A stretch of 59,233 nt of DNA, the filler included. It is 3 parts of 3 records of this genome, joined end to end, with 100 filler letters (N's around TTAATTAATTAA, not from the genome) between each part and the next. Parts side by side here need not be neighbours in the genome. Positions count along the whole stretch, not along the records: positions 50,180 to 59,233 come from SRR2962707_2280; 2 more parts are not named here. One strand, given 5' to 3'. Below, one piece after another: positions 1-59,233 of this stretch. Made by a program: the position numbers and the translations under genes. Within the stretch, counting starts at the first letter, position 1. Each line of letters opens with the position of its first letter. Under the pieces are notes generated by a model that had not been told where the DNA came from, ran no database searches, and saw only the letters and a list, made by a program, of their open reading frames with translations.

Positions 1-102
1 GTCATACACATTCATCTGGCAGCCATAGGTTTTCACAAACACTTTTTTGGTGTTGGCGATCGGCTGGATGGTTTCTTGATTTTCTAAAACTGGTGCGCTC
101 AT
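1..102 (-). CDS. miaB: tRNA-2-methylthio-N6-dimethylallyladenosine synthase MiaB, 5' fragment (runs off the window start)
   Basis: Manual translation from ATG at 102: [34 protein letters not shown], the MiaB/MTTase N-terminal TYGCQMN motif. Not in the ORF track. Confidence 0.9.
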
Positions 103-112
103 GGCCCTGCTT

Positions 113-928
113 CTAATGTGTTTTTGACTCAATGAGAAGTGGTTCTCTGCCGCGAAGTGCGAAAGAAGTCATCGCTGATACCTGCTGGCAGACCTCAGCG
201 GAAATTTTCTTGCGGTCAGTGTGCTCATTAATATCGATGGTATCGCCAAAGCTGACGATCACGCCAATATTGCCTTCGCGCAGAACGCGCAAAAGATGCG
301 GCCCCATTTCGACATCGCCTGGCCAAGCGGCGATTTGCCGTTCAAACCGGCCCATCGGCAAGCCAAATTGCTTTACATAGGCGATAGAAACCGGCTGGAT
401 GGGCGATTCCAGCACATTGCCGCCGACGCCGATTGCGCCAAAAAGCGTTGATTTAAAAGGCAAAATGAAATTGCCGTCTGACGTTGTGCCTTCAGGAAAC
501 AGAACAATATTATCGCCGTCTTCTAGTCGGCGGTTAATTTCTGCTGCCTGCGTTCCCGCGCTTGATCTGATGTTTCGATCAACAAATACACTGTCCTGCC
601 ATTTCGCCAATGAGCCGAAAAGCGGCCATTTCTTCACTTCTTCTTTGGCGACAAATGAAACGGGCGCAATAGATGCCAAAACTAGGATATCGAGCCAAGA
701 AACATGATTGGCCGCGATTAAAACCCCGTGGCCATTTGCCGCCACTATTTGACCTCGGATTGTAATTTTAATACCGAAAATCCAACAAATTGAGCGATGC
801 CAACGCATCGCAATCACTTTATAAATTGGCATTTTTAAGCGGCGCGTTACCAAATAAGGTCCCAGCAAAACCGCCGTCACGACCAAACAGGCGAATATGC
901 GAACCGCGACCCAAAATTGACCACTCAA
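113..928 (-). CDS. olsA: PlsC-family acyltransferase, probable lyso-ornithine lipid O-acyltransferase
   Basis: NHVSWLD (HxxxxD) and LFPEGT motifs. Position upstream of miaB matches rhizobial olsA as I recall it, and olsB is on the same contig. Family is secure; substrate is inferred. Confidence 0.7.
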
Positions 929-1380
929 GACGTTTCGTCCTTTTTGGCGGATTTGTCTTCAATGGGCACAGCATAGAGTTCTAAGCGGTGATCGACGAGC
1001 TTATAGCCCAATTCGCGCGCGATTTCTTCTTGAAGCGCTTCAATGCGCGGATTTGTAAATTCAATGACGTGGCCGGAACGCAGATCAATCAGGTGATCGT
1101 GATGTTCGTCGGGAATAGCCTCATAACGGGCTCTGCCATCTCTAAATTCATGCTTTTCAATCAGCGCTAAATCTTCAAACAGGCTGACGGCGCGGTAAAC
1201 CGTAGAAATTGAAATATTAGCATCTATGGCCGAGGCGCGGTGATAAAGCTCTTCAACATCTGGATGATCGCTCGCGCTTTCGATGACGCGCGCGATAATA
1301 CGGCGCTGCTCAGTCATGCGCATGCCGCGTTCTGCAACTCTGTCTTCCAGCGATTTTTCCGGCTTTTCGGTCACCGTCAT
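925..1380 (-). CDS. fur: Fur-family metalloregulator (Fur/Mur type)
   Basis: RMTEQRRII, HPDVEELY, ISISTVYR, HHDHLID motifs. Confidence 0.9.
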   Translation of the reverse strand: MTVTEKPEKSLEDRVAERGMRMTEQRRIIARVIESASDHPDVEELYHRASAIDANISISTVYRAVSLFEDLALIEKHEFRDGRARYEAIPDEHHDHLIDLRSGHVIEFTNPRIEALQEEIARELGYKLVDHRLELYAVPIEDKSAKKDETS

Positions 1381-1399
1381 CCTCTCAGTTTCACACGCG

Positions 1400-1894
1400 C
1401 TAGTTTAAATCGCGGCGCATAACAAGCGCATTGAATCTTTCGCCGGTTGCAACTCTATAGTAGTTTTCACGCATGGCGACCTGAGTAAATCCAACGCGCT
1501 TATAAAGTGCAATAGCACTTTTATTGGTTTCGTTGACTTCTAAAAACAGGGACGAAACGCCGTCAATAAGCAGTTCTCCCGTCAGCCTGTCCATCAAGTT
1601 TCGGCCAATGCCTTGTCCTTGACGGGAAGGATCAACGGCAATCGTCAAAATTTCAGCTTCATCGGCGATAACCCGCGCGAGCACAAAACCGACAACAGCG
1701 CCGCCTTTGGTTTGCAAATCGCGTAAAGCAAAGCCGCGCACATTATTATTGTTCAAAAATGTCTGGAATTCGCCATCAGACCATGCAGGCACAAACGTTT
1801 TCGCATGAATATCGGCAATGGCATGGGTGTGCGACAGATCAAGGCGCTCTAAGGAAAATCCACCTTCACGACGCTTTTTAAATGGCCAGATCAT
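1400..1894 (-). CDS. rimI: Ribosomal-protein alanine N-acetyltransferase (GNAT)
   Basis: EAEILTIAV, RQGQGIG, FLEVNETN..AIALY, R.NYY; follows tsaB. Confidence 0.85.
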   Translation of the reverse strand: MIWPFKKRREGGFSLERLDLSHTHAIADIHAKTFVPAWSDGEFQTFLNNNNVRGFALRDLQTKGGAVVGFVLARVIADEAEILTIAVDPSRQGQGIGRNLMDRLTGELLIDGVSSLFLEVNETNKSAIALYKRVGFTQVAMRENYYRVATGERFNALVMRRDLN

Positions 1895-2565
1895 GTTGTT
1901 TTTCCTGCTGCGTGCGGCAATGCAAAATTTTCATTTATTTTAGCATCGGCGCTGCGCAAATAAAGCGGCTTGGGTGGCAGATCACTGGTCACAGCTAGCG
2001 CTGCGAATGCTTCGATAGAGCCAGTGGCACTTAACATTTGCGGTGCAGAGTGTGCGCCTTCAATTGATGCTGCGCCATTACCCACGATCAATCCAATATC
2101 GCTGAAGGTGCCCATTGGCATTTCATCGAGCTTAACAATGGATGGTTTACCAAGCGCAACGCCGTCATTATCAAAATGTTGAACGAAAAGCTGGCCGCGC
2201 CCGCCCGATAACGCAACAAGGAAGTCGGTTTGAGGCGTAATATTTGTCAAAACATCATGCGTAATGGCATTAAAAGTGGTGACGCCGACGACTGGAATTT
2301 CAAGCGCAAGGCCAAGACCGCGCGCCGCGGCAACACCGACACGGATACCGGTAAACGACCCTGGCCCAATATTGACACCCAATTTGGTGACATCTTCCAG
2401 CGATTGGCCTGCATCGCTTAAGACTTCTTCGATCAAAGAAAGCAGATGTTCTGCATGGCCACGGCCAATATCCAAAGATTTGGAGCCAAGCGGTGCCATA
2501 GCCTTTTCGTCCCAAAGGCAGACGGCACATAAATTGGCAGCGGTATCAATGGCTAAAATTGTCAT
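1891..2565 (-). CDS. tsaB: tRNA threonylcarbamoyladenosine biosynthesis protein TsaB
   Basis: ILAIDTA N-terminus, GPGSFTGIRVG, C-terminal P.PLYLR. Confidence 0.93.
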   Translation of the reverse strand: MTILAIDTAANLCAVCLWDEKAMAPLGSKSLDIGRGHAEHLLSLIEEVLSDAGQSLEDVTKLGVNIGPGSFTGIRVGVAAARGLGLALEIPVVGVTTFNAITHDVLTNITPQTDFLVALSGGRGQLFVQHFDNDGVALGKPSIVKLDEMPMGTFSDIGLIVGNGAASIEGAHSAPQMLSATGSIEAFAALAVTSDLPPKPLYLRSADAKINENFALPHAAGKTT

Positions 2566-2620
2566 AGGCTGTGCTTATCTAGATTTAACAGCCACAACAA
2601 TAGGCCAAAAGAATTGGTAA

Positions 2621-3499
2621 TCAGATTGCAACGCGCGGATCAAATTTAGCGGCTGCATCTGCATCAACAATGAAGGTTTTGCCCGCATGCGGATCGCTTG
2701 CACGGGCTTTATCCGTCATACCCTCAAACGCTGAAGTTACCGCTATTTTGCCGTCATTAACGAAAACTGGGCAGGTAGTTTGCGAGGCTGGCAGTTTGAT
2801 TGATTCCAGCAATTCGCCTTTATCATTGTATTTATTGAGCAGCCCTGCGCCCCAAATCGCAATCCAGAGATTGCCATGCACATCGGTAATCGCGCCGTCC
2901 AAGCCGCCTTCACTTTTGGTGTGATCAATGAATACTTCTGGCTCACCGGTCGGTAATCCCGTTTCAGGATCGACCGTGACGCGCATTAATTTGTTCACTC
3001 TCGTGTCCGTGAAATAGGCATATTTTCCATCAGGCGAAAAGCAGGTGCTGTTTGGAATGCTTATATTGGGGAACAGCATCGTCAAAATGCCGTTTCTAAA
3101 ATGGTAGATTGAGCCTGCACCATCGGCCGCACCAATGGCCATCGTGCCAAGCCAGAATGCGCCGGAGGGATGAACGCGTGCATCATTGGAGCGTGTTTCA
3201 GCATTATCAGCCTCAATGGGCGCGATTTGCTCCCATTCGCCATTTGTTTGATAGAAAATCCATAGGCCCGAGCTTGTGAAAATCAAATCTGCTTCGTCGC
3301 TGATGACAGCCATAGCACTTGCCATCTCAGGCAAAAGCTCGATGGATTTTTGACCATTATCAAAGTTATAGGCATGGCGCTTGGCGTTAAGAATATCAAA
3401 CCAAAACAATGTGTTGCGGCGGGCGCAGAAAAATGGACCTTCGCCCAACGTGCACGCATCATCGCATAGAATTGAAACTTCATGCATCAAATAGGCCAT
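2621..3499 (-). CDS. SMP-30/gluconolactonase/LRE family sugar lactonase
   Basis: LGEGP, RSNDARV, IPNSTCFSPDG, DGAITD..GNLWIA motifs. Start uncertain (ATG 3499 chosen; the ORF extends to 3514). Confidence 0.88.
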   Translation of the reverse strand: MAYLMHEVSILCDDACTLGEGPFFCARRNTLFWFDILNAKRHAYNFDNGQKSIELLPEMASAMAVISDEADLIFTSSGLWIFYQTNGEWEQIAPIEADNAETRSNDARVHPSGAFWLGTMAIGAADGAGSIYHFRNGILTMLFPNISIPNSTCFSPDGKYAYFTDTRVNKLMRVTVDPETGLPTGEPEVFIDHTKSEGGLDGAITDVHGNLWIAIWGAGLLNKYNDKGELLESIKLPASQTTCPVFVNDGKIAVTSAFEGMTDKARASDPHAGKTFIVDADAAAKFDPRVAI

Positions 3500-3531
3500 C
3501 CCATTGCCAACCAAATAAACTTAAAGCAGAC

Positions 3532-3999
3532 TTACTCGGTGTCGCTCGCCTGCGGCGCGCTGGTAAGCAGCTCATACAAAGCCTTTTTATCTTCTATGGA
3601 ACGAAGTTCATCAAGGCCTTTTGGATTGCGCAAAAAGCGGGCAATGCGCGATAATGCTTTTAGATGATCTGCACCAGCGCTTTGCGGCGCGAGCAGCAGA
3701 AATACGATATCGACGGGTTTATCGTCCAAAGCGTCGAAATCTATTGGCGTATCAAGCCTGACAAAGATCCCAAAAATGCGGTCAAATTTATCAAATTTTC
3801 CATGCGGAATGGCAATGCCATTGCCAACGCCGGTAGAGCCAAGCTTTTCACGCTGCAAAATTGTTTCGAAAATTTCGCGGGCGGGCAAGTCTGTTAACTC
3901 GGCTGCCTTGTCTGAGATTGCTTGAAGAAGCTGCTTTTTCGAACTTACTTTTAAATCGATTATGACAGCATCTTCGCTCAGAAATTCGCTGAGATCCAT
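3532..3999 (-). CDS. ptsN: PTS IIA-Ntr nitrogen regulatory protein
   Basis: REKLGSTGVGNGIAIPH phospho-His motif; rpoN-hpf-ptsN order. Confidence 0.95.
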   Translation of the reverse strand: MDLSEFLSEDAVIIDLKVSSKKQLLQAISDKAAELTDLPAREIFETILQREKLGSTGVGNGIAIPHGKFDKFDRIFGIFVRLDTPIDFDALDDKPVDIVFLLLAPQSAGADHLKALSRIARFLRNPKGLDELRSIEDKKALYELLTSAPQASDTE

Positions 4000-4055
4000 C
4001 TTACTTACCCAGTCCCGCTAATTTGCAGTAATTACTGCTACTCAATTGAACCCAG

Positions 4056-4631
4056 TTATTTCAGTGCTTCTGGATCAATCCAGCCAATATTGCCGTCCGC
4101 ACGACGATAGACCAGATTAACATCACCACTTCCTGCGTTTCGGAACACATAGACCGGGTTGTCCTGAAGGTCCAGTTGCAAAACGGCAGAGGCCACAGGC
4201 AATGTCGCTAACTGCATACGCGTTTCAGCAACAATGGCAGGCGCATAGTTGTCTGGTAGCTCTTCATCATCATCTTCAGGCAGCGCCTCAAGAACGCGGT
4301 AATGGTATTCTTCATCGCGTGAAGCGGCACCATTGGCATGGTGCGATTTTAGCCGGCGCTTATAGCGGCGAAGGCGCTTTTCAAGCCGTTCAGCGGCTGC
4401 ATCAAAGCTGCCATCTGGATTTTGTGCTTCACCCGTTGCTTGCAGCGTAACGCCACTGTCTAAATGTAAGATGCAATCTGTGGTAAAACGGCTTCCTGAC
4501 TTCTCGACGACCACATGTCCCGAAGCGCCGTGATCAAAATATTTCGCCAGTGCTTCGTCTATGCGATCTCCTATACGCGTTTTAAATGCTTCACCAATTT
4601 CCATATGTTTCCCAGAAACGCGTAAACTCAT
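4056..4631 (-). CDS. hpf: Long ribosome hibernation promoting factor (sigma54 modulation protein)
   Basis: MSLRVSGKHMEIG start, LEKRLRRYKRRLK, C-terminal VYRRADGNIGWIDP. Confidence 0.93.
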   Translation of the reverse strand: MSLRVSGKHMEIGEAFKTRIGDRIDEALAKYFDHGASGHVVVEKSGSRFTTDCILHLDSGVTLQATGEAQNPDGSFDAAAERLEKRLRRYKRRLKSHHANGAASRDEEYHYRVLEALPEDDDEELPDNYAPAIVAETRMQLATLPVASAVLQLDLQDNPVYVFRNAGSGDVNLVYRRADGNIGWIDPEALK

Positions 4632-4765
4632 ATCACACCTCATTATTTGGTTTTTCTATGACGCTGATCTTTGACAAATCAGCGTATTGTGCCAGAGTAG
4701 ATTGAGACAAGAATGCGGCTCTGTGAAGGGCAAATAAGCAAAAAAGTTCTTTTGTTTGATCCGAT

Positions 4766-6328
4766 TTACGAGGCGGTTCGAGAACTTTCAAGGTTTGCTT
4801 TTTTTTCGCGTCTTCGCTGTACGGAAGAGGCAATATTCATGGCTTCTCGGTATTTAGCGACCGTGCGACGGGCGATATCAATGCCCTCTTTTTTCAGCAT
4901 ATCCATCAAATTATCATCAGATAGAACATTTTTGACGGTTTCTTGATCGATCAAATCACGAATACGCTGGCGCACCGATTCAGATGAATGATCTGAGTCG
5001 CCGCCGCTCATGCTGGCGATGGCAACGGTAAAGAAATAGCGCAATTCAAACAGCCCGCGCGGCGTGAGCATATATTTATTAGATGCAACACGGCTGACGG
5101 TCGATTCGTGCATTTCTATTGCTTCGGCAACCGACTTCATTGTCATTGGTTTAAGCGCCGATACACCGTGAAGGAAAAAGCCATCCTGTTGGCGCACGAT
5201 TTCGCTGGCGACTTTCAAAATCGTTGTGGCGCGCTGATCAAGGCTTTTTTCAAGCCAAGAGGCGCTCGCCATACAATCAGCAACAAAGGTTTTTTCTTCT
5301 TTTTTAAGCGCTGAACCGGACACTTCGGTAAAATATTGTCGATCAATGATAATGCGCGGTAACGCATGTTGATTTAATTCAATTTTCCATGCGCCGCTTG
5401 GTGATGCCGTCACCTCAACATCGTGGATGATCGATTGCGTGGCACTAATTTCAAACGCTAAACCTGGGCGCGGATCAAGGCGTTTAATCTCCGCAAACAT
5501 GTCAATCAAGTCTGATTGATCGACGCCGCAAATATGGGTCAATGCCTTAAAATCGCGTTTCGCCAATAGATCAAGATTATCTAAAAGCGCCTGCATCGCC
5601 GGATCGAGGCGATTAACCCGTGCGCATTGCAAAGACAGGCATTCGCCCAAATCACGGGCAAAAACACCGGCTGGATCACAAGTCTGCAAGCCAGAAAGCA
5701 CTTTATTGACGCTTTCTTGCGGGCAATTTAACCGCTCAGCAATACGCTCAAAATCGGCATCCACATAGCCGCGTTCATCAAGCGCATCGATCAATTCCTC
5801 TGCGATTGCGCGTTCACTGATATCGTGGAAAATGAAAGGAACCTGCTCACCGATAACATCACGTAAGCTGCGTTTGGTGCCCGCAATTTCTTCTAAAGAA
5901 TAATCATAATCTGCGCCGCCAGATGAGGGCAGACCTGGCAAACCGGAAACCCGATCATCATGGGGCATCGCGCGTAGAGCACCATCGCCGTTGCCCGGAT
6001 CATCGGGAAACACATTTTCAAGCGATGTATCAAGCTTGTCGGATATGGCCGCGGCGCTTACTTCTAGGTCTGCGCTGTCCCACGAATTGGTTTCGGCTAT
6101 GCCATTTTCGTTCGAACCGGAGGCAGCACCAACATCGCCATCGCGATCAACGAAATTATCATCGTTGGAATTAATACGTTCGATAAGTGGGTTCTTCTCA
6201 ACCTGCTGATCAACAAATTGCTCAAGCTCCGCCTGCGTGAACTGCAGCAATTTGATTGATTGCAGCAATTGCGGCGTCATCGTGAGCGACTGTGATTGCC
6301 GCAAATTTAATCGAGCATTAAGCGCCAT
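4766..6328 (-). CDS. rpoN: RNA polymerase sigma-54 factor
   Basis: Region I LTMTPQLLQSIKLLQ, HESTVSR HTH, RpoN box ARRTVAKYRE. Confidence 0.98.
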   Translation of the reverse strand: MALNARLNLRQSQSLTMTPQLLQSIKLLQFTQAELEQFVDQQVEKNPLIERINSNDDNFVDRDGDVGAASGSNENGIAETNSWDSADLEVSAAAISDKLDTSLENVFPDDPGNGDGALRAMPHDDRVSGLPGLPSSGGADYDYSLEEIAGTKRSLRDVIGEQVPFIFHDISERAIAEELIDALDERGYVDADFERIAERLNCPQESVNKVLSGLQTCDPAGVFARDLGECLSLQCARVNRLDPAMQALLDNLDLLAKRDFKALTHICGVDQSDLIDMFAEIKRLDPRPGLAFEISATQSIIHDVEVTASPSGAWKIELNQHALPRIIIDRQYFTEVSGSALKKEEKTFVADCMASASWLEKSLDQRATTILKVASEIVRQQDGFFLHGVSALKPMTMKSVAEAIEMHESTVSRVASNKYMLTPRGLFELRYFFTVAIASMSGGDSDHSSESVRQRIRDLIDQETVKNVLSDDNLMDMLKKEGIDIARRTVAKYREAMNIASSVQRRREKKANLESSRTAS

Positions 6329-6370
6329 TTAATCCGCCAAAGTCCCCTACTTTTGCCAGCAGAGCCAAAA

Positions 6371-6386
6371 TGGCCCAAAACTTGCT
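6371..6386 (+). promoter_or_regulatory. Sigma-54 -24/-12 binding site, oriented opposite to rpoN (putative autorepression site)
   Basis: TGGCCC-AAAAC-TTGCT versus consensus TGGCAC-N5-TTGCW, 43 nt upstream of the rpoN start. Confidence 0.7.
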
Positions 6387-6435
6387 TAGGTATCTATAAT
6401 GGAAACTTTGCCTATTATCTAGTCACGCGAGCCGA

Positions 6436-7248
6436 CTAGAGACTAAATTGATCACCAAGGTAAAGACGGCGAACATCCGCATTGGCAATGATCTCATCGG
6501 GGCGGCCATGGGTGAGCACGCTTCCGGCATGAATTATGTATGCGCGGTCAATCAAACCAAGGGTTTCGCGCACATTGTGGTCGGTAATCAGAACACCCAG
6601 TCCGCGCTCTTTTAGATGCCGCACAAGGGTCTGAATGTCAGACACAGCAATGGGGTCAACACCCGCAAATGGCTCGTCCAGCAGCATAAAGGTTGGATCT
6701 GAAGCCAAAGCACGCGCAATTTCGCAGCGACGACGCTCGCCGCCTGATAATGCAATGGACGGTGACTTGCGCAAATGGGCAATGCTGAACTCTTCAAGCA
6801 ATTGGTCGAGCTTTTTACTGCGCTCTTTGGCGCTTTTTTCGACAATTTCCAAAACAGCGAGGATATTCTGCTCAACATTTAGGCCGCGGAAAATTGATGC
6901 CTCTTGCGGAAGATAGCCAATACCCAGACGGGCGCGCTGATACATCGGCATGGCCGTCACATCATTACCGTCGATCAATATTTGCCCGCTATCTACTGGC
7001 ACCAGTCCGGTGACCATATAGAAGCATGTGGTTTTGCCCGCGCCATTTGGCCCTAAAAGCCCTACGACTTCGCCGCGACGAACGCCCATGGCTGCACCAT
7101 CGACAACACGGCGGCCGCGATAGCTTTTGGTCAAACCGCGCGCAATCAGCGTGCCTTCCAAATTAGTCGGCAAGCCGTTCGCACTTGGCGCCATCCCATC
7201 TGCGAGCGCACCAGAATCAACCGTCGTTTTATTGCGGAAAAGGGCCAA
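6436..7248 (-). CDS. lptB: LPS export ABC transporter ATPase
   Basis: GPNGAGKT Walker A, YLPQEASIF, LSGGERRR, LLDEPFAGVDP. Confidence 0.96.
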   Translation of the reverse strand: MALFRNKTTVDSGALADGMAPSANGLPTNLEGTLIARGLTKSYRGRRVVDGAAMGVRRGEVVGLLGPNGAGKTTCFYMVTGLVPVDSGQILIDGNDVTAMPMYQRARLGIGYLPQEASIFRGLNVEQNILAVLEIVEKSAKERSKKLDQLLEEFSIAHLRKSPSIALSGGERRRCEIARALASDPTFMLLDEPFAGVDPIAVSDIQTLVRHLKERGLGVLITDHNVRETLGLIDRAYIIHAGSVLTHGRPDEIIANADVRRLYLGDQFSL

Positions 7249-7264
7249 GAATGGTTTTACCTAT

Positions 7265-7786
7265 TTAATTTTTTTTGGGTTGGATAAGAACCGTTGGGCG
7301 CGATGTTTTTCCGCATCCCTCTAGGTGAGCGCGGCTAGAGCCCTGAAAAAATGTCAGTTTGCAGCCAGTTGCGACATTGCCAGCCTCGGTCAATGTCACC
7401 GGATTTCCGGTTAAAACCATCGTTTCAGTTTTCATGTCGTAAGTGCCGGTGTCGCCGGTTGCAACCTGCGCGCCCGAAGTCATGTTAACGCCGCCAGAAG
7501 CAACTAGATGATCAATATCTGCAGCGCCGGTTGCAACTGAGCCTTCGCCGCCTTTTACGTAGAAAATTTCAAGTTTTGAGGTTTTTAAGATCTTATCTTC
7601 TTGGATAACGGTCACAGAACCTTGGAAGACAGCAAGTCCCTGATCTTCAAAAATTTCGAGCTTGTCACCATCCAGCTGAATGGGAGAACCTGAGGAAAGG
7701 CCAAAGCCAGAAGATGACTGGGCCTCAGCCTGCGTAGCAGCGATGGAAGCAACTGCGATAATAAGGATTTTCGATATTGTTCTCAT
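7265..7786 (-). CDS. lptA: LPS transport periplasmic protein LptA/OstA family
   Basis: Signal peptide MRTISKILIIAVASIAATQAEAQ, beta-jellyroll-like sequence, between lptC and lptB. Alternative start at 7828. Confidence 0.85.
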   Translation of the reverse strand: MRTISKILIIAVASIAATQAEAQSSSGFGLSSGSPIQLDGDKLEIFEDQGLAVFQGSVTVIQEDKILKTSKLEIFYVKGGEGSVATGAADIDHLVASGGVNMTSGAQVATGDTGTYDMKTETMVLTGNPVTLTEAGNVATGCKLTFFQGSSRAHLEGCGKTSRPTVLIQPKKN

Positions 7787-7863
7787 GGAAGGGAGACCTT
7801 TCACCCAAATATTCGCATTAACATACACTACTTAATAGTCACGATTGGCCAAAGGTCCAAGAT

Positions 7864-8511
7864 TTATTGCGTTTTTGCTTCAACCTTCTTTGGCTGCATA
7901 ACAAACCGAACATTATTTTCAAAGATAAGATGATTGCCGCCATTGATAATTTTCATATCTTTTGACGTCACCGTTGACTGTCCGCTTTCAATAAAAACAT
8001 TGTCGGTCGCGATCACATCGCCATTATCTACGTTCACATCTGCGCTACCCATGATTGCCTTAAGCCCATCGGTGGTGGTCACGGTTGCTTCTTCTGGAAG
8101 CTTCAGCACGCCGGCATCACTGTCAAAAACACCTGAATTTGATTTAAGTGCAGCAGTTGCGCCGCCCTTAAGCTCCATCGTGGCGCTGATGGCGTCCAAT
8201 TGCATGCTTTTATCGCCGGTCAAGTTCTGCACGGCGCTATCAGCGCGAAAATTATAAGCGCGTTTGTCAGCGGTGTGGCCTTGCAGGTTTGGATTGGACA
8301 TTACCAATTTACCATCGCGAATAACGCTTTGCGTAAAATCAACAATGCCGCCAAATGTCAGGCGCGAAATAATCATTGGCGCTAAAAGTGCAACAACTGC
8401 GGCAACAGCAACAAACGGCAAGACGCGCTTAAAAAACCGCACGCGCTTAGAATGCGATTGCGCGCGGCCAAATGCCTGCGCCTTAGAATAATTGTTGATC
8501 GCCTGTGCCAT
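7864..8511 (-). CDS. lptC: LPS export protein LptC
   Basis: HSKRVRFFKRVLP followed by one TM helix and a beta-rich domain; lptCAB order. Confidence 0.82.
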   Translation of the reverse strand: MAQAINNYSKAQAFGRAQSHSKRVRFFKRVLPFVAVAAVVALLAPMIISRLTFGGIVDFTQSVIRDGKLVMSNPNLQGHTADKRAYNFRADSAVQNLTGDKSMQLDAISATMELKGGATAALKSNSGVFDSDAGVLKLPEEATVTTTDGLKAIMGSADVNVDNGDVIATDNVFIESGQSTVTSKDMKIINGGNHLIFENNVRFVMQPKKVEAKTQ

Positions 8512-8669
8512 TACTAATCGTTACTGTATTATGGTTTACAAAATGCAAACTTCGAGCGCTAACAGATAAACTTACAATGTGGTCGCAATTTGATAAGATT
8601 GATTGTTGATGAATGATGTATTGGTGCCTTAAGAGACCCCCTACATAAATTGTCTTAGAAAGAGAACGA

Positions 8670-9629
8670 ATGATCCGCGCTGATGATATCATAGACCGCC
8701 AGAGACTGCGCAAAAAAGTGACGTTTTGGCGTATTGCGTCAGTTATTATCATCCTTATCGCTGTCTTCTCCGTCATAAGCGCTTTGGGCGGATTTGAAAA
8801 ATTTACTACATTTTCTAGCGATCATGTTGCCAAAGTGCGCATTGAAGGCACCATCACAGAAGATGAAGACCTGCTCAAGCAACTCAAAGACATTGCGGAC
8901 GATGACCACGTAAAAGGCGTCATCCTGTCGATTGATTCGCCTGGCGGCACTACCGCGGGCGGCGAGGCGATCTATGAGGCAGTGCGCGTTTTGGCCGATA
9001 AAAAGCCCGTTGTCGCGCAAGTCGGCACGTTGGCCGCATCCGCTGGTTACATGATTGCATCAGGCGCAGACCAAATAGTGGCGCGTAAAACTTCGATTGT
9101 TGGCTCGATTGGGGTAATTTTCCAATATCCCAATATTGAGGAGCTTTTGACTAAACTTGGCATTGATATGCGCGCGATCAAATCTTCGCCAATGAAGGCA
9201 GAACCATCGTTCTTTGGCCAAACGCCGCCAGAAGCAGAGGCAATGATATCGAACATGATTATGGATAGTTTTGATTGGTTCAAAGCGATTGTGACTGAAC
9301 GCCGCGGCTTTACCGCAGAAAAAACCGAGCAATTGGCCGACGGCTCAGTCTTCACAGGGCGGCAAGCCAAGGAAAATGGGCTTATTGACCAGCTCGGCGG
9401 CGAAGAAGTTGCGCGCGCATGGCTAACAGAAAAAGGCATTGATGCGGATTTAGAAACGCTTGAATGGAAAAGGCCGCGCGATGCGACCGGATTCATGCTA
9501 TCTAAATCATTAACGCAATGGTTTTTGTATCAAATTGGCCTTGGCAGCGTCGATAATGGCCTCGACGACACGCTCCACCGCCGCCTAATGCTTGACGGAC
9601 TTCTTTCTGTTTGGCACGTTCCTAATTAA
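8670..9629 (+). CDS. sppA: Signal peptide peptidase SppA (S49)
   Basis: [20 protein letters not shown] motifs. Confidence 0.93.
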
Positions 9630-9664
9630 TAATTTTAACCGATTTACGCAGCTGTGGAAATGTC

Positions 9665-9946
9665 ATGATCAAATCCGAACTCGTTCAAATTATTGCGGAC
9701 CGCAATCCTCATCTTTATCAACGCGATGTGGAAAATATCGTCAATGCGGTTCTCGATGAAATTACGCAAACTTTGGCTGCAGGAGACCGTGTGGAATTGC
9801 GCGGCTTTGGCGCATTTTCGGTGAAAAACCGTCCAGCGCGTGAAGGGCGTAACCCACGCACAGGCGAAATGGTCAAAGTTGATGAAAAATGGGTACCATT
9901 TTTCAAGACTGGCAAAGAGCTTCGCGAACGCCTAAATAGCAAATAG
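9665..9946 (+). CDS. ihfB: Integration host factor beta subunit
   Basis: [40 protein letters not shown]. Confidence 0.96.
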
Positions 9947-9985
9947 ACCGATAACACCGACTAAATTGTTCTGTGAGGAACTTCC

Positions 9986-10324
9986 ATGATCCGCAAAATC
10001 ATATTTGTGCTGTTTTTAATACCGCTTGCGATTATTTTGATCGCATTGACGGTTGCCAATCGTAGCCTTGTGCCGCTGAGCTTGGATGTATTCAACCCGG
10101 GCAATCCCGCGCTTACCGTGCAGGCACCGCTCTTTGTTTGGCTTTTTGGCGCCGTGACAATTGGTATTTTAATCGGCGGCATTGGCAGCTGGTTTGCACA
10201 GGGCAGACATCGCAAAGAAAAACAAAAATTCAAAAAAGAAGCGCAAAAGCTGCGCTATGAAATTGAACATGCGCCAGATTCAAAGAAAGAGTCTAAATCG
10301 ACATCTTTGGTTATGGCGCGCTGA
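9986..10324 (+). CDS. LapA/DUF1049-family small membrane protein
   Basis: Two TM segments, ANR..V.LSLD motif, basic coiled tail; typical position after ihfB. Confidence 0.7.
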   Translation: MIRKIIFVLFLIPLAIILIALTVANRSLVPLSLDVFNPGNPALTVQAPLFVWLFGAVTIGILIGGIGSWFAQGRHRKEKQKFKKEAQKLRYEIEHAPDSKKESKSTSLVMAR

Positions 10325-10450
10325 TCAACAACTGAACCTGCGAATTGAACCGCCTCATTGTGCTTTGGGTCGGCATCTCGTTTTGCAGTCCAACTTGGCA
10401 ATCACCGCCTAATGCGTCATAGGGTGTTCAAATTAAATTGGATATGAGAC

Positions 10451-11533
10451 GTGCGACCGCCAAAAGCGAAAAACACCAATAAAAAGCCGAACAGACGCCC
10501 CGCTTCTCAAGTGGGCGGCGATGCTGGCTTTAGGCCAAAGCCAAAGCACGCGGCTAATCCGGTGCAACCAAGCATAAACCCCGAATTACAGAACGCCGTG
10601 ACACGGCCACGCAAAACCGGCGTGCGCCCTGCCGAAAAACTGCCGATTGTGCTCGAAACACTCAGCGACCAAAACCACGCGCTTCTTGATAGCGGCGATG
10701 GATTGAAGCTTGAGCAGTATGGCGCGGTGCGTATTATCCGCCCTGAGCAACAAGCAATTTGGGGCCGCAGCCAGCCTGATGCGCTTTGGGATGATGCCAA
10801 CGCGGTTTTCACCGGTGATACGGATGAAGAAGGCATGGGCCGTTGGCGCTTTCCGCGCGAGCAATTAGGCGAAACATGGCCCATGGCGTTTGGCGGCGTT
10901 GGCTATCTTGGCCGATTTACATCGTTTCGCCATGTAGGCGTTTTTCCAGAACAAGCGGCTCATTGGCGCGCCATGGTCAAAGCCATCAAGGGTGCTAACC
11001 GGCAGTTGAAGGTTCTGAATTTATTTGGTTATACAGGCGTTGCCTCATTGGTTGCCGCTGATGCTGGCGCCCATGTCACCCATGTTGATGCCTCTAAAAA
11101 AGCAATCGGCTGGGCGCGTGAAAATCAGAGTTTCGCAGGCCTTGATGAAATGCCCATTCGCTGGATTTGCGAAGACGCGATGAAATTTGTTCAGCGCGAA
11201 GTACGGCGCGGCAATCAATATGACATTATTTTGCTGGATCCGCCCGCCTATGGGCGCGGCCCCAATGGCGAAGTGTGGCAATTGTTCGACAATCTGCTTG
11301 AAATGCTGGACGGCTGCCGTGATTTGCTGAGCGATGATCCGGCAATGCTGGTGCTGACAGCCTATGCAATCCGCGCCTCGTTTTTTGCCATGCATGAAGC
11401 GATGATGGATAGTTTTACCGATTATAAAACCAAGGGCACTGTCGAATCAGGCGAACTGATTATCCGCGAGAAGCTTCGCGGACGGGCGCTTTCGACATCC
11501 ATGTTCTCGCGCTGGATACCAGAGGGCAAATGA
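10451..11533 (+). CDS. Class I SAM-dependent methyltransferase (RlmI/RlmK-like)
   Basis: LLDSGDGLKLEQYG, VLNLFGYTG, VDASKKAI, ILLDPPAYG. Confidence 0.85.
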   Translation: MRPPKAKNTNKKPNRRPASQVGGDAGFRPKPKHAANPVQPSINPELQNAVTRPRKTGVRPAEKLPIVLETLSDQNHALLDSGDGLKLEQYGAVRIIRPEQQAIWGRSQPDALWDDANAVFTGDTDEEGMGRWRFPREQLGETWPMAFGGVGYLGRFTSFRHVGVFPEQAAHWRAMVKAIKGANRQLKVLNLFGYTGVASLVAADAGAHVTHVDASKKAIGWARENQSFAGLDEMPIRWICEDAMKFVQREVRRGNQYDIILLDPPAYGRGPNGEVWQLFDNLLEMLDGCRDLLSDDPAMLVLTAYAIRASFFAMHEAMMDSFTDYKTKGTVESGELIIREKLRGRALSTSMFSRWIPEGK

Positions 11534-12405
11534 TGGAAGACGCTGAAACCGGCGCTGGGCGCATCAAAGAAATTACCAGCGTTTCTAATCCGATTATCAA
11601 AGATCTGCGGCTTTTAGAGAAAAAGCGCCACCGTGTCGAAACCAATCAATTCATTGGCGAAGGCATGAAGCTGGTCATCGACGCGATTGAAAATGGCTGG
11701 ACTTTGCGCACTTTGGTTTTTGCCGCATCGCAGCGCGAAAATGAGAAGGTCAAAGCGCTTGTGACACGCTGCTTGGCGGCGGGCGCGGACATATTGATTG
11801 TGCCGGAAAAAGTGCTTGGGACGATTGTGCGCCGTGATAATCCGCAAATGGTGATGGGTGTTTTTGAGCGGCAATTTGTTGTTGCATCTGACATTAAACC
11901 TGAGGGTGAAGACCTATGGGTTGCGCTGGACCGTATCCGCGATCCTGGCAATTTGGGCACGATCATGCGCACCGCAGATGCCGTTGGCGCTAAAGGTATC
12001 ATTTTGGTGGGCGATACGACTGACCCCTTTGCAACTGAAACAGTGCGCGCAACGATGGGCTCTATTTTTGCGACGCCGATATGCGCGATGGGCGAAGATG
12101 AATTCTTGGCCTTTGCCAAATCGTGGAATGGCATCGTGGCTGGCACCCATCTGGCCGGTTCTGTTGATTATCGCCAACCCGAATATAGCGGCAAACCAAC
12201 TTTGCTCATCATGGGCAACGAACAATCTGGCATGCCGGACAGTCTGGTTGCAGCCTGCGACCCGCTGATCCGCATTCCGCAGGCTGGCCGCGCCGATAGC
12301 CTCAATTTAGCCATTGCAACGGGCATATGTCTTTATGAAGTGCGCCGCCATGCCTTGGCGCTGGATGATCGACAAGCAAAGCCAAAGGAACAGAGCTTTG
12401 AATAG
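11530..12405 (+). CDS. TrmH/SpoU-family RNA 2'-O-methyltransferase
   Basis: RDPGNLGTIMR, MGNEQSG, IPQAGRADSLNLA SPOUT motifs. Confidence 0.92.
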   Translation: MMEDAETGAGRIKEITSVSNPIIKDLRLLEKKRHRVETNQFIGEGMKLVIDAIENGWTLRTLVFAASQRENEKVKALVTRCLAAGADILIVPEKVLGTIVRRDNPQMVMGVFERQFVVASDIKPEGEDLWVALDRIRDPGNLGTIMRTADAVGAKGIILVGDTTDPFATETVRATMGSIFATPICAMGEDEFLAFAKSWNGIVAGTHLAGSVDYRQPEYSGKPTLLIMGNEQSGMPDSLVAACDPLIRIPQAGRADSLNLAIATGICLYEVRRHALALDDRQAKPKEQSFE

Positions 12406-12877
12406 GTTTTGGAGTGGTTTCGGCGTTGTTGCCTTGGTTGTCGCTATTGATCAGGCCATCAAATACGCGGTTGAAACCGGCATGGGTTATCATGAAGAGA
12501 TAAGATTACTGCCGTTCTTTTCGCTTTTTCGCACACACAATGAAGGCATCGCGTTTTCATTTTTGTGGGGCGCGGGTCCTTGGGTGCTGGTGGCAATCGC
12601 GTTGGCGGTTATCATCTTCGTTCTGTGGCTATGGTGGTCAAATCCGGACGCTGGCTGGTTGTCGCATCTCGCCTTTGGCCTGATCATCGGCGGCGCAATT
12701 GGTAACATTATTGATCGGGCGATTTTTGGCTATGTCATCGATTATTTTCTATTCTTCGTCAAAGACTGGTCATTTGCCGTTTTCAACCTTGCGGATGCGG
12801 CCATTACGGTTGGCGCTGTGATCCTTTTGTTAGACGAATTTATAGGTTGGCGTAAGACGAAAGCGGTTGACGGCTAG
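12398..12877 (+). CDS. lspA: Lipoprotein signal peptidase II
   Basis: DQAIK, NEGIAFS, GGAIGNIIDR, VIDY, FNLADAAI. TTG start at 12398 inferred (ORF track starts at 12314). Confidence 0.95.
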   Translation: MNRFWSGFGVVALVVAIDQAIKYAVETGMGYHEEIRLLPFFSLFRTHNEGIAFSFLWGAGPWVLVAIALAVIIFVLWLWWSNPDAGWLSHLAFGLIIGGAIGNIIDRAIFGYVIDYFLFFVKDWSFAVFNLADAAITVGAVILLLDEFIGWRKTKAVDG

Positions 12878-12916
12878 TCTATGCAATTGCACCATGGCTA
12901 AAACTGGGAACAAAAA

Positions 12917-13912
12917 ATGTCTGATCAATTCAAAGCCATCATGGTTTCGCGCGACGAGAATAAGAAGCAAAGCGTCAGCGTTGAGACAATCACACTCGAT
13001 GATCTCATGGAAGGCGATGTTGTTGTGGCCGTCGAAGCGACAACCGTCAATTATAAGGATGGTCTCGCGATCACGGGCAAATCGCCGGTTGTGCGTCGCT
13101 GGCCAATGATCCCAGGTATCGATTTTTCAGGCACTGTGATTTCCTCCGAACATGCTCAATGGAAAAAGGGTGACAAAGTCATTCTCAATGGATGGGGTGT
13201 TGGCGAAGTCCATTATGGTGCTTATTGCCAGATAGCGCGGGTGAGCGGCGACTGGCTGGTTGGTCTTCCCGACAGCATGACGCCGATGGATGCGATGACG
13301 ATTGGCACGGCTGGATATACAGCGATGCTGTCTGTCATAGCGCTCGAAAAAGCAGGCATTACGCCAGCAAGCGGCCCCATTCTTGTGACCGGCGCATCGG
13401 GCGGTGTAGGTTCAGTGTCTGTGTCCATACTGGCTAAACTTGGGTATCATGTCATTGCCTCGACGGGGCGCGTGAACGAAGCCGATTACCTCAAAGAACT
13501 AGGCGCTGCTGAAATCATCGACCGCGCAGAACTATCAGAACCAGGCCGTCCGCTTGGGACTGAATGTTGGGCTGGCGCGATCGATTCAGTTGGCTCGGTG
13601 ACTTTGGCCAACGTCCTCGCACAGACGCAATATGGCGGCGTGGTTACCGCTTGCGGCTTAGTGCAAGGTATGGATCTGCCCGCTTCTGTTGCGCCGTTTA
13701 TTTTGCGCGGTGTGGCACTCTTGGGCATCGACAGCGTAAAAGCGCCGATTGCGCGCAGGCAAGAGGCATGGAACCGCTTGGCAACCGATCTGGACACCTC
13801 AAAACTGGCGACGATCGCTACGCATATAGGCTTCGACGACATCATCGAAACGGCTCAAAAAATCATTGATGGTCAGGTGCGGGGACGTGTTGTTGTCGAT
13901 ATGACGGCTTAA
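12917..13912 (+). CDS. acuI: Acryloyl-CoA reductase AcuI/YhdH (MDR family)
   Basis: NYKDGLA, PGIDFSG, GTAGYTAML, VTGASGGVGS, PFILRGV.LLGIDSV. Confidence 0.88.
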   Translation: MSDQFKAIMVSRDENKKQSVSVETITLDDLMEGDVVVAVEATTVNYKDGLAITGKSPVVRRWPMIPGIDFSGTVISSEHAQWKKGDKVILNGWGVGEVHYGAYCQIARVSGDWLVGLPDSMTPMDAMTIGTAGYTAMLSVIALEKAGITPASGPILVTGASGGVGSVSVSILAKLGYHVIASTGRVNEADYLKELGAAEIIDRAELSEPGRPLGTECWAGAIDSVGSVTLANVLAQTQYGGVVTACGLVQGMDLPASVAPFILRGVALLGIDSVKAPIARRQEAWNRLATDLDTSKLATIATHIGFDDIIETAQKIIDGQVRGRVVVDMTA

Positions 13913-13992
13913 ACTGGCACATTCGCAATAAATCTTTGCATTTTAGCGAATACGTTTAGTTCTTTATAAGCTTGCTGTGTCACGCTCGGACC

Positions 13993-15936
13993 ATGACACA
14001 GAATAATTCGCATGATCCAAAAGATAATAAGTTGGAAGCTTACGCTGACCGACTTTGGGAAAGTGTGGAAAGCAAACAAACATTACAAGCGCCGATCGCT
14101 GCTACTCCCGAAATCGTCGTTGATTACGATATGAACGGGCGCATCATCAACGCCAATAGTTCCTTTGCAACGCTCGTTGGCATCAGGCCCGGCGCGCTTG
14201 TTGGTATGCGCGCTTCCGAATTTGACTTTCTACAGGATAGCGAAACACCCCATTGCACCGTTAAACTTAAAAACCAAAGCGGCGAAGACTTGTGGTTTGA
14301 CCGCGTTCAATTGGCAATGAGCGATCCGCAAACAGGTTCTTATATCATCCGCATGGTCGGGCATGATGTTAGCGAACATAAAAAAACAGAGGCTGAGTTG
14401 ATCCTAGCGCGGGAACGCGCTGAAGAGGCAGACAAAGCGAAAAGCCGCTTTCTAGCCACAGTTAGCCATGAAATTCGCACCCCGCTCAATGGTATCATCG
14501 GCATGGGTAAATTGCTAAGCGATACACGCCTTGATCTTGAGCAGCAAAACTATGTTGAAGCGATTACCACATCGAGTGAAGCGCTTTTGGTTCTAGTCAA
14601 TGATTTGCTGCAAATCGGCAAAGACGAGTTGACCAAAGATCGAATGAATATCGAAACAATTGATATTCGCCAGCTGCTCGCCGGTGTGATTGAGTTGCTT
14701 GCCGATCGAGCGCACTCAAAACGGCTTGATCTTGGTTATTTCATCGTGCCAAATCTGCCCGAAACATTGCTGGTTGATGCGGGGCGCTTGCGCCAAATCC
14801 TGTTTAACATTGTCGGTAACGCCATCAAATTTACCGATCTAGGCGGTGTGCGTATTGATGTTACCTTTGACGATGACGAAACCTTAAAAATCGCCGTTCA
14901 AGATACCGGCGATGGAATCAACGCTGAAGATCAGCAGCGCATTTTTGAACCATTTGAACAAATGCAAAGTCTGCTTACGCGAACCCATGAGGGTGCGGGG
15001 CTAGGACTGGCGATTGCGCAACGCCAAGCGCGCTCGATGGGCGGCGATATTATTCTCGATAGCGCGGTCGATGCAGGTTCTGTATTTACGATTTTGCTGC
15101 CAACGCAGTCCGTGAGCACACCAAAGCAGATTGATTTAAACGACAAAAAAGTGTTGGTGTTGACCAAAGAAGGCATCGAAAGTGATGTTCTTTGCGATAT
15201 TTTAGCGGCTTCTGGCGCTGAGATCATTCCTGTCGAAACTTTGGACGAAGCGCGCAGCGCATTGCAAAACTTGGATTTTGCAAGGTTCATTGTCGATAGC
15301 AGGCTCAAATTGCATGACACGCTCTTGTCGGATTTTTCTTGGCCAAAAAACTGCGAGATCGTGGTACTGATTTCGCCCAATGAGCGCGGCACAATTGGTG
15401 CAGAGGCCCAAGCGGAAGGACAGGCATATCTGACCCGTCCGGTGCGCCCATCGACTTGCCTTCGGGTGATCGGCAATGACATCACGAAGCGGGACTATTT
15501 AAATGTTTCGCCGCCATTGCTTGGTCAAGAAATATCACCATTATTCGGCGCGGGCCATAACCATGTTCTGCTGGTTGAAGACAATGCGATTAATGCTTTG
15601 CTTGCCGAGCGCTTGCTCTCGCGTGCCGGCTATAGCGTAACCCACTGCGAAAACGGACTTCGGGCTGTTGAATTGGCGCGCAGCAAGAAATTTGATGCTA
15701 TTTTGATGGATCTTCATATGCCCGTCATGGACGGAATTGCTGCAATTAAAGCAATTAGGCAGAACGAAGAGAGCGATCAGCTGCCATCAACACCTATTTT
15801 TATGGTCACCGCCGATACTTTAGACGAGACAAAACAAGCTATTATGGCCTCTGGTGCCCAAGCAATATTAGAAAAGCCGATTAACGCAGATGCCCTTAAA
15901 AGCGCCCTCATTGAATCTCATAGGAAAGTAGCATAA
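13993..15936 (+). CDS. Hybrid sensor histidine kinase (PAS-like, HisKA, HATPase, degenerate REC, REC)
   Basis: [57 protein letters not shown] 13993 preferred to TTG 13972. Confidence 0.92.
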
Positions 15937-15952
15937 ATTAAGCTGCAATTGG

Positions 15953-15970
15953 TTGTCACCAATTTGTCGC
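15953..15970 (+). promoter_or_regulatory. Putative Pho box upstream of olsB
   Basis: TTGTCAC-CAAT-TTGTCGC: two heptamers with an 11-bp period resembling CTGTCAT-N4-CTGTCAT. Confidence 0.6.
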
Positions 15971-16018
15971 GAAATTTTTGTAAAAGCGCCACGGAAGAGA
16001 TTAATTTGGGATCGCATA

Positions 16019-16879
16019 ATGAACCAGATCGTTACACAATTGCCCCAAGCACCAAGTAATTTCGGCGCTCAGGATTGCTCTGGCTTGCTTGGTCAAATGG
16101 GCAATCTACAGGTTCGTTTGGCGAGAGACATAGCGGAAATTTTTTCTGCGCAGCGGCTTCGCTTTGATGTTTTTCACAATGAATTTGGCGCTCAGCTTGA
16201 TGCAGATTGCATGGCTGAAAAACGCGACCATGATGAATATGATGCTTATTGCGATCATCTCGTGGTGCTCGACAATTCTTTGCCCGGCAGTAATTGTGAC
16301 AAGATCGTTGGTACATACCGATTGATGCGCAAACAGCATGCTGCGCTTGCCGGTGGATATTATTCTGCCTCTGAATTTGCGGTTGCGGGCCTGATCACAC
16401 GCCACAAAGATCGCAATTTCCTCGAACTTGGCCGTTCATGCGTTTACCCAGCTTACCGCTCAAAACGCACAATTGAACTTTTATGGCAGGGCATTTGGGC
16501 CTATGCACAAATGCACGATATTGATGTGATGATGGGCTGCGCCTCATTTCCCGGCACAATACCAGCACAACACGCTGAAGCTTTGACCTTTTTGAACGCC
16601 CATGCGCGTGCAACGGGCCAATGGCGTGTCGCGCCTTTGCCGGGCCGTCATGTTTCCATGGACCTGATGCCCGCTGAAGCGGTTGATATGAAATCAGCGC
16701 TTGGTGCGTTGCCGCCCTTGGTGAAGGGCTATTTGCGCATTGGTGCGTTGTTTGGTGATGGGGCCGTAATCGATCCATTGTTTAAAACGACGGATGTGAT
16801 GGTTGTGCTGCCAGTCGAACGTATCACCAGCCGTTACCGTGCCCATTACGGTGATAATGCGCAACGTTTCGCGGCGTAA
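16019..16879 (+). CDS. olsB: Ornithine lipid N-acyltransferase (GNAT, OlsB)
   Basis: AQRLRFDVF, DEYDAYCDHLVV, VGTYRL, LELGRSCV, LPPLVKGYLRIGA; position between the kinase and mutS. ATG 16019 chosen. Confidence 0.85.
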   Translation: MNQIVTQLPQAPSNFGAQDCSGLLGQMGNLQVRLARDIAEIFSAQRLRFDVFHNEFGAQLDADCMAEKRDHDEYDAYCDHLVVLDNSLPGSNCDKIVGTYRLMRKQHAALAGGYYSASEFAVAGLITRHKDRNFLELGRSCVYPAYRSKRTIELLWQGIWAYAQMHDIDVMMGCASFPGTIPAQHAEALTFLNAHARATGQWRVAPLPGRHVSMDLMPAEAVDMKSALGALPPLVKGYLRIGALFGDGAVIDPLFKTTDVMVVLPVERITSRYRAHYGDNAQRFAA

Positions 16880-17047
16880 AATTACTCAGCGCTAAATGTT
16901 GCTGCTTTGCAGATTGCTTGATAATTTGTCCGATTATCAGGGGATTTATTGTGCCTAGCCTGTTTTACTTGCGCATAAACGCGCATAAAGCATGGTGTAT
17001 CGATATTTGCAGCACTTTTTCCAATCTGGGCAACGAATTATCAATTG

Positions 17048-19822
17048 ATGAATATGCAAACGCCAACGAATGCCGACACATCGGTTCTTGACGCGGATAA
17101 ACAGGATAAAGCTGTTAGCGCGCCGACACCTATGATGGCGCAATTTTTAGAAATTAAAGCGGCTAATCCAGATTCGCTTTTGTTCTATCGCATGGGCGAT
17201 TTCTATGAATTGTTCTTTGAAGATGCTGAACAGGCATCGCGGGCGCTCGGCATTGCGCTGACCAAGCGCGGCAAGCATATGGAACAAGATATTCCCATGT
17301 GCGGCGTGCCTGTCCATGCAGCCGATGGATATTTGCAAAAGCTGATTGGCCTTGGCTTCCGCGTTGCAGTTTGCGAACAATTAGAAGACCCCGCTGAAGC
17401 CAAAAAGCGTGGATCAAAATCCGTTGTGCGGCGCGATGTAACGCGGCTCGTCACACCGGCAACGATTACCGAAGAAAAGCTGTTAGACCCGACAGACACC
17501 TCATTTTTGGTGGCCGTTGGCCGCGTCAAAGCCGGTGCAGATGCGATGGCACTGGCGTGGATTGATATTACGACCGGCCAGTTCCGCTTGATGGAAACCG
17601 ACGCTACACGGCTTTTGCCTGATTTGATGCGCATTGCGCCCAAAGAAATCGTGGTTGCCGAGCCGGTTTTTCATGATCCCGATTTGCGCCCAATTTTCGA
17701 TCAGTTTGGCCGCGCTGTTACACTGCAACCCGCCATTTTATTTGATAGCTCGACAGCGGCCGATAAACTCGCACGGTTTTACGGTGTTAAGACCACAGAC
17801 GGTTTTGGTGACTTTTCGCGTGCGGAACTTTCTGCGGCTGCTGGCGCGCTTTCCTATGTTGAAAAAACACAAATATCTGAGCGCCCTTCTTTGCAGCGCC
17901 CTGAGCGCGAAACCGAAGGCTCGCTACTCTTTATCGATCCGGCAACGCGGCTTAACTTAGAGTTAGAAAAAACGCTGTCGGGCTCACGCGAAGGCTCTCT
18001 CCTCAAATCTATTGATCGCACGGTCACGGGCGGTGGCGCGCGGCTCCTTGCAGAACGTCTTCGCGCACCGTTGACCGATTGTGATCAGATAAACAATCGG
18101 CTGGATGCTGTTTCGTTTTTCATGGTCGAGAGCGACGTTGGTGCCAATTTGCGCCAATTGCTTAAATCCATGCCGGATATGCCCCGCGCGCTGTCACGCC
18201 TTTCGCTTAACCGCGGCGGCCCGCGCGATCTAGCAGCTATTGCTACCGGCCTGTCGATTATCGGCGATATCGTCGGCGCGATTGGCCGTAAATTTGATGT
18301 GAGCTTGCTGCCAGCAGAACTAGCCCAAGCGGTTTTGCTCATGAATAATGCGCCGCAAAGCGTCCTTGATCAATTGCGGATCGCGCTTGCTGACGAGCTT
18401 CCCTTGCTTAAACGCGATGGCGGTTTTGTGCGCGATGGTTATCAGGCAGAACTTGATGAAATGCGCGGCCTGCGCGACCAATCACGGCGCATCATTGCCG
18501 AACTACAAGCGCGTTATGCCGATGATAGCGGTATCAAATCGCTGAAGATTAAGCACAACAATGTGCTTGGCTATTTTATTGAAGTAACCGCGCTCAATGC
18601 AGGCCCGCTGACAGATACTGACGAAGCAAAGGGCAAATATATTCACCGCCAGTCGCTTGCTAATGCAATGCGCTTTACAACGACAGAACTTGCCGATTTG
18701 GAAAGTAAGATCGCCAGCGCTGCCGGTCGCTCTTTATCGATAGAGCTTGGCATTTTTGATAATCTGCGCGACAGCGTTGTCGAAGAAGCTGATGCAATCC
18801 GCGACTGCGCACAGGCCGCAGCAATCATCGATGTTGCCATAGGCTTGGCTGAACTTGCCGGTGGGCAAGGCTATTGCCGCCCGAAAGTCGATAATGGTCG
18901 CACATTTAATATCGTTGCTGGCCGCCATCCTGTGGTTGAGCAGGCGCTGCGCAAGCAATCTGCCAATCCATTTGTTGCCAATAATTGCGATCTTTCGCCG
19001 ACGCCTGAAGGCGGCAATGAAAACGGCGCGATTTGGGTTCTGACCGGTCCTAATATGGGCGGTAAATCAACATTTCTGCGCCAAAATGCACTCATTGCCA
19101 TCATGGCGCAAATTGGTTCTTTTGTGCCGGCAGGCTCCGCGCATATCGGTGTTGTGGACCGCCTGTTTAGCCGCGTTGGTGCATCGGATGATCTAGCGCG
19201 TGGTCGCTCAACCTTCATGGTTGAGATGGTGGAAACTGCCGCGATCCTTAATCAGGCAGGCCCAAATTCGCTGGTGATTTTGGATGAGATTGGCCGTGGC
19301 ACGGCAACCTTTGACGGTTTGTCGATTGCTTGGGCGACAATTGAATATCTGCATGAACATAATAAATGCCGTACCTTGTTTGCCACGCACTTTCATGAAT
19401 TGACGGCACTTAGCGAGCGCCACAATCGGTTGACCAATGTCACGCTAAAAGTAAAAGAATGGAACGGCGATGTTATCTTCCTGCATGAAGTAACACGCGG
19501 TGCCGCTGATCGCTCTTACGGCGTTCAAGTTGCGCGGCTGGCGGGCCTCCCCGATGCAGTAGTTCAAAGAGCGCATCAGGTTTTAAACGAGCTTGAATCG
19601 CAAGGCCACCAAAATAAAACCCAAACACTGATTGATGATCTACCACTTTTTGCTGCGGAAATCGCGCAGCGCACGCCCTCACATCAGCACAAAGCGCAAA
19701 CGCCAGAAAATGCTGCGCTCATAGCGGCACTTAATGCTATTACGCCCGATGAACTAACCCCCAAGCAAGCGTTAGAGACGCTTTATCAGCTCAAATCCCT
19801 GCGAAGGGAAAAGGACAAGTAA
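17048..19822 (+). CDS. mutS: DNA mismatch repair protein MutS
   Basis: [53 protein letters not shown]. Confidence 0.98.
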
Positions 19823-22633
19823 TTGGCTAAAAAGGATCTTCAACTATCCCTCATAGCGGACCCTGTAGCGCTGGATAAAAAGCTCGCTGTCTTCGCTGAA
19901 GCCAATGGCGGCAATGGCGCTGATGTAAATGTGCGAAGTAAAGTTCTGGCTTGCTTAAAAGAAGAAATGGAGCGTGGCCGAAAACAGGCGGAGGAAATGC
20001 TGTTTGAAGATGGGCATGGCTATGGCTGCGCCGAGCGCCTTTCCTATCTGCAAGACGTGGTTATTCAAGCCACATTTTCATTCGCGATGGATCACGTATT
20101 CCAAGTTAAAACTCTATCGCCTAAAGATCGAATTTCTGTCATCGCGGTTGGCGGCTATGGGCGCGGCACGCTGGCCCCGCAATCTGATGTTGATTTATTG
20201 TTTGTGTTTTCACAAACGCAGACAAAACTTGGCACGCTGCTGGCTGAATATATCCTCTATATGCTGTGGGATTTGGGGCTGGATGTGGGCCACGCATCGC
20301 GCACGATTGATGATTGTATCCGCCTATCCAAATCAGATTATACCATTTCTACGTCAATTCTTGAGGCGCGCTATCTAACCGGCGATAGAGAATTGTATGA
20401 AGAGCTGCTCACCCGTTTTGACCGCGAAGTGGTTCAAAAAACAGCGTCACAGTTTACCCAAGCAAAGCTGACAGAGCGCAATGAGCGCCACAAGCGCATG
20501 GGTGAAACACGTTATGTCGTTGAACCTAATGTGAAAGACGGCAAAGGCGGCCTTCGCGACCTGCACACATTGTTCTGGATTGCGAAATATAATTACCGTG
20601 TGCGCAGACGCTCCGAACTTGTTCGCCTCGGCCTCTTTAGCCGTTCAGACTATAATCTGTTTGTGAAATGTGAGGACTTCCTGTGGGCTGTGCGTTGCCA
20701 TTTGCATTTTTCCACCGGCAAGGCTGAAGAGCGGCTGTCGTTTGAAGTACAGCGCGAACTTGCCTCGCGTATGAGCTATCAATCGCATCCAGGTTTGCAA
20801 GAAGTTGAGCGCTTCATGAAGCACTATTTCTTGATGGCCAAAGATGTGGGCGATCTAACGCGCATCTTCTGTGCCGCGCTTGAAGAGCAAGATTTAAAAC
20901 AAGCACCCACGCTGACCAAGTTTTTACAAACGCTGCCGTTTTCGCGCAAAGTCCGCGCGATTGCAGGCATCAAGCATTTCATTATCGACAATCAGCGCAT
21001 TAACGTCGCGGATTCAGATGTGTTTGCCAATGATCCGGTGAACCTGATCCGCATCTTCCATCTGGCTGATCGCTACGAACTTGAATATCATCCAGACGCG
21101 CTGCAATTGATCCGAAAATCGCTGAAACTTATTGATAAAAATCTGCGCATGGATGTGAATGCGAACAAACTATTCTTGAATATTTTAACCTCGCGCAACA
21201 ACCCTGCGCTTAATTTGCGCCGCATGAACGAGGCCGGCGTATTGGGCCGGTTTATTCCTGATTTTGGCAAAATCGTCGCGATGATGCAGTTTAATATGTA
21301 TCACCACTACACGGTTGATGAGCATTTGATCCGCACAGTCGGCGTATTAGCCGATATCGAAAATGGGAAATTGGCCGAGGAGCATCCGCTCGCCTCCGAA
21401 ATTCTGCCATCAATGGGCAAAGATCGGACGCTGCTTTACGTAACCTTGTTGCTGCATGATATCGCCAAGGGGCGTCCGCGCGATCACTCGGTTGCAGGCG
21501 CGGAAGTTGCCCGCCGGATTTGTCCGCGCCTTGGCTTTTCGACAGAAGAAACAGACCTCATTGCGTGGCTCATTCAAGAGCATTTGACCATGAGTATGGT
21601 GGCGCAGTCGCGCGATCTATCGGACCGCAAAACAATCGAAAACTTTGTATCGACTGTACAAAGCGTTCGCCGCCTAAAACTACTGTTGGTTCTAACGGTT
21701 TGCGATATTCGCGCTGTTGGCCCCGGCGTATGGAATGGCTGGAAAGGCCAGCTGCTGCGCACGCTATATCAAGAATCAGAGCTTGCCATGACGGGCGGCT
21801 TTTCTGCCACCGACCGCAAAAGGCGTGCGGCCTACCAACGCGAGAAACTCTTTGAAGCGCTCAGCGATTGGAACCTATCCGATCAGCGCAAATACGCTGA
21901 TCTGCATTATGACAATTATATTTTGACCGTGCCGTTTGAAGATCAAATTGCGCACGCGACATTTGTGCGTGACGCAGATGTCGATGGCAAAGCGCTCTCG
22001 ACAATGGTGCGCACCGATGCTTTTCAGGCGATAACTGAAATTACGGTTCTTGCGCCTGACCATCCGCGCCTACTTTCTATCATCGCAGCGGCATGCACGA
22101 GTGCTGGCGCTTCTATTGACGGCGCGCATATTTTCACAACCGGCGACGGACGTGCGCTTGATACGATCTTGCTCAAACGTGAATTTACACAAGATTCGGA
22201 CGAACTGCGCCGCGCCAAACGCATTGGTAGCCTGATCGAAGAAGTCCTATCGGGCAAAACGCTGATGCCAGCCATGCTTGCTAAACCAAAGCGCAAGGGC
22301 CGCTCATCAAAAGCGTTCCGCATTGAACCGGATATCAGCGTAAACAACAATGTGTCGGATCGTTTTTCTGTGATTGAGGTCGAGTGTTTGGACAGACCAG
22401 CCCTGCTGTCTAATCTGACAGAAGCCCTTTCTGATCTGCACTTAGATATTCGCTCGGCGCATATCACCACCTTTGGTGAAAAGGTAATTGACAGTTTCTA
22501 TGTAACCGATCTAATCGGCCAAAAAGTAACCGATATTAGTCGGCAAAATAGAATCAAGAAAGCACTCCTACCCAAGCTTACACCGCCAAGTGACGGCGCT
22601 GATAAGATTGAGAAAAAAGCGAAAGACGCATAA
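19823..22633 (+). CDS. glnD: [Protein-PII] uridylyltransferase/uridylyl-removing enzyme
   Basis: AVGGYGRG..APQSDVDL, EPNVKDGKGGLRD, HHYTVDEH, LLHDIAKG (HD domain), two C-terminal ACT domains. Confidence 0.97.
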   Translation: MAKKDLQLSLIADPVALDKKLAVFAEANGGNGADVNVRSKVLACLKEEMERGRKQAEEMLFEDGHGYGCAERLSYLQDVVIQATFSFAMDHVFQVKTLSPKDRISVIAVGGYGRGTLAPQSDVDLLFVFSQTQTKLGTLLAEYILYMLWDLGLDVGHASRTIDDCIRLSKSDYTISTSILEARYLTGDRELYEELLTRFDREVVQKTASQFTQAKLTERNERHKRMGETRYVVEPNVKDGKGGLRDLHTLFWIAKYNYRVRRRSELVRLGLFSRSDYNLFVKCEDFLWAVRCHLHFSTGKAEERLSFEVQRELASRMSYQSHPGLQEVERFMKHYFLMAKDVGDLTRIFCAALEEQDLKQAPTLTKFLQTLPFSRKVRAIAGIKHFIIDNQRINVADSDVFANDPVNLIRIFHLADRYELEYHPDALQLIRKSLKLIDKNLRMDVNANKLFLNILTSRNNPALNLRRMNEAGVLGRFIPDFGKIVAMMQFNMYHHYTVDEHLIRTVGVLADIENGKLAEEHPLASEILPSMGKDRTLLYVTLLLHDIAKGRPRDHSVAGAEVARRICPRLGFSTEETDLIAWLIQEHLTMSMVAQSRDLSDRKTIENFVSTVQSVRRLKLLLVLTVCDIRAVGPGVWNGWKGQLLRTLYQESELAMTGGFSATDRKRRAAYQREKLFEALSDWNLSDQRKYADLHYDNYILTVPFEDQIAHATFVRDADVDGKALSTMVRTDAFQAITEITVLAPDHPRLLSIIAAACTSAGASIDGAHIFTTGDGRALDTILLKREFTQDSDELRRAKRIGSLIEEVLSGKTLMPAMLAKPKRKGRSSKAFRIEPDISVNNNVSDRFSVIEVECLDRPALLSNLTEALSDLHLDIRSAHITTFGEKVIDSFYVTDLIGQKVTDISRQNRIKKALLPKLTPPSDGADKIEKKAKDA

Positions 22634-22636
22634 ATC

Positions 22637-24199
22637 GTGGGCTTATTTAAGAAGTTTGCCAGTGTTGGCGGTGCGACCTCAGCAAGCCGTGTGCTTGGCT
22701 TTGTACGTGAAGCATTAATCGCCTCTGTGCTGGGCGCAGGCCCTGTTGCGGATGCGTTCTATGCAGCGTTTAGATTTCCGAATTTGTTTCGCCGGCTTTT
22801 TGCAGAAGGGGCGTTTAATTCCGCCTTTGTGCCGCTGTTTGCCAAAGAGATAGAAGGCGATGGCAAAGAAGCTGCCGCCAAATTTGCGGGCGAAGTTTTC
22901 TCGGTTCTGCTGCTCTCGCTTCTCTTTTTAACGGTTTTGGCGATCGGCTTTATGCCGTTTCTCGTCAGCACAGTCATTGCGCGCGGCTTTGTGGATTCGC
23001 CTGATAAGTTTGAACTAACCGTAACATTGACCCGCATCATGTTCCCCTATCTGACCGCCATGTCGCTCGTGGCTATGTTGTCAGGTATTTTGAATTCGCT
23101 GCGCCGCTATTTCATCGCAGCCATCGCGCCTGTTCTTTTAAACGTGGTTTTGATCGGCGGTCTGACCTCTGCGATTTATCTTGATCTCACCGGACCCCAA
23201 ATCGGCATAATGCTTGCTGTTGGCGTTGTGTTTTCAGGCTTTTTGCAACTCGGTGTTTTGATCTTCGGTCTTTATAAGGCCGAGTTCTCTTTCCGGCCGC
23301 GCAGACCGCGCCTTTCGCCAAAAGTTAAGCGCCTTTTGGCTTTGGCTGCACCGGCCGCACTCACTGGCGGTATTGTTCAAATCAACTTGGTGATCGGTCA
23401 GATTATCGCCTCGCAGCAAGATGGCGCGATCGCGCTTTTGTCTTACGCAGACCGCATCTATCAATTGCCACTTGGCATTATCGGCATCGCTATTGGCGTT
23501 GTACTCCTACCGGAATTATCCAGAGCGCTGAGAGCCAAAGATGATAATGAAGCGTTGAGCCTGCAAAACAAAAGCTTGGAATTTGCCTTGGCGCTCACCG
23601 TGCCTGCCGCCGTTGCACTGGCGCTCATTCCATCTGAGATCGTTACAGTTCTATTCCAGCGCGGCGCTTTTACAGCGCAAACGACCACTGCGACAGCGGC
23701 TGCGCTCGCAGCCTTTGCTGTTGGTCTGCCGTCATTTGTACTGATTAAAGTGTTTCAGCCCGCCTATTTCGCCCGTGAAGATATGCGCACGCCGATGTGG
23801 TTTTCGGTTGTCTCACTGATTGTCAACGCTTCGCTTAGCGTCGCTTTATTTCCGTTTTATGGGCATGTCGGCGTTGCAATAGCAACAAGTGCATCAGGCT
23901 GGGCCACGGCGATCTTGCTCGGCGGCACTTTGTGGATCCGGCGCGATTTTCGTCCATCGCCAGTCACATTGCGCCGCTGTGTCATGATCGTATTTTCGAG
24001 TTTTGTCATGGGTATCGCAATCTATTTTGCCGCCGGGTGGGGCAATGATTTGTTTATGTCATCAACCATTTTGATGCGGGTATTATTGCTGGTTGGCCTT
24101 ATTGTGCTTTCAATGGCGATATATTTTCCACTGGCGCTGATAAGCGGTGCGCTTGATCGCAAAGCGCTTCTTATGTCAATCAAGCGGCCTAAATCTTGA
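22637..24199 (+). CDS. murJ: Lipid II flippase MurJ (MviN)
   Basis: SRVLGFVRE, AFRFPNLFRRLFAEGAF, YADRIYQLPLG. Confidence 0.96.
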   Translation: MGLFKKFASVGGATSASRVLGFVREALIASVLGAGPVADAFYAAFRFPNLFRRLFAEGAFNSAFVPLFAKEIEGDGKEAAAKFAGEVFSVLLLSLLFLTVLAIGFMPFLVSTVIARGFVDSPDKFELTVTLTRIMFPYLTAMSLVAMLSGILNSLRRYFIAAIAPVLLNVVLIGGLTSAIYLDLTGPQIGIMLAVGVVFSGFLQLGVLIFGLYKAEFSFRPRRPRLSPKVKRLLALAAPAALTGGIVQINLVIGQIIASQQDGAIALLSYADRIYQLPLGIIGIAIGVVLLPELSRALRAKDDNEALSLQNKSLEFALALTVPAAVALALIPSEIVTVLFQRGAFTAQTTTATAAALAAFAVGLPSFVLIKVFQPAYFAREDMRTPMWFSVVSLIVNASLSVALFPFYGHVGVAIATSASGWATAILLGGTLWIRRDFRPSPVTLRRCVMIVFSSFVMGIAIYFAAGWGNDLFMSSTILMRVLLLVGLIVLSMAIYFPLALISGALDRKALLMSIKRPKS

Positions 24200-24256
24200 A
24201 TAGAACGCACGGGCCTGCCATAAGCGCACAACAATATAAATCTATGTGAGAACTCC

Positions 24257-24603
24257 ATGTCCAATTCAATTCCAGAGCGCGTCTTTTCAGGTGTTCAGCC
24301 AACCGGCAATTTGACGCTTGGCAACTATCTTGGCGCCATTCGCAAATTCGTTGCGCTGCAAGACACCCATAATTGTATGTACTGTGTTGTTGATCTGCAC
24401 GCGCTGACGATAGCGCCAGATCCAGTGGAACTGATGAACGCAACACGGTCCGTTGCTGCTGCCTATATTGCAGCGGGTATTGATGTGAAAAAGCACATTG
24501 TGTTCAATCAAAGCCGTGTGCACGAGCACGCCGAATTGGCGTGGATATTTAACTGCGTTACCCGCATGGGCTGGCTCAATCGCATGACCCAGTTCAAGGA
24601 AAA
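24257..24603 (+). CDS. trpS: Tryptophanyl-tRNA synthetase, 5' fragment truncated at the contig end
   Basis: [37 protein letters not shown]. Confidence 0.93.
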
Positions 24604-24703
24604 NNNNNNNNNNNNNNNNNNNNNNNNNNNNNNNNNNNNNNNNNNNNTTAATTAATTAANNNNNNNNNNNNNNNNNNNNNNNNNNNNNNNNNNNNNNNNN
24701 NNN
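24604..24703. other. Artificial contig spacer N44-TTAATTAATTAA-N44
   Basis: 12-mer with stops in all six frames inside N runs; identical to the spacer at 50080; composition and taxon change across it. Confidence 0.98.
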
Positions 24704-24794
24704 ATGAAGTCACTGGCATTTGGATTGGTATTAAAGCTAACAAATAATCAACGTAATTCTAAACAAGAGCTATTTAAACAATATTTTATTGGTA

Positions 24795-25658
24795 ATGAAG
24801 TTAGGAGAAATAAAAAGGTTATATCAAAACGAATTAGAGGCTTTGTATCCTTTAGAGGAAATAAAAACTTTTTTTAATTGGCTTTGCGAGGCGTATTTAC
24901 AATTAAAACCTTTTCAGATACAGCAGGATTTAGATCTAGTTATAGAAGCTAACAGTTTATTAAAATTTCAGTCAGCTTTAAATGCTTTAAAAGTAGAAAA
25001 GCCAATACAGTATATTCTAGGGAGTGCTCATTTTTATGGTATGGAATTTATGGTAAATGAGCACACCTTAATTCCGCGCCCAGAAACCGAAGAGTTGGTT
25101 TCATGGATTTTAAAAGATGTTTCAAAAAGCGATAATTTAAACATTCTTGACATTGGAACTGGAACGGGCTGTATTCCAATCGCTATTGCTAAAAACTTAC
25201 CAAATGCAAGGGTGTATGCGTTGGATGTTTCTGCGGAAGCTCTAAAAATAGCAAAGAGGAATGCTGAAAGTAATAATGTAAAAGTTACATTTTCGGAAGT
25301 AGATATTCTTAAGTGTTCAGATTTGTCAATTATTTTTCCTGAAGTAAGCCGATTTGATGTTATAGTTTCAAATCCACCATATGTTCGGAATCTTGAAAAG
25401 AAGGAAATGAATACGAATGTTTTAGCATACGAGCCTGAAACAGCTTTGTTCGTAGCAGATGATAATGCGCTACTTTTTTATGAAATAATAGCTGTATTAG
25501 CTTCGAGTAATTTAAAAGAAGATGGGAAGTTGTATTTTGAAATTAATCAATATTTAGGGAAGGAAATGCTGGAACTAATGGAGAAATATAAATTCAGCAA
25601 TAATCAACTTAAAAAGGATCTTTTTGGAAATAACAGGATGATGAAGGGAGAGAAGTAG
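24795..25658 (+). CDS. prmC: Release factor glutamine methyltransferase
   Basis: PIQYILG, LIPRPETEELV, ILDIGTGTGCI, VSNPPY. Confidence 0.95.
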   Translation: MKLGEIKRLYQNELEALYPLEEIKTFFNWLCEAYLQLKPFQIQQDLDLVIEANSLLKFQSALNALKVEKPIQYILGSAHFYGMEFMVNEHTLIPRPETEELVSWILKDVSKSDNLNILDIGTGTGCIPIAIAKNLPNARVYALDVSAEALKIAKRNAESNNVKVTFSEVDILKCSDLSIIFPEVSRFDVIVSNPPYVRNLEKKEMNTNVLAYEPETALFVADDNALLFYEIIAVLASSNLKEDGKLYFEINQYLGKEMLELMEKYKFSNNQLKKDLFGNNRMMKGEK

Positions 25659-25706
25659 TAGCCTGTTTTTATCTGTTTTTCATCTTCTATAAGTAAGCTT
25701 TTTTAC

Positions 25707-25714
25707 TATATTTG
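25707..25714 (+). promoter_or_regulatory. Bacteroidota sigma-A -7 promoter element (TAnnTTTG) for the riboswitch-eriC transcript
   Basis: TATATTTG about 10 nt before the riboswitch P1. Confidence 0.7.
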
Positions 25715-25724
25715 CATCACATTT

Positions 25725-25773
25725 GGCAATGAGGTCTGCCTTTAACCGCTCAAAATGAGCTGATGACTTCTAC
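25725..25773 (+). ncRNA. Fluoride (crcB-motif) riboswitch
   Basis: GGCAATGAGGTCTGCC-TTT-AACCGCTC-AAAAT-GAGCTGATGACTTCTAC: P1 GGCA/TGCC, P2 GCTC/GAGC, pseudoknot GAGGTC/GACTTC, terminal CTAC; directly upstream of a CLC-F gene. Confidence 0.92.
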
Positions 25774-25818
25774 TGATAATGGCTTATGCCAGTGTAGAAT
25801 CATTATATATATGTCAAA

Positions 25819-27123
25819 ATGAATATCAAAACAATCAAAGATTATTTGTTCTCACTAGAGCAAATTCCCACATTATTTTATCTTTTTAAATGGATTTTAA
25901 TTTGTGCTTTAATAGGAAGCATTGTAGGGAGTGTCTCTGCTTTTTTTCTATTAAGTTTAGAATGGGCAACAAATTGGAGAGAAGCTCATTTGTGGATTAT
26001 TGCGTTACTTCCATTAGGAGGGTTTATTATTGGACTGTCCTATCATTTATATGGAAACAGTGTAGTTAAAGGAAATAATTTGTTGTTGGAAGAGTTTCAT
26101 ACCCCAAAAAAGGTAATTCCTTTCCGTATGGCGCCTTTGGTGCTTTTTGGTACTATTGTTACTCATTTATTTGGAGGTTCGGCAGGACGAGAGGGAACTG
26201 CAGTACAAATAGGGGGAGCTATAGCAGATAGGTTTACAAAGTTGTTGAAACTATCTAATCGAGATAGGAGAATTGTTTTAATTGTAGGGATTAGCGCTGG
26301 TTTTGCTTCTGTATTTGGAACGCCCTTGGCAGGAGGGATTTTTGCATTGGAAGTTTTAATATTGGGTAGAATTCGTTTGGATGCTATTATTCCAAGTTTT
26401 ATGGGAGCTGTTTTTGCAAATTATTTTTGTGAAGTTTGGAATGTATCTCATACACATTATCATATTTCTTCTGTGGCAGAGATGAATCCTGTAAACCTTT
26501 TATGGGCATTATTAGCAGGAATTATTTTCGGATTGGTAGCTATGTTATTTTCAAAATCTACCCATTTTTGGAGTAATTTATTTAAAAAACACATAAAATA
26601 TCCTCCTTTAAGACCTTTTGTAGGAGGGATAGTTTTGGCTATTGCTGTTTATGCAATAGGAACCACAAAATATATAGGATTAGGAATTCCAACAATTGTA
26701 GATTCTTTTAATGAGAATTTAAATTCTTACGATTTTTTACTAAAACTTTTATTTACTTCCTTCACTTTAGGCGCAGGTTTTAAAGGAGGTGAGGTAACTC
26801 CTTTATTTTACATCGGAGCAGCATTAGGAAATGTGCTAATTTGGTTTATCCCGTTGCCAATGGGGTTATTGGCAGGAATGGGATTTGTAGCTGTTTTTGC
26901 TGGAGCAACAAATACTCCTATAGCATGTACTGTTATGGGGATAGAATTATTTGGAATTGAAGCAGGGGTTTTTATTGCATTGGCTTGTAGTACGGCTTAT
27001 TTATTCTCTGGTCATACAGGGGTATATTCTTCTCAGATAATTGGGAGTCCTAAAAACACTTCTTTTTTAAGGGAAAAAGGCTTGCATCTATCGGATATCA
27101 AAAATAAAAGACAGAAAAAATAA
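25819..27123 (+). CDS. eriC: CLC-F fluoride/proton antiporter (EriC-F)
   Basis: All three CLC-F clade signatures (GNNLL, GREGT, GEVTP) plus the upstream fluoride riboswitch. Confidence 0.9.
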   Translation: MNIKTIKDYLFSLEQIPTLFYLFKWILICALIGSIVGSVSAFFLLSLEWATNWREAHLWIIALLPLGGFIIGLSYHLYGNSVVKGNNLLLEEFHTPKKVIPFRMAPLVLFGTIVTHLFGGSAGREGTAVQIGGAIADRFTKLLKLSNRDRRIVLIVGISAGFASVFGTPLAGGIFALEVLILGRIRLDAIIPSFMGAVFANYFCEVWNVSHTHYHISSVAEMNPVNLLWALLAGIIFGLVAMLFSKSTHFWSNLFKKHIKYPPLRPFVGGIVLAIAVYAIGTTKYIGLGIPTIVDSFNENLNSYDFLLKLLFTSFTLGAGFKGGEVTPLFYIGAALGNVLIWFIPLPMGLLAGMGFVAVFAGATNTPIACTVMGIELFGIEAGVFIALACSTAYLFSGHTGVYSSQIIGSPKNTSFLREKGLHLSDIKNKRQKK

Positions 27124-27379
27124 GGAAGTCTATTGCGGTAAGAATTTGCTCGATATGGGAGCGTTTAACTATTTTTTAGATCAAATTTGTTTCCGGATTA
27201 TTAGAGTTTTGCATTTTTGAGTCTTATGGATTCTAGATCTTTCTGGAAGTATGAGAATGAATTAAAAAAGTCGATAGATTAAGTTGTGAAATAAAATCGG
27301 TTTTTTTTTAGATCTATTGTTGGTTTAAATATGTAGGATTAATTAGCGGCTCAGATTATAAAAATATCCTTCATTAACC

Positions 27380-27387
27380 TATATTTG
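27380..27387 (+). promoter_or_regulatory. Bacteroidota -7 promoter element upstream of ligA
   Basis: TATATTTG 40 nt upstream of the ATG. Confidence 0.55.
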
Positions 27388-27390
27388 TGA

Positions 27391-30075
<2,685 letters not shown>

Positions 30076-30092
<17 letters not shown>

Positions 30093-30981
30093 TTCCATCT
30101 GAAGATTTTTCTTTTTCGTCAAAATAAAAATCGATTCTCCCTAAATAAATTCCATAGCAACCAACTTGGTTAATAAGTACTTTTTGTCCTTTTCTGTTGA
30201 TTTCTACTACTGGTTTGTCTAAAAAAGTATGTGTATGCCCACCAATAATTAAATCGATGTTTTCCGTGTTTTGTGCCAAAACAATATCAGAAACAGTGTT
30301 ATCTTGGTATTTAAAACCTAAATGTGATAAACAAATAACAAGGTCGCATTTTTGTTCTTTTTTTAGTTCTCGGGTTAAATCTTGTGCAATTTCAATTGGA
30401 TCGAGATATTTGGTTTCTTTATAGAGTCCTTTAGTAACAAGACCTTCCAGCTCAACCCCTAACCCAAAAACTCCAATTTTAAGACCGTCTTTAGTAAAAA
30501 TTTTATAGGGCTTTATTTGTCCATCCATAATGGTGTTGGAAAAATCGTAATTACCGTTTATAATTTCGAACTTTGCATTTGGAAGCTGAGAAAGCAAGCC
30601 GTCAATACCATTATCAAAATCGTGATTTCCAAGGGTAGCAGCATCGTATTTTAGCATGCTCATTAACTTAAATTCAATTTCACCTCCGTAGAAATTAAAA
30701 TAAGGAGTACCTTGAAAAATATCTCCAGCATCCAATAAAAGTGTATTTGGATTTTCTGTTCTTATTTGTTCAATTAAAGTAGCTCGTCTAGCCACTCCTC
30801 CTTGGTTAGGGTTTCTGGCATCGGTGGCAGGGAATGGGTCTATATGACTGTGCACATCGTTGGTGTGGAGTATTGTAATATGTTTTTTTCTTTCCGTAGA
30901 ACAAGAAGTTAACGAAAGTCCGCCAGCTGTTATGAATGCAGTACTTGCTACTGTATTGTTTATAAATTGTCTTCTTTTCAT
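30076..30981 (-). CDS. 5'-nucleotidase N-terminal metallophosphoesterase subunit (Tat/lipoprotein signal)
   Basis: ILHTNDVHSH, LDAGD, GNHDFD, LSHLG, GGHTH; N-terminal KRRQFI and LTSC. Confidence 0.9.
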
Positions 30982-30984
30982 TAC

Positions 30985-31749
30985 TTACTTTTTTATAAAT
31001 CTGTTATCGGTACTCGCTTTAATAGTGTCTACTTTTTCAAAATAATCTATCAATTCGTTTCGTAATAAATAATTAATATCTATAGTTTGAATTGGATTCT
31101 TAAAGAAGTTCATATGGTCTCCGCCCGTTGCAAGAAAATCTGAAGTTGCTACAAAATAGGTTCTATTGTCTTCAATAGGTTTTCCGTTTATGGTGCTACT
31201 TTTTACAGAGCTATCCCTGTTTAGAATTATTTGTAATTGTTTACTAATGGGGTGAGCAGTTTGCTTTTCAGCTAAAAAAGAAATAAGTTCTTTTACCTTT
31301 TCTGCGGACAATTCTAGCACATAAGTTTCATTTTTAAAAGGCATAATTTCGTATGCTGTTCTTCGGCTAACTTTTCCTTTTGACATTGCTGCGCGAATTC
31401 CTCCGTGATTCAAAAGCACAAAATCTATGTTATTTCCAGTACGTTTATTAAAAATTGGATTAGATTGTTCGTAAGTAATATCTGCCATCAAATTTCCGAT
31501 AGAAGAGTTTAATTTACCATCATTTTTAGACAAATTAGTAGGATTATACGCTAATTGTGCGTCTAAAACTTCTTCAATATGCTCGCGATAAGGTGTTATA
31601 AATTGATCTATACTATCCACGCTAGCTATAGAATCTGTTATATTTATTCTTTTTCCTGTAATACTACTGGGGGAGTTAATCCCTTGATTACAAGAGGTGA
31701 AACCTATGATTGTTATAAATATAACAAAATGTTTAGTTTTAAGAGGCAT
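30985..31749 (-). CDS. 5'-nucleotidase C-terminal substrate-binding subunit (lipoprotein)
   Basis: FTSC lipobox, IGNLMAD, NHGGIR, EIMPF.N, TSDFLATGGD. Confidence 0.88.
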   Translation of the reverse strand: MPLKTKHFVIFITIIGFTSCNQGINSPSSITGKRINITDSIASVDSIDQFITPYREHIEEVLDAQLAYNPTNLSKNDGKLNSSIGNLMADITYEQSNPIFNKRTGNNIDFVLLNHGGIRAAMSKGKVSRRTAYEIMPFKNETYVLELSAEKVKELISFLAEKQTAHPISKQLQIILNRDSSVKSSTINGKPIEDNRTYFVATSDFLATGGDHMNFFKNPIQTIDINYLLRNELIDYFEKVDTIKASTDNRFIKK

Positions 31750-31816
31750 AAGATTCTTAATTTTAATATCAGGAACTATTGAAAGTTTTACATTTGCAAA
31801 AATAACGGAAATGTAA

Positions 31817-32338
31817 ATGATTTTTAAGGGCCTTAAAGAAAAATCAATAAAAAAAGCAATTCAGAAGTCAGTTCTAAACCAAGTTCAGTCTGCTGGAGAC
31901 ACTGGTGCTGTGCGTTCGCTTGCTATTGTTATTAATTATGACAAGCTGGTAGATTACAAACCACTTATGGATATAGCAAAAGCTATAAATATAAGTAATG
32001 AAGACGTTTATATTATTGGGTATGTAAATAAGTTTTATAAGAATGTAAACTATTTGATACCTGTTTTTACAGATAATTCCTTCGGTATGAAGGGGAAAAT
32101 TAAAAGTGAAGAAGTAAACGAGTTTTTAAAGCGAGATTATGATATTGTGATTAATTATTATACAGAACCGAATATTTATTTAACGCTAGTTTCAGCTTTA
32201 ATTAAAAGTGAGTTAAAAGTAGGGATTACTAGCGAAGGAGAAGCGATAAACAATTTAGTATTGAAGACAGATGAAAAGGATTTTTATCAGTTTAATAATG
32301 AACTAGTTAAATACCTTTCTATTTTAAAAAAGATATGA
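31817..32338 (+). CDS. Conserved Bacteroidota hypothetical protein (DUF6913-like) upstream of dapA
   Basis: Intact ORF overlapping the dapA start, preceded by TACATTTG at 31789-31796; family named from recall only. Confidence 0.6.
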
Positions 32339-33234
32339 TTATGTCAAAGTTTTTAGGAACGGGAGTTGCATTAGTAACACCTTTCAGAGAAGATTTAAGT
32401 GTTGATGTGGATGCATTAATCAACATTGTAAACCATGCAATTAATGGGGGAGTAGAATATTTGGTGGTTTTAGGAACTACTGCAGAATCTGCTACACTTA
32501 CTAAGGAGGAAAAAGAACTTGTAAAACATACAATAGTAAAAGCTAATAGTGGACGTGTTCCTTTGGTTGTTGGTGTTGGAGGTAATAATACTGCTGAGGT
32601 AGTAAACGAACTTCAAACAAGCGATCTTAGTGCTTTTGATGCAATTTTATCAGTATCGCCTTACTATAATAAACCTACACAAGAAGGAATTTATCAGCAT
32701 TTTAAAGCAATAGCAGAGGTTTCTCCGTTGCCAATAATTTTATACAACGTTCCTGGAAGAACAGGTTCTAATGTACTGCCAAAAACAATTATTCGTCTTG
32801 CAACCGATTTTAAAAATATTATTGGAGTAAAAGAAGCAGCAGGAGATATTGTCCAAGCTATGCGTTTAATTAAAGACAAACCAAAAGACTTTTTAGTAAT
32901 TTCTGGGGATGATATGATTACGTTACCGATGATTCTTGCTGGTGGAGCTGGTGTTATTTCTGTTATTGGGCAAGGGTTGCCAAAAGAGTTTTCTTTAATG
33001 GTACGTTACGCTTTAAGAGGTAATTTGGATGATGCAAATAATATCCATTTCCAATTAATGGATATTATAGATTATATTTTTGAAGAAGGAAATCCAGCTG
33101 GAATTAAAGCTGTGTTTGAGAATTTAGGATTAAGCACTGGGAAAGTGAGACTTCCTTTAATGGAGGCAACAGCTGCACTAAAACAGAAGATAAATAGTTT
33201 TCCTATTTTAGCCACAAATAAAATTAATGGTTAA
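32335..33234 (+). CDS. dapA: 4-hydroxy-tetrahydrodipicolinate synthase
   Basis: [36 protein letters not shown]. Confidence 0.96.
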
Positions 33235-34144
33235 AAGACTTAAGGATATTGGGTTTGGATTAAATGCCACTAAAAATGTAAAAAGATTTATTACAGAAGA
33301 CGGGCGATTTAATACAAGCCATATTAATAAAAAAAGCATATTTGAATCCACGTATTCCTATTTAATTAGGATTTCGTGGATTTCTTTTTTTTGTTATGTT
33401 TTATTAGCATACATTTTAATAAATGTTCTTTTTGCGTTAGGGTATGTTTTTATTGGTGTTAATGATATTTCTGCTTATGAATCGCCTTATTTTATAGATA
33501 ACTTCCTTAATGCTTTTCTATTTTCATCACAAACAATAACAACCGTAGGTTACGGGGTTATGTCGCCTTCTGGAACAGCATCTGGCATTCTGGCAAGCTT
33601 TGAAGCTTTGGTAGGTTTGTTGAGTTTTTCTTTTACAACAGGATTGTTATATGGGCGTTTTTCTAAACCTAAAACTCTTATTTCTTTCAGCAAAAATTTT
33701 GTAGTCCGCCCTTTTAGAAATAAAAGAGCCTTGATGATTAAAGTAATGAATACAAGTAGAAATATTCTTATTAAACCAAAGGTGGATGTTACTTTAATCT
33801 TACATAAATTGGTTAATGGGTATTTTCAGCCCGAATATTTTAATCTAAAATTAGAGCGTAAAACCATTACATATTTGCCAACAACGTGGACTATTGTGCA
33901 TGAAATAGATGAAGAAAGTCCTTTTTTTAATCTAACAAAAGAAAAAATTGAAGAATATAAAGCAGAGATAGTAGTATTATTTTCTTATTATGATGATGCC
34001 TTTAATAATGAAATTTACGATGTAAAATCTTATTTATATAGGGATTTAATTATAGATAAAAAGTTTACGAAGTCCTATGGATATGGAGAAGAAGGGAGGC
34101 TTGTAATAGATCATTCCATGCTTCATGATATTGAAAACTTATAA
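33227..34144 (+). CDS. Inward-rectifier potassium channel (KirBac-like)
   Basis: Two TM helices around [12 protein letters not shown] filter, [10 protein letters not shown], cytoplasmic [12 protein letters not shown]. Confidence 0.88.
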
Positions 34145-34272
34145 ATAAAGTGTTGCAACAAGTTAAACTTTTAATAAAAATTAAACGAAGTATTGCCAAT
34201 TACTTTTGAAGTGCTTTTCTTCACACTTTAAAATAGTTTTTTAAATTACATATATTTAACTAATTTTGCCGG

Positions 34273-35103
34273 ATGATTAAAAATATGAAGTATACATATT
34301 TAGCAGTTCTTTTAGTTGTATTATTTACAAGTTGTAGTGAATATCAAAAAGTACTAAAAGATAGTGATGTTAAGAAGAAGTATGATATGGCCGAAAAGCT
34401 TTATAATGAAGGAGATTATAAGCGAGCTATTAGACTTTTTGAACAAATAGTTCCTCAATATGTTGGGAAACCACAAGGAGAGCGTTTAATCTATTTTTAT
34501 GCGAATTCTTATTATCAAACAGGCGACTATTATTTAGCAGCTTATCAATTTGAGAGATTTTCAAAATCATATCCACGAAGTGATAAAGCTGAAGAAGCTG
34601 CTTTTTTAGGCGCTAAGAGTCAGTATTTAACATCGCCTAGATATAGTTTAGACCAAACGGAAACGGACAAAGCTATTAGTAAGGTTCAGGTGTTTATTAA
34701 CACGCATCCAGAATCGGAATATATGGATGAAGCCAATGAGATGGCAGCAGATTTAAGAGCAAAGAAAGAAAAGAAAGCTTTTGAAATAGCAAAGCAATAT
34801 AATAGAATATCAGATTACCACGCCTCTATAAAGTCTTTTGAGTTATTCTTTAAAGAGTTTCCTGGATCTGTTTATAAAGAGGATGCTTTATATTACGATT
34901 ATTTAGCGAAATACAACCTAGCAGTAAATAGTATTTATTCTAAAAGAGAAGAGCGTATAGGGCAAGCAAAAGAAGCATATACTAAATTGATTAGTGAATT
35001 CAGCGATACTGAATATAAGAATAAAGCCGAAAGAATGAATGCAGATTTGGATACAGAATTGCAAGAATTCAAAGAATTATTAGAGAAATACGAAATACAG
35101 TAA
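34273..35103 (+). CDS. bamD: Outer membrane protein assembly factor BamD
   Basis: FTSC lipobox, TPR pattern, SLDQTET; Bacteroidota bamD-rpoZ-coaBC order. Confidence 0.9.
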   Translation: MIKNMKYTYLAVLLVVLFTSCSEYQKVLKDSDVKKKYDMAEKLYNEGDYKRAIRLFEQIVPQYVGKPQGERLIYFYANSYYQTGDYYLAAYQFERFSKSYPRSDKAEEAAFLGAKSQYLTSPRYSLDQTETDKAISKVQVFINTHPESEYMDEANEMAADLRAKKEKKAFEIAKQYNRISDYHASIKSFELFFKEFPGSVYKEDALYYDYLAKYNLAVNSIYSKREERIGQAKEAYTKLISEFSDTEYKNKAERMNADLDTELQEFKELLEKYEIQ

Positions 35104-35115
35104 ATAAGAAAAGTT

Positions 35116-35439
35116 ATGAGCGAATTAAGAAATTCCGAAGCACCAGTTTCTACAGTAACTTACGATAGAAATGAGATAGATGAGCCTACAAACAATATAT
35201 ATGAGGCTATATCTGTTATTGCTAAGCGTGCAAATCAAATTAATGGGGATATTAAGAAGGAGTTGATTGAAAAATTGGAAGAGTTTGCTACTTACACAGA
35301 TAGTCTTGAAGAGATTTTCGAAAATAAAGAGCAGATAGAAGTTTCTAAATTTTACGAAAAATTACCTAAACCTCACGCAATTGCTGTAGAAGAGTGGTTG
35401 AAAGATAAGGTTTATTACAGAAACACAGAAAAAGAGTAA
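35116..35439 (+). CDS. rpoZ: RNA polymerase omega subunit (Bacteroidota type)
   Basis: NIYEAISVIAKRANQI, EQIEVSKFYEKLPKP; upstream of coaBC. Confidence 0.85.
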   Translation: MSELRNSEAPVSTVTYDRNEIDEPTNNIYEAISVIAKRANQINGDIKKELIEKLEEFATYTDSLEEIFENKEQIEVSKFYEKLPKPHAIAVEEWLKDKVYYRNTEKE

Positions 35440-35442
35440 GGC

Positions 35443-36654
35443 ATGTCCATACTTAGCGGCAAAAAAGTTTTACTTGGTATTACAGGAGGTATTGCCGCTT
35501 ATAAATCGGCTTTTTTAATACGTTTATTTATTAAAGCTGGAGCAAGCGTTAAAGTTGTAATGACAGAATCTGCTAAAGATTTCGTTACTCCTTTAACGCT
35601 TTCTACGTTGTCTAAAAACAAGACTTATTCTTCTTTTACAGATGAAGAAGCGGAGAATGAACTTTGGAATAATCATGTAGATTTAGGGTTGTGGGCAGAT
35701 GTTATGGTAATTGCTCCTGCAACGGCAAATACCTTGTCTAAAATGGCATCTGGAGCCTCAGATAATTTTCTGTTGGCAACCTATCTATCTGCTAAATGTC
35801 CAGTATATTTTGCGCCAGCAATGGATCTGGATATGTATAAACACCCATCTACAATTGTTACTTTTGAAACTCTAAAATCTTTTGGAAATATAATGATTGC
35901 TGCTGGACATGGAGAATTGGCTAGCGGACTTGTAGGCGAAGGGAGAATGGCAGAACCAAAAGAAATAGTATCTTTTATATCAAAAGATATTCTTTCTAAA
36001 CTTCCTTTGAAAGGGAAGAGGGTGTTAATAACTGCCGGTCCTACTTATGAGGCTATAGATCCAGTTCGTTTTATAGGAAATCATTCAAGCGGGAGAATGG
36101 GGTATGCTTTGGCAGAAAAAGCTGCAAATTTAGGAGCAGAAGTTTTCTTGATTTCGGGACCTACACATTTAACTATTTCACATTCTTATATAAAATTGGT
36201 CAGAGTTACTTCCGCAGAAGAAATGTACAATGCTACACATCAGGTTTTTAATCAAGTTGATATAGCCATACTTTCTGCTGCTGTGGCAGATTACCGCCCA
36301 GCTACCATTGCAGATAAGAAAATAAAGAAAAAAATGGCGACAATGAAGATAGATTTGGAGCCAACACAAGATATTCTAGCTTCTTTAGGAAGAAATAAAG
36401 AAAAACAGTTTTTAGTAGGGTTTGCTTTAGAAACTAACAACGAACTAGAAAATGCAAAAAAGAAGCTTTCTGCAAAGAATTTAGATGCTATTGTTTTAAA
36501 TTCGTTAAACGATAAAGGTGCAGGTTTTGGAAAAACCACAAATAAAGTTACTTTTATAGATAAGAATCTAAATAGTATTCCGTTTCCATTAAAATCAAAA
36601 ACGGAAGTAGCAAATGATATCTTTAACGAAATCTTGAATCGCCTGAATGATTAA
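35443..36654 (+). CDS. coaBC: Phosphopantothenoylcysteine decarboxylase/ligase
   Basis: GITGGIAAYK, APATANT, TAGPTYEAIDPVRFIGNHSSG, VGFALET. Confidence 0.97.
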   Translation: MSILSGKKVLLGITGGIAAYKSAFLIRLFIKAGASVKVVMTESAKDFVTPLTLSTLSKNKTYSSFTDEEAENELWNNHVDLGLWADVMVIAPATANTLSKMASGASDNFLLATYLSAKCPVYFAPAMDLDMYKHPSTIVTFETLKSFGNIMIAAGHGELASGLVGEGRMAEPKEIVSFISKDILSKLPLKGKRVLITAGPTYEAIDPVRFIGNHSSGRMGYALAEKAANLGAEVFLISGPTHLTISHSYIKLVRVTSAEEMYNATHQVFNQVDIAILSAAVADYRPATIADKKIKKKMATMKIDLEPTQDILASLGRNKEKQFLVGFALETNNELENAKKKLSAKNLDAIVLNSLNDKGAGFGKTTNKVTFIDKNLNSIPFPLKSKTEVANDIFNEILNRLND

Positions 36655-37537
36655 AAAGCTTTTTTTACTCGTAATTTTATGCTCACTACAAGTTGCAGTT
36701 GCACAAGAATTGAGCTGTACTGTTATTGTTAATTCCGACCAAGTAAATCAAACAAACAAGCAAATATTTAAAACCCTAGAGAAGTCGCTTAACGATTATG
36801 TAAACCAAACAAAGTGGACAAATCGTACCTTTTCAGTAAAAGAAAGAATAGAATGTAGTATGATGATTACCATTAATAAGTACGAAAACAGTGCTTTTAG
36901 TGGAACAATTCAAGTGCAATCTAATCGTCCGGTTTTTAATTCTACTTACCAATCTCCAGTATTTAATTATCAAGACAAGCGTTTTACATTTAATTATGTG
37001 GAGTTTGCACCTTTATATTTTAACCCTAATGTTTTTGAGTCTAATTTAACTTCGGTTATAACTTACTACGTATATATTATTTTAGGAATAGATGCCGATA
37101 CTTTTGTAAAAGAAGGCGGTACGCCATATTTTAAGCAGGCGCAAAATATTGTAAACTTGTCGCAAGGAAGCGGGTATGCAGGTTGGCAACAAACAGATGG
37201 CAATAGAACACGTTGGGAGTTGGTAGATAACCTTTTGTCTAATACCTTTAAGGAATATCGTTTGGCATTGTATAATTACCATCGATTAGGGCTTGATAAT
37301 TTAGTTGATAATGCAAGTTTAGCAAAGCAATCGATAGCAGGCTCCATGAAACTTTTTGACAAATTGAATAACGTCCGACCTAATTCTTTTGTGCTTCAGG
37401 CGTTTTTTGATGCAAAATCTGAAGAAATAGCAAATGTTTTTTTAGACGGACCAAAAGTAGATATTGTAAAGCTCAAAGAAACACTAAATGAGATTGCACC
37501 ACTTTATTCCGATACTTGGTCTCGTATAAAATACTAA
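36647..37537 (+). CDS. DUF4835-family exported protein (annotated as T9SS component PorD in some Bacteroidota)
   Basis: Signal peptide ending AQEL.C.V.VN, RPVFNSTYQS, FFDAKSEEI; between coaBC and recN. Confidence 0.7.
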   Translation: MIKKLFLLVILCSLQVAVAQELSCTVIVNSDQVNQTNKQIFKTLEKSLNDYVNQTKWTNRTFSVKERIECSMMITINKYENSAFSGTIQVQSNRPVFNSTYQSPVFNYQDKRFTFNYVEFAPLYFNPNVFESNLTSVITYYVYIILGIDADTFVKEGGTPYFKQAQNIVNLSQGSGYAGWQQTDGNRTRWELVDNLLSNTFKEYRLALYNYHRLGLDNLVDNASLAKQSIAGSMKLFDKLNNVRPNSFVLQAFFDAKSEEIANVFLDGPKVDIVKLKETLNEIAPLYSDTWSRIKY

Positions 37538-37594
37538 CATTATTTTATTCCGCTTGAAATAACAATTATCTTTGATAAATAAAATTAGATAGCA

Positions 37595-39256
37595 TTGTTA
37601 GTAACACTTACAATTAAAAATTTCGCGTTAATAGATAACCTTCAAGTTTCTTTTAAAGATGGATTAACAGCCATAACTGGAGAAACTGGAGCGGGAAAAT
37701 CCATTCTTTTAGGTGGAATCTCTTTGATATTAGGAAAACGAGCCGATTTAAGTAGTATTAAAAATAGTGATGAAAAATGTGTCATTGAGGCTAGTTTCGC
37801 TATTAATAATTACAATTTAGAAGGTTTTTTTAAGGCGAATGACCTCGATTTTGAAAAGCAAACCATCATCCGAAGAGAAATACTTCCAAGTGGGAAATCG
37901 CGTGCCTTTATTAATGATACTCCTGTAACCTTAGATGTGTTATCGAGTTTGGGGGTACAACTTATAGATATTCATTCGCAACATCAAACACTGCAACTTA
38001 CCGACAATAATTTTCAGTTTCAAGTGGTAGATGCTGTGGCAGGGAATGGTGTTATTTTAAATGATTATTCTGAAAAACTTTCTAAATATCATCATACAAA
38101 AAAGGAATTAAAAAAGTTAATCGATTTCCAACAAGAAGCAGATAAAGAGTATGATTACAATTCTTTTTTATTGCAAGAATTGCAGTCGGTAAACTTAAAA
38201 GAAGGAATGCTTGAGGAATTGGAAGCTGCTTATGAAAAACTCAATAATGTAGAAGAAATTACCGAAAATGTTTCTCATGCACTTCAGGTTTTAGGAGAAG
38301 AGCAGATAGGGACTTTAAGTGGTTTAAATGAGCTTAAAAATATTTTTAATAAGCTTTCTCATTTTGGAGAATCCTACAAAGAACTATCAACTAGAGTACA
38401 ATCTGTTTTAATTGAGTTGGACGATATCTACGTGGAAATACAGCGGATAGAGGAGAACTTAGAAGCCGATCCACAGCAGTTGGAAGAAGTAAATACTAAG
38501 TTGCAGCTCTTGTACAGTCTTCAGAAAAAGCATAATGTTTTAGAAATAAATGAGCTCTTGCAGGTGCAAGAAGAGCTAGCCGAAAAAGTTTCTAAAACTG
38601 AAAATTTGGAAGCTGAAATAAAAGAGCGTCAGTTAAAATTATTAAAGCAAGAAGAAGAACTAGATGCTCTTGCTACAAAAATTCATCAGCAAAGAGAAAA
38701 ATCAATTCCTGCTTTAAAAACTCATTTAGAGAATGTACTTTCGGAAGTAGGAATGCCAAATGCACAGTTTAAGCTAGATTTAGTTGCCACCAACAAGTAT
38801 TTTGTGAACGGAAAAGACGAACTTCACTTTTTGTTTTCAGCAAATAAAGGAGGCAGTTTTAACGAATTGAAAAAAGTAGCTTCTGGAGGAGAGTTGTCTA
38901 GAATTATGTTGGCCATAAAATCTCTTTTAGCGCAGTATATGCAATTACCAACCATCATGTTTGACGAGATAGACACAGGAGTTTCTGGAGAAGTATCTAC
39001 AAAAATGGGAGGAATTATGCATGAAATGAGTAAAACGATGCAGGTTTTTACAATAACCCATTTACCGCAAGTAGCTGCCAAAGGAGATGTACAGTTTAAA
39101 GTATTTAAAGAAGATAAAGGAGGAATTACAGCTTCTCAGATTAAACAACTCACTGAGGACGAACGTGTTCAAGAAATAGCGGAAATGTTAGGAGGGAAGG
39201 ATGTTTCTAGTTCTGCAATGGCTCATGCCAAAGAATTATTGTTAAAGAAAGTGTAA
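37595..39256 (+). CDS. recN: DNA repair protein RecN
   Basis: TGETGAGKS, ASGGELSR, FDEIDTGVSG, ITHLPQVA. Confidence 0.97.
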   Translation: MLVTLTIKNFALIDNLQVSFKDGLTAITGETGAGKSILLGGISLILGKRADLSSIKNSDEKCVIEASFAINNYNLEGFFKANDLDFEKQTIIRREILPSGKSRAFINDTPVTLDVLSSLGVQLIDIHSQHQTLQLTDNNFQFQVVDAVAGNGVILNDYSEKLSKYHHTKKELKKLIDFQQEADKEYDYNSFLLQELQSVNLKEGMLEELEAAYEKLNNVEEITENVSHALQVLGEEQIGTLSGLNELKNIFNKLSHFGESYKELSTRVQSVLIELDDIYVEIQRIEENLEADPQQLEEVNTKLQLLYSLQKKHNVLEINELLQVQEELAEKVSKTENLEAEIKERQLKLLKQEEELDALATKIHQQREKSIPALKTHLENVLSEVGMPNAQFKLDLVATNKYFVNGKDELHFLFSANKGGSFNELKKVASGGELSRIMLAIKSLLAQYMQLPTIMFDEIDTGVSGEVSTKMGGIMHEMSKTMQVFTITHLPQVAAKGDVQFKVFKEDKGGITASQIKQLTEDERVQEIAEMLGGKDVSSSAMAHAKELLLKKV

Positions 39257-39359
39257 TTGTAACTTAATAGAAGTATCAAAGTAAAAAAATAGACTTTTTT
39301 ACAAATAATTTGAATATTTTTGAGGCTTCAAACGAAAATAAGCAATTAACCAAAAGGAT

Positions 39360-40178
39360 ATGTCATATAATTTATTAAAAGGAAAGAAAGGGATAATCTT
39401 CGGAGCGTTAGACGAGAATTCAATAGCATGGAAAACGGCTATTAAAGCGCACGAAGAAGGAGCTACATTTGTTTTAACTAATGCGCCAATTGCCATGAGA
39501 ATGGGACAAATTAAAGAATTGGCAGAAAAAACAGGTTCTGAAATTATTCCTGCGGATGCAACTAATGTAGAAGACTTAGAAAACCTTGTTGAAAAAGCAA
39601 TGGAAATTCTAGGAGGAAAAATCGACTTTGTATTGCATTCAATTGGGATGTCTATAAACGTTAGAAAAGGAAGACATTATACAGATCAGAAATACGATTT
39701 TACCGACAAAGGGTGGGATGTTTCTGCATTATCTTTCCATAAAGTATGTCAGACATTGTATCAAAAAGATGCAATGAACGAATGGGGAAGTATTGTAGCA
39801 TTAACTTACATGGCTGCACAACGTGTATTTCCAGACTACAATGATATGGCAGATAATAAGGCATACTTAGAGTCTATTGCTAGAAGTTTTGGATATTTCT
39901 ATGGAAAACAAAAAAATGTACGTGTAAATACTATTTCTCAATCTCCAACCCCAACAACAGCGGGACAAGGAGTAAAAGGTTTTGACGGATTTATTGCTTA
40001 TGCAGATAAAATGTCTCCTTTAGGAAATGCTACTGCTCAAGAATGTGCAGATTACACTATTAGTTTGTTTTCGGATCTTACTAAAAAGGTAACAATGCAA
40101 AACTTATTTCACGACGGGGGTTTCTCTAATACAGGAGTTAGTAATGAAGTGATGGAGAAGTTTATGACTGAAGAATAA
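39360..40178 (+). CDS. fabI: Enoyl-ACP reductase (NADH)
   Basis: GIIFGALDENSIAW, LHSIGMS, YNDMADNKAYLES, LFHDGGF. Confidence 0.92.
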   Translation: MSYNLLKGKKGIIFGALDENSIAWKTAIKAHEEGATFVLTNAPIAMRMGQIKELAEKTGSEIIPADATNVEDLENLVEKAMEILGGKIDFVLHSIGMSINVRKGRHYTDQKYDFTDKGWDVSALSFHKVCQTLYQKDAMNEWGSIVALTYMAAQRVFPDYNDMADNKAYLESIARSFGYFYGKQKNVRVNTISQSPTPTTAGQGVKGFDGFIAYADKMSPLGNATAQECADYTISLFSDLTKKVTMQNLFHDGGFSNTGVSNEVMEKFMTEE

Positions 40179-40197
40179 TTAGTTAATAAAATATATT

Positions 40198-40258
40198 AAG
40201 CTGTTTGAAAAGTGAAAATGGAATTTTATAAATCGCTTTTTAAACAGCTTTCTTGTTT
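40198..40258 (+). terminator. Long stem-loop after fabI (terminator or REP-like element)
   Basis: AAGCTGTTTGAAAAGTGA ... TCGCTTTTTAAACAGCTT, 18-bp stem with two G-U pairs, then a T-rich tail. Confidence 0.6.
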
Positions 40259-40276
40259 CTAAAAAGAGTGAAGTAG

Positions 40277-41278
40277 ATGGCGCTTAATTTTTCGTTTATA
40301 ATTCCTGTTTTTAACAGGCCAGAAGAAGTTAAAGAGTTACTTGTAAGTATGAATTTGCTTACAGGCGAGATCCCTTTTGAAATTGTAATTGTAGAAGACG
40401 GTTCTACAATTTCTTCCGAAGAAATTGTAAATGATTTTAAAGACACGCTAAACATCTCTTATTATTTCAAAGAGAATTCTGGGCCTGGAGATTCTCGTAA
40501 TTTTGGAATGCAAAAAGCAAAAGGAAACTATTTTATTATTTTAGATTCCGATTGTATTTTACCTCCACAGTACTTAGAGGAAGCTCAAAATGCACTAGCT
40601 CAAAGCTATGTAGATTGTTATGGAGGTCCAGATGCAGCTCACAAATCGTTTTCCGATCTTCAAAAGGCTATAAATTATAGTATGACTTCCATTCTTACCA
40701 CAGGAGGAATACGTGGCGGAAAAAAAGCGGTAAATAAATTTCAGCCTAGAAGTTTTAATATGGGACTTTCCAAAAAGGCTTTTGAAGTAACAGGCGGATT
40801 TGGAAAAATTCACCCAGGAGAAGATCCAGATTTAACAATAAGATTATGGAAAGCAGGGTTTGAAACTGTTTTAATCCCACAAGCATTTGTATATCATAAG
40901 CGGAGGATATCTTGGGAGAAGTTTTACCTACAGGTTCAAAAATTTGGTCTTACTAGGCCTATTTTAAATAAATGGCATCCAGAGACTAAAAAAATAACCT
41001 ATTGGTTTCCTACATTTTTTGTATTCGGACTAGCATTCTCTTTATTGATGTGGTTTGCAGGTGTTTCTATATTTTTAAAAGTCTATGGATTGTATTTTCT
41101 AGCTATTTTTATTGATGCACTTTTAAAAAATAAAAGTCTTAAAATTGCGTTTTTAGCTGTTTATGCAGTAATTATACAGTTTTTTGGATATGGATTAGCT
41201 TTTGTGAAATCTACAATTTTGATTACCTTTTCCAATAAAAAACCAGAACAGATTTTTCCAAAACTTTTTTTTAGTTAA
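40277..41278 (+). CDS. Glycosyltransferase family 2
   Basis: SFIIPVFNR, VEDGS, LDSDC (DxD), GEDPDL, C-terminal TM helices. Confidence 0.9.
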   Translation: MALNFSFIIPVFNRPEEVKELLVSMNLLTGEIPFEIVIVEDGSTISSEEIVNDFKDTLNISYYFKENSGPGDSRNFGMQKAKGNYFIILDSDCILPPQYLEEAQNALAQSYVDCYGGPDAAHKSFSDLQKAINYSMTSILTTGGIRGGKKAVNKFQPRSFNMGLSKKAFEVTGGFGKIHPGEDPDLTIRLWKAGFETVLIPQAFVYHKRRISWEKFYLQVQKFGLTRPILNKWHPETKKITYWFPTFFVFGLAFSLLMWFAGVSIFLKVYGLYFLAIFIDALLKNKSLKIAFLAVYAVIIQFFGYGLAFVKSTILITFSNKKPEQIFPKLFFS

Positions 41279-42240
41279 TGGCAGGAAAATTTTTAGAATA
41301 TATTAAAAGTGTGCTAAAGAAGCCAAAGGCATCAATTTTTTTGATGTTTCTTGTGATTTCTTTTTTTATTTGGTTTCTAATATCTCTTTCAGATACCTAC
41401 ACTTCGCATGTAAGTTTTAAATTGAATTATAGTGGGATTCCTGAGGATAAACTAATTCTTGGAAAACCTAAAAATTCTTTAACTACCAATATTGAAACCT
41501 CAGGATTTAAGATTTTAAATTATCGAATTTTCAGAAGGGATATTTTTTTAAATCTAACAGATTTTAAAAAGGAAGGGAATAAATATTATTTGTTACCAGA
41601 TGCTATTGAAGAGGTAATTAATATTCAGCATAAATCGGTGAATATAAGAAGAATAGCTGTGGATTCTTTAATTTTGAAACTGGGAGTTAACGAAAAAAAA
41701 TATGTCAAGGTAATTCCTAAGATTCATATATCTTATGCAGAAGATTATCAGTTAAGAGATTCTTTAAAAATAACTCCCGATAGTATTTGGGTTAGAGGTC
41801 CAGAAGATGTTGTAAAAACGATTACAGCTATAGAAACAGAAGACATGGAGTATAAGAATGTACGTAGTGATTTTAATTATACTGTACCTTTAAATATTCC
41901 TGATTCTGTTGAAAACATAGAATTTCAAACTAAAAAAGTTTCTGTAGAAGGAGTAGTAGAGCGTTATTCAGAAAAAATAATTTTAGTTCCAGTACAAGTA
42001 GAAAATTTACCAGAAAACATTAGTTTAAGAATATATCCTGAAAAAATTAAATTGCTTTGTAAAGCTCCGATTTCAGAATTGAAACGAATTAATGAAAACG
42101 CTTTCAAAGTTGTGTGTAATTACAACGAGATTTCGGAGGAAACCACCTACTTAATTCCGCAGTTAATTGAGCAGCCAAAGTTTCTTTCTTCAGTAAAAAT
42201 ATTGGACAGAAAAGTTGAGTTCCTCATAAAAAAGCAGTAA
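41278..42240 (+). CDS. YbbR/CdaR-like domain membrane protein
   Basis: N-terminal TM, ITPDSIWVRGP and IYPEKIKL YbbR-like repeats; upstream of coaE. Confidence 0.75.
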   Translation: MAGKFLEYIKSVLKKPKASIFLMFLVISFFIWFLISLSDTYTSHVSFKLNYSGIPEDKLILGKPKNSLTTNIETSGFKILNYRIFRRDIFLNLTDFKKEGNKYYLLPDAIEEVINIQHKSVNIRRIAVDSLILKLGVNEKKYVKVIPKIHISYAEDYQLRDSLKITPDSIWVRGPEDVVKTITAIETEDMEYKNVRSDFNYTVPLNIPDSVENIEFQTKKVSVEGVVERYSEKIILVPVQVENLPENISLRIYPEKIKLLCKAPISELKRINENAFKVVCNYNEISEETTYLIPQLIEQPKFLSSVKILDRKVEFLIKKQ

Positions 42241-42243
42241 ATT

Positions 42244-42828
42244 ATGATAGTAGGTTTGACAGGAGGTATTGGAAGCGGTAAATCTACAGTAGCTAAATTC
42301 TTTAAAGAATTAGGAGTGCCAGTTTATATTGCAGATTTAGAGGCCAAAAAGCTAATGGAAACTAATGATGATATTAGAAGAGATATCATTAGTATTTTTG
42401 GAGCTTATGCTTACGAAAATAATCTTCCTAATCGTAAGTATCTGGCTGAAATTGTTTTTGAAAACCCCGAAAAGTTAGAACAATTAAATGCAATAATTCA
42501 CCCAGCGGTTGGAAAACATTTTGAAGAATGGTACCAGCAGCAAAAAGCTCCTTATGTTATTAAAGAGGTAGCTATTCTTTTTGAAAATGGAGGAGATAAA
42601 CAATGTGATTTAGTAATTACAGTTACAGCTCCAAAAGAAATTAGAATAGAAAGGGTGTTAAAAAGAGATCAAACTACACGTAAAGCCATTGAAGCTAGGA
42701 TGCAGAATCAATGGAGTGATAAAGAAAAAATTAAGAAATCTGACTTTGTTATAGAAAACATAGTTATAGATAATACCCACCAAATAGTTGAGGAGTTACA
42801 CAGAATGATACTTAAAAAAAGCATTTGA
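42244..42828 (+). CDS. coaE: Dephospho-CoA kinase
   Basis: VGLTGGIGSGKS, LNAIIHPAV, RIERVLKRD. Confidence 0.96.
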   Translation: MIVGLTGGIGSGKSTVAKFFKELGVPVYIADLEAKKLMETNDDIRRDIISIFGAYAYENNLPNRKYLAEIVFENPEKLEQLNAIIHPAVGKHFEEWYQQQKAPYVIKEVAILFENGGDKQCDLVITVTAPKEIRIERVLKRDQTTRKAIEARMQNQWSDKEKIKKSDFVIENIVIDNTHQIVEELHRMILKKSI

Positions 42829-42906
42829 AGCAAAAATTTTAACATTTTTGTTAACGTTAGGTTAAATGCTTAACATACCTTATTACAATGTCTTAATTTT
42901 GACAAA

Positions 42907-44478
42907 ATGAGTAGACGCTTATTTGTACTTTTGGTAATATTGATGAGTTTATCCCTGATGGGGATTATATTCGTTCAAGGTTACTGGATTAAAACCGCAG
43001 TAGACGATAAGGAAGAACAATTTTCTAATACAATTTCTCTGGCATTACATTCTGTTTCAGACAAAATTCAGAAAAGAGAAATGAGAGATTATTTTGACGA
43101 GTATGCTAACTTAAAAGATAGTGTAGGAGAGTTAAAAGAATCTAATGTAAAAGAGTTTTTCTTTGTTGAAAGGGATAAGAGTAGTAATGAAACATTGATT
43201 TACTCTCACGGTATTTTAGAAGAAGATTACGGAATCTCTTCCACGTTCTTTGATAATAATAGTACTGATTCTTCAACAATTAAAAATTATACGAGTAAGA
43301 GAACTACGCAAATTTTTAAAGAAGAATATGGTATTGATGGTAAGGTTTATTCTCCTGTAGAACGGATTGAAAAAATAGGTGGGTTTTCAGCTATGGATAA
43401 AGCACTTTTTGAAGATGTATTTATGGTGTCTGCAAAACGTGTTCCAATTCATAAACGGGTTACCAACCAAGAAATAGAATTATTACTTCAACAAGCTCTA
43501 AAAGACAGAGGGATAAAATTGAACTTTGAATATGGAGTTTATAGTAAAGGATTGGCAACAAAAGTCCGTTCGAGTAATAAAATTCAACTTGCAGAGTCTA
43601 GATATAAAACTCCATTATTTATAGATAGCGATGGAAAAAGTAATTATGATTTGGTAGTTAGTTTTCCTGAAAAGAAAAAATTCTTGATATCTTCCATAAT
43701 GGAAATGGCCATATTATCAATAATATTTACATTGATAATTTTAATAGCCTATTCAAGTGCATTGTATCAATTGATAAAACAAAAACAAATCTCTGAGATT
43801 AAAACAGATTTTATCAATAATATGACGCATGAGTTTAAAACGCCTATTGCTACAATTAATTTGGCATTAGATTCATTAAAAAATCCAAAAGCATTTGACG
43901 ATACTGATAAAGTAAAAAGGTATTTACAAATGATAAGGGATGAAAATAAGCGAATGCATGCTCAGGTTGAAAATGTACTAAGAATATCTAAATTAGAGAA
44001 AAATCAGCTTGATATTAGTAAAGATAAGGTTGATGTTCATGAAATTATAGATGAAGCAATAGCACATGTAGAATTGATGGTAGAAAACCGTGGAGGGTAT
44101 GTAAAAACACATTTAGATGCCACCAGAAATGAAATTTTAGGAAACGATTTTCACCTTACCAATATATTAGTTAACATTTTGGATAATGCTAATAAGTATT
44201 CTCCAAATGCTCCAGAAATAAATGTTTATACTGAAGTTGTAAAAAACAGTATTGTTATTAAAATAACAGACAATGGAGCAGGAATGAGTAAAGCAGTATT
44301 AAAAAGAATATTTGAAAAATTTTATAGAGAATCTACTGGAAATATACACAATATAAAAGGCCATGGTTTAGGATTGGCATATGTAAAAAGTATAGTAGAG
44401 GACCATCAAGGCGAAGTATACGCCGAAAGTGAAAAAGATAAAGGAAGTACCTTTTTTGTGAAGTTACCTTTAATATAA
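42907..44478 (+). CDS. rprX: Sensor histidine kinase (RprX-like)
   Basis: Two TM helices with a periplasmic domain, NNMTHEFKTPI, NILDNANKYS, DNGAGM, GHGLGLAYV. Confidence 0.8.
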   Translation: MSRRLFVLLVILMSLSLMGIIFVQGYWIKTAVDDKEEQFSNTISLALHSVSDKIQKREMRDYFDEYANLKDSVGELKESNVKEFFFVERDKSSNETLIYSHGILEEDYGISSTFFDNNSTDSSTIKNYTSKRTTQIFKEEYGIDGKVYSPVERIEKIGGFSAMDKALFEDVFMVSAKRVPIHKRVTNQEIELLLQQALKDRGIKLNFEYGVYSKGLATKVRSSNKIQLAESRYKTPLFIDSDGKSNYDLVVSFPEKKKFLISSIMEMAILSIIFTLIILIAYSSALYQLIKQKQISEIKTDFINNMTHEFKTPIATINLALDSLKNPKAFDDTDKVKRYLQMIRDENKRMHAQVENVLRISKLEKNQLDISKDKVDVHEIIDEAIAHVELMVENRGGYVKTHLDATRNEILGNDFHLTNILVNILDNANKYSPNAPEINVYTEVVKNSIVIKITDNGAGMSKAVLKRIFEKFYRESTGNIHNIKGHGLGLAYVKSIVEDHQGEVYAESEKDKGSTFFVKLPLI

Positions 44479-44482
44479 AAAC

Positions 44483-45199
44483 ATGGAAACAGTAAATAAA
44501 AAGATTTTATTAGTAGAAGATGATCCTAATTTTGGTATCGTACTGAAAGATTATTTATCAATGAATGATTTTGATGTAACCTTAGCTAAGAATGGGATGG
44601 AAGGGTATGAGAAATTCAGAAAAGATCATTACGATTTATGTATTTTAGATGTAATGATGCCCTATAAAGATGGATTTACTTTGGCTAAAGAAATAAGAGA
44701 AAAGGATGAAAACATTCCGATTATCTTTTTAACTGCCAAAACAATGAAAGAAGATGTATTGAAAGGTTATAAGGTTGGTGCAGATGACTACTTAAACAAG
44801 CCTTTTGATTCTGAAGTTTTATTGTTTAAAATTAAAGCCATCATTCAAAGAAAATCAACAGAATCTTTGGCAGATAGTAAGCAATTTGAATTTGAAATAG
44901 GAAACTTTCATTTAAATTCAAAGCTTAGATTTCTTACTTATAAGGAAGAGGAGCCAATTAAACTCTCTCCAAAAGAGAACGAATTATTACGTTTGTTAGC
45001 GCTTCATGAAAATGATTTGATGCCAAGAGAATTAGCATTGACTAAAATATGGAGAGACGATAATTATTTTACATCGCGTAGTATGGATGTTTACATAGCA
45101 AAGCTTCGTAAATATTTAAAGAAAGATGACGAAGTAGAAATTCTAAATATACACGGAGAAGGCTTTAGATTAGTAGTTAAAAGCGAAGCTAATAATTAG
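44483..45199 (+). CDS. rprY: OmpR-family response regulator (RprY-like)
   Basis: ILLVEDDPNFG, LDVMMP, FLTAK, IWRDDNYFTSRSMDVYIAKLRK. Confidence 0.85.
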   Translation: METVNKKILLVEDDPNFGIVLKDYLSMNDFDVTLAKNGMEGYEKFRKDHYDLCILDVMMPYKDGFTLAKEIREKDENIPIIFLTAKTMKEDVLKGYKVGADDYLNKPFDSEVLLFKIKAIIQRKSTESLADSKQFEFEIGNFHLNSKLRFLTYKEEEPIKLSPKENELLRLLALHENDLMPRELALTKIWRDDNYFTSRSMDVYIAKLRKYLKKDDEVEILNIHGEGFRLVVKSEANN

Positions 45200-45234
45200 G
45201 CTGGCTCCAAAATAATATAATTTATATCGATTTT

Positions 45235-45270
45235 AAAAAGGGATAACTGCAATACAGTTATCCCTTTTTT
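45235..45270 (+). terminator. Intrinsic terminator after rprY (possibly bidirectional)
   Basis: AAAAAGGGATAACTG-caata-CAGTTATCCCTTTTTT. Confidence 0.88.
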
Positions 45271-45417
45271 GTTGCAGGATTTATATTATTTTTTGAAATT
45301 GGCTCAATATCTAATTTTTAATAATACGTTGTGTTAAGTTTAACAAAAGTGTTTTCTTGTGTTAAATTTATATGTATTTTTAATGATAAACAACCTAATT
45401 TAACTTAATATTCAATC

Positions 45418-48400
45418 ATGAAAAGACTATTATTAACCATGTCTTTGTTATTGTGTTGTACTATGGTATTCTCTCAGACCATTACAGGTACAGTAACAGA
45501 TTCGCAAGGAACTCCTTTGCCCGGAGTTTCCATTGTTGTTGATCAAACAGCAAAAGGAACATCAACAGATTTTGATGGTAATTACACAATTAATGCAACA
45601 TCTAGTCAAGTATTAGTATTTACTTATGTAGGTATGAAAACGCTAAAAAAAAGCGTAGGCTCTGACAGTGTAATAGATGTTGTTTTAACTGAAGACGCTC
45701 AGAGTTTAGATGAAGTTGTGGTAACAGCTTTAGGTATTTCAAGAGATAAAAAATCTTTAGGATATGCTACTCAAGAAGTAGATGGAGAAAATTTTAATTT
45801 AACTAATGAACAAAATGTTCTTGGATCACTATCAGGTCGTGTTGCAGGGGTTCAAGTAACAGGTGCTTCTGGAGCTAGTATGGGGGGAACTCAAAAAATT
45901 AAAATCAGAGGAGTAAATTCTATTAGTGGAGGAGATCAACCACTTATAGTAATTGATGGAACCCCAATATCTAATGCTAATTTTTCAGGGAGTGATCAAG
46001 CTGATTACGGAAATTTAGCGCAAGATATTAATCCTAATGACATAGCAGAAGTAAATGTTCTTAAAGGACCTGCAGCATCTGCATTATATGGAATACGTGG
46101 ACAATTTGGTGTAATAATGATAACTACTAAAAAGGGTAAAAAAGGACCTCGAAAAGTAGATGTGCAGTTATCATCGTCATTTTCTATGGAATCTGCGTAT
46201 AATTTTATTCCGTTACAAAACATGTATGGAGGTGGATCTAGTCAGACATTTCGAACACTTCCAAACGGCGATCCATACGTAGATATGAGTGTTGATGAAA
46301 GTTGGGGACCAAAAATGGATGGAACTCCAGTGCGTCAGGTATTTAGTTTTTATCCTCAAGACCCTCAATATGGACAGCTAACACCTTTTGTTGCGCATCC
46401 AAATAATGTTGAAGATTATTATAAAACAGGAACAACATTTAATAATAGTATTACAATAACAGGGGGAAATGAAAATACTTCTATTCGTTTAAGCGCTAAT
46501 GATACTAGAGTGGAAGGGGTGGTTCCTAATACTTCTTTAAACAGAAATAATGTTGGCTTGAGCGCAAGTTTAAACCTTACCGATAACTTGGTGGTCTCTA
46601 GTAATATTAATTATGCAGGAAATGAAGGGCAGCGTCCATCTCAAGGATCTGAATATGGAGGTGCATACATGGTTCAATGGTTTCAAAGAAATTTAGATAT
46701 GAACCGTTTAAGAGATTATAAATATAACGACGGAACCTTTCTTCATTGGAACTTAGGAAGACCAGATTCAAGTACTGGTGAAATATCAGATTTTGAACCG
46801 TTGTATTGGAACAATCCATATTTTGAAGCTTATGAAAATTTAAGTAATGATAGTCGAGATAGATTTTTTGGAGATATAGGGATGTCTTATAAAATTATTC
46901 CTGAGCTAGAAGTTAGCGGATTCATACGTACGGATATGTATACACAAAATATAGAACAGCGTCAAGCTTTTGGAGGGACACGTTTACCTTCTTATTCGGT
47001 TGGGAAGTATCAAAACAAAGAATTTAACTACGAACTTTTAGCACAATATAAAAATACATGGGATAAATTTTCTTTAGATGCTACTGTAGGAGGAAATATT
47101 TATGATAGGGACTATAGTTATTTAAGTCAAAGTACAGTAGGAGGTTTATCTTCTCCTGGGTTTTATAATATTGCTGCTTCAATAGATCGTCCCGATACTA
47201 AATCTAACAAACTAAGAAAGAAGATTAGAAGTTTTTATAGTTTAGTTTCTTTAGGTTATGACGGAACATATTTTATAGATGCTTCTATAAGAAATGACAA
47301 CTCTTCTGCATTGCCAAAGGATAACAACTCTTATTGGTATCCTTCTGTTTCTGGAAGTGTTGTGTTTAGTGAGCTTATAGATTGGACTCCTCTGTCATTT
47401 GGTAAAATTAGAGCTAGTTATGCACAAGCTGGTTCAGATTTAAGCCCGTATCAAACAAGTTTAAATTATGGAGTAGGAACTGTTTATAACGGAACTAATA
47501 CTTTATATGTTCCAGATGAACTTAATAATCCAAATATAGAACCTTCTTTTTCTAATTCATTTGAAGCTGGTTTAGAGTTAAACTTTTTCAGTAATCGTTT
47601 AGGGTTTGATTTTACATATTATCAGCAAAAAAATAAAAACCAAATACTTAATCTAGATGTATCAGGAACAAGTGGTTATAGCTCAAGTATAATTAATGCA
47701 GGTTTAATTGAGAATGACGGATTTGAATTGTCTATTAATGCAACACCAATTCGCTCAGAGGATTTTTCATGGGACTTTACTTTTAATATTAATAAGAACA
47801 ATAGTGAAGTTGTTGAGTTGGCTCCTGGAATAGATGTTTATACTTATGATTCTACAACTTATTCAAGTGTGTCTAGCTATTTGAATTCATATGAAGGTGA
47901 ACCTTTCGGAAGTTTAGTAGGGCAAGCCTATGAAAGAGACGAGGCTACAGGAGAAATTCTTTTAGATGATAATAACATGCCATTGTATACAGACGCTACT
48001 CACAATTTTGGAACTGTTCTACCAGATTTCAATGGAGGTTTTCAGAATACCTTTAGAATAGGTCAATTTACAGTAACAGGAATGATTGATTTCCAAGGTG
48101 GAGGTCAGTTTTTTAGTAGATCAAAAATGTTAGCAGTACGTACAGGTCAAGATGCACTTACCGTAGCCACCAATGATAATGGGATGAATGTTAGAGATCC
48201 TTTAGATCAAGGCGGAGGAGTTAAAGTAACAGGAATTTCCGCCAGCACTGGAGAGGATGTTACAGCGTATGTAGATGCTAGATCGTATTATAGAAATACA
48301 TTAGGTAGAAGAATTTATGAAGAATGGTTGTACGACGCTTCTTATGTGAAATTGAGAGAGCTTAGAGTTCAATATAATTTAGGGAAGAATATTATGGATA

Positions 48401-48585
48401 AACTTCCTTTTGAAACAATGAGTTTTGCTTTGATAGCTAGAAATCCTATCATGATTTGGCAAGAAGCTCCTAAAGGAATTAATCCTTCAGAAATATCAAC
48501 AGGAGCACAGTCTATCAGTTGGTACGAATCAGGACAATTACCTTCTGTTAGATCTTATGGTATAAATTTAAATGTTACATTTTAA
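45418..48585 (+). CDS. susC: SusC/RagA-family TonB-dependent transporter
   Basis: N-terminal extension, LDEVVVTALG, LKGPAASALYG..GVIMITTKKG plug motif, C-terminal NVTF. Confidence 0.95.
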   Translation: MKRLLLTMSLLLCCTMVFSQTITGTVTDSQGTPLPGVSIVVDQTAKGTSTDFDGNYTINATSSQVLVFTYVGMKTLKKSVGSDSVIDVVLTEDAQSLDEVVVTALGISRDKKSLGYATQEVDGENFNLTNEQNVLGSLSGRVAGVQVTGASGASMGGTQKIKIRGVNSISGGDQPLIVIDGTPISNANFSGSDQADYGNLAQDINPNDIAEVNVLKGPAASALYGIRGQFGVIMITTKKGKKGPRKVDVQLSSSFSMESAYNFIPLQNMYGGGSSQTFRTLPNGDPYVDMSVDESWGPKMDGTPVRQVFSFYPQDPQYGQLTPFVAHPNNVEDYYKTGTTFNNSITITGGNENTSIRLSANDTRVEGVVPNTSLNRNNVGLSASLNLTDNLVVSSNINYAGNEGQRPSQGSEYGGAYMVQWFQRNLDMNRLRDYKYNDGTFLHWNLGRPDSSTGEISDFEPLYWNNPYFEAYENLSNDSRDRFFGDIGMSYKIIPELEVSGFIRTDMYTQNIEQRQAFGGTRLPSYSVGKYQNKEFNYELLAQYKNTWDKFSLDATVGGNIYDRDYSYLSQSTVGGLSSPGFYNIAASIDRPDTKSNKLRKKIRSFYSLVSLGYDGTYFIDASIRNDNSSALPKDNNSYWYPSVSGSVVFSELIDWTPLSFGKIRASYAQAGSDLSPYQTSLNYGVGTVYNGTNTLYVPDELNNPNIEPSFSNSFEAGLELNFFSNRLGFDFTYYQQKNKNQILNLDVSGTSGYSSSIINAGLIENDGFELSINATPIRSEDFSWDFTFNINKNNSEVVELAPGIDVYTYDSTTYSSVSSYLNSYEGEPFGSLVGQAYERDEATGEILLDDNNMPLYTDATHNFGTVLPDFNGGFQNTFRIGQFTVTGMIDFQGGGQFFSRSKMLAVRTGQDALTVATNDNGMNVRDPLDQGGGVKVTGISASTGEDVTAYVDARSYYRNTLGRRIYEEWLYDASYVKLRELRVQYNLGKNIMDKLPFETMSFALIARNPIMIWQEAPKGINPSEISTGAQSISWYESGQLPSVRSYGINLNVTF

Positions 48586-48595
48586 TTAAAGGAAG

Positions 48596-49984
48596 ATGAA
48601 AAACATATATATAAATACATTACTTATAGCTTTATTTATAACGAGTTGTAGTAATTTTGATGAGGATATTAATACAAATCCGAATGTTCCTAGTCAGGCT
48701 TCTGGTATGCAATTAATAGCACAAGCAGAGTTGTCGTTACCAGGTTTGAGTTCTTCCCCTCAAGGAGAGTTTATGTCACAATATTTAGCAGAAACTCAAT
48801 ATGTAGGGACATCTCTTTATCCACAGCAAAGTACAAGTTTCTATGGATGGTATCAAGGACCATTAGCCGATTTACAGGCCGTAATTACATCTGATAACTT
48901 AACAGGTACTGAAGGTCCTATAGAAAATCAAATAGCAGTAGCTAAAATATTAAAGGCTTATTATTTTTGGAATTTAACAGACAGATGGGGAGATATTCCA
49001 TACAGTGAAGCTTTGAAAGGACAAGAAGATTTTACTCCTATTTATGATTCTCAAGAATCTATATACAAAGATTTATTTGCTGAATTGAAAGAAGCTTCAA
49101 ATATGATTGTTACTGGTAATTTAAGTAATGATATTATTTATGATGGAGATATTAGTAAATGGAAGAAGTTTTCTAATACTGTTAGAATGTTAATGGCGCT
49201 TCGTTTATCCGAAGTAGATCCTGCAACTGCACAAGCAGAGTTTGTAAGCGCTATTGATGATGGGGTTTTTACCTCTAATGATGATAATTTGTTTTTTCAG
49301 CATTTAGCTGATGCAAATAATCAGAATTACTGGTATGGGCAAATAGTAAATCAAAATAGAGAATGGTGGGCTCTTACTGAAGGATTAGTAGATCAAATGA
49401 AGCCTGTAAACGACCCACGATTACCAATTTATGGAAATCCAGCTAGAGATAGTGGGGAGTATGTAGGAATGCTTTATGGGGATGAAGTAAATTTAGGGAC
49501 TCAAGAATATTCTTTACTGGGAGATGCAATTTATGCGCAAGATGCACCCGTATATTTAGTAACATATGCTCAGGTTCTTTTTGCAATGGCAGAAGCTTCT
49601 CAACGTGGTTGGATTGCAGGTGATACAGCATCTTTTTATGAAAGTGCTATTGAAAGTTCAATTTTACAGTGGACAGGTAATACAGATACAGTAGCAGATT
49701 TTATGATGGAGCCTGGGATTGCCTTTAATGATGCTATAGGCATTGAGCAGATAGCAACTCAACGTTGGGTACATTTATTTATGTTTGGATATGAGGCATG
49801 GGCAGAGTGGAGAAGAACAGGTTTTCCAAATATGATGGTTTCTCCTAATGGAGCAGCTGTACCAGCTCGTTTAAGTTATCCAGATAATGAAGCTTTTAAT
49901 AATGAAGTTAATTATAACGAAGCTTTAGATAGACAGTTTGGAGGTGAAGATTCTATTTACGGCCAATTATGGTGGGATAAATAG
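48596..49984 (+). CDS. susD: SusD/RagB-family surface lipoprotein
   Basis: ITSC lipobox, LTDRWGDIPYSEA, EAWAEWRRTG.P, LWWDK end. Confidence 0.93.
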   Translation: MKNIYINTLLIALFITSCSNFDEDINTNPNVPSQASGMQLIAQAELSLPGLSSSPQGEFMSQYLAETQYVGTSLYPQQSTSFYGWYQGPLADLQAVITSDNLTGTEGPIENQIAVAKILKAYYFWNLTDRWGDIPYSEALKGQEDFTPIYDSQESIYKDLFAELKEASNMIVTGNLSNDIIYDGDISKWKKFSNTVRMLMALRLSEVDPATAQAEFVSAIDDGVFTSNDDNLFFQHLADANNQNYWYGQIVNQNREWWALTEGLVDQMKPVNDPRLPIYGNPARDSGEYVGMLYGDEVNLGTQEYSLLGDAIYAQDAPVYLVTYAQVLFAMAEASQRGWIAGDTASFYESAIESSILQWTGNTDTVADFMMEPGIAFNDAIGIEQIATQRWVHLFMFGYEAWAEWRRTGFPNMMVSPNGAAVPARLSYPDNEAFNNEVNYNEALDRQFGGEDSIYGQLWWDK

Positions 49985-50008
49985 CGTTTTAATTCAATAA
50001 AATTATAC

Positions 50009-50040
50009 AGAACCACTCTTTTTAGGGTGGTTCTTTTATT
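50009..50040 (+). terminator. Intrinsic terminator after susD
   Basis: AGAACCACTCT-tttt-AGGGTGGTTCT followed by TTTATT. Confidence 0.82.
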
Positions 50041-50079
50041 TATATGAATTATTGTTGTCCGAGAAAAAATACAAGACCG

Positions 50080-50179
50080 NNNNNNNNNNNNNNNNNNNNN
50101 NNNNNNNNNNNNNNNNNNNNNNNTTAATTAATTAANNNNNNNNNNNNNNNNNNNNNNNNNNNNNNNNNNNNNNNNNNNN
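50080..50179. other. Artificial contig spacer N44-TTAATTAATTAA-N44
   Basis: Identical to the spacer at 24604-24703. Confidence 0.98.
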
Positions 50180-50191
50180 CTCTTCCGATCT
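50180..50191 (+). other. Illumina adapter remnant
   Basis: CTCTTCCGATCT, the 3' end of the TruSeq adapter, at the first base of the contig. Confidence 0.85.
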
Positions 50192-50298
50192 TCGATTCTT
50201 TTCAGCTGATTTGATTCCTTAGGTTGTCAAAGAGCCTCGAAGTCACAGGCGGCAAGTTTTTTGTGTGAATTAATTTCGAATCAGTTCGCCACACCACC

Positions 50299-52476
50299 AT
50301 GTCGATCATGTCGGGAGACGAGATTCCGGACGAGCTGAAGCCGTTTCGCCCGCACCTGTCGGCGCGTTTCTTCGAGATGCGCGAGCGCGTGCTCGATTTT
50401 GTGTTTTCAGTCGTACAACCTGCGAAAGAACGCTATGCTCGCGAGCTGAAAACAAACGAGCAGGCGGCTGTGGCGCAAGGGTTGCACCCGCTCAAGGCCC
50501 GCGAGCCGGCAGTGTTGTCGGAGTTGCGGCAGGCTGCGAAAGAGCGCGGGCTCTACAACTTCTTCCTCCCCACTGTATGCGGCTTGTCGGTCCTCGAATA
50601 TGCCCCAATTGCCGAGATTCTTGGAATTTTTCGGCTGGCAAACCAGGTTGGTGACTCTTTGCAGACGTTATTGCCCGTGTTTACAGTGGTTGACGACGCA
50701 GAGTGCGGCTCCGCTGAGTTTCTCAATTTTCTCGCTCTTTCTCTCACTCCCATCTTGCTATGACAACTGCCCTAGGCAATGAACTGCGCGGCACCAGACA
50801 CTGGGAACATGGAGGTGCTGGAGCAATTCGGCACGCCTGAGCAGAAAGCTCAGTGGCTGGACCCTTTGCTGGCAGGGGAAATCCGGTCCTGTTTCGCTAT
50901 GACGGAGCCTGGGGTTGCCAGTTCGGACGCTTCTCAGATCAGCTGTCGTATCGACCGTTCAGCTGACGGCGAAAGGTATGCGATGGGTAGCGACACTGCT
51001 TTGGGTGTTCCTGTCTGCTCGTTGGTGGTTGCTGGTCTGATTTCGAAGTGTATGTTTGTGCGTTACACGTGGAATGTGGAATGTCTGCTGCACCCGTTGC
51101 GTCGCTTCCAGCTACGTGATCAATGGACACAAGTGGTACATTTCAGGCGCTATGCGGCCCGAGTGTAAGGTTGCCATTCTTCTTGGCAAGACCTCGTTTG
51201 ATGGACCCGTTCACCGCCGTCAGTCAATGATCTTGGTGAGTCGATTTTTCTCATTTCTGCCCCAACCGTGCACCTGCGTTTACGGTGTCATAGCCCCCGA
51301 GCGCAACGCAGATGACCCATTCACTGCCTCGTGGGTGCCGAAATCATGCATGCCAGGTGCCAATGGACTCACCCGGTATTACGATTTTGCGTCCGCTGGC
51401 CGTATTTGGCCATGAACATGACCATGCTGAGATTATTTTTGACAATGTGGTCGTTCCCAAAAAGAATATGGTTCTGGGCGAGGGAAGGGGCTTTGATATC
51501 GCACAGGTAAGCTGCCGCGACAAGTCGGGGTCATTTCGAAGTTTTTTTCGGCGCATACTGTACTAATTTGTTTGTGCCGTCTGGATTCGAGAAGTGACCA
51601 TTGCTGCAACTGCTTCTGCGCGTTTATCATCAGGCTCGCCTTGGCCCTGGGCGTATCCACCACTGCATGCGAACGATTGGTCTAGCGGAGGCAGCGCTGT
51701 CTGCGATGGTTCATCGAGCGCACAACCGATCGGCGTTTGGGTCTCTGCTGGCCGAAAAAGACACAATTCGCCAAGTTATTGCACGGGCACGCATTGAGAT
51801 TACGAAATGTCGCAGTCTCTGCTATTTGGCGGCGTTTATGGCAGATACTGTGGGGTTCAAAGCGGCTCGCAAGGTGAGTTGAGCGTGCAAGAACGACAGA
51901 GAGTAATTTTTTTGCAAATTTAGGGCGCCAGTGTTACCATGTGTAATACTTGCAATTGCAATGTTATGAAGTACATCTCGATGATCAAGATTGAAGCTCC
52001 TCGCATGGCCCTGAAAGTCGTCGATGAAGCTATTCAGATGCATGGGGCCCACGGCGTGTCACAAGACAGCCGCCTCGGTGCGATGTACACTGGTTCGTGG
52101 AACCATCTCTGAAAGTGCAACAGTTTGGCGAAAGACGCTTCCATGATGCTTGGTAATTCTGCAACTCATATGTGATCGCGCAGGCCTCCGAACATTGCGT
52201 GTCGCAGATGGTCCTGACGTGGTGCACTTGAACACCGTGGCCAAGGTTCGCCTGTGCCTTCGCAACGCCAAAATCTGCGCTTGTGTTTCCGAAATCGGTC
52301 GCATGTACGTACACACATAATGTGTGTCACACGAACGTCGATGTCACTCATTCGCATTTGTGCAGGTGGAGATGAATCGCCCGCCGAGCATTTTGGGTCA
52401 GGCTGTATCGGGCACGAACAAGAATATTGCCAAGTACGGAAAGTTTGAACATCTAGAGGAGCGTGCGCGAATGTAA
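50299..52476 (+). CDS. Eukaryotic spliced acyl-CoA dehydrogenase (ACAD10/11/IBR3-type ACAD domain), 451 aa, PTS1-like C-terminus
   Basis: Exons 50299-50646, 50776-50975, 51112-51235, 51357-51506, 51634-51873, 51972-52092, 52184-52245, 52366-52476. All 7 introns are GT-AG (91-136 nt) and keep the frame. Motifs [62 protein letters not shown]; ends ...EERARM*. Kozak-like ACCACCATG. Confidence 0.9.
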
Positions 52477-53473
52477 GCACTTGGCCCCAAAGCAAGACGC
52501 TCAGTTTTTTCTCACCCACAGTGGTGGTGCGGGCCACTAAGCGTGGAAAAACCGAAATACTGCAGACGAATCACCCAGGTGAAACCTTGAACGAACCGGT
52601 CCAAGACGAAGCGCGAGAATACCTTGCTTGGAACGACAAAAATTACAGAGATCCATACCGGGCTAGTGATGTGCTTGACTGATTTCTTGTCGTTCGGTGC
52701 TTGTTTCCTTTTGCGTTGATTTTCAAATCAAAAACAACAACACAATGAGCGACCGTAAAGTTCATTTTTTCCTATGACTTTGTCACCCAAACTTGGTGTG
52801 TGGTCGTCGGGTGCACGAGTTGCGTGGTTGTTTGCTTGCCCGCTCAAACGGCGAGATTTTGTGAGTGGGGAAGATCGAGGGTCTCTACGTTACCTACATT
52901 CATTCTGGCCTCACTGAGTGCGAAGTTCATGTCGGCCTTGGATGAGTCGGTATTAGCATGTATGTATGTATGCATGTAAGCATCGACGCATCCGGTTGTG
53001 AGATTGCTTGCCACAGTAAGTTGAGCCCTGCTATCTGCAGTGATGGCGATGGATGGGATCTATGCATCGGCTCCCGCGTTCGGTGGAGCTGCGGTTTTCT
53101 CGAGCATAATCCGCTGACCGACATGGAACAAACGTGTTGATGCGGCACTATCGGGTGACAAGACATGAGAAATACCACCATCAAGTTCATCAGCGTGATA
53201 TAGTCGGTTTTGTTTGTTACTACCGCCTGGACAGCGTACCCGCCAGCCTCTGAAAGCCCATCGTTGTTTCGGTCGGCTTGTTCTCACCGTCGCTGAGACT
53301 GTTCAGTGGTGCCTTGATAGCTTGGCGAAAGTAAACCCTCAGTTTTTTCTCACGCACAGTGGTGCTGCGGTGCACCAAGCATGTAAAACCCAAAATACCG
53401 CAGACAAATCGCGCAGGAGAAGTTATTAAAATGTTAAAAATGGACATCCTATTCGCGAAGTAATAGTCAAAGG

Positions 53474-56400
53474 CTACCACTCAACCGGAGCCTCCATCAC
53501 GCTTGCCGAAAAGGTGGTTTCGCCTTGCAAGAGAGTTGGAAGCTCTTGTACTCTGAGTGACGGTTGGACACGCGTGAAGTCGTCATTATCAATCTTTAAC
53601 ACCAACGTCTAACGCATGGCCCACCAGCAAGAAAACCAAGCACGCAACGAAAAAGTTGAGAGAATGGTCGACGACTCAAAACACCCACTTCTCAAGGCCA
53701 TGCACCGCAATCGCATGGAGCTCAGATTGTGTGGGAAAATACCGTCCAATCGACGCCCAGAAACTTTGCAAAATCCTTGTACAACTTCCGAATCAACATT
53801 GTTGGCTTCACCTATGAGAGGCGAGAATGTTGCATGTTGCACATACACCACATAAACACGAAACCATGACAGCATGTTGCACATTAAATCAGAGCAATTA
53901 TGGGTCATACATCATGTTTTATACATTGGATCAGAGCTATCATAGGTCGAATGTGGACACATTATGGCCCCTGGCAGACACTCGACAGTGGCGGCGATAA
54001 CATACCTTGTATTTTCTACTTTTGTTTGAAGCAGCATGGTTGATCTGCAGCAAAACATGCTGCGTAGGAAGAGGTGCGGGCAGGACCGGCGCAGGCACAG
54101 ACTGAGAGGTGCTTGCAGTGGTTTGAGATGGGCTTGCGACAGCCTGTACCATTTCCGCTGCCTTGGGTTTGAGGCTCGAGCCCGTTGGATCTTGCAGCGT
54201 AGGTTTGGCCGGAGTCAGTGATTGGGGATTTGGTGGAGTGTCTCCACCTGAGGTCGAAGCTGCACTCGGGCCGCCGTCACTGCCGCTGGCACTACCGCTG
54301 TTGCTACGACTTGGAAGCGACGCTGTTGGCTTTCGTGCGGGGGATCCGGCAACTTTAGACAACACCGAGGGCTCTTCAGGCTCGACCTCAAGAGCTCGAA
54401 GAGCTTCCCCATCGTATGAGTCTGGCCCTGGTCTGAGGCCGAACCGCTGCTCAAACTACCAAAACAGCAGGCAAGGCAAAACCCACAGTTTACGCCTCGG
54501 GACCGAATGCAGGTTGGTCGCGCATGCTTGACCCACCACACGCACCAAGCGTTGCCGAGCTTGCGCTTGACCAACGGCATCTACCGACACGTTCGTTCTC
54601 CCAACAAGAATGTGACTATTGGTGGCCACGTTGTACGACGCAAGGGTTCGGTGATCGAGCATTAAATGTCCATACGTTGCCTGCGACACCACCAACAGCA
54701 AGAATTTCCCAACCTCAGTGATTGCCAGCCAATTTGTCGACAAAAGCAGCGAAGGAGCACCCATGCAACACAGCTGGGACATTCAGAAAGCGCACCGTGG
54801 TGAGCTGCTGCTGGGGGACTGGGATTGAGATGCGGGCGGACAACTTTTCTTTGAGATGGTGTACAGTGTCTGTGCTTCGCACTTCGACCGTCAGAGAAGC
54901 AAAGTTCGCACCATTGCCGGCACGAACAGTCAGGGCCAGAACAACGCCAGGATTCCCTGCCGCAGAAGGAGACGCTACAGCTGCACCAGGCGACGCGATG
55001 CCAGCGGCCCGCTGGCGCTCCTGTCGTTGTTTTTCCTTCTCTGATCGAATTCGTTCCCGGCGTTGTTTGTCGTACTCATTCAACTCAAAAATCTTTCGGA
55101 AGTCATTTCGGTTCAGTCCTGCACCCACGCGCCGCTTTGCCGGCCCTCCTTTGCTTAGCATGTCCTCTGCCAATTGGCGTTTTGCAACTTGGACGTCAAA
55201 TATCCGGTCTTCCACCGTTCCCTGCGCAGCAGCACAGCACGGACCGGGCCACCAGGCACTTCAGCAGTGCAAGCGACAGAAGATGCGACAAACAAAATCG
55301 AAATGTTTGCCGCCGAAATCGCACCTTCACTCGTAAGTGAAAAATCTGGACAGGCTTCGTCTGGCCGATTCGATGCGTTCGATCAACAGCTTGGTCTTCA
55401 ATGGACGGATTCCACCTGCACAACACGGAGCAGAAAGGTAATTCCAGTTGGATGGCAGAGCAACATCACTGTCGAGCAGAAATCGGAGGGCGAAAAAGAT
55501 TACCAAATGTCCATAAATATGCAAGTGTTGGCGCAGGTCAAGTTTAAGCCGGCGTTGCCACATGTTGTTGAAAGCAGCAGAACGGCCACGCCCCCTGCTT
55601 CTTCGTAAGCCTCAAAGGCAAGAAGTGTTGCGTCGCGTGCCTCGCTGCTCATTTGTCCTGTGTACATGAAAACCTAGAGAGTTTTTCCAAACACGTTCCA
55701 GCGAAACGTCAAATTGGAGAGCGCGGCACCACGTGTGCGAGTGTTGAGCAAAGTGCGAGCCCGAGCAAATTAATGGGGAAATCAAGAGTCACCTTGTATG
55801 TTTTGCCAGTTGCGGCAGCTTCGTCGTCAATGCGGTCTTTCAGCCTATGCAAGACTGACGTGAACATGCAAAACACAAGCGTTTTCTCGCAGGTCATATT
55901 GGCCGCCGGCTTCGCTTGTTCCCCATTTTCGGGGATAGTAGCCTTTGGCCGGGTCTGTTCCAAGATCTCCACCGCCTTTTCGAACTTCGTTGAATAAATG
56001 TAGTCTTGAAGGACTATGGTGGGGTCTGAACACGCCGAGTCTTTGACCCCAGAAGATGCTGCTCTTTTGGAGTTGTGCTCACGGACAAGGCCTCGTACGC
56101 GCGCAAGCTCTTCCTCAGACAAGTTCAAGTCTTCTTTGCTTGGGACGCCTCCCATGGCGATGTGAACGAACTCGGCTTCCATTGTGGGACGGAGTTGGTT
56201 GCTTCGGCACATGTGACCTGCATTAAAATGGAGTTGTCACAGCAAAGGCCCAAGGTGAAAGGGAAAGCATTTGCACATGCCTTCCTCAATACATAGCAAT
56301 GCGTCCGATCACTTGCATTCTGTCAGCTGGTCCATATGATCGGCACAACAACCGTGCCCGCAGGGGAAGAGAGAGAGATTTTGCGCGATATCGAAGCAGA

Positions 56401-58945
56401 TAGGGCACTCAAATTTGTCGGGAATGAAGTCACCGGCAACAACGCGTTTTTTGATGAAATCACGACGGCTGTCGTCCATCTTTTCTAACCAACGCTTTGC
56501 CCGCGCAAGTCCAGCCTCAAGGCGGTCGGCGGCCTTTCCAGCTTCTGCTTCGCCTCCTTCTGACAGAACTTCCGTAATTCGAAGCCACCCAGGCAGTACT
56601 GCTTGCGTGAGGCAACATTGGCGGAGTCGAACCAGCAACGCTAGCATGTCAACAAAGCCGCGATTGCCTCTGCCATCCTACGCATTCGACCCGCCAAGTC
56701 ACGATTATTCTTCTTTTTCGACAAAACAATTGACGCCAAACGGGCCTCCAAAAAAATAGATTAAAACGAACGTCATGATCTTCCCCCCCGTGACGGTAAC
56801 GACGACCGCGGTTCTGTGGCAGATTCTGCATAATTTTGGCGGCTTCCGCTTGAGCACGACTGAAGATGATGTTGTAGCATGCTTGCTCGACCGGTGAGAA
56901 AGTCAGCAGCTCCGTTGTATGCTATTTGATATGCAGATCAAAGCACGCACAATTTGTGAGCACGGTGGCTTCGATCGCATTGCAGCCAAAGTAAACGAGT
57001 TGCACAACTTGCAAATGACTCACTGTTTTTGGGGGGAGACTTGTCAAGACATCCTCCTTGACCCGGCGCAGCATGAGCCGATGCAACACCTACACCACAG
57101 CAGCAGGCGTCAGCGCAGATTTCGGAAAGCATCTCGCCAAGCAGACATGACCAGTGCATAGCACGTGGCCAACCTTTTTTGTCTCAACCATGTTGTTCTG
57201 CAAGCGCTTGTTTACTGCCTGATGATAGCGGCCCGCGCCGCGTTCATTTGTACCAGAGACGTTTCGAAGCATTTTCACCTGTTGGATGCAGCCACCGATA
57301 AGCAATGTTGGAGGACCAAATACTCGTACACTCTAAAGCAACAGGACGGGTCTCGAGCACCGTGCTGCACACTTACATCAAGGAATATGAAAAAGGAAGA
57401 TAATTCTTCGATTTTGTTTTGAAGTGGCGTCCCAGTCAATATCCAGCGGCGTTGCGCTCTCAGTGCGCTACACCCAAGAGCAAAAGTCGAGTTGTAGTTG
57501 CGAATAGTATGGCCTTCGTCGAGCACAATACGGTGCCACTCCACATCGAAGAGTGTGTTCCTGTCTCCTGCAAGGCACGCACAAGCTGGTGAGTTCAACG
57601 TCTGGGCGAGCATGGGCCAGCATGGAGCAGCAAACCAAAACGCACTTGGTCCATATCCACGGGAAATGCCGTATTGCCGAGACACAGTGTGATAGTTGGT
57701 CAAAACTACATCGTACCGACCAACCAGCTGACTCGCAGTGAAAAGTCGTTTGTCTTTGCCGTAGTAGATTAACACATCAAGCCTGCAAATTCCACATGCT
57801 GCAGCGTCAAATTCACCATGTCCCCACGCCCACTGCACTGCAGACAATCAAGAAGCAACAATACAATACCGCGACAGAGCGTGCAAAAGCTTGCGTACAT
57901 CGGTGCAAATTTGTTGATTTCTCGACGCCATTGACGAAGGAGCACGATTGGTGCCACGATCAAGGTCGCACGCTTGTACACGCGGGTACTAAAAATGCCG
58001 AGGTAGTCATCTTCGCTCATGAATTCCGGCTTTTGACAAGGTCGTTGGCTGGCTTCAGCGCGGTTCTGGGGAAGGCATAGTCCACAATGGCATAATGAGG
58101 GAGAGCAAAACAAAGCAACCAAGGGGCTGCCTCAGAGCCAACACTGGCGAGTTGACACAGGACAGAAGTGATCTACAAACCATCAGCATGAGACATATTG
58201 TTTGCATGGTTTTTCCGAGGCCCATGCCGTCGCACAGCATGCCGTGCATACCCATGCGCAATGACAGCTGGTGCGTTCCAAAATCACCTGCAGGTGCCCA
58301 GCGACAAGCAGACCAGAGTAAAACAAACAGACTGAGCAGGTCACGGTCAATAACGACGCCACCCATTGCATGGTAAAACAATCACTTTGTCCAATTTCAT
58401 GCTGCTGCACCAACCTCGTCGGGGGTCCGTTTCGCGCTCAAACATCCACCGCACCCCTTGCACTTGGTGTGCAAACAAGTGAACTCCAGGCTTGAGGCCC
58501 GGAACCACTAATTGTTCACTTTCACCAGCAGCGGCACCTTCGTCAGGATTCGGTTTTTCGCCGACAGGCGTGCTCTTGTTAAGCCAATCTTTCAGGTCTT
58601 CATCCAAATTGCTGTCGTCAACATAGGAAGCCGCCGCCGCCGCTGCCACGCTCGAGCTTGACGAATTTGAAGCAGCGCGAACGTCTGAGGGCGTGGCGGT
58701 CATAAAGAGCTCCTCATCTGACGATCCGCTTTCTTCTTCGCTCGACGAGATACAGATCTCGCGACGGACTCGCTTCTTCACCTGAGTCGTGAGCAAAGAA
58801 AATGCAAAGGCCACGTCACGCCAGCTGAAAACAACAGGTCTCATTGGCCGCAGTGGTTTCAAAAGAGATTGAAACGCGAGTGGTCCCTCAAAGGCAGACA
58901 AATGCAAGAGAAACAAGAAGCACGGACCGGACTAGAAAACGACAT
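53474..58945 (-). CDS. Eukaryotic spliced SNF2-family ATPase with RING finger (Rad5/Rad16/Uls1-like) plus C-terminal ubiquitin-like and SUMO-like domains, ~1189 aa
   Basis: Exons (minus strand) 58945-58928, 58781-58415, 58287-58181, 58065-57899, 57782-57646, 57567-57377, 57278-57174, 57089-57024, 56921-56772, 56677-56317, 56217-55793, 55673-55504, 55415-55325, 55221-54796, 54680-54546, 54455-54006, 53811-53743, 53608-53474 (3570 nt, one open frame). Motifs LFAHQVQGVRWM, CDGMGLGKT, TLIVAP..QW, VLDEGH, LTGTPLQN, MLRRVK, LRQCC, RING, KTLVFCMF, GNAGLNLT, WNPSIEDQAVDRTHRIGQ. First and last exons are the least certain. Confidence 0.85.
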
Positions 58946-59207
58946 GGCGCTGAAAAAATCCTTCGAAAAGTTGCGAAACCAAAACAGCGAAACAAAGAGA
59001 ACAACAGAAAAAAAGCGAGGACACAACACGTTTACAGCACTGACACTCGAGTCGTCGTGTCTGTCTTCGAAGCTCGCGCTCACACCACACACACTTTCTC
59101 TTTCGTGCGAACACAAGGTTTCAGCGCAGCCTGCGCCAGACCCCAACTGAGTCGGAGAAGAAAGACGGGCGCTGTGTCGTGTCTGTTTGTTTGAAAAGAC
59201 ACAACTC

Positions 59208-59233
59208 CACACACACACACACACACACACACA
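59208..59233. repeat. (CA)n microsatellite at the contig end
   Basis: Pure CA run to the last base; a likely cause of the assembly break. Confidence 0.9.

Follow-up and report, generated by a model that had tools for sequence, protein, structure and literature searches.

Gene Structure and Transcript Support

The window analysed here is a 59,233-nt stretch of DNA in which contigs are joined end to end, and one of these contigs (position 50180 onward) carries a transcribed unit of 18 exons on its minus strand (59196..53472); all coordinates below are positions in the window. In the splice model, which was taken from a transcript contig, exons 1-6 lie at 59196-58928, 58781-58415, 58287-58181, 58065-57899, 57782-57646, and 57567-57377, exons 7-12 at 57278-57174, 57089-57024, 56921-56772, 56677-56317, 56217-55793, and 55673-55504, and exons 13-18 at 55415-55325, 55221-54796, 54680-54546, 54455-54006, 53811-53743, and 53608-53472. 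All 18 exons are joined across 17 introns by one spliced contig of 3835 nt from a public run (X1). After the permitted shift of splice ends, 16 introns are GT-AG and one is GC-AG; the corresponding skipped stretches of the contig were taken from the alignment listing in 15 of the 17 cases and derived from the table of 18 pieces in the other two. Transcript support consists of this single contig, from a single run and a single study, and since it is identical to the assembly, the same organism or project is probably the source of both.

The spliced contig carries an open reading frame of 1189 aa from the first Met (CDS 53474..58945, with the ATG at 58945-58943 and the TAG at 53476-53474), in agreement with the limits and the single open frame that an earlier note on this DNA had proposed. 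Upstream of this ATG, the frame stays open as far as the contig extends, and translation may start further upstream. The contig also splices through all of exons 13-18, including those encoding the ubiquitin-like domain (UBL1) that the note had placed in the same chain, and about 235 codons past UBL1 stay open across three further splices. The locus is one real, spliced eukaryotic gene.

The SNF2-RING Motor

Behind an N-terminus of only about 95 aa, the protein is predicted to contain a SNF2 N-lobe (aa ~95-430; 56790..58517, introns included), recognized by the Pfam family SNF2-rel_dom in 5/10 exon ORFs (best E 1.7e-23) and with Rad5 (6l8n, 52.4 bits) as its best PDB match, and a helicase C lobe (aa ~655-785; 55325..55924; Pfam Helicase_C, 31.2 bits). 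The ATPase motifs I (GMGLGKT, 58228-58208), II (LDEGH, 57523-57509), III (LTGTPLQN, aa 309-316, 57439-57416), V (aa 734-744, 55568-55536), and VI (QAVDRTHRIGQ, 55393-55361) all look intact, motif II having the DEGH form. Between motifs III and V lies a RING finger (aa 527-560; 56207..56407), which the GC-AG intron (56316-56218) splits, and partly because of this split the matches to Pfam RING families are weak (best E 1.5e-4, under the Pfam cut-off). With the RING exon as query, 20/20 PDB matches at E<=1 were RING E3s. Its ligands follow the pattern C-x2-C-x11-C-x-H-x2-C-x2-H-x6-C-x2-C, and the portion C-G-H-G-C-C-x2-H is also found in the closest relative, L001. No HIRAN domain (PF08797) was detected: a 194-aa ORF that spans the N-terminal coding exon gave no Pfam family at E<=0.1. 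Pfam matches, PDB matches, and motif order agree with the SNF2 core, interrupted by a RING between its lobes, that had been described previously; on these features, the protein can be classified as a HIRAN-less Rad5/16-like SNF2 translocase with a RING between the ATPase lobes.

The C-Terminal Extension

Exon 14 (54796..55221) encodes aa 786-927 and is in phase 0 at either boundary. Within it, aa 786-807 form the conserved SNF2 C-terminal helix, aa 833-856 are rich in K, R, and E, and the first half of UBL1 follows; the database ORF P0121 represents the same genomic reading. As one exon holds both the SNF2 helix and a ubiquitin half-domain, it physically links motor and UBL, and the fusion is present in the genome itself. 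The earlier observation that the chain runs past motif VI into a ubiquitin-like segment is thus borne out by a single exon spanning both and by a spliced contig. The helicase-lobe alignments of relatives reach aa 804-831, and the chain runs on for 376 residues past the end point of the relatives. After the basic stretch and UBL1, this extension has a linker of about 150 aa, rich in Ser and Pro, and closes with a compact module of about 85 aa.

UBL1 (aa 877-954; 54600..54948) was detected by Pfam, PDB, and HMM comparisons and is divided by a phase-0 intron (54795-54681). Its first half alone, which aligns to ubiquitin positions 12-43, matches the Pfam ubiquitin family with 26.1 bits (cut-off 25.4), compared with 13.1 bits for Rad60-SLD. 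The second half follows colinearly, and the PDB matches of its exon are all ubiquitins (6/6), at ubiquitin positions 47-70. Against a ubiquitin-family HMM, spliced UBL1 scored 51.8 bits (positions 15-73) versus 29.0 bits for the unspliced reading through the intron; since the 466 UBL units behind this HMM had been picked with the first half of UBL1, the independent part of the score is limited to the 13.7 bits that the second half reaches by itself (positions 51-73). Identity to ubiquitin units is 31-44% in the matched stretches. The ubiquitin-like segment previously proposed is well supported by these matches, which point to a complete domain of ubiquitin type rather than SUMO type. No terminal GG was found after its last strand, the domain continuing straight into the linker, and in the alignments the equivalents of ubiquitin Ile44, Lys48, Lys63, and Val70 are Thr, His, Thr, and Gly. 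Having neither a GG end nor the Ile44 patch, and having lost Lys48 and Lys63, UBL1 would act neither as a modifier nor as a chain acceptor.

The linker (aa 955-1104; 54060..54599, including the intron 54545-54456) gave no Pfam family match. Its core is rich in Ser, Pro, Ala, and Gly, with 17% Ser, 15% Pro, and 12% Ala over the 126 aa of positions 973-1098, which is consistent with the Ser/Pro-rich linker that had been placed after the UBL, and it is probably disordered.

The terminal module (aa 1105-1189; 53477..54059) is encoded by three exons. It had been labelled as SUMO-like, and a stretch within it presumably resembles a SUMO sequence; however, no family, PDB, or profile match supported this label. 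The three exon ORFs, tested piecewise, matched no Pfam family at E<=1 (Rad60-SLD included), the last exon had no PDB match at E<=10, the middle exon had one chance PDB match, a bacteriocin, and an Atlas search gave no lead. Against the ubiquitin-family HMM, the module's score of -1.3 bits was equalled or exceeded by 302/500 shuffles, and hhalign aligned it to UBL units in beta-grasp register with a probability of 0.13% and an E of 0.43, which is not significant. These tests are weak for a module split over three exons, being run piecewise or against ubiquitin-type profiles. The hydrophobic pattern fits a beta-grasp, although without statistical support, and the module is possibly a second small folded domain of this kind.

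At the opposite end of the protein, an acidic/Ser-rich run (aa 14-30; 58710..58760) follows the tripeptide 'ICI' and had been claimed as a SIM. A regex scan for the cores psi-psi-x-psi, psi-x-psi-psi, and psi-psi-psi-x (psi being V/I/L) in acidic context, defined as 8 or more D/E/S among the 20 surrounding residues, found none in the whole 1189-aa protein. The degenerate 'ICI' is missing from L001, in which an acidic/Ser cluster is present, and the SIM assignment is not upheld.

Comparison with Related Proteins

A helicase-lobe end could be aligned for 109 of the 120 listed database relatives, and these stop -22 to +45 residues from the equivalent of aa 813 (median 18), as expected from the earlier statement that such proteins normally end soon after the helicase C lobe. 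Neither a ubiquitin nor a Rad60-SLD Pfam family occurs in any of the 120, and no ubiquitin-like domain was found downstream in 29 environmental loci. The closest relative, L001, shows 48% identity over aa 72-335, and its sequence ends 15 nt past the helicase lobe. A tail-bearing orthologue was not found among the database relatives and environmental loci searched, and only a single lineage shows the tail. The combination of SNF2-RING and UBL was absent from the database and literature searches, of which the word-indexed ones are shallow, and the claim of a previously undescribed architecture is plausible but unproven.

The best database relatives are HLTF/SMARCA3-like, at 29-41% identity when 62% or more of a 190-aa core ORF query is aligned; three shorter local matches, covering 31-32% of this ORF, reach 53-62%. 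The SNF2 motifs, including the DEGH form of motif II, and the RING inserted between the ATPase lobes are shared with Rad5/HLTF. However, HIRAN is absent here, whereas PF08797 is present in most of the listed HLTF relatives, the sixth RING ligand is His, and none of the 120 listed relatives has a UBL-bearing C-terminal extension like the one of 376 residues found here. The protein is, judging from these comparisons, an architectural variant with a ubiquitin-like tail within the known Rad5/HLTF-type family.

Proteins of the Rad60/Esc2/NIP45 family possess N-terminal SIMs and two C-terminal SUMO-like domains and, to our knowledge, neither a motor nor a RING. An acidic N-terminal motif and two small tandem C-terminal modules appear to be shared with them, but UBL1 is of ubiquitin rather than SUMO type, and the second module is only a candidate.

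Putative Role of the Ubiquitin-Like Tail

In damage tolerance and repair, SNF2-RING enzymes such as Rad5/HLTF, Rad16, Uls1, and SHPRH link translocation along DNA with ubiquitin signalling, and the gating of their ligase output is only partly understood. The interpretation that we favour, with a probability of about 0.6, is a motor-ligase with UBL1 as a docking or regulatory module in cis and a second domain at the terminus. In genome maintenance, a DNA-dependent motor would bring the RING E3 to substrates on chromatin or to DNA structures. As UBL1 seems to be neither a modifier nor a chain acceptor, it could serve as an in-cis ubiquitin-fold docking or regulatory module on a flexible tether, either contacting its own RING/E2 unit and tuning the ligase output, in the manner of the Parkin and UHRF1 UBLs, or recruiting a lineage-specific partner. 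Parkin, UHRF1, HOIL-1L, and the RAWUL-containing Ring1B/PCGF proteins likewise combine a ligase finger and an uncleavable ubiquitin-fold domain within one polypeptide, the latter being N-terminal in the first three, and the in-cis UBLs of such E3s serve autoinhibition, E2 contact, or partner docking. The likeness would lie in this arrangement in cis; UBL1 differs in lacking an Ile44-type patch and in belonging to a chain with an SNF2 motor, which we know of in none of these E3s. The loss of the Ile44 patch is itself a counter-point, arguing against binding through the usual ubiquitin surface and weakening the analogy with E2- or proteasome-binding UBLs.

A natural, cis-tethered ubiquitin-fold version of an SNF2-RING enzyme would offer a compact model for asking whether a ubiquitin mimic can regulate or redirect a motor-ligase, and would be one more case among the E3s that carry their own UBL. 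Its value is limited, since domain accretion on the SNF2-RING family is common in protists and the tail is known from one lineage, from sequence alone.

UBL1 could alternatively be a delivery signal of the kind found in Rad23/Dsk2-type shuttles, sending the motor-ligase, along with the cargo that it has ubiquitylated, to the proteasome or Cdc48/p97. The ubiquitin-type score of UBL1, twice that for Rad60-SLD, and its position on a long flexible linker would be in line with such a role, and repair factors with proteasome-binding UBLs exist. However, the surface normally read by ubiquitin receptors is altered, with Thr and Gly at the Ile44 and Val70 equivalents, and we consider this role unlikely.

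The reading of the earlier note as a SUMO-targeted ligase/remodeler has a similarly small chance of being correct. In an Uls1/Ris1-like form of it, SUMO would be recognized by a SIM near the N-terminus, and the SUMO-like domain at the C-terminus would dock or autoinhibit, for example by binding of the SIM to this domain within the protein or by Ubc9 binding as in Rad60/NIP45. According to the available parts of the published descriptions (PMC10692494, PMC3203583, PMC8266636), Uls1/Ris1 and the fission-yeast Rrp1/Rrp2 are HIRAN-less SNF2-RING translocases that act as SUMO-targeted ligases. The same layout is present here, together with an N-terminal acidic/Ser-rich region that might in principle contact SUMO and is matched by the cluster in L001. 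In addition, the last 85 aa show by eye a strand-strand-helix-strand...strand hydrophobic pattern, and the non-significant hhalign alignment falls in beta-grasp register. However, this protein has a much shorter N-terminus without a canonical SIM, and a C-terminal UBL tail is not among the features given for those proteins in these parts of the three descriptions. The remaining element, the SUMO-like domain, is countered by the missing Pfam, PDB, and Atlas matches and by the hhalign and shuffle results, leaving both the SIM and the SUMO-like domain unsupported.

A bolder extension, to which we give little credence, regards the tail as a hybrid ubiquitin-SUMO signal mimic, in which a flexible tether carries two beta-grasps in a row, one of ubiquitin type and one of SUMO type. 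The acidic SIM-like N-terminus would bind the terminal SUMO-like domain and UBL1 would gate the RING/E2 unit, making the enzyme self-switching, or the tail would act as a standing 'modified-substrate' signal for readers of mixed chains. If true, this would define an undescribed self-regulated class of SNF2-RING proteins in which a single chain connects SUMO with ubiquitin signalling.

Finally, it is highly improbable that an SNF2-RING gene and a small neighbouring UBL gene were merged by a chimeric transcript contig or by assembly, or that a non-functional ubiquitin fragment was exonised: the one contig from one run behind the model, the different organisms from which the contigs of the window derive (a reason for caution on assembly quality), and the failure of the searches to find an orthologue with the tail would fit such an artefact, but the gene lies entirely within one contig, away from the linkers that join the contigs, the junction falls inside a single exon with an uninterrupted frame from the SNF2 helix to the UBL at aa 877, the frame continues through the further codons and splices beyond it, and the divergence of UBL1 from ubiquitin, together with its own intron, argues against a recent capture.

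Transcript Support and Gene Structure

One spliced transcript encodes an SNF2 motor that appears intact, a RING, and a ubiquitin-type domain on a tether (UBL1, aa 877-954), the last predicted to be non-conjugatable. In the public-run search, one run, X1, shared sampled words of the window (56%); its RNA status is a guessed label ('RNA?'), and no run among those listed for the window is on record as RNA. The RNA origin of the X1 contig was derived instead from its joints, since these are spliced. Three X1 contigs matched 52800-59233, each at least 99% alike, and the one of 3835 nt mapped to the window as 18 pieces of a minus-strand gene. All 15 listed joints were placeable within the stated ambiguity (14 GT..AG and one GC..AG, minus strand), and two further joints derived from the table of pieces are both GT..AG. 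The GC-AG intron, the sole non-GT intron of the gene (56316-56218, minus strand), falls between the sixth and seventh zinc ligands of the RING, and intron lengths range from 78 to 194 nt. Joining the exons gives an mRNA of 3823 nt with one long frame, which holds a coding sequence for 1189 aa that begins at the first ATG (58945) and terminates with the TAG (53476-53474). An earlier note, made from the sequence alone, had set exactly these limits and the same number of exons (18). Within the X1 contig no in-frame stop lies upstream of the ATG, and translation may begin earlier, beyond the window edge. The 3835-nt contig ends 2 nt past the stop codon; 53041-53414 is covered by another contig, of 374 nt.

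SNF2 Motor and RING

In an exon-wise Pfam scan, five exon ORFs matched SNF2-rel_dom (best E 1.7e-23) and Helicase_C scored 31.2 bits; motifs I (GMGLGKT), II (LDEGH), III (LTGTPLQN), V, and VI (QAVDRTHRIGQ) were all found. The RING (aa 527-560) is located between the ATPase lobes. In the exon-wise scan, C3HC4 RING families gave weak matches under the Pfam cut-off, in part because the GC-AG intron splits the domain; the PDB matches of the RING exon at E<=1 were RING E3s in 20 cases out of 20. The sixth zinc ligand is a His, a feature shared with the closest relative, found on metagenome contig L001, whose RING has the same C-G-H-G-C-C-x2-H pattern with His at this position, although its second loop is longer than that of the window protein. 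Among solved structures, the core matched Rad5 best (6l8n, 52.4 bits), with ERCC6 ranking behind, and the best database relatives among the matches listed are HLTF/SMARCA3-like, with 29-41% identity in alignments that cover most of the 190-aa query. Pfam detected no HIRAN domain in the N-terminus, which comprises only about 95 aa before the motor; this places the protein in the Rad5/16-like group as a member lacking HIRAN, and outside Rad5/HLTF proper.

A Ubiquitin-Type Domain Joined to the Motor

Exon 14 (55221-54796, phase 0 at both ends) opens with the helix after motif VI, continues through a K/R/E-rich stretch, and ends with the first half of the ubiquitin-type domain; the alignments of relatives extend to aa 804-831, well inside this exon. 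As a helix of the motor and half of UBL1 share one exon, their physical link is independent of splicing, and an artefactual fusion is very unlikely, since the junction itself sits within that exon.

The first half of UBL1 alone scored 26.1 bits against the Pfam ubiquitin cut-off of 25.4 bits (E 7.5e-6, profile positions 10-41), and in the PDB search it aligned to ubiquitin residues 12-43. With exon 15 alone, all six PDB matches at E<=10 were ubiquitins; a ubiquitin-like chain was matched over residues 47-70 and polyubiquitin-C over 48-66, the exact continuation of the first half. The ubiquitin-like segment proposed in the earlier note is thus borne out, with both halves colinear with ubiquitin and the first passing the Pfam cut-off. 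Against an HMM of 466 distinct UBL units found among the exon-14 HMMER matches, spliced UBL1 reached 51.8 bits, compared with 29.0 bits for exon 14 alone and 29.0 bits for P0121, the unspliced genomic read-through of the window. Exon 15 alone scored 13.7 bits at HMM positions 51-73; this score alone is independent, because the units of the HMM were picked via the first half, and it is sufficient to show that UBL1 is a complete domain. The best ESM Atlas match of exon 14 was 0.78, to HAND-domain clusters, under the usable level.

In the alignments to ubiquitin, the terminal GG is absent from UBL1, and the residues at the positions of Ile44, Lys48, Lys63, and Val70 are Thr, His, Thr, and Gly, respectively. 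These differences point to an integral ubiquitin-fold domain rather than a modifier, in which, as judged from the aligned residues, the classical receptor-binding patch of ubiquitin is lost.

Linker, Terminal Module and Candidate SIM

After UBL1 the frame remains open for about 235 codons across splices, so the tail region is coding. It comprises a linker of about 150 aa without a Pfam family match, the core of which is 17% Ser, 15% Pro, and 12% Ala, and a terminal module of 85 aa (aa 1105-1189) that spans three exons. By eye, the module displays a strand-strand-helix-strand...strand hydrophobic pattern, and one stretch of it presumably resembles SUMO. The chance that it adopts a beta-grasp fold is put slightly above even. 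The SUMO-like domain that the earlier note placed at this end of the protein gained no support from any of the searches, some of which had little power to detect it: its exon ORFs, scanned exon by exon, matched no Pfam family at E<=1; in the PDB, the last exon had no match and the middle exon one chance match; the last exon had no usable match in the ESM Atlas; hhalign against the 466 UBL units gave a probability of 0.13%; and the score against the UBL HMM was equalled by 302 of 500 shuffles. With phmmer, the best E among 270 collected proteins was 0.15. Derivation of the module as an internal duplicate of UBL1 was ruled out, as the Smith-Waterman score between them (22) was reached by 587 of 1000 shuffles.

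At the N-terminus, the SIM candidate consists of 'ICI' and, after it, an acidic/Ser run (aa 14-30). The L001 protein keeps an acidic/Ser cluster but not 'ICI', and nowhere in the window protein was a canonical SIM core found with at least 8 D/E/S in the surrounding 20 residues, so the SIM described earlier did not hold. For the SUMO-targeted ubiquitin ligase that the earlier note had suggested, with the SIM missing and the SUMO-like domain unverified, both defining supports fall away, and it is retained as a minority reading. The core of the earlier observation, by contrast, stands.

Relatives and Novelty of the Architecture

Word-indexed protein searches returned no match among longer proteins for the exon-14 ORF and none for the RING exon. 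A full HMMER search of exon 14 against 1.84 billion representatives listed 150 proteins, namely P0121 and 149 multi-ubiquitin-type proteins; no match between the latter and the spliced protein lay outside aa 880-975, and hence no orthologue of the tail is present among the proteins listed. This listing is saturated by polyubiquitins (weakest listed match 35.7 bits), so diverged SNF2 proteins with a UBL would escape it. Neither the ubiquitin nor the Rad60-SLD Pfam family occurred in any of the 120 listed relatives, and the 109 of them that have an aligned helicase-lobe end stop -22 to +45 residues (median 18) past the position of aa 813, whereas the window protein extends 376 residues past this point.

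Scanning metagenomes with exon 14 yielded no relative, and with exon 6 (57567-57377) 34 loci, none of which had a tblastn match past aa 857. The helicase-lobe end could be placed in 29 loci, with at least 1 kb downstream in 22 of them; no ubiquitin-family match was found within 3.5 kb downstream in any of the 29, the sole row having an E of 0.99. The closest relative, L001 (1-4208; 48% identical across aa 72-335, 79% across exon 6), stops 15 nt past the helicase lobe, where the tail would begin, and for this reason is uninformative on the tail. Full-text literature searches, covering listings, abstracts, and passages of PMC10692494 and PMC10138738, turned up no SNF2-RING enzyme that carries a UBL. 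The earlier statement that no such architecture was known therefore agrees with its absence from database relatives, metagenome loci, and literature, within the reach of searches that were shallow. The combination of SNF2-RING with a UBL tail is likely undescribed; it is a new architecture on a known enzyme family, so far in one lineage.

Proposed Function

The SNF2-RING protein with its tethered UBL1 could contribute to genome maintenance as a DNA-dependent translocase through which E3 activity is delivered. Acting in cis, UBL1 may dock or gate the RING/E2 unit, or may do this for a partner specific to the lineage; with the Ile44 patch lost, binding to classical receptors or to the proteasome is less likely.

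Composition of the Window

Inspection of the linkers indicated that the window consists of three joined contigs, not a single molecule; both linkers (24604-24703 and 50080-50179) read 44 N + TTAATTAATTAA + 44 N, an all-frame stop spacer. They have no effect on the finding, which lies wholly within the third, eukaryotic contig, from 50180 on. The first contig (1-24603, about 50% GC) looks bacterial from its gene for a MurJ lipid II flippase (520-aa ORF, 22637-24199, plus strand, 382 bits), and the 'genome' behind the window is thus a mix of organisms. The second contig (24704-50079, about 33% GC) has dense plus-strand ORFs and bacterial genes, including those for a CLC channel, NAD-dependent DNA ligase, CoaBC, a RecN-like SMC protein, a GT2 glycosyltransferase, and a histidine kinase, together with a SusC-like/SusD-like pair (45418-49984) that suggests Bacteroidota. 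This contig represents a co-assembled bacterium, not an insertion, and is probably the source of the 40% of window 31-mers common to a prokaryotic genome (G001).

The third contig begins with CTCTTCCGATCT at 50180-50191, which resembles an Illumina adapter remnant. An intron-split acyl-CoA dehydrogenase-like gene (50269-51882, plus strand) is convergent with the SNF2 gene; Acyl-CoA_dh_1 matched 51598-51882 (52 bits), and Acyl-CoA_dh_N matched 50776-51168 weakly. A (TG)n microsatellite occupies the end of the window (59197-59233), just upstream of the first exon of the SNF2 gene.
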